Below are positions 1-64,000 of a DNA stretch of 64,000 bases, piece after piece (within the stretch, counting starts at the first letter, position 1; every line of letters begins with the position of its first letter). Made by a program: the position numbers and the translations under genes. The notes under the pieces were generated by a model, which was not told where the DNA came from, ran no database searches, and saw only the letters and a list, made by a program, of their open reading frames with translations. The stretch spans positions 496,001-560,000 of the forward strand of contig NW_026250403.1 in the NCBI RefSeq assembly GCF_024521635.1. The letters run 5' to 3'. This DNA comes from Tricharina praecox. Lineage: Eukaryota.

Positions 1-1238
1 TGTCGGACTCACGATACTTGCTGGCGCTGGACCGAAGCCGAAGACACCTCCGCCGTCGGCGGCAAACGGCGATATCTCAAAACTGAACTTTGCGGAGCTT
101 CCAAATGCAAGGGCTGCTATACTGCTTGCCACCTACGACTTCGTTAATGCGAATAAGCTGTTTTGCTTTAACTTCGTCAACTACCAGGAGGCCGACCCGA
201 CAGGTAATGGCTCCTGCTTGTACCCACATATTAATCTGGGTGTCTTACTGATGTGACAAGCGACAACAGTTGAGCCTCCCATCTGCGCCTACTTCTCCCT
301 GACATCATACCTTCTCCACCACGCACATCGGTCCAGCCGATCCTCCCTCTACGCGCGCCTAAACCTCCTCGTTCTACGGATATTCCTCGAAGACCAAGCT
401 CTGTGCAAACGACTCGTCAGCGACGACACTAAGGGCTTCGTGCGGCTATGTCGACAGAAACCACCACATCTGCCCATCGTCCGTGGGAAAAGAATCCTTC
501 TCACGGCTGTGCTTGATATGGTGGCAGATGGGATCAATCACAATCTGCGGAAGAAAATGGACGTCGATCTCTACGTTGCGCTCGTAGATGCGCTGGTACG
601 GTCGGTATCGTTTTTGATACGGACACGCTACAGGCTGGGTGAGCTCTTATCACTCACTCCGCTCATCACATTGTTCCTGACTGACATCCCCAGCCTACCA
701 CTGGTCCGAACTCTGGCGCTGTCTCCTCACGCTGATGCGCTTCATGGCCTCCTATGCGACCGATCTCAAAGATCTCCCCAACATTTCAACGCTCCTTGAC
801 ATGGTGGTAAACCTCGTTGCCCTCTCCCTCTCCTCAGGCGATTCCTTCCTCCCAGGCGCCAGCGAATACGACGACCTATTCTACAAGCTCGTCGAAGCGG
901 GCGACGTCCTCGTCAAGTTCCGTGACGCTTACGATCTCTCCAAGCGGCCCTCGAACTCTATTGCTACGCTGATCAAGGTATCGGAGCATTACTACCAACT
1001 CATCGAGCAAAAGAGCGGTCGCGGGAAGAATCTTACCCCCCAACAGGTCGCCGAGGTCATCAAGAGCGGCTATGATTCGCTCGCCATGGATGGCGGGAGT
1101 GAGAAGAGCTTGGATCGGTGGGAGAAGTATAGAGAGGCGGATGAGAGAGGGTTCCTCAAGAAGGTGGCTCGAATGGTCGTCGAGGATTTGAGGAGCATTG
1201 AGGTCGGCGATGAACCTGTCGTTGCGGGAGTTAGGTAG
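1..1238 (+). CDS. ARMH3 / DUF1741 armadillo-like helical protein, 5'-truncated by the window (exons <1-203, 261-638, 694-1238)
   Basis: Spliced translation gives ILLATYDFVNANKLFC, LTSYLLHHAHRS, RLCRQKPP, DGINHNLRKKMD, YHWSELWRCLL and GDSFLP..EYDDLFYKLVE, motifs I recognise from the fungal DUF1741/ARMH3 family. Introns 204-260 and 639-693 are GT..AG with branch sites and keep the frame. Confidence 0.85.
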
Positions 1239-2602
1239 TCTCTTCATCTATGCGTATCTGGCCACGCTGGAGGTGTGCAATTGATATTTAGCGTTCATGG
1301 CTTTCTCTTTTTGGAGTTGTTCCTGTTGCTTGCTGTTGATTTTGGGAGTTGCATTGGGGGAGTTGGGGCTGGGGCTGGGCTGGGCTGTAGCACTACATCC
1401 ACGGATTTCGTGCCAGGTGCTTGGGGAAGATCGGAGTAATATGTGAAGCCTGCTGGATGGATGAATGGCTTGAATAGTGTGCGAAATAGTAATAGAAAAC
1501 AGTTATCGAGATCTAGGCAGATACCTAGTGAATCTTACGGTTGTTGAGTCCATGGCATGATGACAGAGGAACAGCTGGACAACTCACATGTGCCTCCGTT
1601 TAGGCAGGCACATATCCAACCTGGGGATTGTCAATGGGAGCTGAAACCACTATGTATGCCAATTCTTTACAGCTGTTCATCGGGTCTCCACTTAATTCTG
1701 CGGCCTTGCTGGCCGACCCGGCGTTTCCGGGTCAATTGCAACCATCGAGAGGACATCCGCCGTGACACCAGCCCAGTGGGTAACCGCAATTGATCCTTCG
1801 CTATTCGGGGGCAGGGAGTCTTACAGGCACAATCCAGGTCGTGTCGTGATGTCATGGAAAATGGCTATATCAGAAACCTGCACACTTACCCCCGGCCTGT
1901 GGCCTTCGGAAAGTAAACACATTCGGTACCTTTGCCATGGTCGTTCGTTCCACATGGAACTGGCTCCGGATCTTCGGGCCATCTAGAGTTTGTACTCTAA
2001 GGGTGGGTTGACATGCGCAGAACAGACGCGCAGGAGAACTGGGGGACATAGCCGTCGTTATGAAATACTGCTTTTGTGAAGATAGCATTGAGGAAGGTGC
2101 GTATATAAGTAAGCAGTAGGATGATCCGAAAGGATTTTCTTCTCGCTTGAAGTCTCGAGTTTCAAAGATCCTCCCTCGAATTCCTCGGCATCATCGGAGT
2201 TCGGCCAGCTATTTTTGGGAACTCGCTAATCTTGGACCGTTTCGAGCCCTTCTTCCTACAATAGGCAGCTTTGTGGCATCAGTTCCTCGCAGAAATGCAG
2301 GAGTTTAATATCCAACTACGCCGACCTGAACCTTGCCGTCGCACCACTCACTGTATGTATGTGTGTAGGATCACTTTATCCAGATGCGCAGGATGTGAAT
2401 TCTGCAGGTACATACGGAGCCCAGAGTGGAACTACTATCGGAAGCCTGGGAAGGAAGGAAGGACGGATATGAAAATACTACAAAATCAGCAGATGATCCG
2501 GCCTGTTGTGGTTCTCAGAGCTGCACCGATCACCGGCATCCTCTTTCCTTCTCGCCCTTTTCTTTGGGGTTGCATTCGTTAACTTGAATATTCACATTCG
2601 CT

Positions 2603-5078
2603 ATGAGGATCTCCCTCTCCACGTTCTTTGGCTGCCTGGCCAGCAGCAGTATCTTGTCCACAGCCGTGGCACAGACGCAATGTACCGTCAACACATCGAT
2701 CGACAACTATGCCCAGTGGTCGAGTAGCCTCAACACCCTGGGCGGGTGGACGAGTGATGACGGGACGATGTCGGTCATCTCCGCCGCCTCAGGAAAGCTC
2801 TCGTTTACCCCCAAGTCCGACGGCAGTTCGTACTTTTACACTACGTTTGACTGCATCGCTGCTCCCGCTTCGCCGGGCACAGCGGCCATCACGTTCTCCA
2901 TCAAGGGCCCGGCGGGCAGCTCGTTCCTCCTGGAGATCCAGGTGTCGCCCACATGCTCTGATGCATACACCAGTCGGTATGTGACCGTCTCCGCGATTCC
3001 GGCCGCCGGGAAAACGGTTACCGTTGCTCTCCTGCCCGGTGAGGTCGTGCAGGCTTTCGCCTGGATGGATTTCACCCAGGGTGCTTGGGAACTCGGCCAG
3101 ACGCAGCTGCTGTGTGCGTCTTCGGCGACTACGCCGTCCTCCGCAACGACATCCGCCGTTTCGTCACTACCGGTTTCTTCGGTACCTGCATCTTCGGTAC
3201 CTGCATCTTCGGCCCCCGCATCTTCGGCGCCGGCTTCGTCGGTGCCTGCTTCTTCGACGACGTCGGCTCCTACATCAACCCCCTCCGGCACCTGCAAGAA
3301 CCTGTTGATTGACGACTGGGCGTCCCAGTCGAGGCTGACTTTCTTGTACTATAATGCCATGCTTGAGGTATGTGATCCGCATAGTTTTGGCCAGCAACAT
3401 ACACTGACATGGAATATAGCCCTCCAGCGATGATGGAACCATGAGCTCGGTCGTTGTATCCAACAATAGGGTCACCCTCACTCCTGGAACCAATTCGTAC
3501 TTCTACTCCCAGTTCGACTGCATCAGTGCCACCAGCAAGTATGGCGGTATCAGTCTGCGTATCAAAGCTCCCGCCGGAACCACATTCACGGTTGAGCTTC
3601 AGACCAATGCTGATTGCACTACCAACAACCCCGTATCCCTAGACCTGACCACCACACAGCTTGGGTGGACATTCGACGGCACGGAGAAGGTGTACAACAT
3701 CGCTTTCAGCAAGTATTCCGGCCTGGACACGGGCAAGCTCGTAGCTATCCTCTTCCAGAGTTTCAGCACATCTGTGACCATGGGCCCAATGGCATTCTAC
3801 TGCGGAACCACGATCAGCGAATACACGCTCCCAGCGACCACTACCGCCGCGGGACCCACCGCCACTGTACCGGCGACCTCTGCCACCGCCACTCCCTTTG
3901 TAATCGACAACTTCTCCAGCGCCGACACCAACACCTTGGGTCAATGGCACGGCGGCGACGATGCCACAGGCATGTCCATCTCCGGCGGCAAGCTGACTAT
4001 CAACTTCTCGGACAGCGACTACTCCTTCTACACGCAGCTGACGGGCACCTGCCGGGACATGACCGCCTACAGCAGCGGCTACCTGCACATCGCCTTCACC
4101 GGCAGTGCCAAATTCAGCATTGCACTGCAGCAGCACAACAGCGCCTGCGACTCGGAGATCGCCCCGTTCCCGGAGACCTGGGACGAGGTCTACGCCGAGC
4201 GCTACTTCAGCAACGGCCACGTCTACATCCCGATCTCGCACTTCAACATCGTCAAGACCCGAGTGATCGGTGTCGCCCTCAAGGGCTTCACCGGCACCGC
4301 CTCGACCGTCTTCTCGCTCGTCGAGATCGTCCGCACCGCACCGAGCACCTACACCATCCCGTCCAAGCTCGCCACCGCACCCCTCGTCTTCGCCTGCACG
4401 CGCCCCAACAGCTTCGCCTTCGCCATCGACGACGGCCAGCCCGAGCTAGCGCAGCAAGTGCTAGAAACCATCCGCGCAGCAGACATCAAGGTGACGTTCT
4501 TCACAGTGGGCGCGGCACTGCTGGACCCCTCCACCAATCTGTCGAATGTGTACAACGAGATGCTCTCGGAGGGCCACCAGGTCGCGCTGCACAGCTACAC
4601 GCATCCGAAGATGGAGGGACTGCAGACGCTCGCCGATATCGACTGGGAGATCGACAACGATGTTGCCGCGGTGCAGCAGACGCTGGGCATCAGCAGCAGC
4701 TACTTCCGCCCGCCGTTCGGAAACGTAGGCGCTAGATTCCGCGAGCGTATTGCGGCTAAGCTGCCCGGCGGGAAGTTGATCAACTGGAGTGTTGACGTGC
4801 AGGTACATACCCCCTCCCTTCTCCTCCCCTCCCTTCCATCCCATCATACTAATATGTACCGATAGGATTGGCTCTGGGGCGAATCCTCCACCCCCGAGAA
4901 GCAGCTGGAAGCGTTCAGCGCGGACCTGGCGAAGGGCGGGAACCTGGTCGTTCTGCACTACTTGTACCCGAGCACGGTGCAGTACCTGCCGCAGTTCATT
5001 GCGCTCGCGAAGGCTACCGGCAAGCAGCTCATGCGTGTCGACCAGTGTCTTGAGGATCCGAATGCCCCGGCGCTGTAA
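2603..5078 (+). CDS. Secreted carbohydrate esterase family 4 (NodB-type polysaccharide/chitin deacetylase) with three N-terminal repeated domains; exons 2603-3367, 3420-4802, 4866-5078; 786 aa
   Basis: Signal peptide MRISLSTFFGCLASSSILSTAVA. CE4 motifs FAIDDG, HSYTH, YFRPPFG, VDVQDWLW and VVLHY. Introns 3368-3419 and 4803-4865 are canonical and in frame. Confidence 0.92.
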
Positions 5079-7055
5079 AAGCGGGAGGTGTAGTGAGTAA
5101 CGTAGGATGGGCCCGATGGGGGGAGGGGGGAATGTATTGAGTTATGGCCTGCGGCCGGATGTGCGGTAGTTGCTAGTTATAGTTGTAGTAGTAAAATGTT
5201 CAAGTGCCAGTTTGTTTGCTTGAGGCTTCCTCGCTATCGAGTGATACCAAAATATCTGGGCTGCCACTAACTACGGAAAGACCCGTGGGTGTTTTATACA
5301 CCGATGATTACTGGTCTACTATACGGCAATATTCACAAATATGTACGACGACGGCGGCCCTCTAGTCCTAGGTATGCAATGTGTGGGAAGATCTATTCAG
5401 AGGTCCGGACGGCGCGAGCGGTATGTATCTATCGCCGCTCGGTGAGATTCAATAGCCCCGCGAGCTGCCATTGCTAGCCCTTCCCTCACCATGCCATCTG
5501 CGATTGATTCTCGCCAGCCTCAGATACCTATTGAGCCTGGGGCACCAATACGCCTATCAACCCCCCCCCCCCTCATACGAGTGATGGCGAGACGTATGTA
5601 CCTACACAGTACCTGCAGTACAAACCTGCCCCAACTCCAGCGTTTTGGTTCGAATCACACTTGTAGTTGTAGTTGTAGACCTGTCACTCGTGCCAAGGTG
5701 GTGAGCACCGCCCCGGGTCGCTCGCTGCAACACAGAGGCGCCTCGATCGAACCCCGCGCTCCCTCAGCATAAGACTTCCTACGGCCAACAATCAACGGCC
5801 ATGAGCCTGTCGTAGCTCTCGCCTACGTAGGGTTTCTGGAGTCTGGGGTCTGGAGTCATACAAGTGATTCTATTCCCGTGCCGGTGGGCACCCATCGCTT
5901 GACTGGCAGTGGGAGCCTGGGAGCCTGGGAGGACAAGCACAAGCGAATGAGACCCAGTTACCCAGACGCAAGGTTTTCCAGAATAGATACAAATTCGCAA
6001 CAGCAACGATCATGGATACTCTAGCTGGCGTGAAGAGGTCTAGAAGGGTTGGCAAAAAAAGTGCGGGGCTGTCCAATCGGATTGCTATGTTGGGGATTGC
6101 AAGCAAGCAATTCGGACCGAGCAGCGTCCCACGTGAGGGCGGTTGATGGTGGAGTGGAGTGGCGAGTCCGAAACATTGGCTGAAACTTCAAACGGGGTTC
6201 TTTGTTAAAGCCTTGGAGTATGATGTTCCATTATTTTCTTTTCGATTCTCGCGTTACCCGCACTGCCGCCGAAAGGAGAATATGAGGATGAAAGAAGGGG
6301 GCAATTCACCATCAAAGGATCGTGGTGACCTTGTGGCGTTGGCTGGACAAGGTCCAGAAAGAGCGAGAGAGAATGGATTTATTGTCGCGTGTGGCCTTAG
6401 TCATACACTATTCTATGGCGTCACGGACAAGGGCCAGTTCATACGGACCAAATGTCTCTTCTCTTCGTCTCGTCTCTTCTTTCAGTGGGCGAAGGTCGCT
6501 ATTGAGGCAAAAGGGAGGGGTTGGGCCATGAGAGCTCCTGCTGCTCTACTCTACGGTATGTGGAGTATGTACGATTGGGTTGTGGGATAACGGATTGCCG
6601 GTGCAGGTGGTTGGGACCAAAGCTGGCACGTTTCATCCCTCGCTCGCATCACCATGACAGCCCATAAGACACCAGAGACCAGAGGGGACTTGTGTTGCTG
6701 AAAAGAAACATCCGGAGGACCCTGAACACTCTTCCATCCACGACCACCACAAGACCCCTCCCCGCCGCTCTTTAACGGAAACTCTGGTCTCTTCTCTCGT
6801 TTGCACGCTCCAGCTCGTCCTAGCTAATCAGTCGTCACTGAAAGCCTCTCTCTCGAGTTCCCACCCCTCCCCCACTCTGCTGTCCTCCATCCATCCTTGT
6901 CCCTCACCGGCCGTCCGACATCAGACCGACCGAACGTCAACGGAGGTACCTAGGCTATGTACATGGTCCGTAAAGCAAAATAATCCCCAGTACCTACTTC
7001 CGTCCACCACCACCACAAGCAGCAGCAGCAGCAGCGTCCAATCGAATACGGCGCC

Positions 7056-9189
7056 ATGGATCCTCCGATGGAAGAGGCCCACACTCTTATTGCACCACGA
7101 CCACCCTCTACCCCGCCTTACCGCACGCCGACGCCCGAACCACGACTGCCGGCCCACGCCTCGGCCACCAGCGCACACGACCACGTGATGTCGCCCAATG
7201 ACAACCGCAACCGCAACTGCACACCTTCGTCGGACCTGAGCTCGCCGCCCGTCTCGATTTCCCGTCGCTCGCGCAGTTCCTGCGCCCGCTCCAGCACGTC
7301 GCTCAATTCCTCCGACTCGGCGCGCTCTGACTCGGCCCAGACTCCCGCGTCGACGGTGTCCAGCGGCGGCGACGGCGGCGGCGCAGGTGACGGCGGTTGC
7401 CCGGCTTTTGCGCCGACACAGTCAAAGACCATCGTGGCCGATGGTGTCAAGTTCGATTCGTGGCCGGTTGCGGCGAGGCCCGATGCGCCGACGCTCGGCG
7501 ACGAGCCGAAGAGACTGCCCGACGGGAGTGTCAAGCCGAGGACGAAACGGGAGGCGGAAGATCAGTTGGAGTTCCAGTGGCAGAAGAAGAGGAAGCGTAA
7601 GTCACCCTTGGGGGCGCTGTTGCCAGCGTCTTGTCTGGTTTTTGACGGTAGAGACGTGGATTAGTGGCGCTCAAGGAGAAGATTTTCGAGAACTCTGGAG
7701 ACGAGGCTGTGGGTTGCACAACAAAATTCGATATGGAGGGTAGTGTCCATTTCGATGGAGAACCCCTGCCGGAATGGCTGAATGCCGAGCGGGAGTTCCA
7801 AGATGACGGCAGGCCGGGCACGTTCATCGTTCGGCCCAGCAAGGAGGACTTTGAGATGAGATGGCCGGAGATCTTGCAAACACTGCAACCGTTCGGGATG
7901 AGGCTGGGCATCGTGAAACTGGAGATTCCGCCAGAATGGTTGGTCCCTCCCCCCTCCTCGCACGCGCAGGATAGAGGACCCGGCGGTCCTGACGAATATG
8001 TGACAGTCTTGGTAAGGTGATGCCTTACAGCGAGTGGGTGGCCACAAGACCGCCTGAGGTGGCTCTTCCGCCACCGCCGAAGCCGAAGGCTGCACGAAAG
8101 GGCCGTCCTCTAAGGGGCAAGGCACATCATGGACGGAAGGGCTTGTTCTCCAAGCAGAGCAGCTGCACACCAGCACTGGAGTCCGAGGCCGACATGCCGG
8201 CTCCAGAAGTAGAGGGGCCACCGCCACGACCGCCACCACCGGATCCGATGGTGTACGAAATGAGCCAGCATTTACCCCTTCACCTCAACTCCAAACACCA
8301 ATATGCGCCCATCTACGAAGTGATATCAAAGCGCAAAACGCTAGTTCCTATATCCTCGTTCCCGCACGACCTCGACGAAAACTCGCAGAACCTTCGTATT
8401 CCGGAGGAAACAATGCTGAAGCGCGGCCGCGAATGGGCCGACATAGTGAAGCAGAACCCTGGCGGCGAAGTCTTCTACTCATCGGACAATGATGTGACGG
8501 AAGAGCTCCGCGCCTACCTTGGTCTCGTGGACCCGAAACTCGACAAGCTGCCGGGAAACCACATATTTGACAGTACGGAGACTGTAATAGGAATACACAC
8601 TCCCTACTTGTACCTGGGCAACGCATACACGCTGTTCGCACTGCACCAAGAGGACTACTGCGCGCTCTCGCTCAACTTCCACCACAAGGGCGCCCCAAAA
8701 ATGTGGCGCGTCACGTGTCCGCTCGATTTCGACAAGGTGGAGCGAATAGTCGCGCGGAACCAGGACGAGGCGCCCGGCGAGAAGCTGTGCTCGCAGCATG
8801 TGCGCCACGCCAGCCTGTTCCTGTCGCAAGGGATCCTGGAGCTCGAGGGAGTCCGCAGCATCCTCGTCCGCCAGAAGAAGGGCGAGATGATCATCACGTG
8901 GCCGCTCTCGTATCACCAGGGATGGAACGAGGGCCCAAATATCTGTGAAGCTATCGCTTATGGAAGCGCGGTTTGGAAGAAGACCTTCGTTGAGGACGGG
9001 GAGATGATGTATCGTACCTGCGGAAGGAGGTGCATCACCCGCGGCATGGGCATACCGATAGAGTTGGACTTCACGAAGACTAAGACATCCGCTGCCGCCG
9101 CCGATGAGGCTGCTAAACTGCAGGCGGACGAGGAGGTGGACGCGAAGATGGAGGTGGAGATGAAGGTGGAAGTGGAGGTGGAGGTATGA
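7056..9189 (+). CDS. JmjN/JmjC Fe(II)/2-oxoglutarate dioxygenase, KDM4/KDM5-like histone demethylase; exons 7056-7596, 7665-7938, 8007-9189; 665 aa
   Basis: JmjN-like segment RPSKEDFE...GIVKLEIPPE. JmjC segment GIHTPYLYLG...FALHQED...SLNFHHKGAPKMW...TWPLSYHQGWNEGPNICEA, with the H-x-E...H iron triad. Introns 7597-7664 and 7939-8006 join three ORF-track frames. Confidence 0.85.
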
Positions 9190-9341
9190 GCGGACTGGAC
9201 TGGACTGGACTGGACCGGGTTTCTTACCACTGTTGCTTTCTTCATACGATGTAAGTATTTAATCTTGCGGGTGGCTGTCACGGGACTCACGGCGTTGCGG
9301 ATAACGACTCATTTGTTTTCTTTCTTTCTGCGTTTCCTGTG

Positions 9342-9417
9342 TTTTCTTTGGAGCTCTTTTCTGTGGAGCTCTTTTCTGTGGAGCTCTTTTCTGTGGAGCT
9401 CTTTTCTGCGGAGCTCT
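9342..9417. repeat. 15-bp tandem repeat (GAGCTCTTTTCTGTG), about 4.5 copies, in the likely 3' UTR of the JmjC gene
   Basis: Directly visible tandem copies. Confidence 0.9.
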
Positions 9418-10979
9418 GTTCTTCCGGCTTTGTTTCGCTTCTTCAGTGTTTCATATTACGGGGTTTTTTCCAACCATAGCCAGCACAAAGGTACTCTGCT
9501 TAGAACTGTGTACTTACGATGGGAGAATTGGTGATTTGGGGGCGTGTACTATTGTTTTCTTTGACGATGGTATGACACTGGACAGGGTGAACAAAACGGA
9601 TGGATGGATGGATGGATGTTCGATGGATGGGTTGGTCGGATGGGTATGGATTGGAACGGATGTGGTCACTGGTCATTCACACAAGGATGCCGAGCTGGAA
9701 GCTGGGAGGCTGATCGGTAGTCTAAATGAGTTTGGGCCCGGGGGAGCAAATTCAATGAAAAGCCACCGGACTCGGTCACTCGGTCACTCGGTATACAGAT
9801 GTGGAGAAGACAAGTTATGGCCATCCCCATGGGCCATGATCCATCGGAAACACGGAAGGAAAACTATTGGAATCATGAATGTGGAAGCCCCGGGCGAGAA
9901 CTTGAGAAACGAATTGATCATGAACATGAGCATCTCGGCTAGAAGCATTCCAGCAATCGTTAGGCACATAATACATTGCAGATCAAATCTGAAAACCAGC
10001 CCAAGTTCCAACGTGTAGCCTTCCGGTTGACTCCCACAGCAGATAGGTACAGACAGATCCGGCGGGTTATCGGATCGTGAGGATATCAATGGCCGCCTGC
10101 TTCTCACGCTCACGCCTCAATACCCAACACCTAACACCCAACACCCAACACGCAGACCGCCGCCCCACCAGTTCATGGAGAAGCGAGTAGTGGGGAGGGG
10201 GTAAGCATTGAACCTCGTTCGCAGTTCGCACCACGTCTCCGTCTGGCAGATAAGCCGAGTGATAATTCCAGAATCTCGCAGACCACTCGGATCTGCCCCA
10301 CCCCCGACTCCACCCCCGACTCCACTCCTCGACTCCACCAGTCAAGTCAACCAGTCCAGTCCACCTCAACCCCCGCAATCAGGCTGAAGTCAGTCCGATT
10401 CCGAGCTGCAGGCACTCTGCGAACCTGGTTGGCGGTGTGTGTGAGTGTGAGTGAGTGGCTGGGATGAGGAGGGGGGTGGGGGTGGGCTGCAATGCGGACT
10501 ACATACTGCCAAGCTTAGCGAGTTGGATGGTAGGGGAGGGAGAGGGGGATGGGAGGGGGAGGGGCTGTGAAGCTGCTGCGGGAGCCGGAGGGGGAGTTGG
10601 AGCTGGAGGTGGGGCTGGGGCTGGAGGGAGGGATGCGGGATTTCACAGGGTTGCGTGCGTGCTGGGAGATACTGTTGCACAGTTGAGGAATTGTCAGCGC
10701 CGTTACGATATGGATACTTGCTACCTGGGGTATGTGTGTACATGTGTATCAATGACATACGGACAGCCAACTGCGCGGCGTGCCTTAATGTGCTTGTGGG
10801 AGGAGGTACCGTATTATCTCAGATAACTGACCGGTCAGTGAAATGGATTTGCAGCAGAACATCAGTCGATTAGGTTAATGCGGCTGAAACTCCTGAAGCA
10901 TCGTGGGAATGGCAGATGTAGAGCATTGCAGTACACTCAACAAAGATTAAGTCGATAGATAGAAACGACGGAAACCAGA

Positions 10980-11410
10980 ATGGAGAACAACGAGGTCACC
11001 TTTCTTACGAAAGTAGCACACGCCGACAGAGTCATATCAGAATTCGCAGCTCTTGTTCTTACGTCTACGGCTAAATATGCTCCCGACAACGACAGTGATG
11101 AAGACAACAATATCGGACTGATCGCTCGTCAAACATGTCTACAACGCACAGTGGGCGCGCTCTTGACAGACTCGGTTGACGCGTCCTCGGCAGAAGACTT
11201 GGTGGGCGCGCTCATGGCAGGCTCAGTGGACGCGTTCTTGCCTGGCTCGGCGGCCGCGCTCTCGGCAGGCGCGCTCTCGGCAGGTTCAGTGGTGTGCTCT
11301 TGACAGGCTCCGTGGGCGTGCCCGTGGAAGGTTCAGTGGACGCATCCTCAGCAGGCTCAGCGGTCACTTTCTCAGCGCGCATGGGAAAAGATGCGCGTTC
11401 CAGTTGAACC
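10980..11410. pseudogene. Possible decayed repetitive coding sequence (degenerate codon-phased repeats broken by a frameshift)
   Basis: Repeats such as gcaggctcagtggacgcg translate as GSVDA (+) or ASTEPA (-) in one frame and continue in another frame after about 11295. Confidence 0.3.
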
Positions 11411-13712
11411 AGTAGCTAGGTAGTAGCCAGGAGAAGCAAGCTACTGGAGGAAGTAGGTAGGCAGCATGTGGTTGTAGAGCTGTTTGCTAACATTAGCGAT
11501 ACTGAGGATGATGATATTAGGGAAGTCTGTTGGAAAGAATCGGGCTGAAGTTGGATGCTCTGCATGTGTAGAAACATGACGGCGATTTTGCGCTAGTAAT
11601 TTTGATACTGACTAAGCGCCAAGCGCCCCCAAAACATTAGGAAGCGAGCCAAGCCTGTGTGTAACAGCGCTAACTGCTCAAACTGACCAGTCGGTTATCT
11701 GAGATAATACAGTACATGGTATGTGGTATGTGGTATGTAAGTAGAATCAGGACCGGCCGGAGCGATGCAGTTGCAGTTGCAGTTGCAATTTGCTGTCTGG
11801 CTGGATGGAGATGCGATGGCAGGTCACTCGATGCCATTGCCCAATGCCAGCTGGAGTATAGGAGGGCTCTATATAGAAAGGCTATTGAGCATGCGCAGGG
11901 TGCATGATAGAACAGAGCATAGCAGAGAAGGAAAGGAAAGATGCCCGCCCGCATCCATTCGAGCTCTGGCAAACTAGAAAGGCCCGCCTTGGTTAGGTAC
12001 TTCCGTCCGATAGCTCCCCGGCCGCATTCCGGCCGCAAGGTTTTGTGTTCCATGTGAAGAAAGGTAATCATCCTCTTCTTCCCCCCTCCATGGATCGGTG
12101 TCGGTATGCATACAGCCAGCGATATAGGTGACAACTAACGCACAGTTTGTGGCACGGAAGGGGAAAGGCAATGTCGGACTGGCTACGGTTCTGCGGCATC
12201 CTCATCACGAGCTCTCCCTCCTCCCTGCTTCCCTCTCTGCTTCCTCTCCCCTTCCTCTATCACAATCCGAACTTACAGGCCGCTACATACGGTATACCCA
12301 ACAAGGCCGCCCCTCCGTCTTCCCCCCCCCCCTCCTCCCATCAGTATCCGAAGAAAACATACCGGGGAACAATCCGTCCACCTATATGTATAGCAGAACC
12401 CAACTCAATGCCCGAAAACGGCGCAGCTCGCATGGGCAAAATTTCAAATATTGAGGCAAGTCACAAGTGGCAGTTCCAACCTACGACGTGCAGATTTTGC
12501 ATTGTTCATTGTTAACTAATGTTGAGCTTAGACGTCATCATGAAAGTTTTCATTTCATTTGAGCTACAGCATAGCACTGCACACAACACTCTGAGCACAC
12601 AGTACACAGCACACTCTGGGTAAAAGACCTTGGACAATACCCGTGGGCAGGAGGGAAGAGGGAAGAGGATGGCTTTTTTTTGTGCTGCATTGCTGCACTG
12701 CTGCCGTCGACGCCGACAGTGATGATGGTGATGATTGTGGTGATGGTGATGATGAGGATGATGTTGGGGAAAGACGTTGGGAAGGGAGGGAAAAAGCGGC
12801 AGTACAGTCCACTCCGCCCGTCAACCCCAACCCAACCCAACCCAACCCAACGAAACGACGACCGGTCGCTTACATAACCGAGAGTCCAGCGCATCGATTC
12901 TCTCTTCCGCTCACCACCCGTCTTAGTACTATTTGCATGGGTGAAACATGTGAGCTGATCAGTTACTTGGGTTGTCGACGCTTCCTGCAGTGGTCATGAT
13001 ACCTCCGCCTCTGGCTATCTCGCAGGAAACCAATCTATGTACTGACTAGCGGTACGTGCATGCAGCCTGCGGAACATCCCCGAATAGTGGGCTTCGGAGG
13101 ACGAGGACGAGGACTCAATCAACGACGATTTGTTCTCTCGCATGAATTGGGGCGGGCGGGCATTCAATGAGGGAGGAGGGATGGGAGTGGTGAGTTAGTG
13201 GGTTAGGCAGGTTGGCGGATGGACGATCACGAGGAAATTTCCGTTAATTCCCGCCCCGCAATCGCTGCTCTCGTCAGGCCCAGCTCGAATTCCACGACAT
13301 CATCGCCTCCCCGCCACGGCCGCCCCCGTTGCGCGCGCGCCGTTTCGCAGCCAGAGTAGAGCAGATCTTTCGCGGACGGACTCGTGGGTGGGTGTGGGTG
13401 GGTGGGTGCCAGGTGGGTGTGGGGACTAATCAGACCTACCCGTCAAAACGCGGCAATCTACGTTTTTTTTTGTTTGCAAGTTTACCATCTACTCTAGCCG
13501 AATCATGCTGGTCCAATCTCTTCGTCCCCAGCAACGGAGAACCTAGGGTTGTGGGGATGCGCCAGCTAATATATTCTGCCGTGCAGGGAAAGAGTAGATC
13601 AAGCCGCATTATCGTCTGGAGACTTTACATACGCACTCTGTATATAACCCCGCAGCAGCCAGTAGAGTGGGAGAGTCAGTGAACGAGTGGGAGGAGTGGA
13701 CGGAGAGGAGAT

Positions 13713-13774
13713 GAGTGGAGTGGAGTGGAGTGGAGTGGAGTGGAGTGGAGTGGAGTGGAGTGGAGTGGAGTGGA
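13713..13774. repeat. (GAGTG)n pentanucleotide microsatellite, about 12 copies
   Basis: Directly visible. Confidence 0.95.
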
Positions 13775-16460
13775 CCGTACATATACTTACTAACATACCG
13801 ACATACATCCATAGGTACATTGCTAGCCCGTCGAAATCCGATGTGTCGCTGTTGCCTCCGGCCGATACCGCCATCCCGAAATCCCTCGCGCAATAATCGT
13901 CACTCTGCCCTGTGCGTACGTACCTGGTACATACGTACTGTACCTACATATGATACTACTACATATCACTATCATACCTCCGGTACCTACCTACCTCTAT
14001 CTACCCCGCCGCCGGGATTGAACTCCGGTATATACTGTGCCGGACATACCATAGGTACATACATACTCACCTGGGTGCATACCCAAAGCCACGCAACCCA
14101 CGCCATGGCCAGTGAAGATTTTCCTCCCGCCGTTATCTGGCACCCGTCGCCTACCCAGCAACACACACGCGCGCGCCCCTCACCCCCTTCAGTCGCAATT
14201 GCGCGGTTTTTTGTCTCTCCTCGCGCTCCGACTGGCCAGAACTCGGCCATTGTCCGGCCGGCCAACGCAAGCCTCGAGCAAGTGGCAGCTGGATGCAATC
14301 GGTTCCAATCTCGAATACAGTGGATGGGCGCTGCTGGTGCTGCTGGTGCTGCTGATGGCGCTGGTAGTGCTGCTGCTGATGCTGCTGCTGGTGCTGCTGG
14401 TGGTGAGGGTGGATATATAAATACTCTGCAAACTCGTATATGCTATCTCTGCACTGTGCATTGTTTATATATCCACCCATGGGCCATAGATACTTGAGTG
14501 GGTACTGTATGTATGGTACCATACCACATGCCATGCCATGCCATGCAGCCCATGCCCACCACCACCTGGCAGACTGGCAACAGCACAGGGTGTCAGGGTC
14601 CATCCATCCATCCATCCACCCATCCATCCATCCCTCCCCATCCTTTCGCGTCCAATCATTCGGATCGCCTCAAGGGCTGGTATAGTATTTCTCCGAGTGC
14701 TACATCCCTCCACCACCACTCCGCCGAACAACACTTCGGCAAAAAAATAAAACAAAAAAGAGGGAGAAAAAAAGAAACGAGAAAACTGGGGTAGGGGAAA
14801 GAAGGGGAGGGGTGGGGAGGGAAGAGAGAAGAGGAAAAAGAAGAGAAAAAAGAAAACTCGGTGTACGTACCGCCACGGCCGCCGCACATATGAGTATCAT
14901 AGTATCGGGATGGATGCACTGTCCTGAGTCAGTCTGTCATGCCGGATACCAATACCAACACCAGCCCTTCGGAGCTGTGGGTTTGTCCATTTCTGTCTGT
15001 CTGGCAGGCAAGCAGGTAGACAGGTAAACGCCGAGGAGGGACAGACGACTGCTCACAAAAAACAAAAATTCCGCTGGTGTTGTTCCGCCAATTGGCGATG
15101 ACGAATCTTCGGGCATGGTGGGTTCTCTGGTGGGTTCTCTGGTGGGTTCTCTTGGGGAAGGGAGTGCGTGCGCAGTGCAGTCCGTGTAAACCGGAAGTGT
15201 TGTCCTCGATTCGTCCAGGACGGATCGGTCCCGTCCGTGTGTCTGTCTGTCTGTCTGTCCGTCCGTCCGGGTGTCCGTCTGTCCGTTGGCTCCGTTGGCT
15301 CGCTCCGTTGGCAGGTGGCTCCATTGGTTCCGTTGGTTCCGCACACGGTACACCTCGCCATACACACATCCGCCGTCCACCCATCCGTCGTCAACATCAT
15401 CAATCAATCCACCCACCCATCACTCCACCCATCAATCCATCCATCCATCCATCCGTCATCCAGGCGTTGGGAGATCCGTTACGCAACCGCAACTCGGATA
15501 TCCGCTCATCCAGGTCCATGGGGGTGTTCCGGTCACTTCTGAACGCGGGATGTGCGAACCTTCTTGAGGTGGGCACAAGCTAGATGATTATATTCTGCCT
15601 GCTCCGGCCTCTGGGAAGACTCAAAAGCTGGGGGAGAGTTTGGAGAGAGCTGGGGGAGAGAGAGCTAGCTCACTTACGCACTTACGTGGCTCCGTGAGCT
15701 TCCTCGAGATTCTGGGGACTCCGGTGGATGGTTGGGGGATATTGGGGGGATATTGGGTGGACATTGGAGGGACATTGGATGGATATTGGGTGTAGAGTAC
15801 AGTGTAGAGTACAGTGTACATAAATTTGGGTCAGACTGCAGAATGTAGACTGTAGACTATAGACTACAGATGGGGACGTATATCTACACAAGTACTCTAC
15901 AGACTACAGACTACAGTAGACCGTACAGGCTTTGAAGCGGAGGGCGGAGCGTAGTCGGCTAACGGTACTGTACTGTACGGCGTGAATTGGATTGGATTCG
16001 ATTGCTCATTGCTCACTGCTGCGCCGAGCTCCTCGAAGCCGAACCGAGTGATGATTGCATGAAGGCTTGCAGACTTGCAGACTTGCAGTAGCTCCGGTGG
16101 GGAGGTGATATACAAGCACAAGCAAAGCACAAGTAAATCAAGCATGTACTCTCCGTTCCAACGTTTCAATATCGAGTTGCATAAACCTCACATCAATATC
16201 CACATCTAACCCAACGCCATCACACACATAACAAAACAACTATGAAGAAAAAAAATTGAAAAAAAATGGAAAAAAGATCCCCTGCACACCTCTTTCCCGC
16301 TCAATCTCCTCCCCAAGCTCCCCACAAGCTCCGAGCTCAGAGTGCCGTAGAGTAGAGTACCCCCGATATCACTCGTGAGTCGTCCTTCGTATGTGTCCCT
16401 GGCACCTACATACGTTGTAGTTATGCGCCAGTCTCTGTCAAAGAAAGTAACGGTACCAGC

Positions 16461-17947
16461 CTACCACTCTCCCAGCGCCTCCCTTGCCTCCTTCAGAATA
16501 GTTTGAGCCCACAGCACAGCATCCCCCGGGAAACGTGCCGAGATGTAACGGTGATTCGGATCTATATGCACGAATGGCCTTTTCCAAACACGGTCAACAT
16601 CAGCACCGGCTACTAACTACTAGGTAGGTAGGTACTCTAGGTACTCTGGGTAGGTAGATGTTGCGTTTTTCTGTGGAGTGGGGGGGGGGGGGGGGGGGGG
16701 GGGGGGAGGAGGAGGAGGTTTGTGGTACGGATGTTCGTCCGTACTGTCTTATGTACTCACTTTGTACTCATTGGTCCGTTAATAAGGATCCCACCCGCTT
16801 GTTCGACCTATCATATCGCCATCGTGCATTAGATCAATCAACATCCCATCTACTCTAGAGCTCTAGAGCTCTAGAGTACTTGGTAGCAATACTCTAGTAA
16901 ACCCAACCCCACAAACGAACGGGTGGCAGACAGGCAGGCAGAGGCAGGCAGGCAGACACCACCACCGAACAACAACCACGATAAGGGCCAGAAAGCCAGA
17001 AAGCCAGAAAAAACGAAAGAAAAAAAACAACGGAAAAGCGCCGCAGAAAGAAAAGCGAAAAAAAGGAAGAAAAGACTTACATCGCCACAAGTCCACGCTC
17101 CCCGCTCGATATAGGTGCGGTAATAACTGCCCATCAGCCACGCCTGACTCGCAACCCACGCCGTGGCCTCCATCCACTTCGGTAGCGTCGTGGTCTGCAG
17201 TCGATACTCGCCCAGTAGTGTGTTTCCCTCCCTCTCCCTGCTGCCCGGACACTTTGCAAATGCGAGTGGTAGCACGCCATGGCATATCGCGCCCAGCACT
17301 TTCTTTTGCGGTTGGGTAGTAGTGGTGGTGCTGCTGTCGTTGTGGTCGTTGGTGTTGTTGGTGTCGGTGTCGGTGTTGGCGGCGCCGGTGGTGGTGGTGC
17401 TGCTGCTGCGCTGAGTGTACGGCAGGAATCGCCCTAGTTGCCTGTGCAAGGTCTTAGACTCCAGGTACTGCCGGATCGGTTTGTCGTGGCCGCCGGGGAG
17501 AATCACGATATCTGTACGATCCGGCGGGTCGTGCTGTTAGCGGATTGTGGGGAAAGGAAAGAAAGAAAAACCAGCACAGCGCAGCATCTTTGGTAAACGG
17601 TGGGTTTCGGTTTTTCCTTCTCTTTCAGTCCGGGGTAAGTGAGGGGGCAACCAACCGTATCCGAGAATATCAAAACCCTCGTCGCTCCACGAGAGCGGAT
17701 TGTTAAACTCGGCCGACGCCAGCATGTCCCTGTACGTGGAAGTTGCAGTCGACGTCGCGCCGAGCACGCACGCGAACAGTGTCTGCTGGACCGTGACGGG
17801 GTCCGCCGCAGCGATATCGCCGTGTTCGGTCGCGAACGTGACGGCGCACCCGCCGGCTTTGAGCTCCGACCATGGCACAGCTACCTCCGTCGGGTCGTTG
17901 CCGTGGTTGGCAACGAAGATTATGGCTTTCGGTGGTGCGGCCGGCAT
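16461..17947 (-). CDS. DJ-1/PfpI (class I glutamine amidotransferase-like) protein; exons 17947-17656, 17511-17081, 16807-16761, 16578-16461; 295 aa
   Basis: Motifs HGNDPTEVAVPW, VTFATEHG, YDIVILPGGHD, nucleophile elbow GAICHG, and C-terminal PFVHIDPNHRYISARFPGDA. The last two exons are absent from the ORF track; they were found by splice reconstruction and are in frame. Confidence 0.9.
16680..16705. repeat. Poly-G homopolymer (about 26 nt) inside intron 3 of the DJ-1/PfpI gene
   Basis: Directly visible. Confidence 0.9.
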
Positions 17948-19372
17948 ACTCAGGTTATGGGCGGTTGGTTGGGTAGTGGGGATTTCGGAATTGTCAAGTT
18001 GGTTCTTGGTTTGAACCGACCACGGGGACTCGAGGGTGGGGTTATAACTACTATATCCTATATCGCGGAGAGGTCGAAGACAATGGCAGGTAGGTACTAG
18101 GTAGTAGTCATGCCCAAGGGATATGTTTCAGAGTGCTATGAACCTATTATCAGCCCCCTTTGCTTGCCGCCATCACACGCTGACAATGACGGTGATGATG
18201 AGAAAGAATGATGGTGATGGTTAAAGATGATGTTGGGTTGTACGGGGAGGCTCAGCATACATACACAGGGTAATCCTTCCACCGTAAGGCTGAGCTGAGT
18301 GTTGGTTGGGCGCCTACTAATAGTTAGTAACTAAGCAATTAGTAGTCGTGGTACGGCAGTGGGCAACCGAGTCCGATCGATGCCCCTCCGCCGCCGCCGC
18401 TGAGCACACGTTACTAAGTAAGCGCCCGCGAGCTGCACGCCGTGTCAGTACGTGAGTAAGTACGTGAGTAAGTAAGTGAGTAAGTAAGCGAGTAAGTAAG
18501 TAACAAGTAGGTTCGTAAGGCTTTGAGTGAAGCATATTCTCGCACCATGCGCACACTCGACAATGCCTGTGTGCACGCACGCGGGAGATCTCGGCATCAG
18601 AGGTGGTGGTGGTGGCCGGCGGCGGTGTTTCGTTGACATCGATCTGGGTATGTAGAGTAGCTATCGGATATCTCTGGTAGGGCGCAGCAACCAAGTACGT
18701 ACTTGCATACCTGTTCAGTGGAAGGAGTCAGTTCCGCCTACGTCCAGTGTCACCCGAGATCTACATAGAACATGATTTCGAAAATCTATCCATCCAGTCA
18801 GCGCTGTGCTGGAAGTTGGAACTACCTGGTACATACATAAGTAAGAAGTAGGTACTCTACACTGCGTCGATATGAGCATTGAGACCACCAGGATATAGCT
18901 ATTGCTACATACCGTGGCGACTCTAGCTTAATTCACAGCCATTACAGCCAGGATAGGTATCATACCTACGGTTGTAGCGATGACGAAGAACGATCTCAGC
19001 ACCCGTGCAACGGTGCAAGCACAGCCGGCAATACCTCGAGAGTCGAGCCCGCTTAGCACGCTTAGCTTAACTACAAGCCATAGCACGCCATGTCACGCCA
19101 TCGCTCTGCCGCGCCGCTTCGTGCCGTGCCGTGCGTAGTAGAGGGGCGGCTACTTCGGTACCGTACCGTATATTCGCACGACCGACATTCCCCGCATCCC
19201 GCCTCAGTCGCTGCGCAAGTCGCAGCGGAGGCCGGACAATTCCGCGACCCATCACCTACCCATCCCCTGGCCAGTGGCCAGTGGACTGTCATCGACGTGC
19301 ACGATAACCACACACGTACATGTAGTCGGGACCAAAATATCCACACACCCCACACTCCCCAGCCCCAATCCT

Positions 19373-19420
19373 TATGTATGTATGTATGTATGTATGTATG
19401 TATGTATGTATGTATGTATG
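19373..19420. repeat. (TATG)n tetranucleotide microsatellite, about 12 copies
   Basis: Directly visible. Confidence 0.95.
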
Positions 19421-22400
19421 CATCCCGAGGCGAATGACACTGCATATGCCGCCGACAGACAGACAGATGCCTCCAGACTCCAACCCGGTCGCCGCAGCTC
19501 GTCTATGTATGTACGAAGTGGGGAGGGAGGGGGAGGGGGGAGACAGCTGTGTGGTAAGGGTTAAGGGCTCTGCGTGCCCCACCACCCTTCGAGATCATAT
19601 GTACCTGGTGGAGTATGTGTGTATGTATTGTACTATGTACTAGTTGGTAGTTAGTACTTGGTTAGTTGGCAGAAAAAGTATATAGTAGTATTAGGTAGTG
19701 CACATGTAGAATACATTACCAAGTATGATACATACCTCAAGCATACATATGCCACAACCGTTCGAATTCTTCCATGACGAGATTCCATGTCCATTGCCCA
19801 TGTCCATGCAGAGAAGGTGGTTTTACGCCAAAGTGTTCGAATGGCCCAAAGAGGACGACATTAATATGCGCAGTACTTGGGTACATACATCATGTTACAT
19901 GAAGCAGGAAGCAGGAAGAACGAAAAAAGAAGGAAAAAAGGAAAAGGAAAAGGAAAAAGTCTGACCGAGGTCTGAGGGAGGACCTGCAGGCGGTTCAAGA
20001 CTATCAACCGACAAAAGCAAAGCCTTAAAAAAAAGCATTGTCCGTTGCTATGTAATCAAGAGCTGGCTATCGAAGCGGAATGGAGGAGAAGAAGTGGAAG
20101 TGGAGGGGCAATCGATGGAGCATTGGAGCTGAGCTGGGCCCCGCACCGGTGCACCCTACAGAATCCCGGCTGCAAAAAACATCGAAGAATTGATACATGT
20201 TTCCCCGAAGCGGCGTCGTGCGTAACTCAGAAAATGCCGTACGCGTAGCTCGGGGAGGGACGAAACACCAAAGAAAGTTGAAACCGCTCCAGATATTAGT
20301 AGTAGTTATCCGGCCGGCTGTAAAGCAAGTTAATACCTACTACACACCACTACACTACATACACCACAATATACCACGCTACACCGACACCACCACTCGT
20401 CATATGTATTCAGGCAGATGATTAGCGAGCGAGCGAGGGGTGAATGTAGAACGCGCGGTGTGCAACCATACATCGGTGCCACCGTGCCAGTGGCGTTTGC
20501 CCGTCAGATATATTCAGATATACGAGCTTCGAAACCAGCCAGAGGGACGGAACCGAAGTCTACTAGGTATAGATACTTGGTTACGTCGCACGGTCGCACT
20601 GGGTCAGTCATCCTGGCGGACGGACGGACGGACGGACGGGAAGGTGCGAGTCACTCCGAGTGTGCGACTCTGCGAGAGCGGCGGATCGGCTGGTCGGTGG
20701 CACGTAACTACCTGTCTGTGGACAAGTAGGCGGTGTCCGAGGAGCGAACCGCCAGTCTGGCTGCGAGCCTGCGGCGGCGGTGGCGGCGGCAGTTCGTCTT
20801 TCAGACTTTCAGTGAGTGACAGTGGGTAGAGTACCCAATACTCAAATACTCGGATGTGTGTTTACCTAGTACTTACCAGGAACAGCCAATCGTTAAGTCG
20901 TACCTCACCACCATTACGAATTATAAGCGCAAGGTGAGGCACCACCTACCCTTACGCCCGAGTACTTACCTAGGTGGGTGGGTGTGAGTGCGAAGCAGGC
21001 AGGCAGGCAGATCTTTTCTGAGGCCGACCTCGTCGACGTCCCAGGATGCATTTGCTACTCTGGGTACTATATACTATATACTATGTACCTACTTTCTTGG
21101 TTAGTTAGCATCGGTGTGCCCCACTCGAAGCGCGCAGGTTTTGGATACCGATAGTGGGCGGCAGTTTGCGAACCAGCTGCGGTCGAAATCCCGAAGCTTC
21201 ACGTGAAGATTCGGGGGCTGCAGAGCGAACACCCACCCACCAACCCACCCACCCTCCGTGGTCACATACGGTACCTCCGTGATTAGTTACTCATTGGGCT
21301 GCCCCAACATTTGCGCCGTGCGGTGGCTGCGCGGACTTCAATGTCCCACCCCATCACTCGAGCACATGACCCGAATCCCGACACTACTACATGCCCACCC
21401 TTCCCGGCCTCGAATTATGATTGGCCCGCGCCGACGACGACCACCACGACGTCCAGTCCGTCCACCACCCGCCGTCCACCGCACACCGTCCATCATCCAC
21501 CTTCCTGCCTCCCTGCATATCATTCGTGTTTCCACACATATCCGCCCCAGAGCTCCAGCCCCATGCCCTCCATCTTCCACCTGGTTTCTCCGACATTTCC
21601 ATTCGGGCCTCTCGTTTGTGCGGCTGCTTCCGTTGTCGCTCTGTCGCTCTTCCCCCCCCCCCCCCCCCCCCCAGAGTTCGCTTCCGCATACCACACGATG
21701 CGATGGGGCTGCGAATCAGACGATACGGCAGGGGGGCGGGGAGTGGCTCATCAGGTTCAATCGCTGGCAATTTTGATGTGTGTCTCTAGTTAGTGGGTGG
21801 ATGCCCATCTACTATACATACTACCTACCTATAATCTACGCCTCCGCCTCCGCACACTCTACTCGATGAAAAAATTACCCAGTCAATCTGCCAGCAAATG
21901 CATCTTTTTTGGGCTGACGGGGGGAGCGAGAGAGAATGAGTTCTCTGAGGGAAACGGACGGGAGAAGTGTTGGGCCCACTGCCCACTCACATCCAGGCAG
22001 AAGGGGAAGATGTGGAAGAAGAAGCAAATGTGCGGCCCTAGGTAAGGTAGGTGGGATGGTGTGTGGGGTAAAATGCGACATCACCTCCCACCTCCCACCA
22101 ACACCACCACCACCACCTCTCACCACCTCCCACCACCATCATCACCTCCAGGCTCCCACCATTTCACTAATCACCACCACCATCACCATCGAAATGAACA
22201 CCTCAGCTGCGAGCGAAAAGTCTTTTTTTCTTCCTTCTTTTTCTTTTTTCTTTTCCTTCCTTCCTTCTTTCTGAACGAACGTGCTATCCCTGCCGAACGC
22301 TGCGCTGCTGCTAACATACCTTAGCTTGCCCCTCGATGTGGGGTTAGAGACGACTTGCACTGACATCTGAATGTCCTCGTTGCGGATCAACAGGCCCTCG

Positions 22401-24449
22401 TGGACTTGTAGGAATGGAATTCAAGACTTTCCAGAAAGCACGGAAGAGCATATTTTAGGCTCGTGTGTACGTGCTGTAGCCTGTGTGTGTTCCTGAGGGT
22501 GTGGAGGGATGGACTACATCTGCTAGGGTCCCCGTGGATGGATGATGAACTCCGGTGTGCCAGATGTTCCGAATCCTCTGACGGCCAAAACAGCGCCGCC
22601 CCACAGAGCTTGGATACCACGGGGTTCTCTGGGGTTCTCTCTTTGAGGAGGGGGGGAGGCGTGTGTGTGGTTTGGGTGTGGGTTGCCATTCGTAACAGAA
22701 AAAGGGTGGTGGTGGTGATAATGGTGATCGGCCAGGGCTCCTGTATGGGTCGGTGGACGCATGATGCAGGCTAACAACCTGATACCTTTTTTCCTTCTTT
22801 TCTTTCTTTATCCTCTTCACCCTTCGGATCCATCATACTCAAAACATCAGGGTTTTCGGGGGGGGAAACATTTCCCCCTCCACCACTATCTCTTCTTCCT
22901 GTTTGCTCTTCTCAATCCAGAAGATAGCGGTAGAGTCGTTCATGTCTGTCATGCAGATCAGGCGAAGGGAATGGTGAGATCTCTGACCACGGGAATGGCC
23001 TCATTGGTCTGGGTGGATGAGGTGGGGGGGGGGGCGTCAGAAGTACCCCCTCGTACCTACTACCCCCATCGTTCGAACTACCGTGGGTGTGCCGTTTGAA
23101 TGCGCATGGGCGATTACAATGTCTGTTGAGCGCCGAGCGGCTTCAACCAATTTGTCTCGCGGGCTCCGAAGAATATCAAAGGCCGCGTGGAATACGGCAA
23201 GATACGGCCAACTACAAGAAGTCATCACCGTACCAAGGTACTTGGGTACATAATACATACTTGGACTTTCGTGATGCAGACCGTCCCGGGTAGACCCTAC
23301 GGCCAGCTGCAAATCTCGAAGTTGTTCGAGATGTACGTACATACATGCTCTGCGTGGGTTTCCACCCCCCTACCTACACGATAGCATGTAGTTATGTATG
23401 TACGACATGGAGGTTCCAGTGGTTCCTGATGGTGATTGGCGATACCACGCACCTACGTAGAGTAGAGTGGTGCACCGGCTGCATCTTTTTTAGTGGGATG
23501 AAAGCACATACTACCCTACCCCGGTCACGCCTTGCAAGTAAGCTGCTGGTTGCCCACCTACTTCCTTCTTACCTACATGGGAGGATGCATCCAAGCGTGC
23601 GAACGACTTGCGGATGATGATGGATGCTATTTTACCAGTGTCTGGATGCGTGATGCGCTACTATTACTACTACTACTGCTACTACTACTATACCTACTAT
23701 ACCTGCCCAAGTACATGCCCAAGGTACCCGCGATTATTCCTTTCGGTCTGTCAGAGTCGAAAGAGAACAATCTCCAACACGCTTCGCCTTTTTTACTTAT
23801 CTATCCGCCCGGTGCACCTTCCCCGCGATTCAAAAGCTGACGGCGAAGAATCGAACTCATCAACTATCCCCCCTCCACCCCTCAATAAAACACACAGCCT
23901 GCACTCGTTGATTCCGACGGTCCCCCTCGATCAGCGCATATCATCTCATCGGAACCAGCCCTCGGACAATAGAAGCTCCAACGTTCTTACCTTCCCCACG
24001 GTCATTCCAATCGGTCAGAACGAGAACGTCCTTGTAATCCCGCCGGCGGATGCGCATTTTACTTCATCTCAGCTACACTGTTATATAACTACCATTCGAC
24101 GGACGGCGCAGCTTCCAGTACCCACTGTGCTCTACTCTACCCCACCCCGCTCTCTCCACCCCCATAATACCCTAGTGGTTGGCTATATATCCAGTAGTAC
24201 AGACCTCAGCTTCCAATTGCTCTTTCGAAGCCCCTCCCGTAGATCGCATTGCTCTTCCTCTCTCTCTCTCCCCCTCCCTCCATCTCTCTCCCTCCATCTC
24301 CGTCCCACTCTCACCCGCAGCGCAAGGCAAAAGCGCGCTCTTCACCGACGAAAGCCTGACCTGCAGGGACTGCCGTAAAGTCGGGGGCGATAGTACCGAC
24401 CGCGACCATTTTCGCAACTACTACATCCCCACCAGACTCGTGGGCTCGT

Positions 24450-26707
24450 ATGGAAGTAAAGCAGGAATACTCCAAGAGACCTCGTCTTGATTCGTGGTCT
24501 TCTTCGCAGCAGATCATAGACCAAGCGACCTTCCAGTTCCACCAGCAGGCGGCGTATTCCCCCCAGTCACAGTACTCAAACAGCTCCACGATGGCAGGAT
24601 GGGGAGAAAGCAAACCCCGGTCGCAGAGCATGAGTGGTGGCGGCGGAGGCGGCGGCGGCGGCGGCGGCGCAAGCGGCAGTGGGGGGGTGGGGGCGGGAGG
24701 ATCATCAATCGGTAGGGATGGACACCATTTTTCGTCTTACGCGCCGTTCGACAGTAGTGGAGACTCACACTTATTGCCAGTCGGCCACACCCCACTGTCA
24801 GTAGATTCGCACGGCATATCCACCCCTGTGTCCACTGATGCGCAGGGCTTCAACGGATACCAGTCGCAACCCTCTGATATTGACACCGGCACCGCAAACT
24901 CATCGCCCCCTTCCCAGGGCATGGTCAGACAGCAACTGAAACCGCTCCAGACCACGCAACAGCAGCAGCAGCAACAGCAGCAGCAGCAACAGCCAGGTGT
25001 CTTCGATTCGTCCGCTTTCTTCCATCATATATCCCAGGGCGCGCCGACGGAGCATCGAGGTTCGATGAGTTCAGGTGCGGAGATGGCTTCGCCTGCAAGT
25101 TCGAACGCGGTTGGTCCGGGAGTAACGGGTGGTTATCATGGCGTACAGGGCCACCAGCTTATCGGTGCGAATCCCATCGTGCCCTCGCCTGTCAATGCGC
25201 AGGGTGGCATAATTCTGGGCGGAGGTCAGGGGGTGAACGTCGTGACGACCTATCCGCCACGAAGAAAAGCAATACGAGCAGCGCAGGTACGTACTCTTCC
25301 TCTTCATCCTCCTCCTCACGACCCTCCCCGCATCTCTCTCCGAGTGGATCTTGGTCTCTGTGAATTTTAGCTGATTCGCGATCGAATAAAATAGGCATGC
25401 GATGCGTGTCGGGCGCGCAAGGCGAAATGCGACGAAGGAAGGCCCAGCTGCGGCTTCTGCAAGGAATCACAAGTAGCTTGTGTCTATCGCGAAGTTCCAC
25501 CTCCAAAGTAAGCGGCTGTCCTCTTGTCGTTAGACTAAACGTTCGGAATGGCTCATGCGGAATTTTATTTTTTCCCTTCAGACAAGATCGCACATTACTG
25601 CAAATACTCGATCGTCTCGGACGCGTTGAAACGCTCTTGGAAACCATCAATACTCGCGGTGGTGACTCGCAGCCTCAGAGCGCAGCCACATCGCCAAAGG
25701 GATCTGCCTCGAAGCCGGCGTCTCCGCCGCAGACGCGGCCCTCCATCGTCTCTCGTCCATCCATCACTCCGGGGGCTACCATGCGGGAAATCCCCATGGA
25801 AGAGGACGAGCAGCTCACCATACCGTATCAGCACACCACCGCCGCACACAAGCTTCTCTGGTGGCCCAGCATCCGGAAAATAGTCGACGATGATTTCCTC
25901 AAGCATGATAGCTACGTGATCGACGAGGAACAGAACCGGGGTACCCTACGGATCTACGGGAGGGGGGAGGAGAGTAGCGGCGGGGACCCAACTTTCGAGG
26001 AGGATACTGAATATGCGGGTCCGAGCACCGAAGGCTGGAGTGGCATGTTCTACAACGGCGCCTGGGAATCTGGCACCGAAGGAGGAAGGAAAACCAACGG
26101 GACCTCCACCGAGGATGATGACCACAACATGATGGACCCTCAAGGAAATCTCATGCCTCCTCGGATGTCGGAACAGGGCATCGGTGGATTGGGGTCCGAC
26201 GGAAAACTGCGCCTGGATCGCCAGACGGTGCAGGAGCTGCTCAACAGCTACCTCAAAAACATCCACATCCTTCACCCCATCCTCGACAAAGCCAGCATCA
26301 CGGACACTGTATTCCGCTTTGCCGATCTGTTCGGCTCTTCCTCACAGCAAGAGGTTGATTCCAACCCGTCCGGCTTAGGGATGGGTGGCGACACCAACGG
26401 CACGGAATCAACGATGCCTTCGCCACGGAGTCATCGGAACAACTCCATCTCGGGGAAGCGAAAGCGGAGCATGTCGATCCCACAGCAACAAGTTACAAGT
26501 CTATCGCCTTCGCCGTCGAGAAGCATACCACGTACGGTGCATTCCGCCTTGGTTCTCCTCGTGATGGCCTTGGGATCGGTATGCTCACACCGCCGACCCG
26601 TGCCGGGTCCCCTTCCGAAAGCCCAGTACCCTTCCGTCTTCAGTAGCACGGCATCTCCTTTCGGATCTTCTGCAACCCCACCGTTCTCGGCGGCATCGCC
26701 ACCGTAC

Positions 26708-26742
<35 letters not shown>

Positions 26743-28125
26743 ACAGCAGCAACAGTTCTCGGCGGGAGGAAGTAGGGACAGGCCGGACTCGAAGAATATT
26801 GATGTGATCCCAGGGCTGGCTTATTTCTCGCAAGCTATGGATATCATGGGCGCTCTGATCGGAAGCAACGAGCTAGAGAATGTTCAAGCAGGGCTACTGG
26901 CTGGACTATATTGGGGCCAATTGGGTAGGGTCCTGGACAGCTGGAAGTGGATATCTTGGGCATGCATGGGATGTCAAATCCTTATTCGGATGTAAGATCA
27001 CCCCTTCGAACAAACCCTCCTTGCAACGAACTACCCACTAATACAGGGGGGGAAACAGGAAACTCAACTCGGAAAAAGATGCCCTCCGCAAAGACCTTAT
27101 CCTCCGTGCCTTCTGGAGTTGCCTGCAGCTCGAGAGTGATGTCCTGGCAGAGCTCGATCTGCCTCCCAGTGGCATTTCCAGGCTGGAAGACTCCATGCTT
27201 CTTCCCAGTGGAATAACCTCGCCGCCGTCTCCATACACCGAAATCGCGGCCGACGATCCACTGATCTGGATGTACTACCTTGCGCAGATCGCACTGCGCA
27301 AGCTGTTGAATCGCGTCCACACCGCACTGTACAAGCAGGACAAGACCAACCTGGATTCACCACGCTGCCTTGCCATCGCCCGCGAGCTCGACTACCAGCT
27401 CGAAGCGTGGAGGTCACATCTGCCCCCGCGCCTACGCTGGGAGACCAACGATCCTCCGCCATCCGATATCAATGCTGCGCGTCTGCGTGCAAAATACTTT
27501 GGCGCCAGATACATCATTCATCGACCGTTTGTGTACCACGCCCTGCACCACAATGGCGGCATCGGTAGCAGTGCTTCAGCACGCTACAGCCATCCGGGCT
27601 CACCCTTGATGGATGACCAGAACAATGGGGAGGATAGGGATAGAGGCGACATCACGCCCAACGAACTGGAGATGAACTGCCGCAAATGCATCGAAGCCGC
27701 TCTGTCGAGTACCACCGCCTTTCACGGATTCAATCCAGATGTTATGAGGCCGATTATCACCAACGTGTTCGGAACGGCTCATGCGTGAGCCCCCCTCCCC
27801 TTCTTCCTCCTCCTTCTCCTCCTCCTCATCCTCCTCCTGGTTCTCCACCACCACTTCATTCCGCTCACACCGAGGCAGACAATTTGGAAACCTACTGGTA
27901 CTCCAGGCGGCGTATCAATCTCCCAGTCTAAGGAATATGATCTCGGCTCATACGCTGAACGATCTCCTCACCAAAACCACCCATTGGCTGTACACTCTGG
28001 TCCCGATCTCTCCAGCGCTGCACCGCGACGTTATGATACTGCAGAACGCCGCACAGAAGTTGGACTTCTCTTTCCAGCAGCCCAATGCTGTACCACAACA
28101 GCAGCAGCAGCAGCAGTTTCACTGA
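24450..28125 (+). CDS. Zn(II)2Cys6 (GAL4-type) transcription factor with fungal middle-homology region; exons 24450-25286, 25395-25507, 25582-26991, 27059-27784, 27879-28125; 1110 aa
   Basis: The spliced zinc cluster reads RRKAIRAAQACDACRARKAKCDEGRPSCGFCKESQVACVYREVPPPK (Cx2Cx6Cx6Cx2Cx6C). Middle region SYLKNIHILHPILD, LVLLVMALG, RAFWSCLQLESD, YYLAQIALRKLLNR. Poly-G and poly-Q tracts. All four introns are canonical. Confidence 0.95.
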
Positions 28126-28632
28126 TCGCTCTGCTCTATCCCTCTTGAGTCTTCCCTCATGCACCTGGTAATGCAGGTGTCAGTGTTGGTGTCTTGTATG
28201 TGTCTACGATGTCTATATATGCTACGATACGATAGTCCCTATGGTCTCCTATGTATCTTGCGATCTCTCCTAGCTTGTACGCTCTTAATGTCTGTCTGTT
28301 ATCCTTTCTTGTATCTGTGGCTTGTTCCTTTGTATTGTACTTTTGTTTCTTTCTTGTGTTTTATTTTTGGGGTTTGGCCTGGTGGGAGCGAGTTGTTTTG
28401 TTTTCTGTTGTGTTGTATCGAGAGGAGTCATCCTTCTATAGTAAGGAGCTCTGGTCTTGGATTTTTCTTTTGTTTTGGTTCAACATTGTATTAGCAGTTG
28501 GTTTGAACATGATACCTACATCCTACATAAGCCCGTTTGATAGTCTACTTTCATGTTTCTCTTGTGCTGCTGCTGGTCACGAAGTTCGAACAGATAGGTA
28601 GATCATAGATGGTATGGGTCACCGCGCTGCAT

Positions 28633-28663
<31 letters not shown>

Positions 28664-28734
28664 CGAACTCAACTCTTAGCAAACATCAAAACCCATACAT
28701 GCATGTAGGTATCATGGAATGGAGGCCTGCTTAA

Positions 28735-29015
28735 CCAAAAGAACTAAAGAATGTATAAATCAAAAACGGAAATGAAATCAAAATCAAAACGAAATTGAAA
28801 ACAAAACTAAAATGAAAACGAAAACGAAAAGGAAAGCAAAAAAAATGAAAATGAAACTAAGGAAGATGAAACGGAAAAACAAAACCAACGAAAAACAAAA
28901 ACAAAAACAAAAACAAAAACAAAACAAAACCAACGAAAATGAAAGCCCGACAAAAAACCCAGCGAAAACAAAAAACAAAAACGAAAAACAAAACAAAAAG
29001 GAAAGAAACAAACCC
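28735..29015. repeat. A-rich low-complexity tract (AAAAC/AAAAT/AAACG units); T-rich on the GH3 transcript strand, in its 3' region
   Basis: Directly visible, lying between two convergent gene ends. Confidence 0.85.
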
Positions 29016-29083
29016 GAAAAATACCAGACGCCTCGCACACCGACCAAGCCACGCGCTCCCAACCGTAAGGCTCACGCACTCCA

Positions 29084-31929
29084 CTAAACGATCCAGCTCA
29101 ACCCCTTCGCGACCCTGAACACCGCGTGGCCCCTAACATCAACCGAACTGGCGGCAGCATGGACCGCGAACTCTGCATTCTCGTCGACGACCCACAGCAT
29201 CTTCCTATCGTTGAAGTAACCGAGGGCGTACTTGTCGAGCGTGTAGCACGCAGTCTTGGTCTCGCCCGGCTGCAGCGACACCTTGGCGAAGCCCTTGAGC
29301 TCCTTGATCGGGCGCGGCAGACCAGGCTTCGTGGTCTGCGAAACGTAGAATTGTACAGACTCCTTGCCGGAAAGGGAGCCGGTGTTGGTTATGTCCACTG
29401 ATACGACGAGCGGGGAGTCTGGGGAGAAGAGTGACGAGGAGACGCGCACGTTGGAGTAGCGGAAGGTGGTGTATGAGAGCCCGTGGCCGAATGGGAATAG
29501 TGGTGCGATCTTCGCCTTCTCGTAATGCCGGTATCCCAGGTAGATGCCCTCGCCGTAGACGACGGTGTCGTTCTCGCCCGGGAAGTTGTGGAAGCACGGG
29601 GTGTCCTCGAGGCGCTTTGGGAACGTGACTGGGAGCTTGCCGCTCGGGTTGACGGCGCCGACAAGGACGTCGAACAGCGCGTTGCCGAGCTCCTGTCCTT
29701 GGTACCAGGCCTGCACTACTGTTGGCGCGGCGGCGAGCCACGGCATGCTAATAGGACTGCCGGACTGGTTGACGATGATGGTGTTGGGGTTGACCTTCAA
29801 AACCTCCTGGATCAGCTCGTTCTGCGCGCCGGGAAGATCCATCGATTTCATGTCGTACGCCTCGCTCTCCCACTCGATGTTCTTGCCGACGACCATGACG
29901 ACGATGTCGGACTCGGCGGCGAGCGCGACTGCGTCGCCGAAGAGATTCTCCTTCACCTCCTCCATGAATCCGACCCGCGAGCCGTCCATAACCTCGTCAC
30001 GGTAGAGCTCGTCCGTGTAGTGCACGGGTATCGGATCGAGTTCGCGGGATACACCTTCCACCTCGACGGTGTAGGTCCGGCCGCCGACCATATCTATCTC
30101 CACCCGCTTCTCGGGAGAGGCGTACGCCATGAACATCTCCGAGCGCTCCGACTCCTTGGTGCGGTTCCAGATATTGATGATCTCCTTTCCGTCGAGGAGC
30201 ATTCTTCCGGGCCCGCATGTGCCCATAGAGAACATGTGTTTTCCGGTAGTCTTTGGCGTGAGCAGACCAGTTGCACGGTAGGAGTATCGTTTTCCGGGAG
30301 TGAAGCTCTTGGGCAGGTTGTCGTAGCACGAAAGTATCGTGCTGATCCTGTGGGCACTGTGGACTACCTGGCCCTTGTGCTCCATGTTGCCGAAGTACTC
30401 CATGTGCATCCCGTGCATTCCGTTCTTGGGGGAGACGCAGACCTCGGAGAATACGGGGACGAACTTGTTGGCTAGACATCCGCGGGCGTGCTTGACCACG
30501 AGGTCGGGGTGTGGCGAGGCGATGTTGGCTTTGAATTGCTGGTAGGGTTTCTGGCGGTAGTGGGGGTTCAGGGCGGCAGATCTGGAGTAGACAAATCAGT
30601 ACGGGAGAAACACCTTGGGGGGGGGACGATTAAACACGCACCCTCCACCAGCGGCAACCGATTCATCCGCGTTAGGTCCGATAAAAGCAATCTGTTTGAT
30701 GCCATCCAGCTTGGAGGCCGTCAAAGGAAGGATGTCTCCCTCATTCTTGAGAAGCACTATTCCATCGGCGGCCGCCTCTCGTAGAAATTGCCGGTGCTCA
30801 GGACGATCATGGGCCTCCTCCTGCTCTTCCACCCAGTCGGGATATTTGTATTTTCCAGTCTTGTGAATCTGCAGTGCATAGCGGCAGATTAGCGACTTGT
30901 ATCACCGGTCTGACTGGAAAGAACCGACCAATTGCAAAATTCTCCGGACGCATGCATCCAGCGTCTTCTCCTCCATGAATCCCTTTTTGACGGCATCCGA
31001 AAGGTTCTTTCCGCGTTTTCTTGCCGGCCCAGGCATCTCCAGATCCATGCCGGCGTCCACACTCGGCACGATACTATTGACACCGAACCAATCGCTCATG
31101 ACCATCCCGTCGAAGCCCCACTCCTTCCTTAGGATATCCGTGAGCAACTTCTTGTTGTTGCTCGCATACACGCCGTTGATCTTCGAGTAGCTGGCCATGA
31201 TACACCACGGATTCGCGTCTCGGATCGCAATCTGAAACGGCACCAGGTGGAGCTCGCGGAGACACCGCTCAGACATGATCTGGTTCACGACGAACCGCCC
31301 CGTCTCTTGGTCGTTCGCCGCAAAGTGCTTGATCGTCGTGGCGATGCCGTGCTCCTGCACGGCGTTGATGTATGCGGCTGCGAGCTTGCCGCCGAGGAAC
31401 GGGTCGTCGCCGGAGAAGGACTCGAAGTTTCGGCCGCCCAATGGGGATCTGTGGAGACACACTGGACCGATCGTATTAGCTTGTCTACCAAAAGCGGGAC
31501 GAGGCTGGCCGGCTGGCTGCCTACCTGTTGGGGCGAGAAGGATATCCGCCTTCTTGTCCCGCATCTCGGTGGCCAGAAGGCTTCCGAGCTGCGAGATGAT
31601 ATCGGTATCCCAAGTAGCCGCCAACGAAACCGCGCTGGGCGCCATTGCGGCCGTGGTTCCATCGACCATAGTACCACCACGGATGCCGACGGGTCCGTCA
31701 GACGTCTGCGTTAGTCGGTCAGTCAGATGCGTCCAGAAGTATTTGCGACCGATTAAATTCGTCCACACACCTTCAATTGAGGGATTCCAAGGCGCGGAAC
31801 CGGATACGTCCTCCATACGTCCACACCCGAAAGCATGAGAGCCTTCTCTTCGAGAGTCAACTCTGCCAGCTTGCCTTCTACCCATGACTCCATGTCCACG
31901 GGCAACGGCATCGGTTCTAGGGATGGCAT
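29084..31929 (-). CDS. Glycoside hydrolase family 3 beta-glucosidase with PA14 insert and Fn3-like C-terminus, probably intracellular; exons 31929-31771, 31705-31525, 31461-30929, 30868-30642, 30581-29084; about 865 aa
   Basis: Motifs LTLEEKALMLSG, TSDGPVGIRG, RSPLGGRNFESFS, IKHFAAN, nucleophile MSDW, DLEMPG, GIVLLKN, NPSGKLPVTFP, FPFGHGLSYT and ELKGFAK. No signal peptide. The start could instead be the ATG at 31911 or 31893. Confidence 0.95.
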
Positions 31930-34900
31930 AGAAATAGAGGATGAGGTAACAGTCGACAACGCGAGCACTCAATGCCTACGTGATGATATACTCGTCGGGT
32001 TGTGGTTGTAGGGATCGTGGTGAGATACGAGGACGAAGCTCAGTGGACACAGCCGCAGGATATGAAGGAAGAACACGAAGAAGACGGGACGGTCCCCATG
32101 TTATAGGTAGCTCAAGGAAGGGGCCGTATTTGCGCATCGTTGGGGAAAGATTTTACCGGAGCGGGGCCACGGCATCAAAGCCACTACGGCGGGGAAGAGG
32201 GATTGGTAGCCCTCGACGGAAGCACCTAAACCGTCGTCAGCAGCCAGCAGCCAGCAGCCAGCAGCCAGCAGCCGGTAGGCTGAGGATTATCGCATCGTCG
32301 CTACCTGAAACCGAAAAGCCATACCGTTCCTAGGGAGAGACAATATCGAGCTTGTATTCGTTCCCATTCGTGCGTAACTACCCGACAAAAAAAGCCTCCG
32401 GTCATAGCCGGGGGGAACGTGTGGTGCTGTGTTTATCTTCGTCCTAACCATGGGAGCGGCCGATAAAAAAATATTCCGGATCATGTATTTGTGCTTTGAC
32501 TACCACATGTGGTGCTTGAAGCTCATCGTCGGCGTCTGTCCAGTCCTCAACCTCGTTAGACCGAACTCCCCTCCCCCACCACCCCCCCTCCCCCCCGCGT
32601 GTACGGATATTCTTCCGTGATGTGCATTAGCAGGGATTCTGTGGGGGTGGGGCTGGTACCAAGCTAGAGGTTTCCGCTACAACGGCCATGTAGAGTAGAC
32701 GTCTGTAGACAAGTGAAGGGAGGGATCCACATGGGTCTACCGCCTCGATCGATTGTGACGCCTTCGGGTCTGCCTAGATATAGTATGGTTACTCTGGTAG
32801 ATAGACATAAATCCAAAAGTTTGCCGGAATACGTTGTTGCCGGACTAGTAAACGGCCGGTGTTCCTTCTAGAAGACGAGCCAAACAGTCCAATGAAGGGC
32901 TTCAAGATGGGATGGCCATCCGTCGTACATAGCTTCGCCGATTGCGAAAACATATAGTGAAGCAGACAATTTTCGACGCAGGTGGTTTGATTCGATGTCA
33001 ATGGCTGAGGGTATGTACATAATATGGATCTCACGAGAAAATCCCTGGGATCCAGATGACAGGCCAGGTCAAGGTTCAAACACATAGTTAGTAAGTGCCC
33101 TCCTTCGCCGGGCGCCAACCGAAATGACTCGTTTACTCAGAGTTGTAATGTCATGCAGTATCACTCGAGACCCGGCTGTCGTTGGTTATCGGATACCAGC
33201 GGGGCGGTGAGAGGTCTCATGCAAATCAAAGAATAAACCAAAAGACCAGAGCGGTGAGAGGTCGCCGCGGCGCGCATTGAACCGAAAGAAAGAAGTCTGC
33301 ATGCTTAAGTAAGTCGGATCAACCTCGGAGCTCTGCGGTCCACAGTCAACCTGATCTGCAAACATAGGCAACTGCAGAGGCCCTTGTCCGGCCCCTCGAG
33401 CCGCAAGCAAGCGTCTGGGGGTAGCCAGTATTAAAAAGCCCTTCCGGGGAATTGGCACAGTATGTGCCGGTGCGGTCGGAATGCGTATGTACCTGGGCCC
33501 CAATGTCAGCAACCGGCATGTACCATGCATGGGGAGCCCTTCCCAACCATGCAGCTGTCTTTGGAATAACCTTTATTGCGGGGCTTGTTCGGATGACGTT
33601 AGTCACGCAGCGTCGGTAACCTCGGGAAGGCAGCGCTGTTGGAACAGAGAAGTATGTGATAATCCCTATGCCTCTGCGGACGCGGACGCGGGCGCGGGAA
33701 CGAAGGACCGACTTCCGGATCCTACATTGTCCCGTGAGCTCCAAGAAGTGGGGAACGGGATGGTATCGCTCTAGTGGGGTCAGATCAGAAGTAGGTAGAA
33801 GCCTTAAGCCCCCGTAATATTTCGCATTCCGGCTAATAGAGTGGTTGCTGGGTACGCAGCTATATCAGCCAGCCGGCCCATTGTCCGTACATTTTTCCTG
33901 GATGATCGAAACGCGCAATCCCCAAGACTTTTCAGGCCAGGAGATAATCGTGTCGGAGCGAACGCGAGAGTTGGCCGCGGTTGAGGTACTGCTGCTGCGC
34001 TTGTTGCGGTGAGATCGGGTTCAAGGCGAACCCCGGTCCTGCGATGTCCGCTGCCACACATGTAACCATCAGACGATGATGGCGATGAGCTGAATAACTA
34101 TATCCCTGCGTCATTCCACAACCATGATTCTCTCACTCTTTGCGGGTCACCGTCCGAGTACCACTCACCAAGCACCATTCACCCCCACCTCATCTGATGT
34201 CTGCGTTGCGGACTCGTGAACTTCATCACCTAGGATAGAATAGATTTGAATGCAAAAGCAGAGCTATCTAAGGTCCATCTTTGATCTTGCTGCTGCTGCT
34301 GCGCTTGCTGCGGCGTGACGTTGGACTGGGTGGGTCAGCTGTGGTTCCGAACCCTGGGACTAATCTAATCACCTCATTGGAATCTCTCGACCAACCATGG
34401 CCAAGCCATATGCAACACAGTTGCGAGTTATGTTTCTGACGGCGAAGTGGCTGCAGAGTTTGCGAGCTGGATGAACATCGGTAGGCAGTTGCTTCTGTGT
34501 ATGAGGTGGTATCCGGAGAGTGTTCGAAAGGCCGTGTCCCTCCAACCACAAGGCTCAGTTACCGACCCAAGTAATGCCTCGGAGAGCGGGAATACGCTAG
34601 TTCGAGCGTTGCTGCTTGATGTTTCGGAGTTCTAACTTCTGACGTTGGGTGTCTCTCCTCTGGCGTGCAGACACGTACAGGACGAACAACATGGCGGGCC
34701 ACGGTAGAGGGCATGTGCCCCCCTGTTCCGCGCGACGAGGACCTCTGGATTCCAAATCAAACATGCTGCGGATTCACCTATTATTGGCTCCAATACAGCG
34801 TTTCTTTGAGCCTGGAAAAATACCTCGGCCGAAAGTCTTCATAGCTCCCGAGCCGGGTCCTGCGGAAGCAACGAGCCTAACCATCGGAGGAACCCAAGCG

Positions 34901-37612
34901 ATATGGAACGGATAAGCGACCGAGCACACAAACGGTTAGCAAATCAACGGACGTCCCATTAAGGTTCGATATCTGAGTTCGGTGTCATGAGAGCGTTCGC
35001 CATGTCGAGTAGGAAGAAGTTCGTCGTTTGCTCACTCCAGGTGGATGACCGGGGCCGCAGACTAGGTATAAAATTCGCAAACGTTGGGGACGTTGATTTG
35101 GGGAAAGGAGCGGATGATGTAAGCCTCCCCATAGGAGAGTGTCGGGAGACTAGCGACGAGAAACATATACATTAGGCGACGGAAGTTTAGTCTGAACTGG
35201 GCCCCCAAACAAGCCTGCTTTTGAAAATCGAACGGACATGATCCCACACACCCGCATTCCACAATTTTGCGGCTCGGGAATCCAGCACTCTTCTTGCTCC
35301 AATAGTGAAGGTTTTCTTATTGCCGTGAGACTGCAGACTGCAGGCTGTCGATCCAGCCAAAGTGTAATCGGGCCCTTTGTGTGATGTTACTCTACAGTCT
35401 GCAGCAAGGGCGGGAAGGTGTACGCACACCAACAAACACATAGTGGATAAGAATATGCATTGCACTCGACTTACCAGTCACCGGTGACCGGTCACATCCG
35501 AATTCTCTCGTTGATTCGTGTTGATATTTTTCTGGACTGTCCCTCGAGCAACCGTACTCCGTGCTCATCACGTATCACTCAGATCGCGTATTGTGTCAGT
35601 TCGGCTTTGCGTGTGAAAGCGGATATTCGCACAGAGTAGGCTGGCTTGAAAGATCCTTAATCCAAGGCATCCAAGGAGTGCCTGATCCGGTCTTCGCAGT
35701 TGGATGAATATAGAGTGATCCCGTTGCCCTTCCCGGCCCCGCTATGACGATGACCGGAAATCTCGCCGCTTCCCCGGATAAGCCCGCAACTAAGCGCCAT
35801 TATCTCCAAGCGCTAGATCCGTAGATCAGTCCCTTACATACAAACGTACCGATAGGGTATGTACTTGTATGTATGCATGTAACTGTCGTATGTGTGTAGA
35901 GGAGGCAGCCTCCCCGCAATCCGGAACAACCGCCGTAAGCCCGTAGCCCGTAGGCCGCTAGAAACAAAACCAAAATTCTGGGCTGAAACCGCTTCGGAAT
36001 TCGAATGAGCGAGACGTTGTCCCTTTGCCCCGCGCCGGGTTGGGTCCGAACTAACCAAACATTACCGACGTCGATCCCCCGCACACACAGCGGATCGGCC
36101 TCGGCCCGACCCTCCCGTGCAGAATATTAGAACGTGCTGGCTTGGCTTAACCGCACCGCCCAGATGTACGCCTCCCCTTCACATAAAGGTTCGCTGGACC
36201 TCTCGAGCCATCAGCGTGTTTGCTGCGCCTCCACAGCAGGTAATTAGCAGCGAAATTAACCCCCACGAGACCCAGTTCAACCCAGCCCCAGGAACCTAAA
36301 TAGGATCGATTAAGGGTAATCGGTCAAAATCGACAATTTGGCCGAATACGGTCGATTTGTTAATGCATGGCGAAGAGACGCTTGGGGCTTGCGCGACTAT
36401 GTCGTCTCTCAGGGTCTATTCGAGCGTGTTTTGGGTTGCGTGGAACTCCGGACTTTTGGCGTTCGCTCGGTGAAACACCCCCTCATCATACTAACTAGTA
36501 CCTACGAGTAATGGAAGCGTGAAGCTTTCCACGTGTGTTCGAATTCGCGCCAGATGCCGCCGGAAGGATTCTCACCTTACGGGTTCGGACGATTAAGGTA
36601 AAATGGGAGGGGTGCTTGGCTCATGTGGGAGCACTCGGGATGAGCCTCAATAAGTTTGTTGAAATATGAAGGTCAAAAGTCTATTGTCCGACAGGCGGAG
36701 AGAGCGCAGACGACAACTGACTAGGTGTACAGTATATATCTAGTATAAGATGGGAATGGCGAGATTGCCAAACACAAAGAGTAGAGTCCGATTTTGATTT
36801 CAATTTCCATCATCGAATTGCGTGCGAGTTACTATGTGATCGTAGCGATGCGTAAACCGTCCGATTCCTGTCCTCCCGTCTCTCTCTTCCCGCTTTAGTT
36901 GCTCCACTGGCCTCGAATTCGCTCTTCCCCTCCGCCCTGCTCTCCCGGTTCGGAGTCTCTCCGTAAAGAACAAAGCCCTTGCAGACAAAGCAACAGTATC
37001 GTGGGAGTAACAATATAACGAGTGATATAACTCAACAAAGTTGGAGTGAGCCGCCCAACGGATCCGTGTAGGCATGGAAGCGTTCCGACGTAACCTTGTC
37101 TCTCCATCCGGGGTCGACGATTGACGACCTAGGATGAAGCTCTTGATGCGCTCGGTAACCTTAACTCCATCGCATTGGGTTCAAAGTATACATCGCGGAT
37201 ACTGCCGATGAGATGAGCTGCTCTCCGGCCAAGGCCAAAATCTTGCCTCATATCTCATACGAGTCAAGGGAATCGGAGGATTCATCCCTACTCACGGAGA
37301 CAGTGCTTTTTCACCTGGCTGAAGCGACGATCTTAAGCTCAGACTTTCGTAGGCACCTAGACACCTTGATAAATCATCGCCTTTTTAAGCCATGTATCGT
37401 CTAAACAAACCAATTGAATTTCACGATATCCTTCCCCATGAACTTCCGGAAGCGTAACACTTCCGGGTCGTAGGGCATATATGATTCCGCCGTTCGCCGC
37501 CCTGTCGAAATCTCCAGCCTGCAGTTTGCCGTCCCCGAATCAACTCGTTTTCGACTTTCGACTTTCCAACTTTATCCACGGTTCTTTACTTCCGATTCCC
37601 TGTCATTTCAAG

Positions 37613-38263
37613 ATGCAGTTTGTTATCCTCTCCTTCGTCCTGACTGCTGTCGCCAGCGCACAATCACCAGGTTCCAACGTCGTCCAGATCGCCGACGGTC
37701 AGATCCAGGCTCCCGGCGCAGTTCCACAACAGCCTCAGTCGCAGCCTGCCCAGCCGCAGCAACCTCAATATGCCGGCCAGACCACCTACGAGACAGGGCA
37801 GATTGCCGGAGAAGCCAGCTTCACCGACTACTCTTCCTCCGACAACAGCGCTGCCTACCAGCCTGTCCTTGTGGCCGGTTACGGCCCCGAGTCCGGCAAC
37901 CTGAACACGTACTGCGGCCCCGACCAATATGCCGGCCAAGCGTCCGGCCCTGGATACGGAAACGGCGTCACTCCCACTGGAAACGCACCCACCAACGGCT
38001 ACATCAACTCTGCGGGAATCCCGGCTTCGGGACCCATCACTGATTCTGGATATATTACCGATTCGGGGTACATCACCGATTCGGGGTATATTTCCTACGG
38101 CTCCGGCGGTGCGGGTTCGGTCCTTGTGGATTCGGATGGCGATATTGTTGGCGTTAATGGACAGGCCCCAGCAATTTTTGAGGGTGCCGCGAGCAAGCAC
38201 TCAGGTGGGTGCCTGGTCCTGTCCTTGATGGCTGCGGGAGTAGTGGCTCTAGGGATGATGTAG
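37613..38263 (+). CDS. GPI-anchored cell wall protein with a single Pir repeat; 216 aa
   Basis: Signal peptide MQFVILSFVLTAVASA, Pir motif VVQIADGQIQA, G/Y/S-rich body, and C-terminal FEGAAS followed by a hydrophobic tail typical of a GPI signal. Confidence 0.88.
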   Translation: MQFVILSFVLTAVASAQSPGSNVVQIADGQIQAPGAVPQQPQSQPAQPQQPQYAGQTTYETGQIAGEASFTDYSSSDNSAAYQPVLVAGYGPESGNLNTYCGPDQYAGQASGPGYGNGVTPTGNAPTNGYINSAGIPASGPITDSGYITDSGYITDSGYISYGSGGAGSVLVDSDGDIVGVNGQAPAIFEGAASKHSGGCLVLSLMAAGVVALGMM

Positions 38264-38650
38264 CGCATCTCCGAGGAAGACCCTGAGGCGTGAAGAGTCC
38301 GGAGGCAGAGGGGGAGCCACCTGTACGGTAGTTGGGAAATGTAGTGTGTGGCTGGATGTTTTCGGTGTCATTTGTGTTTCTTGCATATAACTGCTGGTGC
38401 TCGAGAGGATTATGTTCGGGGCTAGATTTGGGAAATGGTTTCTTTGCTTCCTTCTCCCGGTCAGTTAATCGCGAATAAATGCTATGTGGGTGGTGCACGG
38501 ATTACCTGTCGATGTATGTACAGCATTGTATTTCTGCCCGAATATGGCTGCCGCATTCTAGCGTATACACCTTCCTTCGTGGCCAACGAGATTTCGATCA
38601 GCTCTATCTGGAAATAGTGGCCGTTCGGCCGAACGGTGAAGTCTTTCCGC

Positions 38651-38730
38651 GAACGGTCTAATCGTGTAACGAGTAGATACGTGAGCGGTCTAATCGTCCA
38701 ACGAGTACGTGAATGGTCTAATCGTGCAAA
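38651..38730. repeat. Degenerate 28-32 bp tandem repeat, 3 copies, core GGTCTAATCGT
   Basis: gaacggtctaatcgtgtaacgagtagatacgt / gagcggtctaatcgtccaacgagtacgt / gaatggtctaatcgtgcaaa. Confidence 0.8.
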
Positions 38731-39280
38731 TGGGGACGTGTGTGTATACCTAGTATTCTGCCGCTGGAGGTTGAGGGCGAGACGCTTCCGCAAACATGGT
38801 GCGCTTGGGACAGATAGTAGGAAGTGAAGCCGGCTTTCGGCTGCGAAATCTACGGTTCCAATAGAAATTACGCCAATCGCTGAGCTGGCAGGATACAGGA
38901 ACTCGGGGAGTGCCGTTTGCCGGTTTGTTTCTTGACGCGGTTTTGCCGTTACGGAGAAAGGCAAGGTCTCGTAATCCGGTTGAGCTCATCCCATCTCGTC
39001 TCTTTAAATAGATATCCGAGCGGGACGGTGTATCTCCGTATTGATAGGGCAGAAAGATTGGAAGCCGAGGAGGAAGTCGACCAACGCCAGGGGAAAATTC
39101 AGCCCACATCAAGGATATGCAGGCGACCGAGTTGTGACGGATGATCCTCCGAAAGCAGCGGTGCCCCACAGTGACCGAGTCGCTGGTGGCACAAGGTTGT
39201 TGCACAGACCACCCGTTTGACACGACTACCGCTAGTTCACGTGTACTGCTAGCGAGTAGCCGATTAAAAACACGCTACGC

Positions 39281-39486
39281 TTTCGCGTCTTCCAATCCCT
39301 TCATCTCAAGACCCGCTCCTCCTCCTATCTCAACCATCTTTCCTTCACCCACATCTCCAAATCTTTACCCGTACCTTGATTTCAATACCCGCTTCCTGCT
39401 TCTCCAATTCGACACATCCTTACCTTTCACACCTCGTGTAATCGTTTGCACTTTACGCGGTCTTCCTACGGTTCACCTTTACGCGT
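39281..39486 (+). promoter_or_regulatory. Candidate MCB-type (G1/S) elements upstream of DNMT5
   Basis: ACGCGT at 39481-39486 and TTTCGCGT (reverse complement ACGCGAAA) at 39281-39288, about 200 and 400 bp upstream of the ATG. These are short motifs and could occur by chance. Confidence 0.4.
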
Positions 39487-39684
39487 CCCAGACTCCCAGT
39501 TAGTCAGCAGGTTCTGCGACTCGACCCCTCGCCTCATTTGATAATCAACCCCGATATATCCAGCTTACTACCTGATTTCTAATCGGGCTCTTCACCTGCA
39601 CATCGAGTACGTTCCCCAAATCGCTATTCCCTTCCGCTCGTGAAGTCGCACTGACTGTTTTGTTGACGTCTCCTTCGGTAGAGA

Positions 39685-42600
39685 ATGGTTCAAACGAAAC
39701 TATCCTGGAGACCCAAGCCTAAGAAGTCCAAGTCTCCTGTGACTGGCAGCGACGACGATATCGTTATGACCGATTTACCTGAGAGCAGTCCCAGACCGAG
39801 AACACGAAGTGCCGCGAAGGGACGAACGGGGGGGGGTGGCGATGATGGGCGCGACCGCGGCCACGATACCCAAAACGATGATGCGGACGACGACGATATG
39901 GCCAAGGTTACGAATAAGACAAGGCTGCTGCTGGTGGCTGTAGAAGGTGAGGACAAAAATACTGCGTTATCATCTGCCCCCGGTTTCTTTTTCCCTTCGT
40001 CGTGAATTACCATCCCCCTTCGTATCTGCAGTTACTACTCATGTATCCTATCCTTCTACGTCAATCTACTAATCCATAGCATGTTATCATTCATTCGTTA
40101 TCTCCGCTTTGCGCATTTCCGATCATCTCCTTCCATTACCTTTTTGCTTCAGCTCGGAGTCATGGACTGACTTGATTCATAGTACCCAAGAAGCAACGCT
40201 CTCTCACGAACTATTTCTCTCCGAAATCATCAGGCGTCAATGTTGAGGTTCGGCCGGCACCCAAATCTCCTACTCGTCGGTCCAAAGGCAAAGGAAAGGC
40301 GGTGGCAGTGATCTCCAAGCCATCCACATCGAGGCGTCAGTCTCGGAAGAAAATCATTGTCGATTCTTCCGATGAACAGGAAGAAGATGAAGACAACGAT
40401 GATGATGATGATGATGATGAATACGTTGCTGACAAGGAGGTAGTGGAGAGCGAATTTGACGACGATGTCGAATCCGACCTTCAAGATGCGTCTGCCGAAT
40501 CAGACCTTCAAGATGGGACAGACGACGAAACCGGCGGTTCTCAGAATGAAATGCCGGCTAAGAAAGGCAAAGTCCAGACGTTGGCATCTCAGGGCGGCAA
40601 GAAGAAAAAGATGTCGTATACGTGCATTCCTAAGCCGTGTGGTATCAAGGTCGAGTCCAGGCTGGAGGATCAGCCCGGTGGTCTCCCGCCAGTATCCAAT
40701 CTGACTCTCATATTTGACGACATCATTTCGCGAGTTTTGCCATCCGTCGCCAAGTTGATGGGCCCCAATAAGCACAGGAAGTTGAGGGTCGCAACCATGT
40801 GTTCTGGAACGGAATCTCCTCTTTTGGCCCTCGGAATGTTCTCGAAAGCTATTAAGGAGAGAGGTATGGGGCATTTGGAAATCGAGCATGTCTTTTCGTG
40901 CGAGATTGAGCCGTACAAACAGGCGTATATCGAGAGGAATTTCAAGCCCCCCATCCTGTTCCGAGATATCAAGGAAATGGGAAACGAGTTCGCGTAAGTT
41001 CCTTCCCATCCCCTTCGCCTGTAATGCCATGCTGATTGACTGCAGTACGACGGCGTATGGTGCCATGGTCAAAGTACCTGGAGATGTGGACATTCTCATT
41101 GCGGGAACTTCCTGCGTGGACTTCTCCAACCTAAACAACAAACAGAAGTCTTTGGAAGAAGGCGGTGAATCCGGCGACACATTCTTGGGGATGATGCGCT
41201 GGGTTGACAAGCATCGGCCTCTCATCGTCATTCAAGAGAACGTTTGTGGTGCTGCATGGGGTGACATGAGGGAGTTCTACCACAGGTGTGACTACGATGC
41301 CGAGTATACCCGGTTCGACTCCAAAAAATACTACATCCCGCACACTCGCATGCGTGGGTACATGTTTGCGGTCAATGTACAAGGTCTCAGCATCCCCAAT
41401 AAATGGATTGATGCTGTCAAGAAGATGGAGCGCAGGTGCACAACAACCTTGGAAGCGTTTATGCTTCCAGACGACGATCCAAGGGTGTACAAAGCTCGGA
41501 TGCAACTTGCCGGTGATCCTCGTCGTACTGGCCCAATCAAGGCCCGTACTGTCGATTGGGAGAAGTGTGAGGGCCGACATCAGCGAGAACGTATCACGAA
41601 AAAGCTCGGTGATCAGCGGCCAGTAACTGCGTGGCAGGAGGGTGGAGTCTGCAAAACCCTCGATTTCATGTGGCAGGATTGGGGGAGGAAGCAGGTCGAA
41701 CGTGTCCTAGACCTAATGGACATCAATTTCCTCCTTTCCGTCCGGGATGGGTATGATCCGATGTACAAAGCGTCAGTTATCTCACCCTTCTTTCCAGAAA
41801 ACCGCTAACCTTGACCACAGAGCCTTCTGGAATCTGTCTCAAAATGTCGACCGCAACACAATGGGTGGTAAACCGGATGGGATCTCCCCATGCTTGACTC
41901 CACACATGATCGCCTACCTCTGCTACCGTGGTGGACCAATGACCGGAATCGAGGCATTGCACATGCAAGGGCTGCCTATTGACGAGCTGCTTCTTACCCG
42001 TGAAACGTCGCAGCAAATCCAGGACCTCGCAGGCAATGCGATGTCATCGACGGTTGTGGGTACGGCCATACTGTGCGCGTTGATTTTGTCGATGGAACAT
42101 TTGCAAGACCGTTCATCTGACGAGGATGCAATGGCTCTTGATGAGCCCTCGGAAATCAATAACCCCATCGTTGGTGAGGACGAGCTGGAAGAGTCCGCCA
42201 TGGATCTTTCCACAACAGATGCGCTCGAGCTGCGCGATCTCCTTGTGGACGCCGAGAAGTCGAGGCGCGTGTGTGTTTGCGAAGGACGATTTTCAATTAC
42301 CACCAATAAGATCCGTCTTTGTACAGAGTGCGGGTTTACGGCATGCGATAAGTGTGGTGGTCGTCCCAGTCATGAAGTCCCCGAAAATCAAGATCCGATC
42401 GAAAACCGTCTCCAGCCGTTGGAGTTTGAGGCAAAGCTCAAGAGCATCCTATCGATGCGTCTTCGGTTGACAGGTATCGATGATGCGACGTTTCAAAAAC
42501 TGAAGCCCGAGGACGACTCAATTCGCGACCTTGACTGGAAGATCTGGTCCGAGCTAGCCGTTGCAGCTTTCAAAGGAGAGTTCAGGTTCAAGAATCTACT

Positions 42601-45600
42601 TCGTCAGGAGACGTGGACAGTGACATACGATGCTCCAGATGCGCGTCTCGAGCTTATTCTGAACACCAAGAAGCCCGAGTGGCGCATCTTCGCGAAGTGC
42701 CCAATGACGGAAGGCATCACGAGCGAAAAGCGCCGCCTCTCCGCACGCCCGATCGCCCGAATGCTAGTGCACGGCCAGGCTGGCAAGGGTGCATTAGAAG
42801 GTCAGTGGGAATTGTGTCTTCCGGCTTTCCCGCGATTCGACATTTTGGTTCAAGGCATCGATGCAAAGGTCCCATCCTGGCAGAGCACTCTTGGATACAC
42901 GGACAGTGCGACGATGACTAGTGAAGTTTACGGTCGTCTTCGATTTACTGTACCCGACGAGCACAAGGCGAAGTTTGATCAGGATATTTCCGGCGAGTAC
43001 AAGCTCTTGCAAAATTGCGGGACTGCATTGGGTTCTCTCCACAAGAGAATTGACGATGATGGTGCGGTTCCGTTGTTTTGCTTCATTGATCAGAAGAGAA
43101 CTGGGGATGGGTCGAACGACTCGTTTGTGTTTGCATCTGATCATCGTCGACTCGGGTACGGAGAGTACCGACCTCTGACCGCCTACCTTGCTCCTACCTG
43201 GAGACAACGGGACGCAACGGCAGAACCCCGCAAAGTTGCGACCCTCATTGACGGTCAGTGGGTTCCCGTCAAAGCTCGGTTGGGTCCGCCTCCGGTCTCG
43301 CAATCCGCTAAGGACGGAATCTTGTCGGTGCCGGGGCCGGATGGCTTGAACTTCCAGATTTCCAAGGAAGACTGCGGCTCGGCACGGACCGTATTGCAGT
43401 GCAAGGTGCCACTCCGTGGTCAGGTTGAAGCCATATGGCCGAGAGGGAAATGGATTGAAGTGGACTCCATTCACGAACGTGCGACATACGAATCCCTTGC
43501 TTGGCTTACCGAGCGGGTGCGATCACTCAAGCAATTGGAACAGTGGACAACTCTGGAACTTCCCGAATGCGGTCTTGACGGCTGCAATCGTTGCGCTCCA
43601 CCGCATCCACAGCTCAAGTGGTTGTTTGTGAAGAACAAATTTAAACCCTTTGAGGATCCGCAACAGGCTGCACCGTACGAGCGAGCCTTAAAGGCACGCC
43701 CTTCCCCTTTCGTGACCCATGTCAAGCTTGACGACGGAGGCGCCGGAGTTCTCAAGATTGGGCTCAATGTGGCTACCCTAGTTCATCGAGCACTGTTTAG
43801 GATGCCAGCTGAAGTTCGTGGAGCACCTCTCCTCAGCTGGAGGCTTGTGACCGACTACATTCCGGAACCGAGGCTCCTGTTGCCATTTTACTCCCTGGCT
43901 TCCAACAAGAATGATGTGGAAGCAGAACAACCGCCAAACTTTATCACTCCATTGCGCCCAGAGCAGCTTAGATCGCTGTCTTGGATGAAAGAGCAGGAGA
44001 AAGAAGATGTCATTCCGTTCATGGAGGAAGAGGTTGCAGAAGTTTTGCTGCCTCACCTCAACTGGCGAGCGGAAGGCAAGGCGGAGCGTCCGAATTACGT
44101 CTGGGGTGGTGTCCTGGCAGATGAAGTTGGTTATGGCAAGACAGCCATCACCCTCGGTCTCATCGATTCCACACATCATAGCATCAAGCTTCCCGACAAG
44201 ATGCCCGGAGCCATCCCAATCAAGGCGACATTAGTGGTCATTCCTAGCCATCTCGCCGGGCAGTGGACAGATGAGATCAAAAAGTTCACGGGTACCCGAT
44301 ACAAGGTTATCAAGATCCTATCACAGGCAGATCTCAACAAGGTGAGTGTCAAGGAGATGATGCAGGCCGACATCGTGGTTGCTAGTGCGCCCATCTTCCA
44401 GTCGGACAAGTACATTTCGAACTTGGCGCTATTTGCTGGTACTGCGACTGCCGCAGCTGGCCAAGGAAGACGTTTTTTCGAATGGCAGAGGCAGGCTTTG
44501 GTCGATCTGGCTGTTCAGGTTGATCACATTCGTGAGATGGGTGCGGCAGGTGCTTGGGCGAGGATTGACGAAGCAAGCCGTCGCTTGGGCCGGGAAGCGA
44601 ATGAACCTGCCGAGGTGTTCGTGCAAAAAAAGCGTTTGACTGGATCTGCATATGCCAAATCCAAGGAGCAAACGGGATCGAAGCGGATGAGAAGCACTGA
44701 TGACGACGATAGTGACGTGGATTCAGTGTCTGAGGAGGGCACGTCGTCTGATCGAGCCAAAAAATCACGCCAGAGCATGATCGGCCGGGACCCCTGGAAA
44801 CTAAAGAACCACCTCGTTCAAAAAGATTGGACCCGAATGGTGACACCTCCTTTCGAGATGTTCCAATTCAACCGCTTGGTCGTCGATGAGTTCACCTATT
44901 ACAATGGGCAGATTCACGCCGGTATCATCAGCTTGAAGGCTCGATATCGTTGGGTCCTTTCTGGTACTCCCCCGCTTGACGACTTTGAAGATGTCAAGAC
45001 CATAGCCGCTTTTCTTAACATACACCTGGGAATCGAGGACGATCAAGTCGGAAAAGATCAGAATAAAAAGCGAATTCAGAAGGACATGACTGGTAAGAGC
45101 GGCCTCGCCCAGTGATATTGCTGATGCTAATTCAACTAGTTGTGGAACTATTCACGAATTTTAGAGAGATTCATTCACCGTATTGGCATACTCGGAGACA
45201 ACAAGTTGCCCAGGCGTTCCTCAATCAGTTCGTGCGTCAAAACTACGCCGAGATCGACGAGATTCCTTACCAGGAGTTCATTGTTCCGGTTAAGCTACCC
45301 GCTGCGGAGAGAGCCATCTACCTCGAGCTTGAGCACTACCTTCAAGCGTTGGACTATAATCTCAAGCGGTCCAAGCACAAGATGGACAACGATCGGGACC
45401 GTCGTCAACAGGAAGCGCTAGGTGATTCCGAAACGGCAGAAGAAGCCTTGATCAAACGTTGCTCGCACTTTGATCTTGACGGATCTCGGAGCAACGAAGA
45501 TAATGCCGTTCAGGCGTGTGATGTCATTGTCGAGGAGCGCAAGAAGCAACTTCACAGCTGTTGTGAGGACATCCGCCGCTCTCTCAAGGATGCCCTGACG

Positions 45601-46841
45601 AGATACAAGCAAATTTCGTCTAAGGAATGGCAGGCGGACACTGGAGCCCGATCGAACGACAAGCGCCCCAAGAACCTCTTCATGGAGTTTGTTGAGCAGT
45701 GTCGTACTGGCGGTGTTGGAGATCCTGACGCCAACCACGATATCAAAGCCCTTCTTGAAGAGGCATTTGCTGCTCCGAAATCCTTCAAGGTGGTCTATGC
45801 GGATGGCTCTGTCGCTGATCCGAAGATCTCCGCGAAGGAACCACCATCGGCTTCGAACAAAAAAGGCAAGAAGGCAAAAGTCAAAGTTGATGAAGCAGTG
45901 GATGAAACCCCTCTGGACACGCTGGAACGGATTGAGCAACTCAAGAGCAAGGTCATCTATCTTCGTGGGCTGGCCAGGAAGGAGCTAGCTGGTCGCCATC
46001 GATCTTTGCGATACTTCACTGTTGTCCGTGACCTTCAGAAGTCGGCCTTGCCGGGCGGCGCCGTCGTTCAAGTCACATGCCCTGGTTGTAAACGATCGGA
46101 CCTGGAACTTTCAGAAATCGCCGTCCTCTCGTCGTGCGGTCACAAAGGATGTTACGATTGCCTTCGCGAAGCCGCGCGCCTCACCCAGTGTTTGACGGAG
46201 GGCTGTCAAGCTGCCACTCGTGCATTGGCGGTTGTCAAGGCCGACTCTCTAGGCGCAGAGGACAAGCGCGACGGAATCGGACGCCACCACGGCAAGAAGC
46301 TCGAGAAAATCGTCGAATTGATCAAGAACCACATTCCAAAGAATGAAAAAGTTTTGTTGTTCATCCAATTCGGCGACCTCATGACCCGCGCTCAGAAGAT
46401 CCTGACCGCCAGTGGCATCAAGTGGGCAAGGATTGAGGGAAATTCCAAGAAGAAGTCGACTACTGTCCAGGATTTCCAGAACGACCAGGGAGAAAATAGC
46501 GCCAAGGTTATGATTCTGAACGTGACTGCCGAGAGCTCCTCCGGCTCGTAAGTATAACTGGGTTTTCTCTCATGATTGATGACACAGCTAACATTGTTAC
46601 TAGGAACTTCACTGTTGCGAACCACGCCATCTTCCTGTCGCCACTTTTGACTACGACTGATTACGAGTATCAATCGTCGGAGACACAGGCGATCGGACGT
46701 ATTCGCCGCTACGGGCAGACTCGCAAGGTTCACATCTGGCGCTTCATGTCTGAAGACACGATGGACGTCGAAATCTACGAGGGCAGGACTGGCGAGAAGC
46801 GCGACAGCGATTCCTTCAAGGCCAAGATTTACGAGGTATGA
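39685..46841 (+). CDS. DNMT5: DNMT5: C5-cytosine DNA methyltransferase fused to a SNF2 ATPase with RING insert; exons 39685-39946, 40183-40993, 41046-41771, 41821-45092, 45140-46547, 46604-46841; about 2238 aa
   Basis: Methyltransferase motifs ATMCSGTE (I), FSCEIEPYK (II), AGTSCVDFS (IV), IQENV (VI), PHTRMRGY (VIII), DLAGNAMS (X). SNF2 motifs GGVLADEVGYGKT, VVDEF, LSGTP, ETQAIGRIRRYGQ. RING CPGC...SCGHKGCYDC...C...C. All five introns keep the frame; exon 1 is the least certain. Confidence 0.95.
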
Positions 46842-47885
46842 TTTTGAAAACGAAGGGTTAGATGGGGGCGGTTTCTTTTGTTTGGGGGGAGTCCTTTTTT
46901 CTTTCTTACGAGTACGATTCATTCAGTTTTCATTTGGTAACTTTTTACATGTACGCGTTTTCTGGTTACTTAGACTAGGTAGCTCGTGTTCAAATAAGCC
47001 AGCGGGTGGAGTTCTGTCTGTCTGTTTTTTTGATTGCATTCTTTTTATACCTGTGGGTGTTTTTTGGAGCGGTTAAGCTATGGTGTATGATTGTACATAT
47101 TGGTTTGTTTGGACTTTTGGGTCAGTACATTGTAGATGATACCGTTTGTTTGAGCGTGCGGTATTTCTGGTGTTTTGGTCGGATGGTGGTGGTGGTGGTG
47201 GTAGACTGTGGTGGTGGTGGTGGTAGACTGTAGTGGTGCGGTGGTGAATAGAAGGATTCGCGGTGGCACCACCCGTAATACCCCTCCTATTATTCGGTCG
47301 TTTCAAGTGGTTGACGGTTGACCTGCTGCGCACACCACACGGGTCTACGATTACCCATCCGCCCGATTACCTACTTATCTACCCGTGTTTTCCCCCTCCA
47401 ATGCCAGCGCGGCGGCGGTAGGCTTACGGTCGAGAAGCTCGTTCTTAAGACTTGACTCTTGGGGGACGTTGGAAATTGGAAGTCCGGACGGAACGCTTGA
47501 ATCGATCCTGCAGCGATGTGCTCGCCACTGGACCGCTGGGCCGCTGGCCGTTGGTTTGAATTTCGAATCTTACAAACAACAGATAACAGACAACAGACAA
47601 CAGAGGATGCGAATCTACTCTATCTGAGTCTACCCTCTCCTAGCCGTGAAGTCACAATCACCACGAATCATTCGTCACGAAACAAGTCAAGTCCGTGTAT
47701 TTCATCATACATGGAAGTAAAAACGATCATCTCAGTTCATTTCATTTCATTCGCTATGTCCGTCATGTCATGTCCGCCTCCTCCACCGTGCACGACAAGT
47801 AGCGTAGGTATATAGAGTACAAACACGAACCAATCCACCAATTATCCAATCATCCCTTGCGTCTCAACAATCTCAAGGCTCAAGC

Positions 47886-48962
47886 CTACGCCTTCCAATC
47901 CCTCCTCATGACAGTCCTCACCGCCAACTTGGTCACGGTAGTGACACCGCCCGAAGCCGTCGCTGTGCATGGGGGCTGCGACAACGTGGGCCACTGCGTG
48001 GTCTTCCCGCCGGTGCACGCGGGGTTGAACATGCAGTAGGTGTACTCGCCGCCGCAGGTATTGGGGTAGCCGGTGCAGATCTTATCGCAGGAGGTGGTGA
48101 TGGAGGGGTTTGGGGTGGGAGTGGGAGTGCACGCCGGCAGCGAGAACGTTGGCCACTGCGTCGTCGTGCCGCCGGTGCACGCCGGGTCGGCCATGCAGTA
48201 GTTGTACAAGCCGCCGCAGGTATTGGGGTAGCCGGTGCAGATGCTATCGCAGGAGGCTGAGGAGGAGGCGGGGGTGGGGGTTGGGCTGGGCGTGCATGGT
48301 GGAGTGCTGAAGGTGGGCGATATACCGCCGTTGCAGCGCGGGTTCTCGAAACACCCGCCGTACCGGTAGCCGCATGGGTTCAGGTAGTCGACGCAGATGG
48401 TGCCGCAGGGCTCGCTGACTGTGGTGCTGGCGCTGGGTGTACAGGATGGCGTGGTGAACGTCGGCTTGATCCCGCCGTTGCATTGCGGGTCCTCGTAGCA
48501 GCCACCGTATTTCATCCCGCAGGTGTTGATGGCGTCCACGCAGATGGTGCGGCACGGCTCCGTGGTGGTGCTGCTGGTGTTGGTGCATGGTGGTGGGGTG
48601 AACGTGGGCCACGCGGTGCCGCCGGTGCACTTCGGGTCCGGGAAACAGCCTCCGTACATCGAGCCGCAGTCGTTGATGTAGTCCGCACAGATGGTTGGGC
48701 ATGGCGTGGTGGACGGGAGGATCTCGGTGATCGTTGTCGAGTTGCACGCCGGAGCGGTGAACGTGGGCCAGGCGGTGCCGCCGGTACACTTCGGATCAGC
48801 GAAGCAGCCGCCATAGGTAGAACCACACTCGTTGATGTAGTCAGCGCAGATGCTCTGGCACGAGGCGGTCATCGTGGTGATGGTGGACGGCTTGGCCTTG
48901 GTCTTGGAGGAGACGACGGCCGCGGCAGCAAAGCCGGCCGATGCGAAGAGCAGGAGAAGCAT
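47886..48962 (-). CDS. Secreted cysteine-rich protein with six copies of a ~39-aa 6-Cys module; 358 aa, intronless
   Basis: Signal peptide MLLLLFASAGFAAA. Module consensus CxxICxDxxNxCGxxYGGCxxxPxCxGG...PTFxxPxC, separated by Thr/Ser/Pro linkers. Strong GC3 codon bias. Confidence 0.9.
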   Translation of the reverse strand: MLLLLFASAGFAAAAVVSSKTKAKPSTITTMTASCQSICADYINECGSTYGGCFADPKCTGGTAWPTFTAPACNSTTITEILPSTTPCPTICADYINDCGSMYGGCFPDPKCTGGTAWPTFTPPPCTNTSSTTTEPCRTICVDAINTCGMKYGGCYEDPQCNGGIKPTFTTPSCTPSASTTVSEPCGTICVDYLNPCGYRYGGCFENPRCNGGISPTFSTPPCTPSPTPTPASSSASCDSICTGYPNTCGGLYNYCMADPACTGGTTTQWPTFSLPACTPTPTPNPSITTSCDKICTGYPNTCGGEYTYCMFNPACTGGKTTQWPTLSQPPCTATASGGVTTVTKLAVRTVMRRDWKA

Positions 48963-49090
48963 GTTTGGAGATGGGCCTCTGGGTATGAATCTGAGCGAGT
49001 GAGGAGCGGGTGATGATCAGTATGTACCGAAGGCTCCAATGTTCTAGTCACCGTGATGCTGCAGATGCAAGATGCATATGGCAGACCCTC

Positions 49091-49096
49091 TTTATA
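49091..49096 (-). promoter_or_regulatory. Putative TATA box (TATAAA) for the six-module secreted protein gene
   Basis: TATAAA on the minus strand about 130 bp upstream of the ATG. Confidence 0.45.
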
Positions 49097-49140
49097 CGCC
49101 GCCAACATACATGACCCAGTACCGCAACAGCACAATATGC

Positions 49141-49190
49141 ATCTCGGACCACCGCGGACCATCGCGGACCATCGCGGACCATCGCGGAAA
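49141..49190. repeat. 10-bp tandem repeat (ATCGCGGACC), about 5 copies, just upstream of the putative TATA box
   Basis: atctcggacc accgcggacc atcgcggacc atcgcggacc atcgcggaaa. Confidence 0.9.
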
Positions 49191-51202
49191 CGTATGTTGC
49201 CGGACCGGGGTGTCCGTGATCAATCATCAGGGTTTTGTTTGTGCAATGGTGATGGCGATGGGTTGATTGACTTCTCTTCTGTGGGGAGGTGGATGCGGGT
49301 TTACCGTTTCTCGTGATCACTGATCACTATGCGAAATGTTTGCCTCGGAGCACCAGCGGCAGCTTCTGCACGGGCAATGTAGTACAAACCCGTATATCTA
49401 ATGTATTGTTCCTGCGTCAGGTTATTGGATATATCATATATCAGGTATAGCGGGGTAGGATTCCTGGATGCCTGGAAAATAAAGTGGGTAGGGTATCCAC
49501 CGGACTTCCTCCAGGATTCGGACTTCGGCAGCGGCTCATAGTCTCATCCACCCATCTAACCGTCCAACCATGAATCTATATATAGACCGCCAATTACCGT
49601 AGTACTCAGTTCCTGTGCACTGTGCACCGCAGAACATATTAATTGGGGGGCCTCAATAAACGGTAGTTAAGCGAGGAGGTGGTCGTATGGCATGGCATGG
49701 CAATGGAGTTTCAGCAGGGCAGAGCAGGATAGCCAGCTTCAAGCAATCGATACCGGTACTATATAGTAGGTAGTATCGCATAGTACCTATAGATTCGCTT
49801 GATAGTGGCCACAAGGGGCCAGCTCGGTGGGGGTTTCAGCCCAACAGAGCAACTTCAATCGACGACGGTATTTATCTATCTACTGCTCTGGCGAAAAGGT
49901 GGCAAGCTGAGAGCTCGATGGGCCGAGCAGGTCCGCCAGTGGATGGATGCGCCCCACTCACGCCCGGCAGATGTGCTACAGATATCTAAAGACAACTTGG
50001 CACGTAGCACATAGTACACATACACAGCGGGGCAACAGTGGTTGGCCTGGAAACAAGGCAACGTCGGTTCCGGAACACTCGGAAGACGGCCGTGGTAGGA
50101 AGTTATGTATGTAGGTACTCATGTAGGTACAGTCACCGGAGTCCCCAGGGATCTGCCGGATCGATTTACCGTTGAATTTACCAAGTGCCTACATAAGTGC
50201 CTACATAAGCAAGTAAGCAGGTAATGTAGGTACCTGTCGTCTGTGTGCGCCCCGGGCCGTCGATAGCGCGATGGCGGATGGATCAGATGTGTATCTATGC
50301 ATAACAGGCGATGCGCCGTGTGACGTAATCCTGAAAGGGCCAGGCCGAGAATGAAAGGTGAGGACGCAGTTGAGGTTATATTCCACTTCGAAGAGCCATC
50401 TAACACCGGTAGGGCTCCTCTCTGCTGCCTATATCTACAACGTTGGTGCCACTAGTTACATCCGGCTAGACCGGCTGCCATATCACTCGGAACCTCCGGA
50501 TCCTGACTAACTAATCTCTCCTCCTCCCATTGTGGCAGACAACACCGTGCCATTCAAACTTAACTACTAACTACAGCCGAATGCACACCCACCCGGCAAT
50601 GGCATACCTACCGAGTACTTGCATACTCCTCGTATTCCTCGGGCCATCCTTCTCCCTTCTCGCTTCTCCCTTGGAAGAAGTTGGCCATAGGTTGCAACGG
50701 TTGCATCGAATTCAGCCTTATCCCATTACCATTCCGGACCCCCGCCTCTCTCTCTGATTCTCTCTCCCACTCTCTCGCCTCTTCTGGCGAGAGAGATGAT
50801 TACTATTCTGGTCCCATTTCAAAAAAGACCTCACAGTGGTTCAATGGACTGAGCACTCGAATGCATGTAGGCAAGTATTCGCGGTGGCTAAACCTCCATT
50901 TTTTCGCGACGAAACCATTATTATTCGAAAGCATAAAAGCATAGCACACATAAAGCATTTAAAAAAAGAAAAAACACATTCTCTCCATGATCCGATCGCG
51001 ATGCAAATAAAAGGCAAAAAAATCCAATGCAGAAAACCCCCCTCCCCTTCCGTCCGTGTCCGTCCCGTCCGTCCGAAAATTAACCCCCGCCCCGCCAGAA
51101 ATGAAACCCCGACCTGACCCCCGACTGTTCCTTGCGTGTTGTTCCGAACGTTCTAAAAGACCGTCATCGACTGATAACGATGATGACCTACTTACTTCCT
51201 AC

Positions 51203-52099
51203 TTAGTAAACGGGCGTGGTCTTGACGCTGTAGGTGGGCGTGGGCTTGCACGGCGCGGTAATGGTGGTGGTGCAGTAGACGGTGGAAACGGCGGTGGTAG
51301 TGGCGAAGCAGGTAGTCGTGGAAGTGGCAGTGGTGGTAGCGGTAGTCGTGGTGGTAGCAGTGCACGTCTTCGTGGTGGTGGCGGTGGTGGTCTTAATGGA
51401 GGTCGTCGTGGATGTCGCCGTGGTGGTCGCCGTGGTGGTGACGGGCTTCGGCGTGGTGCACGGGGTGCACACCGGCTTGTACGGGGTGGGTGTGGTCGAG
51501 CACGACGAGGACGGGACCGAGACCGGCTTGTACGAGGGCGGGGTCACCGACGGCGGGACCGAGACCGGCTTGTACGAGGGCGGGGTCACCGACGGCGGGA
51601 CCGAGACCGGTTTGTACGAGGACGGGGTGACCGATGCAGGCTTGTACGAGGACGGGGTGACCGACGGGGGCGTGGGCTTGTAGACCGAGTTCACGCTGGA
51701 CGAGGAGTAGACGGTCTCGGGGACTACCGGAGGCCTGGGCTTGCAGCCGCTGGGCTTGGGGAAGGTGGGATTGACGGGTCCTCCGCACTCCGGGGTGAGA
51801 ACGCATCCGCCGTACCATTGTCCGCAATCATCGACGAGGTCGTAGCAGATCTGCTGGTCGCACTTGGGCGGTGGAGTCGTGTACGAGGGTGGAGGGCTGG
51901 CGCGCTTGACCATGGGGCATGCCGGGACCTCGAAGATCGGCGCGGCGATTCCGGAACAGGCGGGGTCGGGGTAGCAACCGCCGTATGACATGCCGCACTC
52001 ATTGACGCCGTCCCAGCAGATTTGAGGGCAATCCTGGGGGGCCGGAAGAGCAGTGGAGAAGCCGATGCTGATGGCGGTGAGGAGAATGTATTGAAGCAT
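51203..52099 (-). CDS. Secreted protein with two 6-Cys modules, Pro/Ser/Tyr/Lys (YKP) repeats and a Thr-rich tail; 298 aa
   Basis: Signal peptide MLQYILLTAISIGFSTA. Modules CPQICWDGVNECGMSYGGCYPDPAC and CDQQICYDLVDDCGQWYGGCVLTPEC. Repeats of SVTPPSYKPVSVPP. TATAAA at 52361-52356 followed by a CT-rich leader. Confidence 0.88.
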   Translation of the reverse strand: MLQYILLTAISIGFSTALPAPQDCPQICWDGVNECGMSYGGCYPDPACSGIAAPIFEVPACPMVKRASPPPSYTTPPPKCDQQICYDLVDDCGQWYGGCVLTPECGGPVNPTFPKPSGCKPRPPVVPETVYSSSSVNSVYKPTPPSVTPSSYKPASVTPSSYKPVSVPPSVTPPSYKPVSVPPSVTPPSYKPVSVPSSSCSTTPTPYKPVCTPCTTPKPVTTTATTTATSTTTSIKTTTATTTKTCTATTTTTATTTATSTTTCFATTTAVSTVYCTTTITAPCKPTPTYSVKTTPVY

Positions 52100-53166
52100 T
52101 ATGAGTGAGGGAGAGTGATTGATTGATAGATTGATTAGGTGAGTGAGAGTGTGTGAATAGGCGGAATCGAGTGAGTAACTAGTAACCAAGTAGGTATTAT
52201 ATCAGAAGATATAAAGAAGAGGAGAAGAGGAGAAGATGATGATGAAGGAAGAAGAAGAAGAATCAGAAAGAAGAGGGAAGACAATAAATGCTGGTGTGAG
52301 TATGAGTGATTGTGAGAGGATGGGGAATCAATATTCGTCGGGGGAAACAGACGTCTTTATATCCACTTCGCTCTCCAGCGAGCCCCCACAAACAAGCAAT
52401 AGATATTTCCTCTGGCCAGGCCAATGGAGCGCAGAACGATTGCGGTGGAATTGCCTGTATCTTCCGCTACAAAAAACAGGATCTCTGCAAGGTCAGCACT
52501 GCCCTTTGCACTGTGCAGTCATCCATCGAGCACAGTCGGTCTGTACTTTGCGTGCAGTCACGAGCAGGCTGCCAGGCTGTGAAGGATGCTATTCTCAGAC
52601 CGACTTGCTTTTTGTCCGTGACTGTGGAAGCTCAGCAATCGGCGTGCATCTACCGGGATTATCAGCCCAATACACCTGCTCCACATACCGCCTGGTCCAA
52701 TAACCACCTCACTTTCACGATACTTTCCTCAAGTACCTGTACCAAACCCCGCTCTCTTCTCATCCAACAACCAATACACTCCCTCTGGAACACACTTCAG
52801 CGAGCAGTTTTCTGACTTGTACGTCGCCCGGCTTTGTCAGACTCCAGCCTCCAGGCAGCAATTGTCGGCAATACTATCCAGTTTTCGTTAAATCCCGCGT
52901 CCGAATCGATACCTGAGTCTTCGTGTGTGCATTGTGTAGATTCACGGAAGTACCTAGATCACCGGGTGACGGTTTGAATTCCCTATCGACAGCGAGGAGA
53001 CTCAGGGAGTGCCGATGTTCGAAGTCTCTAGCACGTGGAGGAGGGGGGTTGACTGGTACCAAGCAAGGCGATCCGCGCATACCTCGCCTACATAGGACAA
53101 TATGAATATGAATGGCGGAGCAAGTTTAAGCTTAGATGCGCAGCCATGGCGGTAGGTATTCCCGTA

Positions 53167-53211
53167 TCTGACGGGTTCTGACGGGTTCTGACGGGTTCTG
53201 ACGGGTTCTGA
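53167..53211. repeat. 10-bp tandem repeat (TCTGACGGGT), about 4.5 copies
   Basis: Directly visible. Confidence 0.9.
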
Positions 53212-54548
53212 ACAAACCGTTCTGAGTATTCGGCGCGGGGTATGCGAGAGGCTGGGCTGGGCAGTGGGATCAGGGCTGATTCTCCAGCCTCCATCCGGCT
53301 TTGCGTGTATTGTTAGCTCAATCGCCGCAGCACCGCTACACTGGGTAGACATTGGTACCGGGTTGCTCGTACCAGTACCGTGGGCTAGGTAACCCACGGG
53401 CCACCCCTCACTCGCGGGCGAGTCTTCGATTCCCCACCGCCGCCAGGATCAGCATCAGGTCGAATCAAACGGCGTAAAGCCCGCTGTGTCTAACCACGCA
53501 ACTCCGCAAGGACGGCGACCAGCTATTGGCTGTGGCGTGTTTCCAAGTTCAGCTTTACTGCATCCCAGCCCCACCCAGCGCCCAGCGCCGAGGGCTGAAT
53601 CAATGCATGCATGTACCGTGCTTGGTAAGATGCACAACTCAGCTCCATGAGGGCCTAGAATCATAGATGTGTCCTGTGGCTTTACGCCTGGGACGAATCA
53701 GTTCCAGACTTCCAGTAGTGGTGGTACTGTCACTGCTGTGGGGCGTTGTTGCCTGAATAAAGTCTCAAGGAGCGGGGCTGAATGGGCCAGCCAGGCGGGT
53801 GGAATAGGTACTCAGGGATAGGTGGGACGCCGCGAGAGGTAGCTACATACATAACTTACATATCGGACAAAGCACAGCAGCTGAGCAGGAGAGTGTCCCG
53901 ACTCCCGACTCCAGAGATGTCCCGACTCCCGACTCCAGAGATGTCCCGAGTCGTCAATCCCGCGCATCTAAAAACCCTGTATTCACTGCTTCGCTGTGCT
54001 GCCTTCATCTGTCGACCATTTTCTAGGCTATTCCATGTCATCATGAGCCTTTTTCCTTGCAATCACCATCCACAATCACCTCTGGAGGATTCCTCCACCT
54101 CCGCCCTCGCACCGACCAAAGCATGAGACTTCCAGCCCCCATTCACTTCCGTTGCGCCATCATGTCGTCGCCACACCAAATTCCGTTCGCCTGCTGGTCA
54201 CCGTAATCGATCGAATCTTCATTCACCTCACAACGAGCATCATCATCATCTTCTTCTTCATCGTCTATCACTAAGAACTTCGTATTGAGCCTAAATTGGC
54301 CGAGTCAAGCTCGGCCATCAATGCTCTAAACCTTGTTTGTTTATCGCGCAGGGGTCGGACAAAAAAACGCGCCAGTACGACAACCCCACCATCCCACTCA
54401 GTCACCTAACACGCTTCATTCACGTCGCCTCATCGCCTTCACGACTCGCGAAACCCGCAACAAGTCCCACAACCACAAACACAACCACGAGCACCCCCCA
54501 ACCCAACCCCAACTTCACCAGTTACAACGACGCGGGAGAAAAAAAAAG

Positions 54549-55466
54549 ATGATGACCACACCGGCACAATACATTTTCTCGGGCAACGACCGAAACGGCA
54601 GCCGCGACAGCAGCACCGACCACTTCAGCGTGTCGCCTCTGCCAGTCGAAATGTCGTTCGCGTTCGACCAGCCCACGTCACCCGCGAGCACAATTGTCGA
54701 CGGCGACGGCGACCGTGGTGACGACCACAACGCGATGGACTGCGACTTTGAATCGGTGCACGGAAAACTCAACGCGCTGGATCTGTCCGACACCGACATG
54801 GAGGACAGCGACAGCGACAGCAACTTTGCCACCGACAGCGCGCCGTCGTCTCCCTCCGCATCGTCCTCAGAAGGATCCGAAGGAGCCAATGACACCGACG
54901 ACATCGACGAAGACGACCCTATCCCGCCGCTCGATGATGACGAGGAGGGGGAGGGGGAGGAGGGTGCCGCGATCGCTGCTGCTACCGCATCGAGGAACAA
55001 CCCGTGGATTCCACCGCACTTCATGTCGCCCCAGTACGAGACGTGGCTGGCCGCACAAACGCCGAACATATTCTTCACGCTCAAGGTCAAGCCGTTAGTA
55101 TTGGGCTCCATGATCGCCGCGCACTCGATCCGGCTGTGGTATCGCGACTTTGCCTCGCGCGATGCGTTCCTGCAGGCTGTAGTTGACGAGTATAAGTTGC
55201 TCGATGTGACCGAGATCAGCGGGTTCGTTATCAAGGAGCGCCGCAGTAGGGCGTGGTTGGAGTTTGGCGCTGATGAGGATTCTTGGAATACTGTCCTGGA
55301 CCGCATCCGTAATCGTTACGCAGATGAGAACCTGACCGGCAGCGGGATGGCTGTGAGGGCGGAACTCAAGGTGCTCGTGGGCGGACAGGAGGAGGTGCTG
55401 TGGGGCAAGATTGTCGAAAAGGGCAAGTTCGCGAACGGCGATCTCGATGATGATCCCGACCTGTAG
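54549..55466 (+). CDS. Hypothetical protein: acidic disordered N-terminal half plus about 140-aa globular C-terminal domain (PB1/beta-grasp-like); 305 aa
   Basis: Long ORF with coding-like codon usage, first in-frame ATG at 54549, D/E/S-rich N-terminus and amphipathic patterning in the C-terminus. Confidence 0.75.
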   Translation: MMTTPAQYIFSGNDRNGSRDSSTDHFSVSPLPVEMSFAFDQPTSPASTIVDGDGDRGDDHNAMDCDFESVHGKLNALDLSDTDMEDSDSDSNFATDSAPSSPSASSSEGSEGANDTDDIDEDDPIPPLDDDEEGEGEEGAAIAAATASRNNPWIPPHFMSPQYETWLAAQTPNIFFTLKVKPLVLGSMIAAHSIRLWYRDFASRDAFLQAVVDEYKLLDVTEISGFVIKERRSRAWLEFGADEDSWNTVLDRIRNRYADENLTGSGMAVRAELKVLVGGQEEVLWGKIVEKGKFANGDLDDDPDL

Positions 55467-55711
55467 ACGTTTCATCGAGGATGAGAATGAGCAAAGCGGC
55501 TCATGACAACTTTTGTAACGATGTATGATAACGGCTTTTGGTTGGTTCGAATGGAGGTCAAGCGTGGAGTTGGATACCCCTGGGGCGTTGTTTTGGGTTT
55601 TGTAACGATTTGTTTTCTTGCTTGTTTGTGTAGCGTAGGAGGGGTATTAGTATTTTATAGCTAAAAGTAGCTAGGAAACACGGGCTCTTGAACCTCCCAT
55701 ACAGAACCCAT

Positions 55712-57937
55712 CTATTTCTTTCTCCGTCTACCCGGTCGTATGGGCTCCGGGGTGCCGTATGGATTCCACTTATATCGCTTCCTCACTGATGTAATAATGG
55801 GCTGTGGCTTCACCACCTCGCCGACAGCACTCCACCTCTCTTCCGTTCCAATCACCTGAAGCTCGACCACAATCTCTTTACATACACCACAGGAAACATC
55901 CGCATAATTTTCCGTTGCACCGTTGCGTACCTGTGAAGTCTCCCAAACCGTATACCAGCACCATTCACAGGCATGGTGTCCGCAAGGATCGTATTCCCAT
56001 CGAGCGCCGAGATGCAGGGAGTGGCATATCTGACAAGGAATTTCGGGCGGGGGTAAGGGTGCCTCCTGCGGAGAAAATGGCCTTGGACCGGGGAACATCA
56101 TATGGAGGGCCGGAGATCTTGGAATGAAGGCGGCAGACCCGATCCGTAGCGGGTTGCCTGGAATAGGGGCAAATAAGGCGGCATTTTCGTCCCCGGAAGT
56201 GATGCCCTCGCCGCCGCCGCCGAGGTTGTTGATGCCGCAGCCATTGATTTCGGGGCTAGTGCCGAGCGAAAATCGTAGCGGCGATGGCGGTGGTGGAGGT
56301 GAACCGGGTTCAAATATTGACGGAGGTGCGTAGTCAAGGGTGGGTGCGGGTGATGGGAGGAGGGGGATCACCACCGATCCTAGGCGAGGCCCTGAGTGGG
56401 GAGGGAGCCCGGAATCGGGGGCACTTCTAGACGGAGTGTCGGCCCATGTCAGGGAAGAATGTTCGTTCCTGCGCAGCTCCGCCCGCCATGCCAAGGGCGT
56501 GGCGGGCAGGTGCACTGGTGAGCTGCCCTCTGGGTAATAGTAGTCCATATTTCGGCACATACTATCAAGTTCGGGCATTTTGCTCCAGTAGTTGTCGCGC
56601 TTTTTTCGTAGCGGTCCGCTCTTTGTCCGCCTAAGCCTCGGCGCAGGAGTCTTCGGACCCGCCCTTGCAAGAGTTCCTATAGCGAATGATTTCCGTCGGC
56701 GCACATGAGACGGTGGTGGTGATGACCAGGTCGGCGATAGAGGTGGCGCATTCCAGGTTAGTTCCTCTTCTTGTTCACTGGGCGTTCTCCGGTCTGGGGG
56801 TCCTTGGAAGGCCAGAGAACTCTTGCGACGCGAACTTCTCCTGATTTGAGTGGGCGTAACGGCAGTAGCCGCAAAATATTGCACCTGCTTTCCATTCTCT
56901 GCTAGAGCCGTATCTCTCAGCCGCCTCTCCTCGTTGGCGCGGAAGGCTCGGAGACTGAGCGGCGGTGTTGCGGGCTCCGTTACATCTGTTCCTCGGTCTC
57001 CGGCCCCACCATTGGCCCCAATAGCTTCCTGCGGCACATATGCTTCTTCTTCTTCTTCATCCTCTGTTGTAACCTCAGGAAGGTCTTGATCTGCCTGAGC
57101 ATCATCTTGGACTGTAATTTCGAGCTCCACGTCAGGTTCCACCCCAACTTCTACATTAGGTTCTCTCTCGGGCTCCACCTCAGGCTCAACCATTGGTTCC
57201 GCCACTGCTTCCACGGCCTGATCCAATTCCGGTTCGTGTTCAACTGGACGCCTAAAATCTGCCCATGGTAGCCACACTCGAATAGTATCCCCATCATATA
57301 TGAGTTCCTCATCCTCCTCCTCCCAACCCTCCTTCAGCATTTCGATACTAGGAAGCACTCTCCACACTTCTGCCCTCGGCTTCCTGGAGCCAGCAACGAT
57401 CTGAGATTGGCGGGAATCACCAGGGGGTCTAGCCAAAGTGGGAACAGCCGATAAACGTGTTTTGCCGGATCGTCGCGTTCCTTGTCGTATCCCCGCGACA
57501 CGTGACCGTGACGTCGACGTCGATGGTTGGCGGCCATCTTCCACGTCTTCCCCGGAAACCCCGTCCGCCCTTGAAACGAGTACTGGCGACGATTTGGGAT
57601 CGGTATCGTTGAGCAATAGGGATTTCTCAACGCGCATTCCTCGTCGTGGTACCGGTGTCCTTCGTGATGATTGCTTGTCTTGTTGTTTGCCATGGCTGCT
57701 TTGGCGTTTCTCCTCTTCCACCACCACCACTACCACCGCCTCCTCCTCCTGCTGCTGCTGCTGCTGCATCTCCTGTACCTCCTGTACCTCTTGCACCGCC
57801 TTCTCTGCCTCTTCAACCGCCTTCCTTCGTCTTCGTCCACTCGCGTCTCGCTTCAGCCTCGATCCCTCGCACCCCCCTCTCTTCTCCCTTTGTACCGAGT
57901 CCCGGAACCGACGAGCAGAACTTAAAAGACTAGCCAT
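55712..57937 (-). CDS. Largely disordered protein with a C-terminal C3HC4 RING finger (putative E3 ubiquitin ligase); 741 aa
   Basis: Uninterrupted 741-codon ORF. CQIC-x13-CGHHACEWC-x22-CGVC fits RING-HC spacing. The rest is E/P/S/R-rich. Confidence 0.8.
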   Translation of the reverse strand: MASLLSSARRFRDSVQREKRGGCEGSRLKRDASGRRRRKAVEEAEKAVQEVQEVQEMQQQQQQEEEAVVVVVVEEEKRQSSHGKQQDKQSSRRTPVPRRGMRVEKSLLLNDTDPKSSPVLVSRADGVSGEDVEDGRQPSTSTSRSRVAGIRQGTRRSGKTRLSAVPTLARPPGDSRQSQIVAGSRKPRAEVWRVLPSIEMLKEGWEEEDEELIYDGDTIRVWLPWADFRRPVEHEPELDQAVEAVAEPMVEPEVEPEREPNVEVGVEPDVELEITVQDDAQADQDLPEVTTEDEEEEEAYVPQEAIGANGGAGDRGTDVTEPATPPLSLRAFRANEERRLRDTALAENGKQVQYFAATAVTPTQIRRSSRRKSSLAFQGPPDRRTPSEQEEELTWNAPPLSPTWSSPPPSHVRRRKSFAIGTLARAGPKTPAPRLRRTKSGPLRKKRDNYWSKMPELDSMCRNMDYYYPEGSSPVHLPATPLAWRAELRRNEHSSLTWADTPSRSAPDSGLPPHSGPRLGSVVIPLLPSPAPTLDYAPPSIFEPGSPPPPPSPLRFSLGTSPEINGCGINNLGGGGEGITSGDENAALFAPIPGNPLRIGSAAFIPRSPALHMMFPGPRPFSPQEAPLPPPEIPCQICHSLHLGARWEYDPCGHHACEWCWYTVWETSQVRNGATENYADVSCGVCKEIVVELQVIGTEERWSAVGEVVKPQPIITSVRKRYKWNPYGTPEPIRPGRRRKK

Positions 57938-60900
57938 GCTTATCCGCTCGCTTCGCTATCTTGCTAGTCTTATTGCCGATCGGTCGTTTTGCTTAAGTCG
58001 ACGTCGACTGCGTTTGCCGGATGGATATGTAGCAAAGGTTTTCAGCCGTCCAACCCAATATTCCCCGCGAATAATGTTGGAAAATCACGTGTAGACGTGC
58101 TTTCCTAGAGGGGAGGTTGTGGAGTAGTCGCAACGACGGTAAGTAAGTAAGTCCTCAGATAGGAAGAATAAATGGTGTTGAAAGGAATAGACGGAATGAG
58201 TGATTGAGACGGCTGGAGACGCCTGGAAACCGTCGCTCTCCCCCCTCCATACAGAGATACTTGAGGCGAGGGGGCGGTCTCGTGCAATTGCAGCTCGCTT
58301 GCTTACGTACATTGCTAGTGGACTCCTGTTGGCAGGACAACCAACCACGGGGACGTTGGTATGCATACATGCGCAGGTCGCTTCTGTCTACACTATCCCC
58401 TCCCAATGATCAAGATTCTCTCGCGCCTGTTCACCCTCTACTCCGGACGTGATTGGCGGCGTCTAGAAGTGGGAGTGGATAATGCGCTATCGCAGCACCG
58501 CACGAGTGACAATCCGTGAATACGCGCTCACTGGGCGAAGAGAGCGGCAAAGCAAAAACTTCATCCCCTCGCACAGCGGCCAGGAAGACGACGTTTTTGT
58601 TTATGGAGGAAAACCCGAAGGTAAAAAACCTCTCCACGCAAGGGGCAGTATGTCAGTTCGCTCTACTTTTGCCACGCTGTTGTGCTCGTTCTTGACTCTC
58701 AACTCTTAACTCTTGAATCTTAAAGGATGGAAAGCGGAGGGGGGGAGGGAAGGTGGAAATAGCTGATGTGAAGAGGAAGAGGAAGGGATGGGTTTTATAT
58801 GTGGCGCGGGCTTGGGTTTTGAGTTGCACTAGCGTGTAGAATTTGGTGAGTCCAGAATTGAAGCATAAAGTGTAAGCTTGCAAGATCTGGAAGCTTCCGT
58901 TGAACCGTCTCCATCCACAGACCGAGTTTCATGCTTAAAATTCTCTTTCCATCATTGAATAGCATATAATCCATCTAGATCATGGCAAAACGCATAGGCC
59001 ACCCGAGTATCGCCCCAGAATGTAGCTAAGCAGATCAGCAGGATCCGGCGGCTCACTTCCCCGTCCACCACCTGGGCAAACCTGATGATTCACAATGTCA
59101 GCGTGGATATTTTGGCCTTGCCGCATGCATCCTCAATCTCGCCGACTTCCGCTAGCTGGGGCTCAAAGCGTATCCAAAATACATGCTTTGCTGCTGTCCA
59201 ACAACTGATGGATGCGCATTCACTCATTATTACTCGTGCAGTGCTCCGGGAACAATATTCAATACTCCCAGTTTCAGACGCCGCCTACAGCGTCCGGCGA
59301 AGAGTAGATATCGACCGTTGGGATGGGGTGGTAGAGGAATGGATATACCTCCTTGCCTAGGTGTTGAGTCTCACGGGGGTGACCGTAGTACCTATCATCC
59401 TCTCTCGTCGCGGTGTGTCTCTATAGGTTGGCTGCTATTGCGGCATCAAACTACGCAAGCCTACTCGCGGGAGTGCTCGCGGGAGATTTCATCATGGAAA
59501 GTAGCAAAGGCGCTCGCCACCATTCCACCTTTGTGGCTATTTTTTTATTTTTTGTTTTTTGTTTAATCAGTAATTGCCCGCGCGTTTGTCGTTATTCCGT
59601 GCTGTGGGAACGTGTTCATGAGAGCTCACTCGTACATCGAGTGACTTCGTCTGATTTCAAACATGTGTCGACACCTTGGAATGTAGCGGCGTTTCCTAAA
59701 AAGCAGACTTTTGAGTCGCGGCTAGTGCGATGGTAGTGCTTGCTTGAAATCTCACCAACTTCAACTATAAAATGCTTCTTTCCTCTCAACTCTTCCTCCA
59801 TTTCTCCTCCACCCATTCACAACAATCGCTATTCACTCTTCAACCTCTTCCTCTCATTCTTTCCCATCCGACACTACTTATTGATTCATGCTACTGACTT
59901 ATAAATAGTTCTCACCGTCCGATATCGACACCGAGTTTTACCCTTTCCGGTACGTCTTCCCCCCCCCCCCCCCACCTTCTTGTGATTTCCAGGATAACCT
60001 TACAGAGCTATCCTCCTCAGCCGTAGCAGCGAGGAACTGAGGGATCCGTGGAGCCGGTCTACAAAGTAGACTGTTGCAGCGCCAATAGACGGATCCAACC
60101 CTCGAGGCTGAGCAGAAAAGGTCCAAGGCAGGATGAGGTTTTCTCTTGTGCTGCCGGCACAAGTTCTTTCCCCCTTCCTCTGGGTGGTCCAAGTCGGTCG
60201 GTCAAGACTCGACTTACCGACTTGCTCCCCCCGTTGGATGGCCTCGCCGACACCGGGTGACAGTCGGTCTCGTGACGGGGAAGAAAAAAAACAAGAAGTA
60301 TAACTTGGTTTACTACCTCCCCAAGTTATATGCGGAGGTTTTCTTCCTTTTAAAGGTCTTTCCTCCGGCCATGCATACATGTGAGGCATGCATGGCCTTT
60401 GGCCAAAATGTTGTTGCTCTGGCCGCTGTGCGAGACAACGATATTGACGCAGCTGGGCTCGCGGGTTGGTTACTGCTGGGGCCGGTATGCTAGTAGTCGG
60501 CGTATGAAGTGGCAAAAGTGCTGACTCGGCAGAGAACTAAATCTTCTCCGATGGTTACAACTTGGCTGTCGTTCGGCGAAGAGTACGGTGTATGTATCGG
60601 CGTAATTGACTGCACACTTGATTGATGGCCACTTCCCGTGTCGTGGTCCACTGCTGGTTGCTACCTACCTAGTCATCAACGATAGCTACGAAGTGTTGCT
60701 GCTCTGGCCGCTGCGCGAGAGGATTGTTGATGCGAATGTGAATTGTATTGATACCATATAAAGACAGTCTGTACTACGGAAGTAAAAGCGCTGCGCGAGG
60801 GAACGAAGTTTTTGGTTTCTACGTATTCGGTTGTGACAATGAGATTCGGGGCTATGGCGTGGGTATTGTAAGGACGTCGCATGCTTTGGTCAGTCAACAA

Positions 60901-63900
60901 GCCCAGATGTGTGCATTGAACTGCGATATCTCACCCGTAGTGAGAGAGATACGGTGCCTACAGTAGAGCAACAGCCATAGCAAGCACCCTGCGCACGCCC
61001 AATAAACAATGCAGCCAGACGCACAAGCGATCATTCGTCGAGCACAGTATTCACCGCCGCAAACTAACCGTTGAAACATTCCGTCTTGCCGCCATAGCTA
61101 CACGCAAATCCCATCGGTAGCTGCCGTCTTACGACTAGAGGTACGGGAAAGAAAGTAAACCGAGCGGATAGAATCCCGCTGAGAGCTCTGCCGTACGTTA
61201 TCGGACTTTCAAGCGCCGTGCTGTCACACTGAAGTGAATCGTTTCCTCGTGCGGAAACCAACCAACAGAGTCCAGACCAATGGCGTATGGATGAGCAATG
61301 TTGTGCAATTATGATAGCCTGATAGGCGAGCTAGGTATATGGTGGGCTTTGGGGCCATGAATCTGTGCACCGGGGATTTCTCGTAGCCCGTGATCACTAG
61401 TGACTAGCCGCTCGATGATGCGAATTTTCGACGGCAGTGGCGGATGATCTGGTGCAACGGGGGGGTATTACCGCATTAGGACAGGAGCCTCCGGTTGCAT
61501 AGCGCTTCTCCGTGCTGACCGTTGGATATGCATAGTCCCAGCGGTAGTTCACGATCGAGTTTGAGAGTTCGCAGCTCTAGTGATAAGCTGCTGCACGCAA
61601 TGATCAAACTTGGGCCATTAAAGTTGATCCGAGTCGATCACTCGGTCGACCGGAGAAACCGTAGCCGCGAGGTGTATATGGCTAGCTCACCCTGTGCACC
61701 TACCTACTCTTCGTCACTTCATACTTCCAAATCTTGCGCTCACTTCCCTTTCTTATACATCATTTTCTCCTCCCGCCGCATTGCTTCTCTACATTCCCAT
61801 TCCCTTCTATTGTTCCTTCAAGAGTTGAGAGAAAGCACAACAGCGTGGCATGAGCAGACCAGACGGCCAGAATGTACATCAGTCGATGGGGGTTTTAACC
61901 TTTAAGGTTTCCTTCAGAATGAAAACATCATCTGCCTCGATGCTGTGCGAGGAGATAAGGTTTTGTTGGGCGTATTGACCTAGATTGAGGTACTATACAT
62001 TTGGGGTGTCTCATTCCGGTCGGCCGTGAAGAGAAGCCCATCCTCCCCGCTATATCGTCGGTCATTGCTAGCTCAGCGCGTACGTGAAGGAGGACGGAGA
62101 TATCCGTGTCATAGTGGTCGTGATTCTCGTAATGCGATGCGGTTTGAGTGCTTCTCGGTGAGGCAATTTGGCTCTGCAACTCCTTTCCAGAATTCATGTT
62201 CAGTAGCATACCTCTTCATACACTAGAGAGAGTGGAACTGGGATCCCCTAGTAGTGAGTTGAAGCTTGTCCGATTGGGCGACACGAGACACTCGATCTCG
62301 CGCCTGGCAAGCTCCGTCGTAACTAGAGTATCGGCACTCCGGAAGGGGAAGGATGTCTTTCCATGTTGCTGTCGTTGAGCGCCGTCGGGAGAATCTTGGA
62401 ACACGAGCTCGGTTGATGTTTCTCCACCATCTTGGTCTAGTTCGGACAGTCTGAATCGGTATACCTAGTTCCAAAGGCGGAGGCCGAACTGAAAGCGGTT
62501 CGAAAGTCCCCGTTGTGAAGCTACCCCGAGGGCCCTGACCGAATTACAGGGATCTCGGGCCACGATCGTGGCGTTGTGAGAGACAAGCTCTATCGCTGAT
62601 TATTTTGAGTCGGATGGATCAGACATCCTCCGAGGCTCCGAAGGCCTGGGGGCCATCTGTCTCGGTGTTCTAAGACGACATCGTGACTGTGTAGGAGGTA
62701 TCTGCACGATGAGACTGTGATCGATTCTTGTGGCTTGTCGTGCCTTACTACGCTTTCAGGTGTTACGTCAGGAGGGCGCTGATACATGTACCTTGGCAGA
62801 ATGAACCTATTCGGTGAAAGCTACGCCGCTGCCGCCCACAGCTACAGCCTACATACCACCATTTCTCTTCTTTCCTCGTGAAGGGACGACTATCAGCGCG
62901 CCCCGAAACGTCGACTGGCCCAACCACAGTGCCTGGATCTATCCATCCCATCCATCCGCCGAAATATCCAGTTCCACATCCTCTCCCATCCCCGCTTTCC
63001 CTTGACTCATTGTCGTCTCGCAACCGTCCATTCCAGATCTCCTGCGATAACAACCCCTCCGAAGCAGCAAGGGAGCTCTGAGACTTTCTTCCGTACCTCC
63101 AGAGACCACTCCGTCTACTGGTCACCGGTGAGCGAATCGTTCGCCTGTTTCTTTCGTCTCTTCGGCTATCTAGATAAAATGTACTTCTCCGTTTACCCGG
63201 TTACAATTCTGTGCCATTCGGCTCGACCACCTCAGCCAAGCCGGATAAGAAGTCCGGAGTGGCTTCTAGTCGATTACTCAACCTGGTCGTGGGGCCTACG
63301 CTGATTGTCTCTCCACCAACCAGTCCTACATGGGTTTATGTAGGAGGCTTTGTTTCGAACGGCGACGGGGGATCGAATGGGGGGATTATACATCATGACC
63401 AACACGCCGAGCATGAGTGGATCAACACACCCACAAGATCGAAGTCAGTGCCCTACGGACGCTCGTTGAAACAGAAGTTTATGCACGGCCGGAGATGATG
63501 ACGACGACGAGGATGCATTTATGTAACGGCTGCGGAAATGCTTGCAGGAGGCCGGCGCGCGCACCAACATCTGGGAGCATCGGCAAACGCACTCGAAGAG
63601 TTGTCGGACGGTTAGATACCGTGACGCGGAGCTATTGCTGTCGGTGACGAGTCCGTGGGGGTCCGTCCATTCTCCAGCCGACTCGCAGGTATGATGGATG
63701 CGAGCCCAGGGCGTTGTCCTGACGATCACTTTAGCGAAAACAAGCTGGGGGGCCGCGTGGGGATGAGACAACCGAGATGCCGCGCCAGTGATCCCAGATC
63801 CCATGCCCAATCAGATGGCGCCCCAGGGAAGACGGCTGTCTCCACTTCTGCTGCATGCGCCGCTAAGCAGGGTATCCTTCAGATCGGCAACGAAACGCGG

Positions 63901-64000
63901 AGATGGCAGAGTATGCTCCTCTAAAAGCTCTCCCTTCCCCTGATTTTCTCTCAGCGATTCCATGGGTTGTGGGGTTGGCTGGCTGGGCCATAGGGGTTAG

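What the first reader, a model, noticed from the sequence alone, without database searches (positions are those of the whole stretch)
40183..40225. Canonical PCNA-binding PIP box (QRSLTNYF) in the DNMT5 N-terminus
Seen: the start of exon 2 encodes PKKQRSLTNYFSPK (QRSLTNYF at 40194-40217). It is in frame with the methyltransferase exon but upstream of the ORF-track start, so the track omits it. It matches the PIP consensus Q-x-x-[LIM]-x-x-[FY]-[FY] exactly, with basic flanks, in a disordered region. Known: DNMT5 is an ATP-dependent maintenance CG methyltransferase. Cryptococcus Dnmt5 is targeted via an N-terminal chromodomain and HP1/Swi6, while mammalian DNMT1 carries a PIP box. I see no chromodomain here. 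Inference: this DNMT5 may be recruited directly to replication forks via PCNA, converging on the DNMT1 strategy. I am not aware of this being described.
Basis: partly seen in the sequence, partly recalled or inferred. Interest (0 to 1): 0.8.

Follow-up and report, generated by a model that had tools for sequence, protein, structure and literature searches.

The report
Conserved PCNA-binding motif in fungal DNMT5
The enzyme that copies DNA methylation in this cup fungus (DNMT5) has, in its expressed and flexible N-terminal tail, a textbook docking motif for the replication clamp PCNA; most fungal DNMT5 enzymes share it, which suggests they work right behind the replication fork.

Summary
QRSLTNYF (40194-40217) is residues 92-99 of a 2238-aa DNMT5. 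Two spliced transcript contigs confirm the 39947-40182 intron, and ATG 39685 is the first AUG. The motif lies in a predicted disordered, domain-free tail with no chromodomain.

It is not chance. A strict Q-x-x-[LIM]-x-x-[FY]-[FY] lies upstream of methyltransferase motif I in 139 of 356 DNMT5 homologues. Shuffles gave a mean of 0.24 motifs, and 438,909 downstream residues held one hit.

It is present in Agaricomycetes (106 of 123 strict, 118 of 123 relaxed), Pezizomycetes (6 of 8; the other two models are truncated), chytrids and Ustilaginomycotina. It is absent or decayed in Tremellomycetes including Cryptococcus, and absent in Pucciniomycotina.

So the motif is a family-wide, probably ancestral feature, not a peculiarity of this fungus.

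Full-text searches found no paper linking DNMT5 to PCNA or a PIP box. A 2026 review states that DNMT5 acts independently of the replication apparatus.

Verdict: a new member of the PIP-box client class, and a testable, moderately surprising lead.

The parts
39316..39606 (+). 5' untranslated exon (at least from 39316; the true 5' end is not shown by contigs)
   Evidence: Spliced contigs X1/X2. No ATG in it.
39607..39681 (+). Intron in the 5' UTR (75 nt, GTACGT...GGTAG)
   Evidence: Joint 39606>39682 in both contigs. Splice-site letters.
39685..39946 (+). Coding exon 1 (start codon 39685-39687; residues 1-87 plus the first base of codon 88), an acidic/basic low-complexity tail
   Evidence: First AUG of the leader, A at -3 and G at +4, in-frame TAA 10 codons upstream.
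39947..40182 (+).
   Evidence: Joint skipping 236 nt in both contigs. Only a depth-3.1 fragment lies inside it.
40183..40993 (+). Coding exon 2: PIP box, basic and acidic disordered linker, then the start of the C5-methyltransferase domain
   Evidence: pLDDT is 48-59 for its first ~150 residues and 86-95 around motif I.
40185..40226 (+). PKKQRSLTNYFSPK: PIP box with basic flanks
   Evidence: The flank pattern matches the family logo K-x-K-x-R-P-K-G-Q-K-S-I-T-S-F-F-G-G-P-K-K-K.
40194..40217 (+). PIP-box core QRSLTNYF (residues 92-99)
   Evidence: Exact match to Q-x-x-[LIM]-x-x-[FY][FY]. Q and the last F are invariant in alignment A1, whose rows were chosen for having the motif. Aligned with the orthologues' motifs.
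40800..40820 (+). Methyltransferase motif I (CSGTESP within ATMCSGTESPLLA), the anchor used to define 'upstream'
   Evidence: Invariant in A1.
39685..46841 (+). Whole DNMT5 coding region: 7 coding exons. Further introns at 40994-41045, 41772-41820, 45093-45139 (placement ambiguous by 1 nt) and 46548-46603. Product 2238 aa.
   Evidence: Pfam DNA_methylase, SNF2-rel_dom and weak Helicase_C. Orthologues.

Best explanation
The motif is a functional PIP box, a short linear motif in the disordered N-terminal tail of DNMT5. It docks the enzyme onto PCNA rings left on newly replicated DNA.

This would concentrate the ATP-dependent maintenance CG methyltransferase where hemimethylated CG sites are made, as the PCNA-binding domain does for DNMT1.

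Shown here: the motif exists, is transcribed, spliced in and downstream of the first AUG, lies in a domain-free region of low predicted order, and has been kept at the same place (upstream of the methyltransferase domain, between basic residues) across fungal DNMT5 while the surrounding tail is barely alignable.

Inferred: that the partner is PCNA, that binding occurs at forks, and that it speeds or secures maintenance methylation. By analogy with DNMT1 (recalled), I expect the contribution to be kinetic and partly redundant with other recruitment routes, not essential.
For: 1. Exact canonical motif with basic flanks. The consensus Qxx[I/L]xxFF for PCNA partners is taken from passages of PMC9690074.

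2. Expressed. Two spliced contigs join 39946 to 40183. The frame stays open through all six splices. The first AUG is upstream, with an in-frame stop before it.

3. Conservation far above chance. 93 of 118 full-length homologues carry exactly one strict motif in 15,506 upstream residues and none in 244,636 downstream residues. Over all homologues, 139 of 356 carry it, against a mean of 0.24 and a maximum of 2 in 200 shuffles.

4. Of 102 Agaricomycete-like rows, 83 are strict. Of the other 19, 7 are truncated models and 12 have a near-match (1-2 positions off) at the same place.

5. Positional homology in Pezizomycetes: Geopyxis QTTIEGYF, Rhizina QLSITNFF, Ascodesmis QTALTDYF, Peziza QLSMDTFF, Terfezia QLSMMNFF and Ascobolus QASITSFF align with the window's motif. 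The Tuber indicum model starts at the Met inside the motif.

6. Spread over the DNMT5 tree, including chytrid rows and two copies in a Physarum homologue.

7. Disordered context. No Pfam family. pLDDT 48-59 with no secondary structure except a 3-residue helix on L-T-N of the motif. Only 5 aromatic residues occur in the first 230, and two of them are the motif's Y-F.

8. Functional logic. DNMT5 is a maintenance enzyme for hemimethylated CG (abstracts and passages). DNMT1 is concentrated at forks by a PCNA-binding domain (figure legend of PMC13297926). DNMT5's SNF2 domain belongs with Rad5/HLTF/SHPRH, which are linked to replication forks (passage).
Against: 1. No binding test of any kind was possible. 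No genome or cognate PCNA sequence was held.

2. Several DNMT5 lineages lack the motif: Pucciniomycotina 0 of 7, Eurotiomycetes 0 of 2, Saccharomycotina 0 of 2, three Cryptococcus species. By eye it is also missing from the aligned part of the solved DNMT5 chain 7r76_A. So the enzyme's core activity does not need it.

3. [quoted passage not shown]

4. PIP-like motifs can serve other partners (passage of PMC9690074).

5. The counts are dominated by Agaricomycetes, and related sequences share the motif by descent, so the rows are not independent events.

6. Group membership was assigned by hand from source names. Most unnamed proteins were left out of the group table; P0244 was counted as Agaricomycete by id range.

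7. For DNMT1, loss of PCNA binding is reported to have only a modest effect (recalled, not checked here).
Confidence: 0.7

Rival explanations
1. The motif is a conserved docking site for a partner other than PCNA, for instance another hub protein that reads PIP-like aromatic motifs, or an intramolecular contact with DNMT5's own domains.
For: Conservation proves constraint, not the identity of the partner. The sliding-clamp review notes that PIP-like motifs exist beyond the strict consensus. Variants with an aliphatic last residue (FL, FI, FV) are tolerated in some Agaricomycetes and Dothideomycetes.
Against: The commonest form, Q-K-S-I-T-S-F-F with basic flanks, is the strict PCNA consensus (136 aligned instances). 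The invariant Q is typical of PCNA partners. No other partner is suggested by any result here.
Confidence: 0.14
2. The motif is a PIP degron. It binds chromatin-loaded PCNA in order to have DNMT5 ubiquitylated and destroyed in S phase, limiting the enzyme rather than recruiting it.
For: Thr at motif position 5 is common (54 of 136) and present in the window. Lys stands at +4 after the aromatic pair in 64 of 136 instances. PIP degrons are described as high-affinity PIP variants (passage).
Against: The degron's defining T-D pair and +4 basic residue (definition recalled) are not met in the window: it has T-N, with Ser at +4 and Lys at +3. Asp at position 6 occurs in only 4 of 136 instances. Destroying a maintenance methylase in S phase is hard to reconcile with its task.
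Confidence: 0.05
3. It is a chance match or a neutral remnant with no present function in this species.
For: The motif is short. Several lineages have lost it or let it decay: Tremellomycetes strict 0 of 19, Pucciniomycotina 0 of 7.
Against: 141 motifs observed against a mean of 0.24 in shuffles, and one hit in 438,909 downstream residues. In Pezizomycetes the motif is kept in every complete N-terminus examined, while the flanking tail diverges beyond easy alignment.
Confidence: 0.03

Closest known systems
PCNA-binding domain (PIP box) of mammalian DNMT1
   Same: Both are maintenance CG methyltransferases with a PIP-type motif in a flexible N-terminal region, upstream of the catalytic domain and between basic residues. 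The DNMT1 domain is said to concentrate the enzyme at the fork (figure legend of PMC13297926). DNMT1 is listed among PCNA partners in the table of PMC9690074.
   Different: DNMT5 is a different DNMT family with a fused SNF2 ATPase. It has none of DNMT1's other N-terminal domains. Binding is shown for DNMT1 and only inferred here.
Cryptococcus neoformans Dnmt5 (the studied DNMT5; solved chains 7r76/7r77/7r78/7t02)
   Same: Same family and domain order of methyltransferase, then SNF2, then helicase C. The conserved DLPPI...RKLRVATMCSGTESP entry into the catalytic domain is shared.
   Different: The Cryptococcus-type enzyme has an N-terminal chromodomain that reads H3K9me (passages) and no strict PIP box. 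That holds for three Cryptococcus species and, by eye, for the aligned part of 7r76_A (assigning that entry to C. neoformans rests on the review, and on recall). The window's protein has the PIP box and no chromodomain.
Near-N-terminal PIP boxes of replication-linked repair and ligation enzymes (DNA ligase I, UNG2, MSH6; recalled, not fetched here)
   Same: A Q-x-x-[IL]-x-x-F-F within the first tens of residues, followed by small and basic residues. This is the Agaricomycete DNMT5 pattern, with the motif at residues ~10-15.
   Different: These are other enzymes. In Pezizomycetes the motif sits further in (residues 43-137; 92 in the window), behind an extra acidic extension.
Rad5 / HLTF / SHPRH SNF2-RING proteins
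   Same: DNMT5's ATPase belongs to this subfamily, which is tied to replication forks (passage of the Dumesic preprint). Rad5 is listed among PCNA partners (table of PMC9690074).
   Different: Those proteins have no methyltransferase domain. Whether DNMT5's RING-like segment acts on PCNA is unknown and was not tested.

Membership tests
Canonical PIP box (PCNA-interacting peptide) | Sequence Q-x-x-[L/I/M]-x-x-[F/Y]-[F/Y] | tested here: met
   QRSLTNYF at 40194-40217. Consensus as quoted in PMC9690074.
Canonical PIP box (PCNA-interacting peptide) | Lies in an accessible, intrinsically disordered segment | tested here: met
   No Pfam family in exon 1 or in the 270-aa exon 2. pLDDT 48-59 and no regular structure over the first ~150 residues of exon 2. 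Charged and polar composition.
Canonical PIP box (PCNA-interacting peptide) | Part of the protein actually made | tested here: met
   Spliced contigs, open frame, first AUG upstream of the motif.
Canonical PIP box (PCNA-interacting peptide) | Motif conserved in orthologues while the flanks drift | tested here: met
   139 of 356 homologues strict, against 0.24 in shuffles. By group: Agaricomycetes 118 of 123 relaxed, Pezizomycetes 6 of 8, chytrids 7 of 9. Alignment.
Canonical PIP box (PCNA-interacting peptide) | Physical binding to the hydrophobic pocket under PCNA's interdomain connecting loop | not testable with these tools
   No cognate PCNA sequence. The complex tool did not fold the pair that was offered.
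PIP degron (CRL4-Cdt2 substrates) | Thr-Asp at motif positions 5-6 and a basic residue at +4 after the aromatic pair (definition recalled) | tested here: not met
   The window has T-N, Ser at +4 and Lys at +3. Family-wide, Asp at position 6 occurs in 4 of 136 instances.
DNMT5 (SNF2-fused C5 DNA methyltransferase) | C5 methyltransferase domain followed by an SNF2-type ATPase in one polypeptide | tested here: met
   PF00145 (E 9.4e-10) and PF00176 (E 1.6e-17). Helicase_C is only weak, at 16.7 bits against a cut-off of 23.5. One open frame of 2238 aa.
DNMT5 (SNF2-fused C5 DNA methyltransferase) | Orthology to named DNMT5 proteins | tested here: met
   Best full-length hits are 2000-2300-aa fungal proteins with the same Pfam set. 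Relatives are named 'DNA (cytosine-5-)-methyltransferase dmt5'. A homologue (P0253) matches the solved DNMT5 chain 7r76_A. The window sits inside Pezizomycetes on the tree, 68% identical to Geopyxis over 651 columns.
DNMT5 (SNF2-fused C5 DNA methyltransferase) | ATP-dependent activity restricted to hemimethylated CG | not testable with these tools
   This is biochemistry known only for the Cryptococcus enzyme.
Chromodomain-type Dnmt5 (Cryptococcus architecture) | N-terminal chromodomain | tested here: not met
   No Pfam family in exon 1 or exon 2 at E <= 0.01. For comparison, Chromo is found in Tremella P0375 (37-91), Naematelia P0008 (81-127) and Borealophlyctis P0150 (17-66).

The most novel reading that the evidence does not exclude
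A PIP box is the ancestral and still prevailing N-terminal module of fungal DNMT5. On this reading most DNMT5 enzymes are replication-coupled through PCNA. The chromodomain-bearing, PIP-less Cryptococcus enzyme, on which the view that DNMT5 acts independently of the replication apparatus rests, would then be the derived exception.

A bolder corollary follows from the fact that DNMT5's SNF2-RING module is of the Rad5/HLTF type. The PIP box may place that module on PCNA, so that it acts on PCNA or on PCNA-bound substrates. That would be a one-polypeptide counterpart of the DNMT1-UHRF1-PCNA system.
Probability: 0.45. Interest if true: 0.8.

Novelty: new member of a known kind. Interest (0 to 1): 0.62.

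Why it matters
How maintenance methylases find hemimethylated DNA in time is a central question of epigenetic inheritance.

For DNMT5, the only mechanistic work is on Cryptococcus, where recruitment is through H3K9me/HP1 and a UHRF1 homologue. A current review says DNMT5 is independent of the replication apparatus.

A canonical PCNA-docking motif, conserved in over a hundred DNMT5 orthologues from chytrids to mushrooms and cup fungi, points to direct replication coupling in most fungi. It would be either an independent or an anciently shared solution to the one used by DNMT1.

It also gives a clean, cheap experiment: a two-residue mutant, a peptide-PCNA binding assay and methylome sequencing.

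Finally, it flags gene-model errors. N-terminal exons carrying the motif are missing from some annotations, for example the Tuber indicum and Pyronema models.

Tried and rejected
**Complex modelling.** The answer was NOT FOLDED, because the tool does not pair a eukaryote chain with a microbe chain. There is no verdict, and I did not try the question with any other tool.

**Own genome.** None is held, so the cognate PCNA, other DNMTs and UHRF1 could not be looked for.

**Sequencing runs.** No listed holder is on record as RNA. The two holders labelled 'RNA? (a guess)' proved to be spliced contigs when laid.

**Papers not held.** PMC3969382 (an id recalled for Huff and Zilberman 2014), PMC8956514 (Wang et al. 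2022) and the Bewick et al. 2019 DOI are not held. I saw nothing of these. Supplements of the bioRxiv preprints of Catania et al. and Dumesic et al., which could include interaction tables listing PCNA, are closed and were not seen.

**Uninformative search.** In search 65 (DNMT5 with replication-coupled, replisome and similar terms, at least 2 of 5) the listed papers held no DNMT5.

**Readings rejected.**
- Chance match.
- PIP degron, because the T-D pair and +4 basic residue are not met.
- A chromodomain hidden in the tail.
- A start codon downstream of the motif.

**Caveats on the scripts.**
- The relaxed patterns also hit the end of the chromodomain in Tremellomycetes (DDPPVLEFY). Those hits are not PIP candidates and were not counted as such.
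- Some relaxed Q-type hits there, such as P0372 QTQLAGLV, may be chance.
- Slips: one search had a wrong frame (corrected) and one search was a script error (corrected).
Full report
**1. What is in the window**

The region 39685-46841 (+) encodes one large protein. Reading the frames and scanning the pieces against Pfam gives a C5 DNA methylase domain (PF00145, E 9.4e-10), an SNF2-related domain (PF00176, E 1.6e-17) and a weak Helicase_C match (16.7 bits, below the 23.5 cut-off). This is the DNMT5 architecture.

Exon 1 (87 codons from ATG 39685) and the 270-residue exon 2 give no Pfam family at E <= 0.01. So there is no chromodomain.

The peptide PKKQRSLTNYFSPK is encoded at 40185-40226, with QRSLTNYF at 40194-40217. 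Bases 40183-40184 complete a split Val codon.

**2. Is the motif in the protein that is made?**

No run is on record as RNA. The two holders are from two studies. Each turned out to hold one long contig (7296 and 7247 nt), identical to the window but for 0-1 letters.

Each contig skips six GT..AG stretches:
- 39607-39681 (in the leader)
- 40994-41045
- 41772-41820
- about 45093-45139
- 46548-46603

Inside the 236-nt intron only a 164-nt fragment of depth 3.1 was found, against 231.2 for the spliced contig.

Joining the exons in a script gives one open frame of 2238 residues, with the PIP box at 92-99 and methyltransferase motif I at 294.

The 294-nt leader seen in the contigs has no ATG, spliced or unspliced. 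It has an in-frame TAA 10 codons before ATG 39685. Met codons follow at residues 28 and 72, then not until 211. Contigs cannot show the true 5' end, but every plausible start lies upstream of the motif.

**3. Is it more than chance?**

It is the only strict match in the protein. I gathered homologues in four ways:
- with exon 2 as query (200 hits, 120 listed, length 474-2000 aa);
- with the 1132-aa central ORF as query for longer proteins (459 hits, 120 listed);
- with a library-wide HMMER search using exon 2 (1033 hits, 150 listed);
- with the chromodomain-bearing N-terminus of Naematelia (730 hits, 120 listed).

Methyltransferase motif I (C-[ST]-G-T-[ED]-x-P) served as the anchor.

| Set | Strict motif upstream of motif I | Downstream |
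|---|---|---|
| First set | 15 of 120 proteins | 1 protein |
| Full-length set (119 proteins, one missed by the anchor regex) | 93 of 118, one motif each in 15,506 residues | 0 in 244,636 residues |
| All homologues held at that point | 139 of 356, 141 motifs in 63,184 residues | 1 in 438,909 residues |

Shuffling each upstream region 200 times gave a mean of 0.24 motifs and a maximum of 2. The logo of 136 instances is K-x-K-x-R-P-K-G-Q-K-S-I-T-S-F-F-G-G-P-K-K-K, a canonical PIP box with basic flanks.

These rows are relatives, and Agaricomycetes dominate, so the numbers measure constraint and not independent origins.

**4. Where in the family is it?**

I assigned groups by hand from the names the sources give. 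Most unnamed proteins were left out; P0244 was counted as Agaricomycete by id range. Only proteins with at least 90 residues upstream of motif I were counted.

| Group | Strict | Q-type relaxed | Remarks |
|---|---|---|---|
| Agaricomycetes | 106 of 123 | 118 of 123 | |
| Pezizomycetes | 6 of 8 | 6 of 8 | |
| Chytridiomycota | 6 of 9 | 7 of 9 | |
| Ustilaginomycotina | 3 of 6 | 3 of 6 | two more have H or K in place of Q (HGRITSFF, KGRITSFF) |
| Dothideomycetes | 1 of 11 | 5 of 11 | e.g. QSSLSAFL |
| Other Pezizomycotina | 2 of 6 | 2 of 6 | |
| Pucciniomycotina | 0 of 7 | 0 of 7 | |
| Eurotiomycetes | 0 of 2 | 0 of 2 | |
| Saccharomycotina | 0 of 2 | 0 of 2 | |
| Non-fungal | 1 of 4 | 1 of 4 | Physarum, two copies |

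Among 102 Agaricomycete-like rows, 83 are strict. Of the other 19, seven have 85 or fewer residues upstream (truncated models). Twelve have a near-match at the same place, for example QKSLDTFL, QATLDSFV, QSTLNSFI and QKSITAFI.

In the Pezizomycete alignment (window plus 18 rows) the window's motif lines up with QTTIEGYF (Geopyxis), QLSITNFF (Rhizina), QTALTDYF (Ascodesmis), QLSMDTFF (Peziza), QLSMMNFF (Terfezia) and QASITSFF (Ascobolus). The two 'negatives' are annotation artefacts. The Tuber indicum model begins at the Met inside the motif (MDNYF). The Pyronema model lacks the whole tail, while its near-twin P0246 has QGTLTSHF.

A FastTree tree of the methyltransferase region (79 rows) puts the window with Geopyxis and Ascodesmis (support 100, 68% identity to Geopyxis over 651 columns). 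Motif-bearing rows appear in the chytrid, Ustilaginomycotina, Agaricomycete and Pezizomycete parts of the tree. At least 16 changes of the relaxed state are needed. The tree cannot tell gain from loss, so 'ancestral with repeated loss' is my inference from the breadth of the distribution.

**5. Relation to the chromodomain**

Tremellomycetes carry the N-terminal chromodomain known from Cryptococcus and no strict PIP box (0 of 19). Some keep a decayed motif just behind the chromodomain:
- Naematelia KGDLRNFF
- Tremella NGDIRNFF
- Kockovaella QGDLRNWF
- Kwoniella LGIKGFF types
- Vanrija QRTVLDLL

The three Cryptococcus species in my set show none. By eye, neither does the aligned part (chain residues 29-98 and 96 onward) of the solved DNMT5 chain 7r76_A. 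Assigning that entry to C. neoformans rests on the review, and on recall.

A chytrid, Borealophlyctis, has both a chromodomain (17-66) and QATLDSFF at 146. Three Spizellomycete chytrids carry their chromodomain inside the SNF2 region near residue 1500. The chromodomain is therefore the more variable module and the PIP box the more general one. This would explain why work on Cryptococcus did not meet it.

**6. Context of the motif**

An AlphaFold2 model of exon 2 with a 29-row alignment gives pLDDT 48-59 and no secondary structure for the first ~150 residues. The exception is a three-residue helix on L-T-N of the motif. Confidence is high only from the DLPP...motif I region onward. The low confidence of that small helix means it is only a hint.

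The first 230 residues are 18% K+R, 22% D+E and 30% S/T/P/G. They have five aromatic residues, two of them the motif's Y-F.

**7. Mechanism proposed**

The most likely reading (0.7) is that the motif docks DNMT5 on PCNA behind the fork and raises its local concentration on hemimethylated CG sites. Shown: sequence, expression, disorder, conservation. Inferred: the partner and the effect.

Rivals:
- another partner of a PIP-like motif (0.14);
- a PIP degron (0.05; the T-D pair and +4 basic residue are not met);
- no function (0.03).

**8. What is in print**

Full-text searches:

| Search | Papers |
|---|---|
| DNMT5 + PCNA | 18 (11 listed) |
| DNMT5 + PIP | 57 (in the two I opened, the matches were 'pipetted' and 'Pipeline') |
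| DNMT5 + replication fork | 19 |
| DMT5 + PCNA | 0 |
| PIP box + DNA methyltransferase + fungi + SNF2 | 0 |

I read the matching passages in PMC13297926, the CDCA7-HELLS preprint, the Dumesic and Catania preprints, PMC8330077, PMC9409253 and PMC8566409, and section 2.4 of PMC13297926 in full. None links DNMT5 to PCNA.

[quoted passage not shown] The Catania preprint describes the family as 'characterized by an N-terminal chromodomain', which my survey shows holds for only part of the fungi.

Not seen: Huff and Zilberman 2014, Wang et al. 2022 and Bewick et al. 2019 (not held), subscription literature in general, and all supplements. So 'not described' means not found in these searches.

**9. 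Verdict**

It is a new client of a well-known motif class. It carries real consequences for how DNMT5-based epigenetic inheritance is thought to work, and the test is simple.

Noticed in passing
window 39922-39946 plus 40183-40184 (residues 80-88, RLLLVAVEV): A hydrophobic motif [KR]-[LM]-[FL]-[LM]-V-A-V-E-[IV] directly before the PIP box is conserved in Pezizomycetes (window, Geopyxis, Rhizina, Peziza, Terfezia; Ascobolus RLFMKAVEI) but absent from Agaricomycetes. It resembles a V-x-V-x-V type HP1 chromoshadow-binding or SUMO-interacting core. That resemblance is recalled and untested.
   Followed up: no
window 39751-39774 (residues 23-30, DDDIVMTD): An acidic run followed by D-[ILV]-V-M-x-[DE] near the N-terminus is shared by Pezizomycete DNMT5 tails. 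It looks like a SUMO-interacting motif (recalled pattern). Standing next to a PIP box, this would be worth a test.
   Followed up: no
window 40362-40427 (DSSDEQEEDEDNDDDDDDDEYV): An acidic stretch ending in an aromatic residue (D/E-rich, then [FY]-[VAI]-P or similar, e.g. DDESDFV) lies 60-90 residues after the PIP box. It recurs in Pezizomycetes, in many short representatives and in the solved Cryptococcus-type chain. Its function is unknown. Part of it is a (GAT)n repeat, which the read-laying tool skipped (40372-40428).
   Followed up: partly
window 39607-39681: A 75-nt GT..AG intron lies in the 5' untranslated region and ends three bases before the start codon.
   Followed up: yes
P0129 (Tuber indicum) and P0127 (Pyronema omphalodes) protein models: Both deposited gene models are N-terminally truncated. 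The Tuber model starts at the Met inside the PIP box, and the Pyronema model lacks the tail that its near-twin P0246 has. Seven Agaricomycete models also look truncated.
   Followed up: partly
P0383, P0386, P0407 (Powellomyces, Gaertneriomyces, Thoreauomyces DNMT5): In these chytrids the chromodomain sits inside the SNF2 region (about residues 1455-1552), not at the N-terminus. This suggests separate chromodomain insertions in DNMT5.
   Followed up: partly
window 47886-49016 (-): A 376-codon open frame encodes a Thr/Ser- and Cys-rich protein built of repeats of the type C-x-x-I-C-x-D-Y-I-N-x-C-G-x-x-Y-G-G-C-F-x-D-P-x-C-x-G-G. It has no Pfam match. It may be a secreted cysteine-rich repeat protein.
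   Followed up: partly
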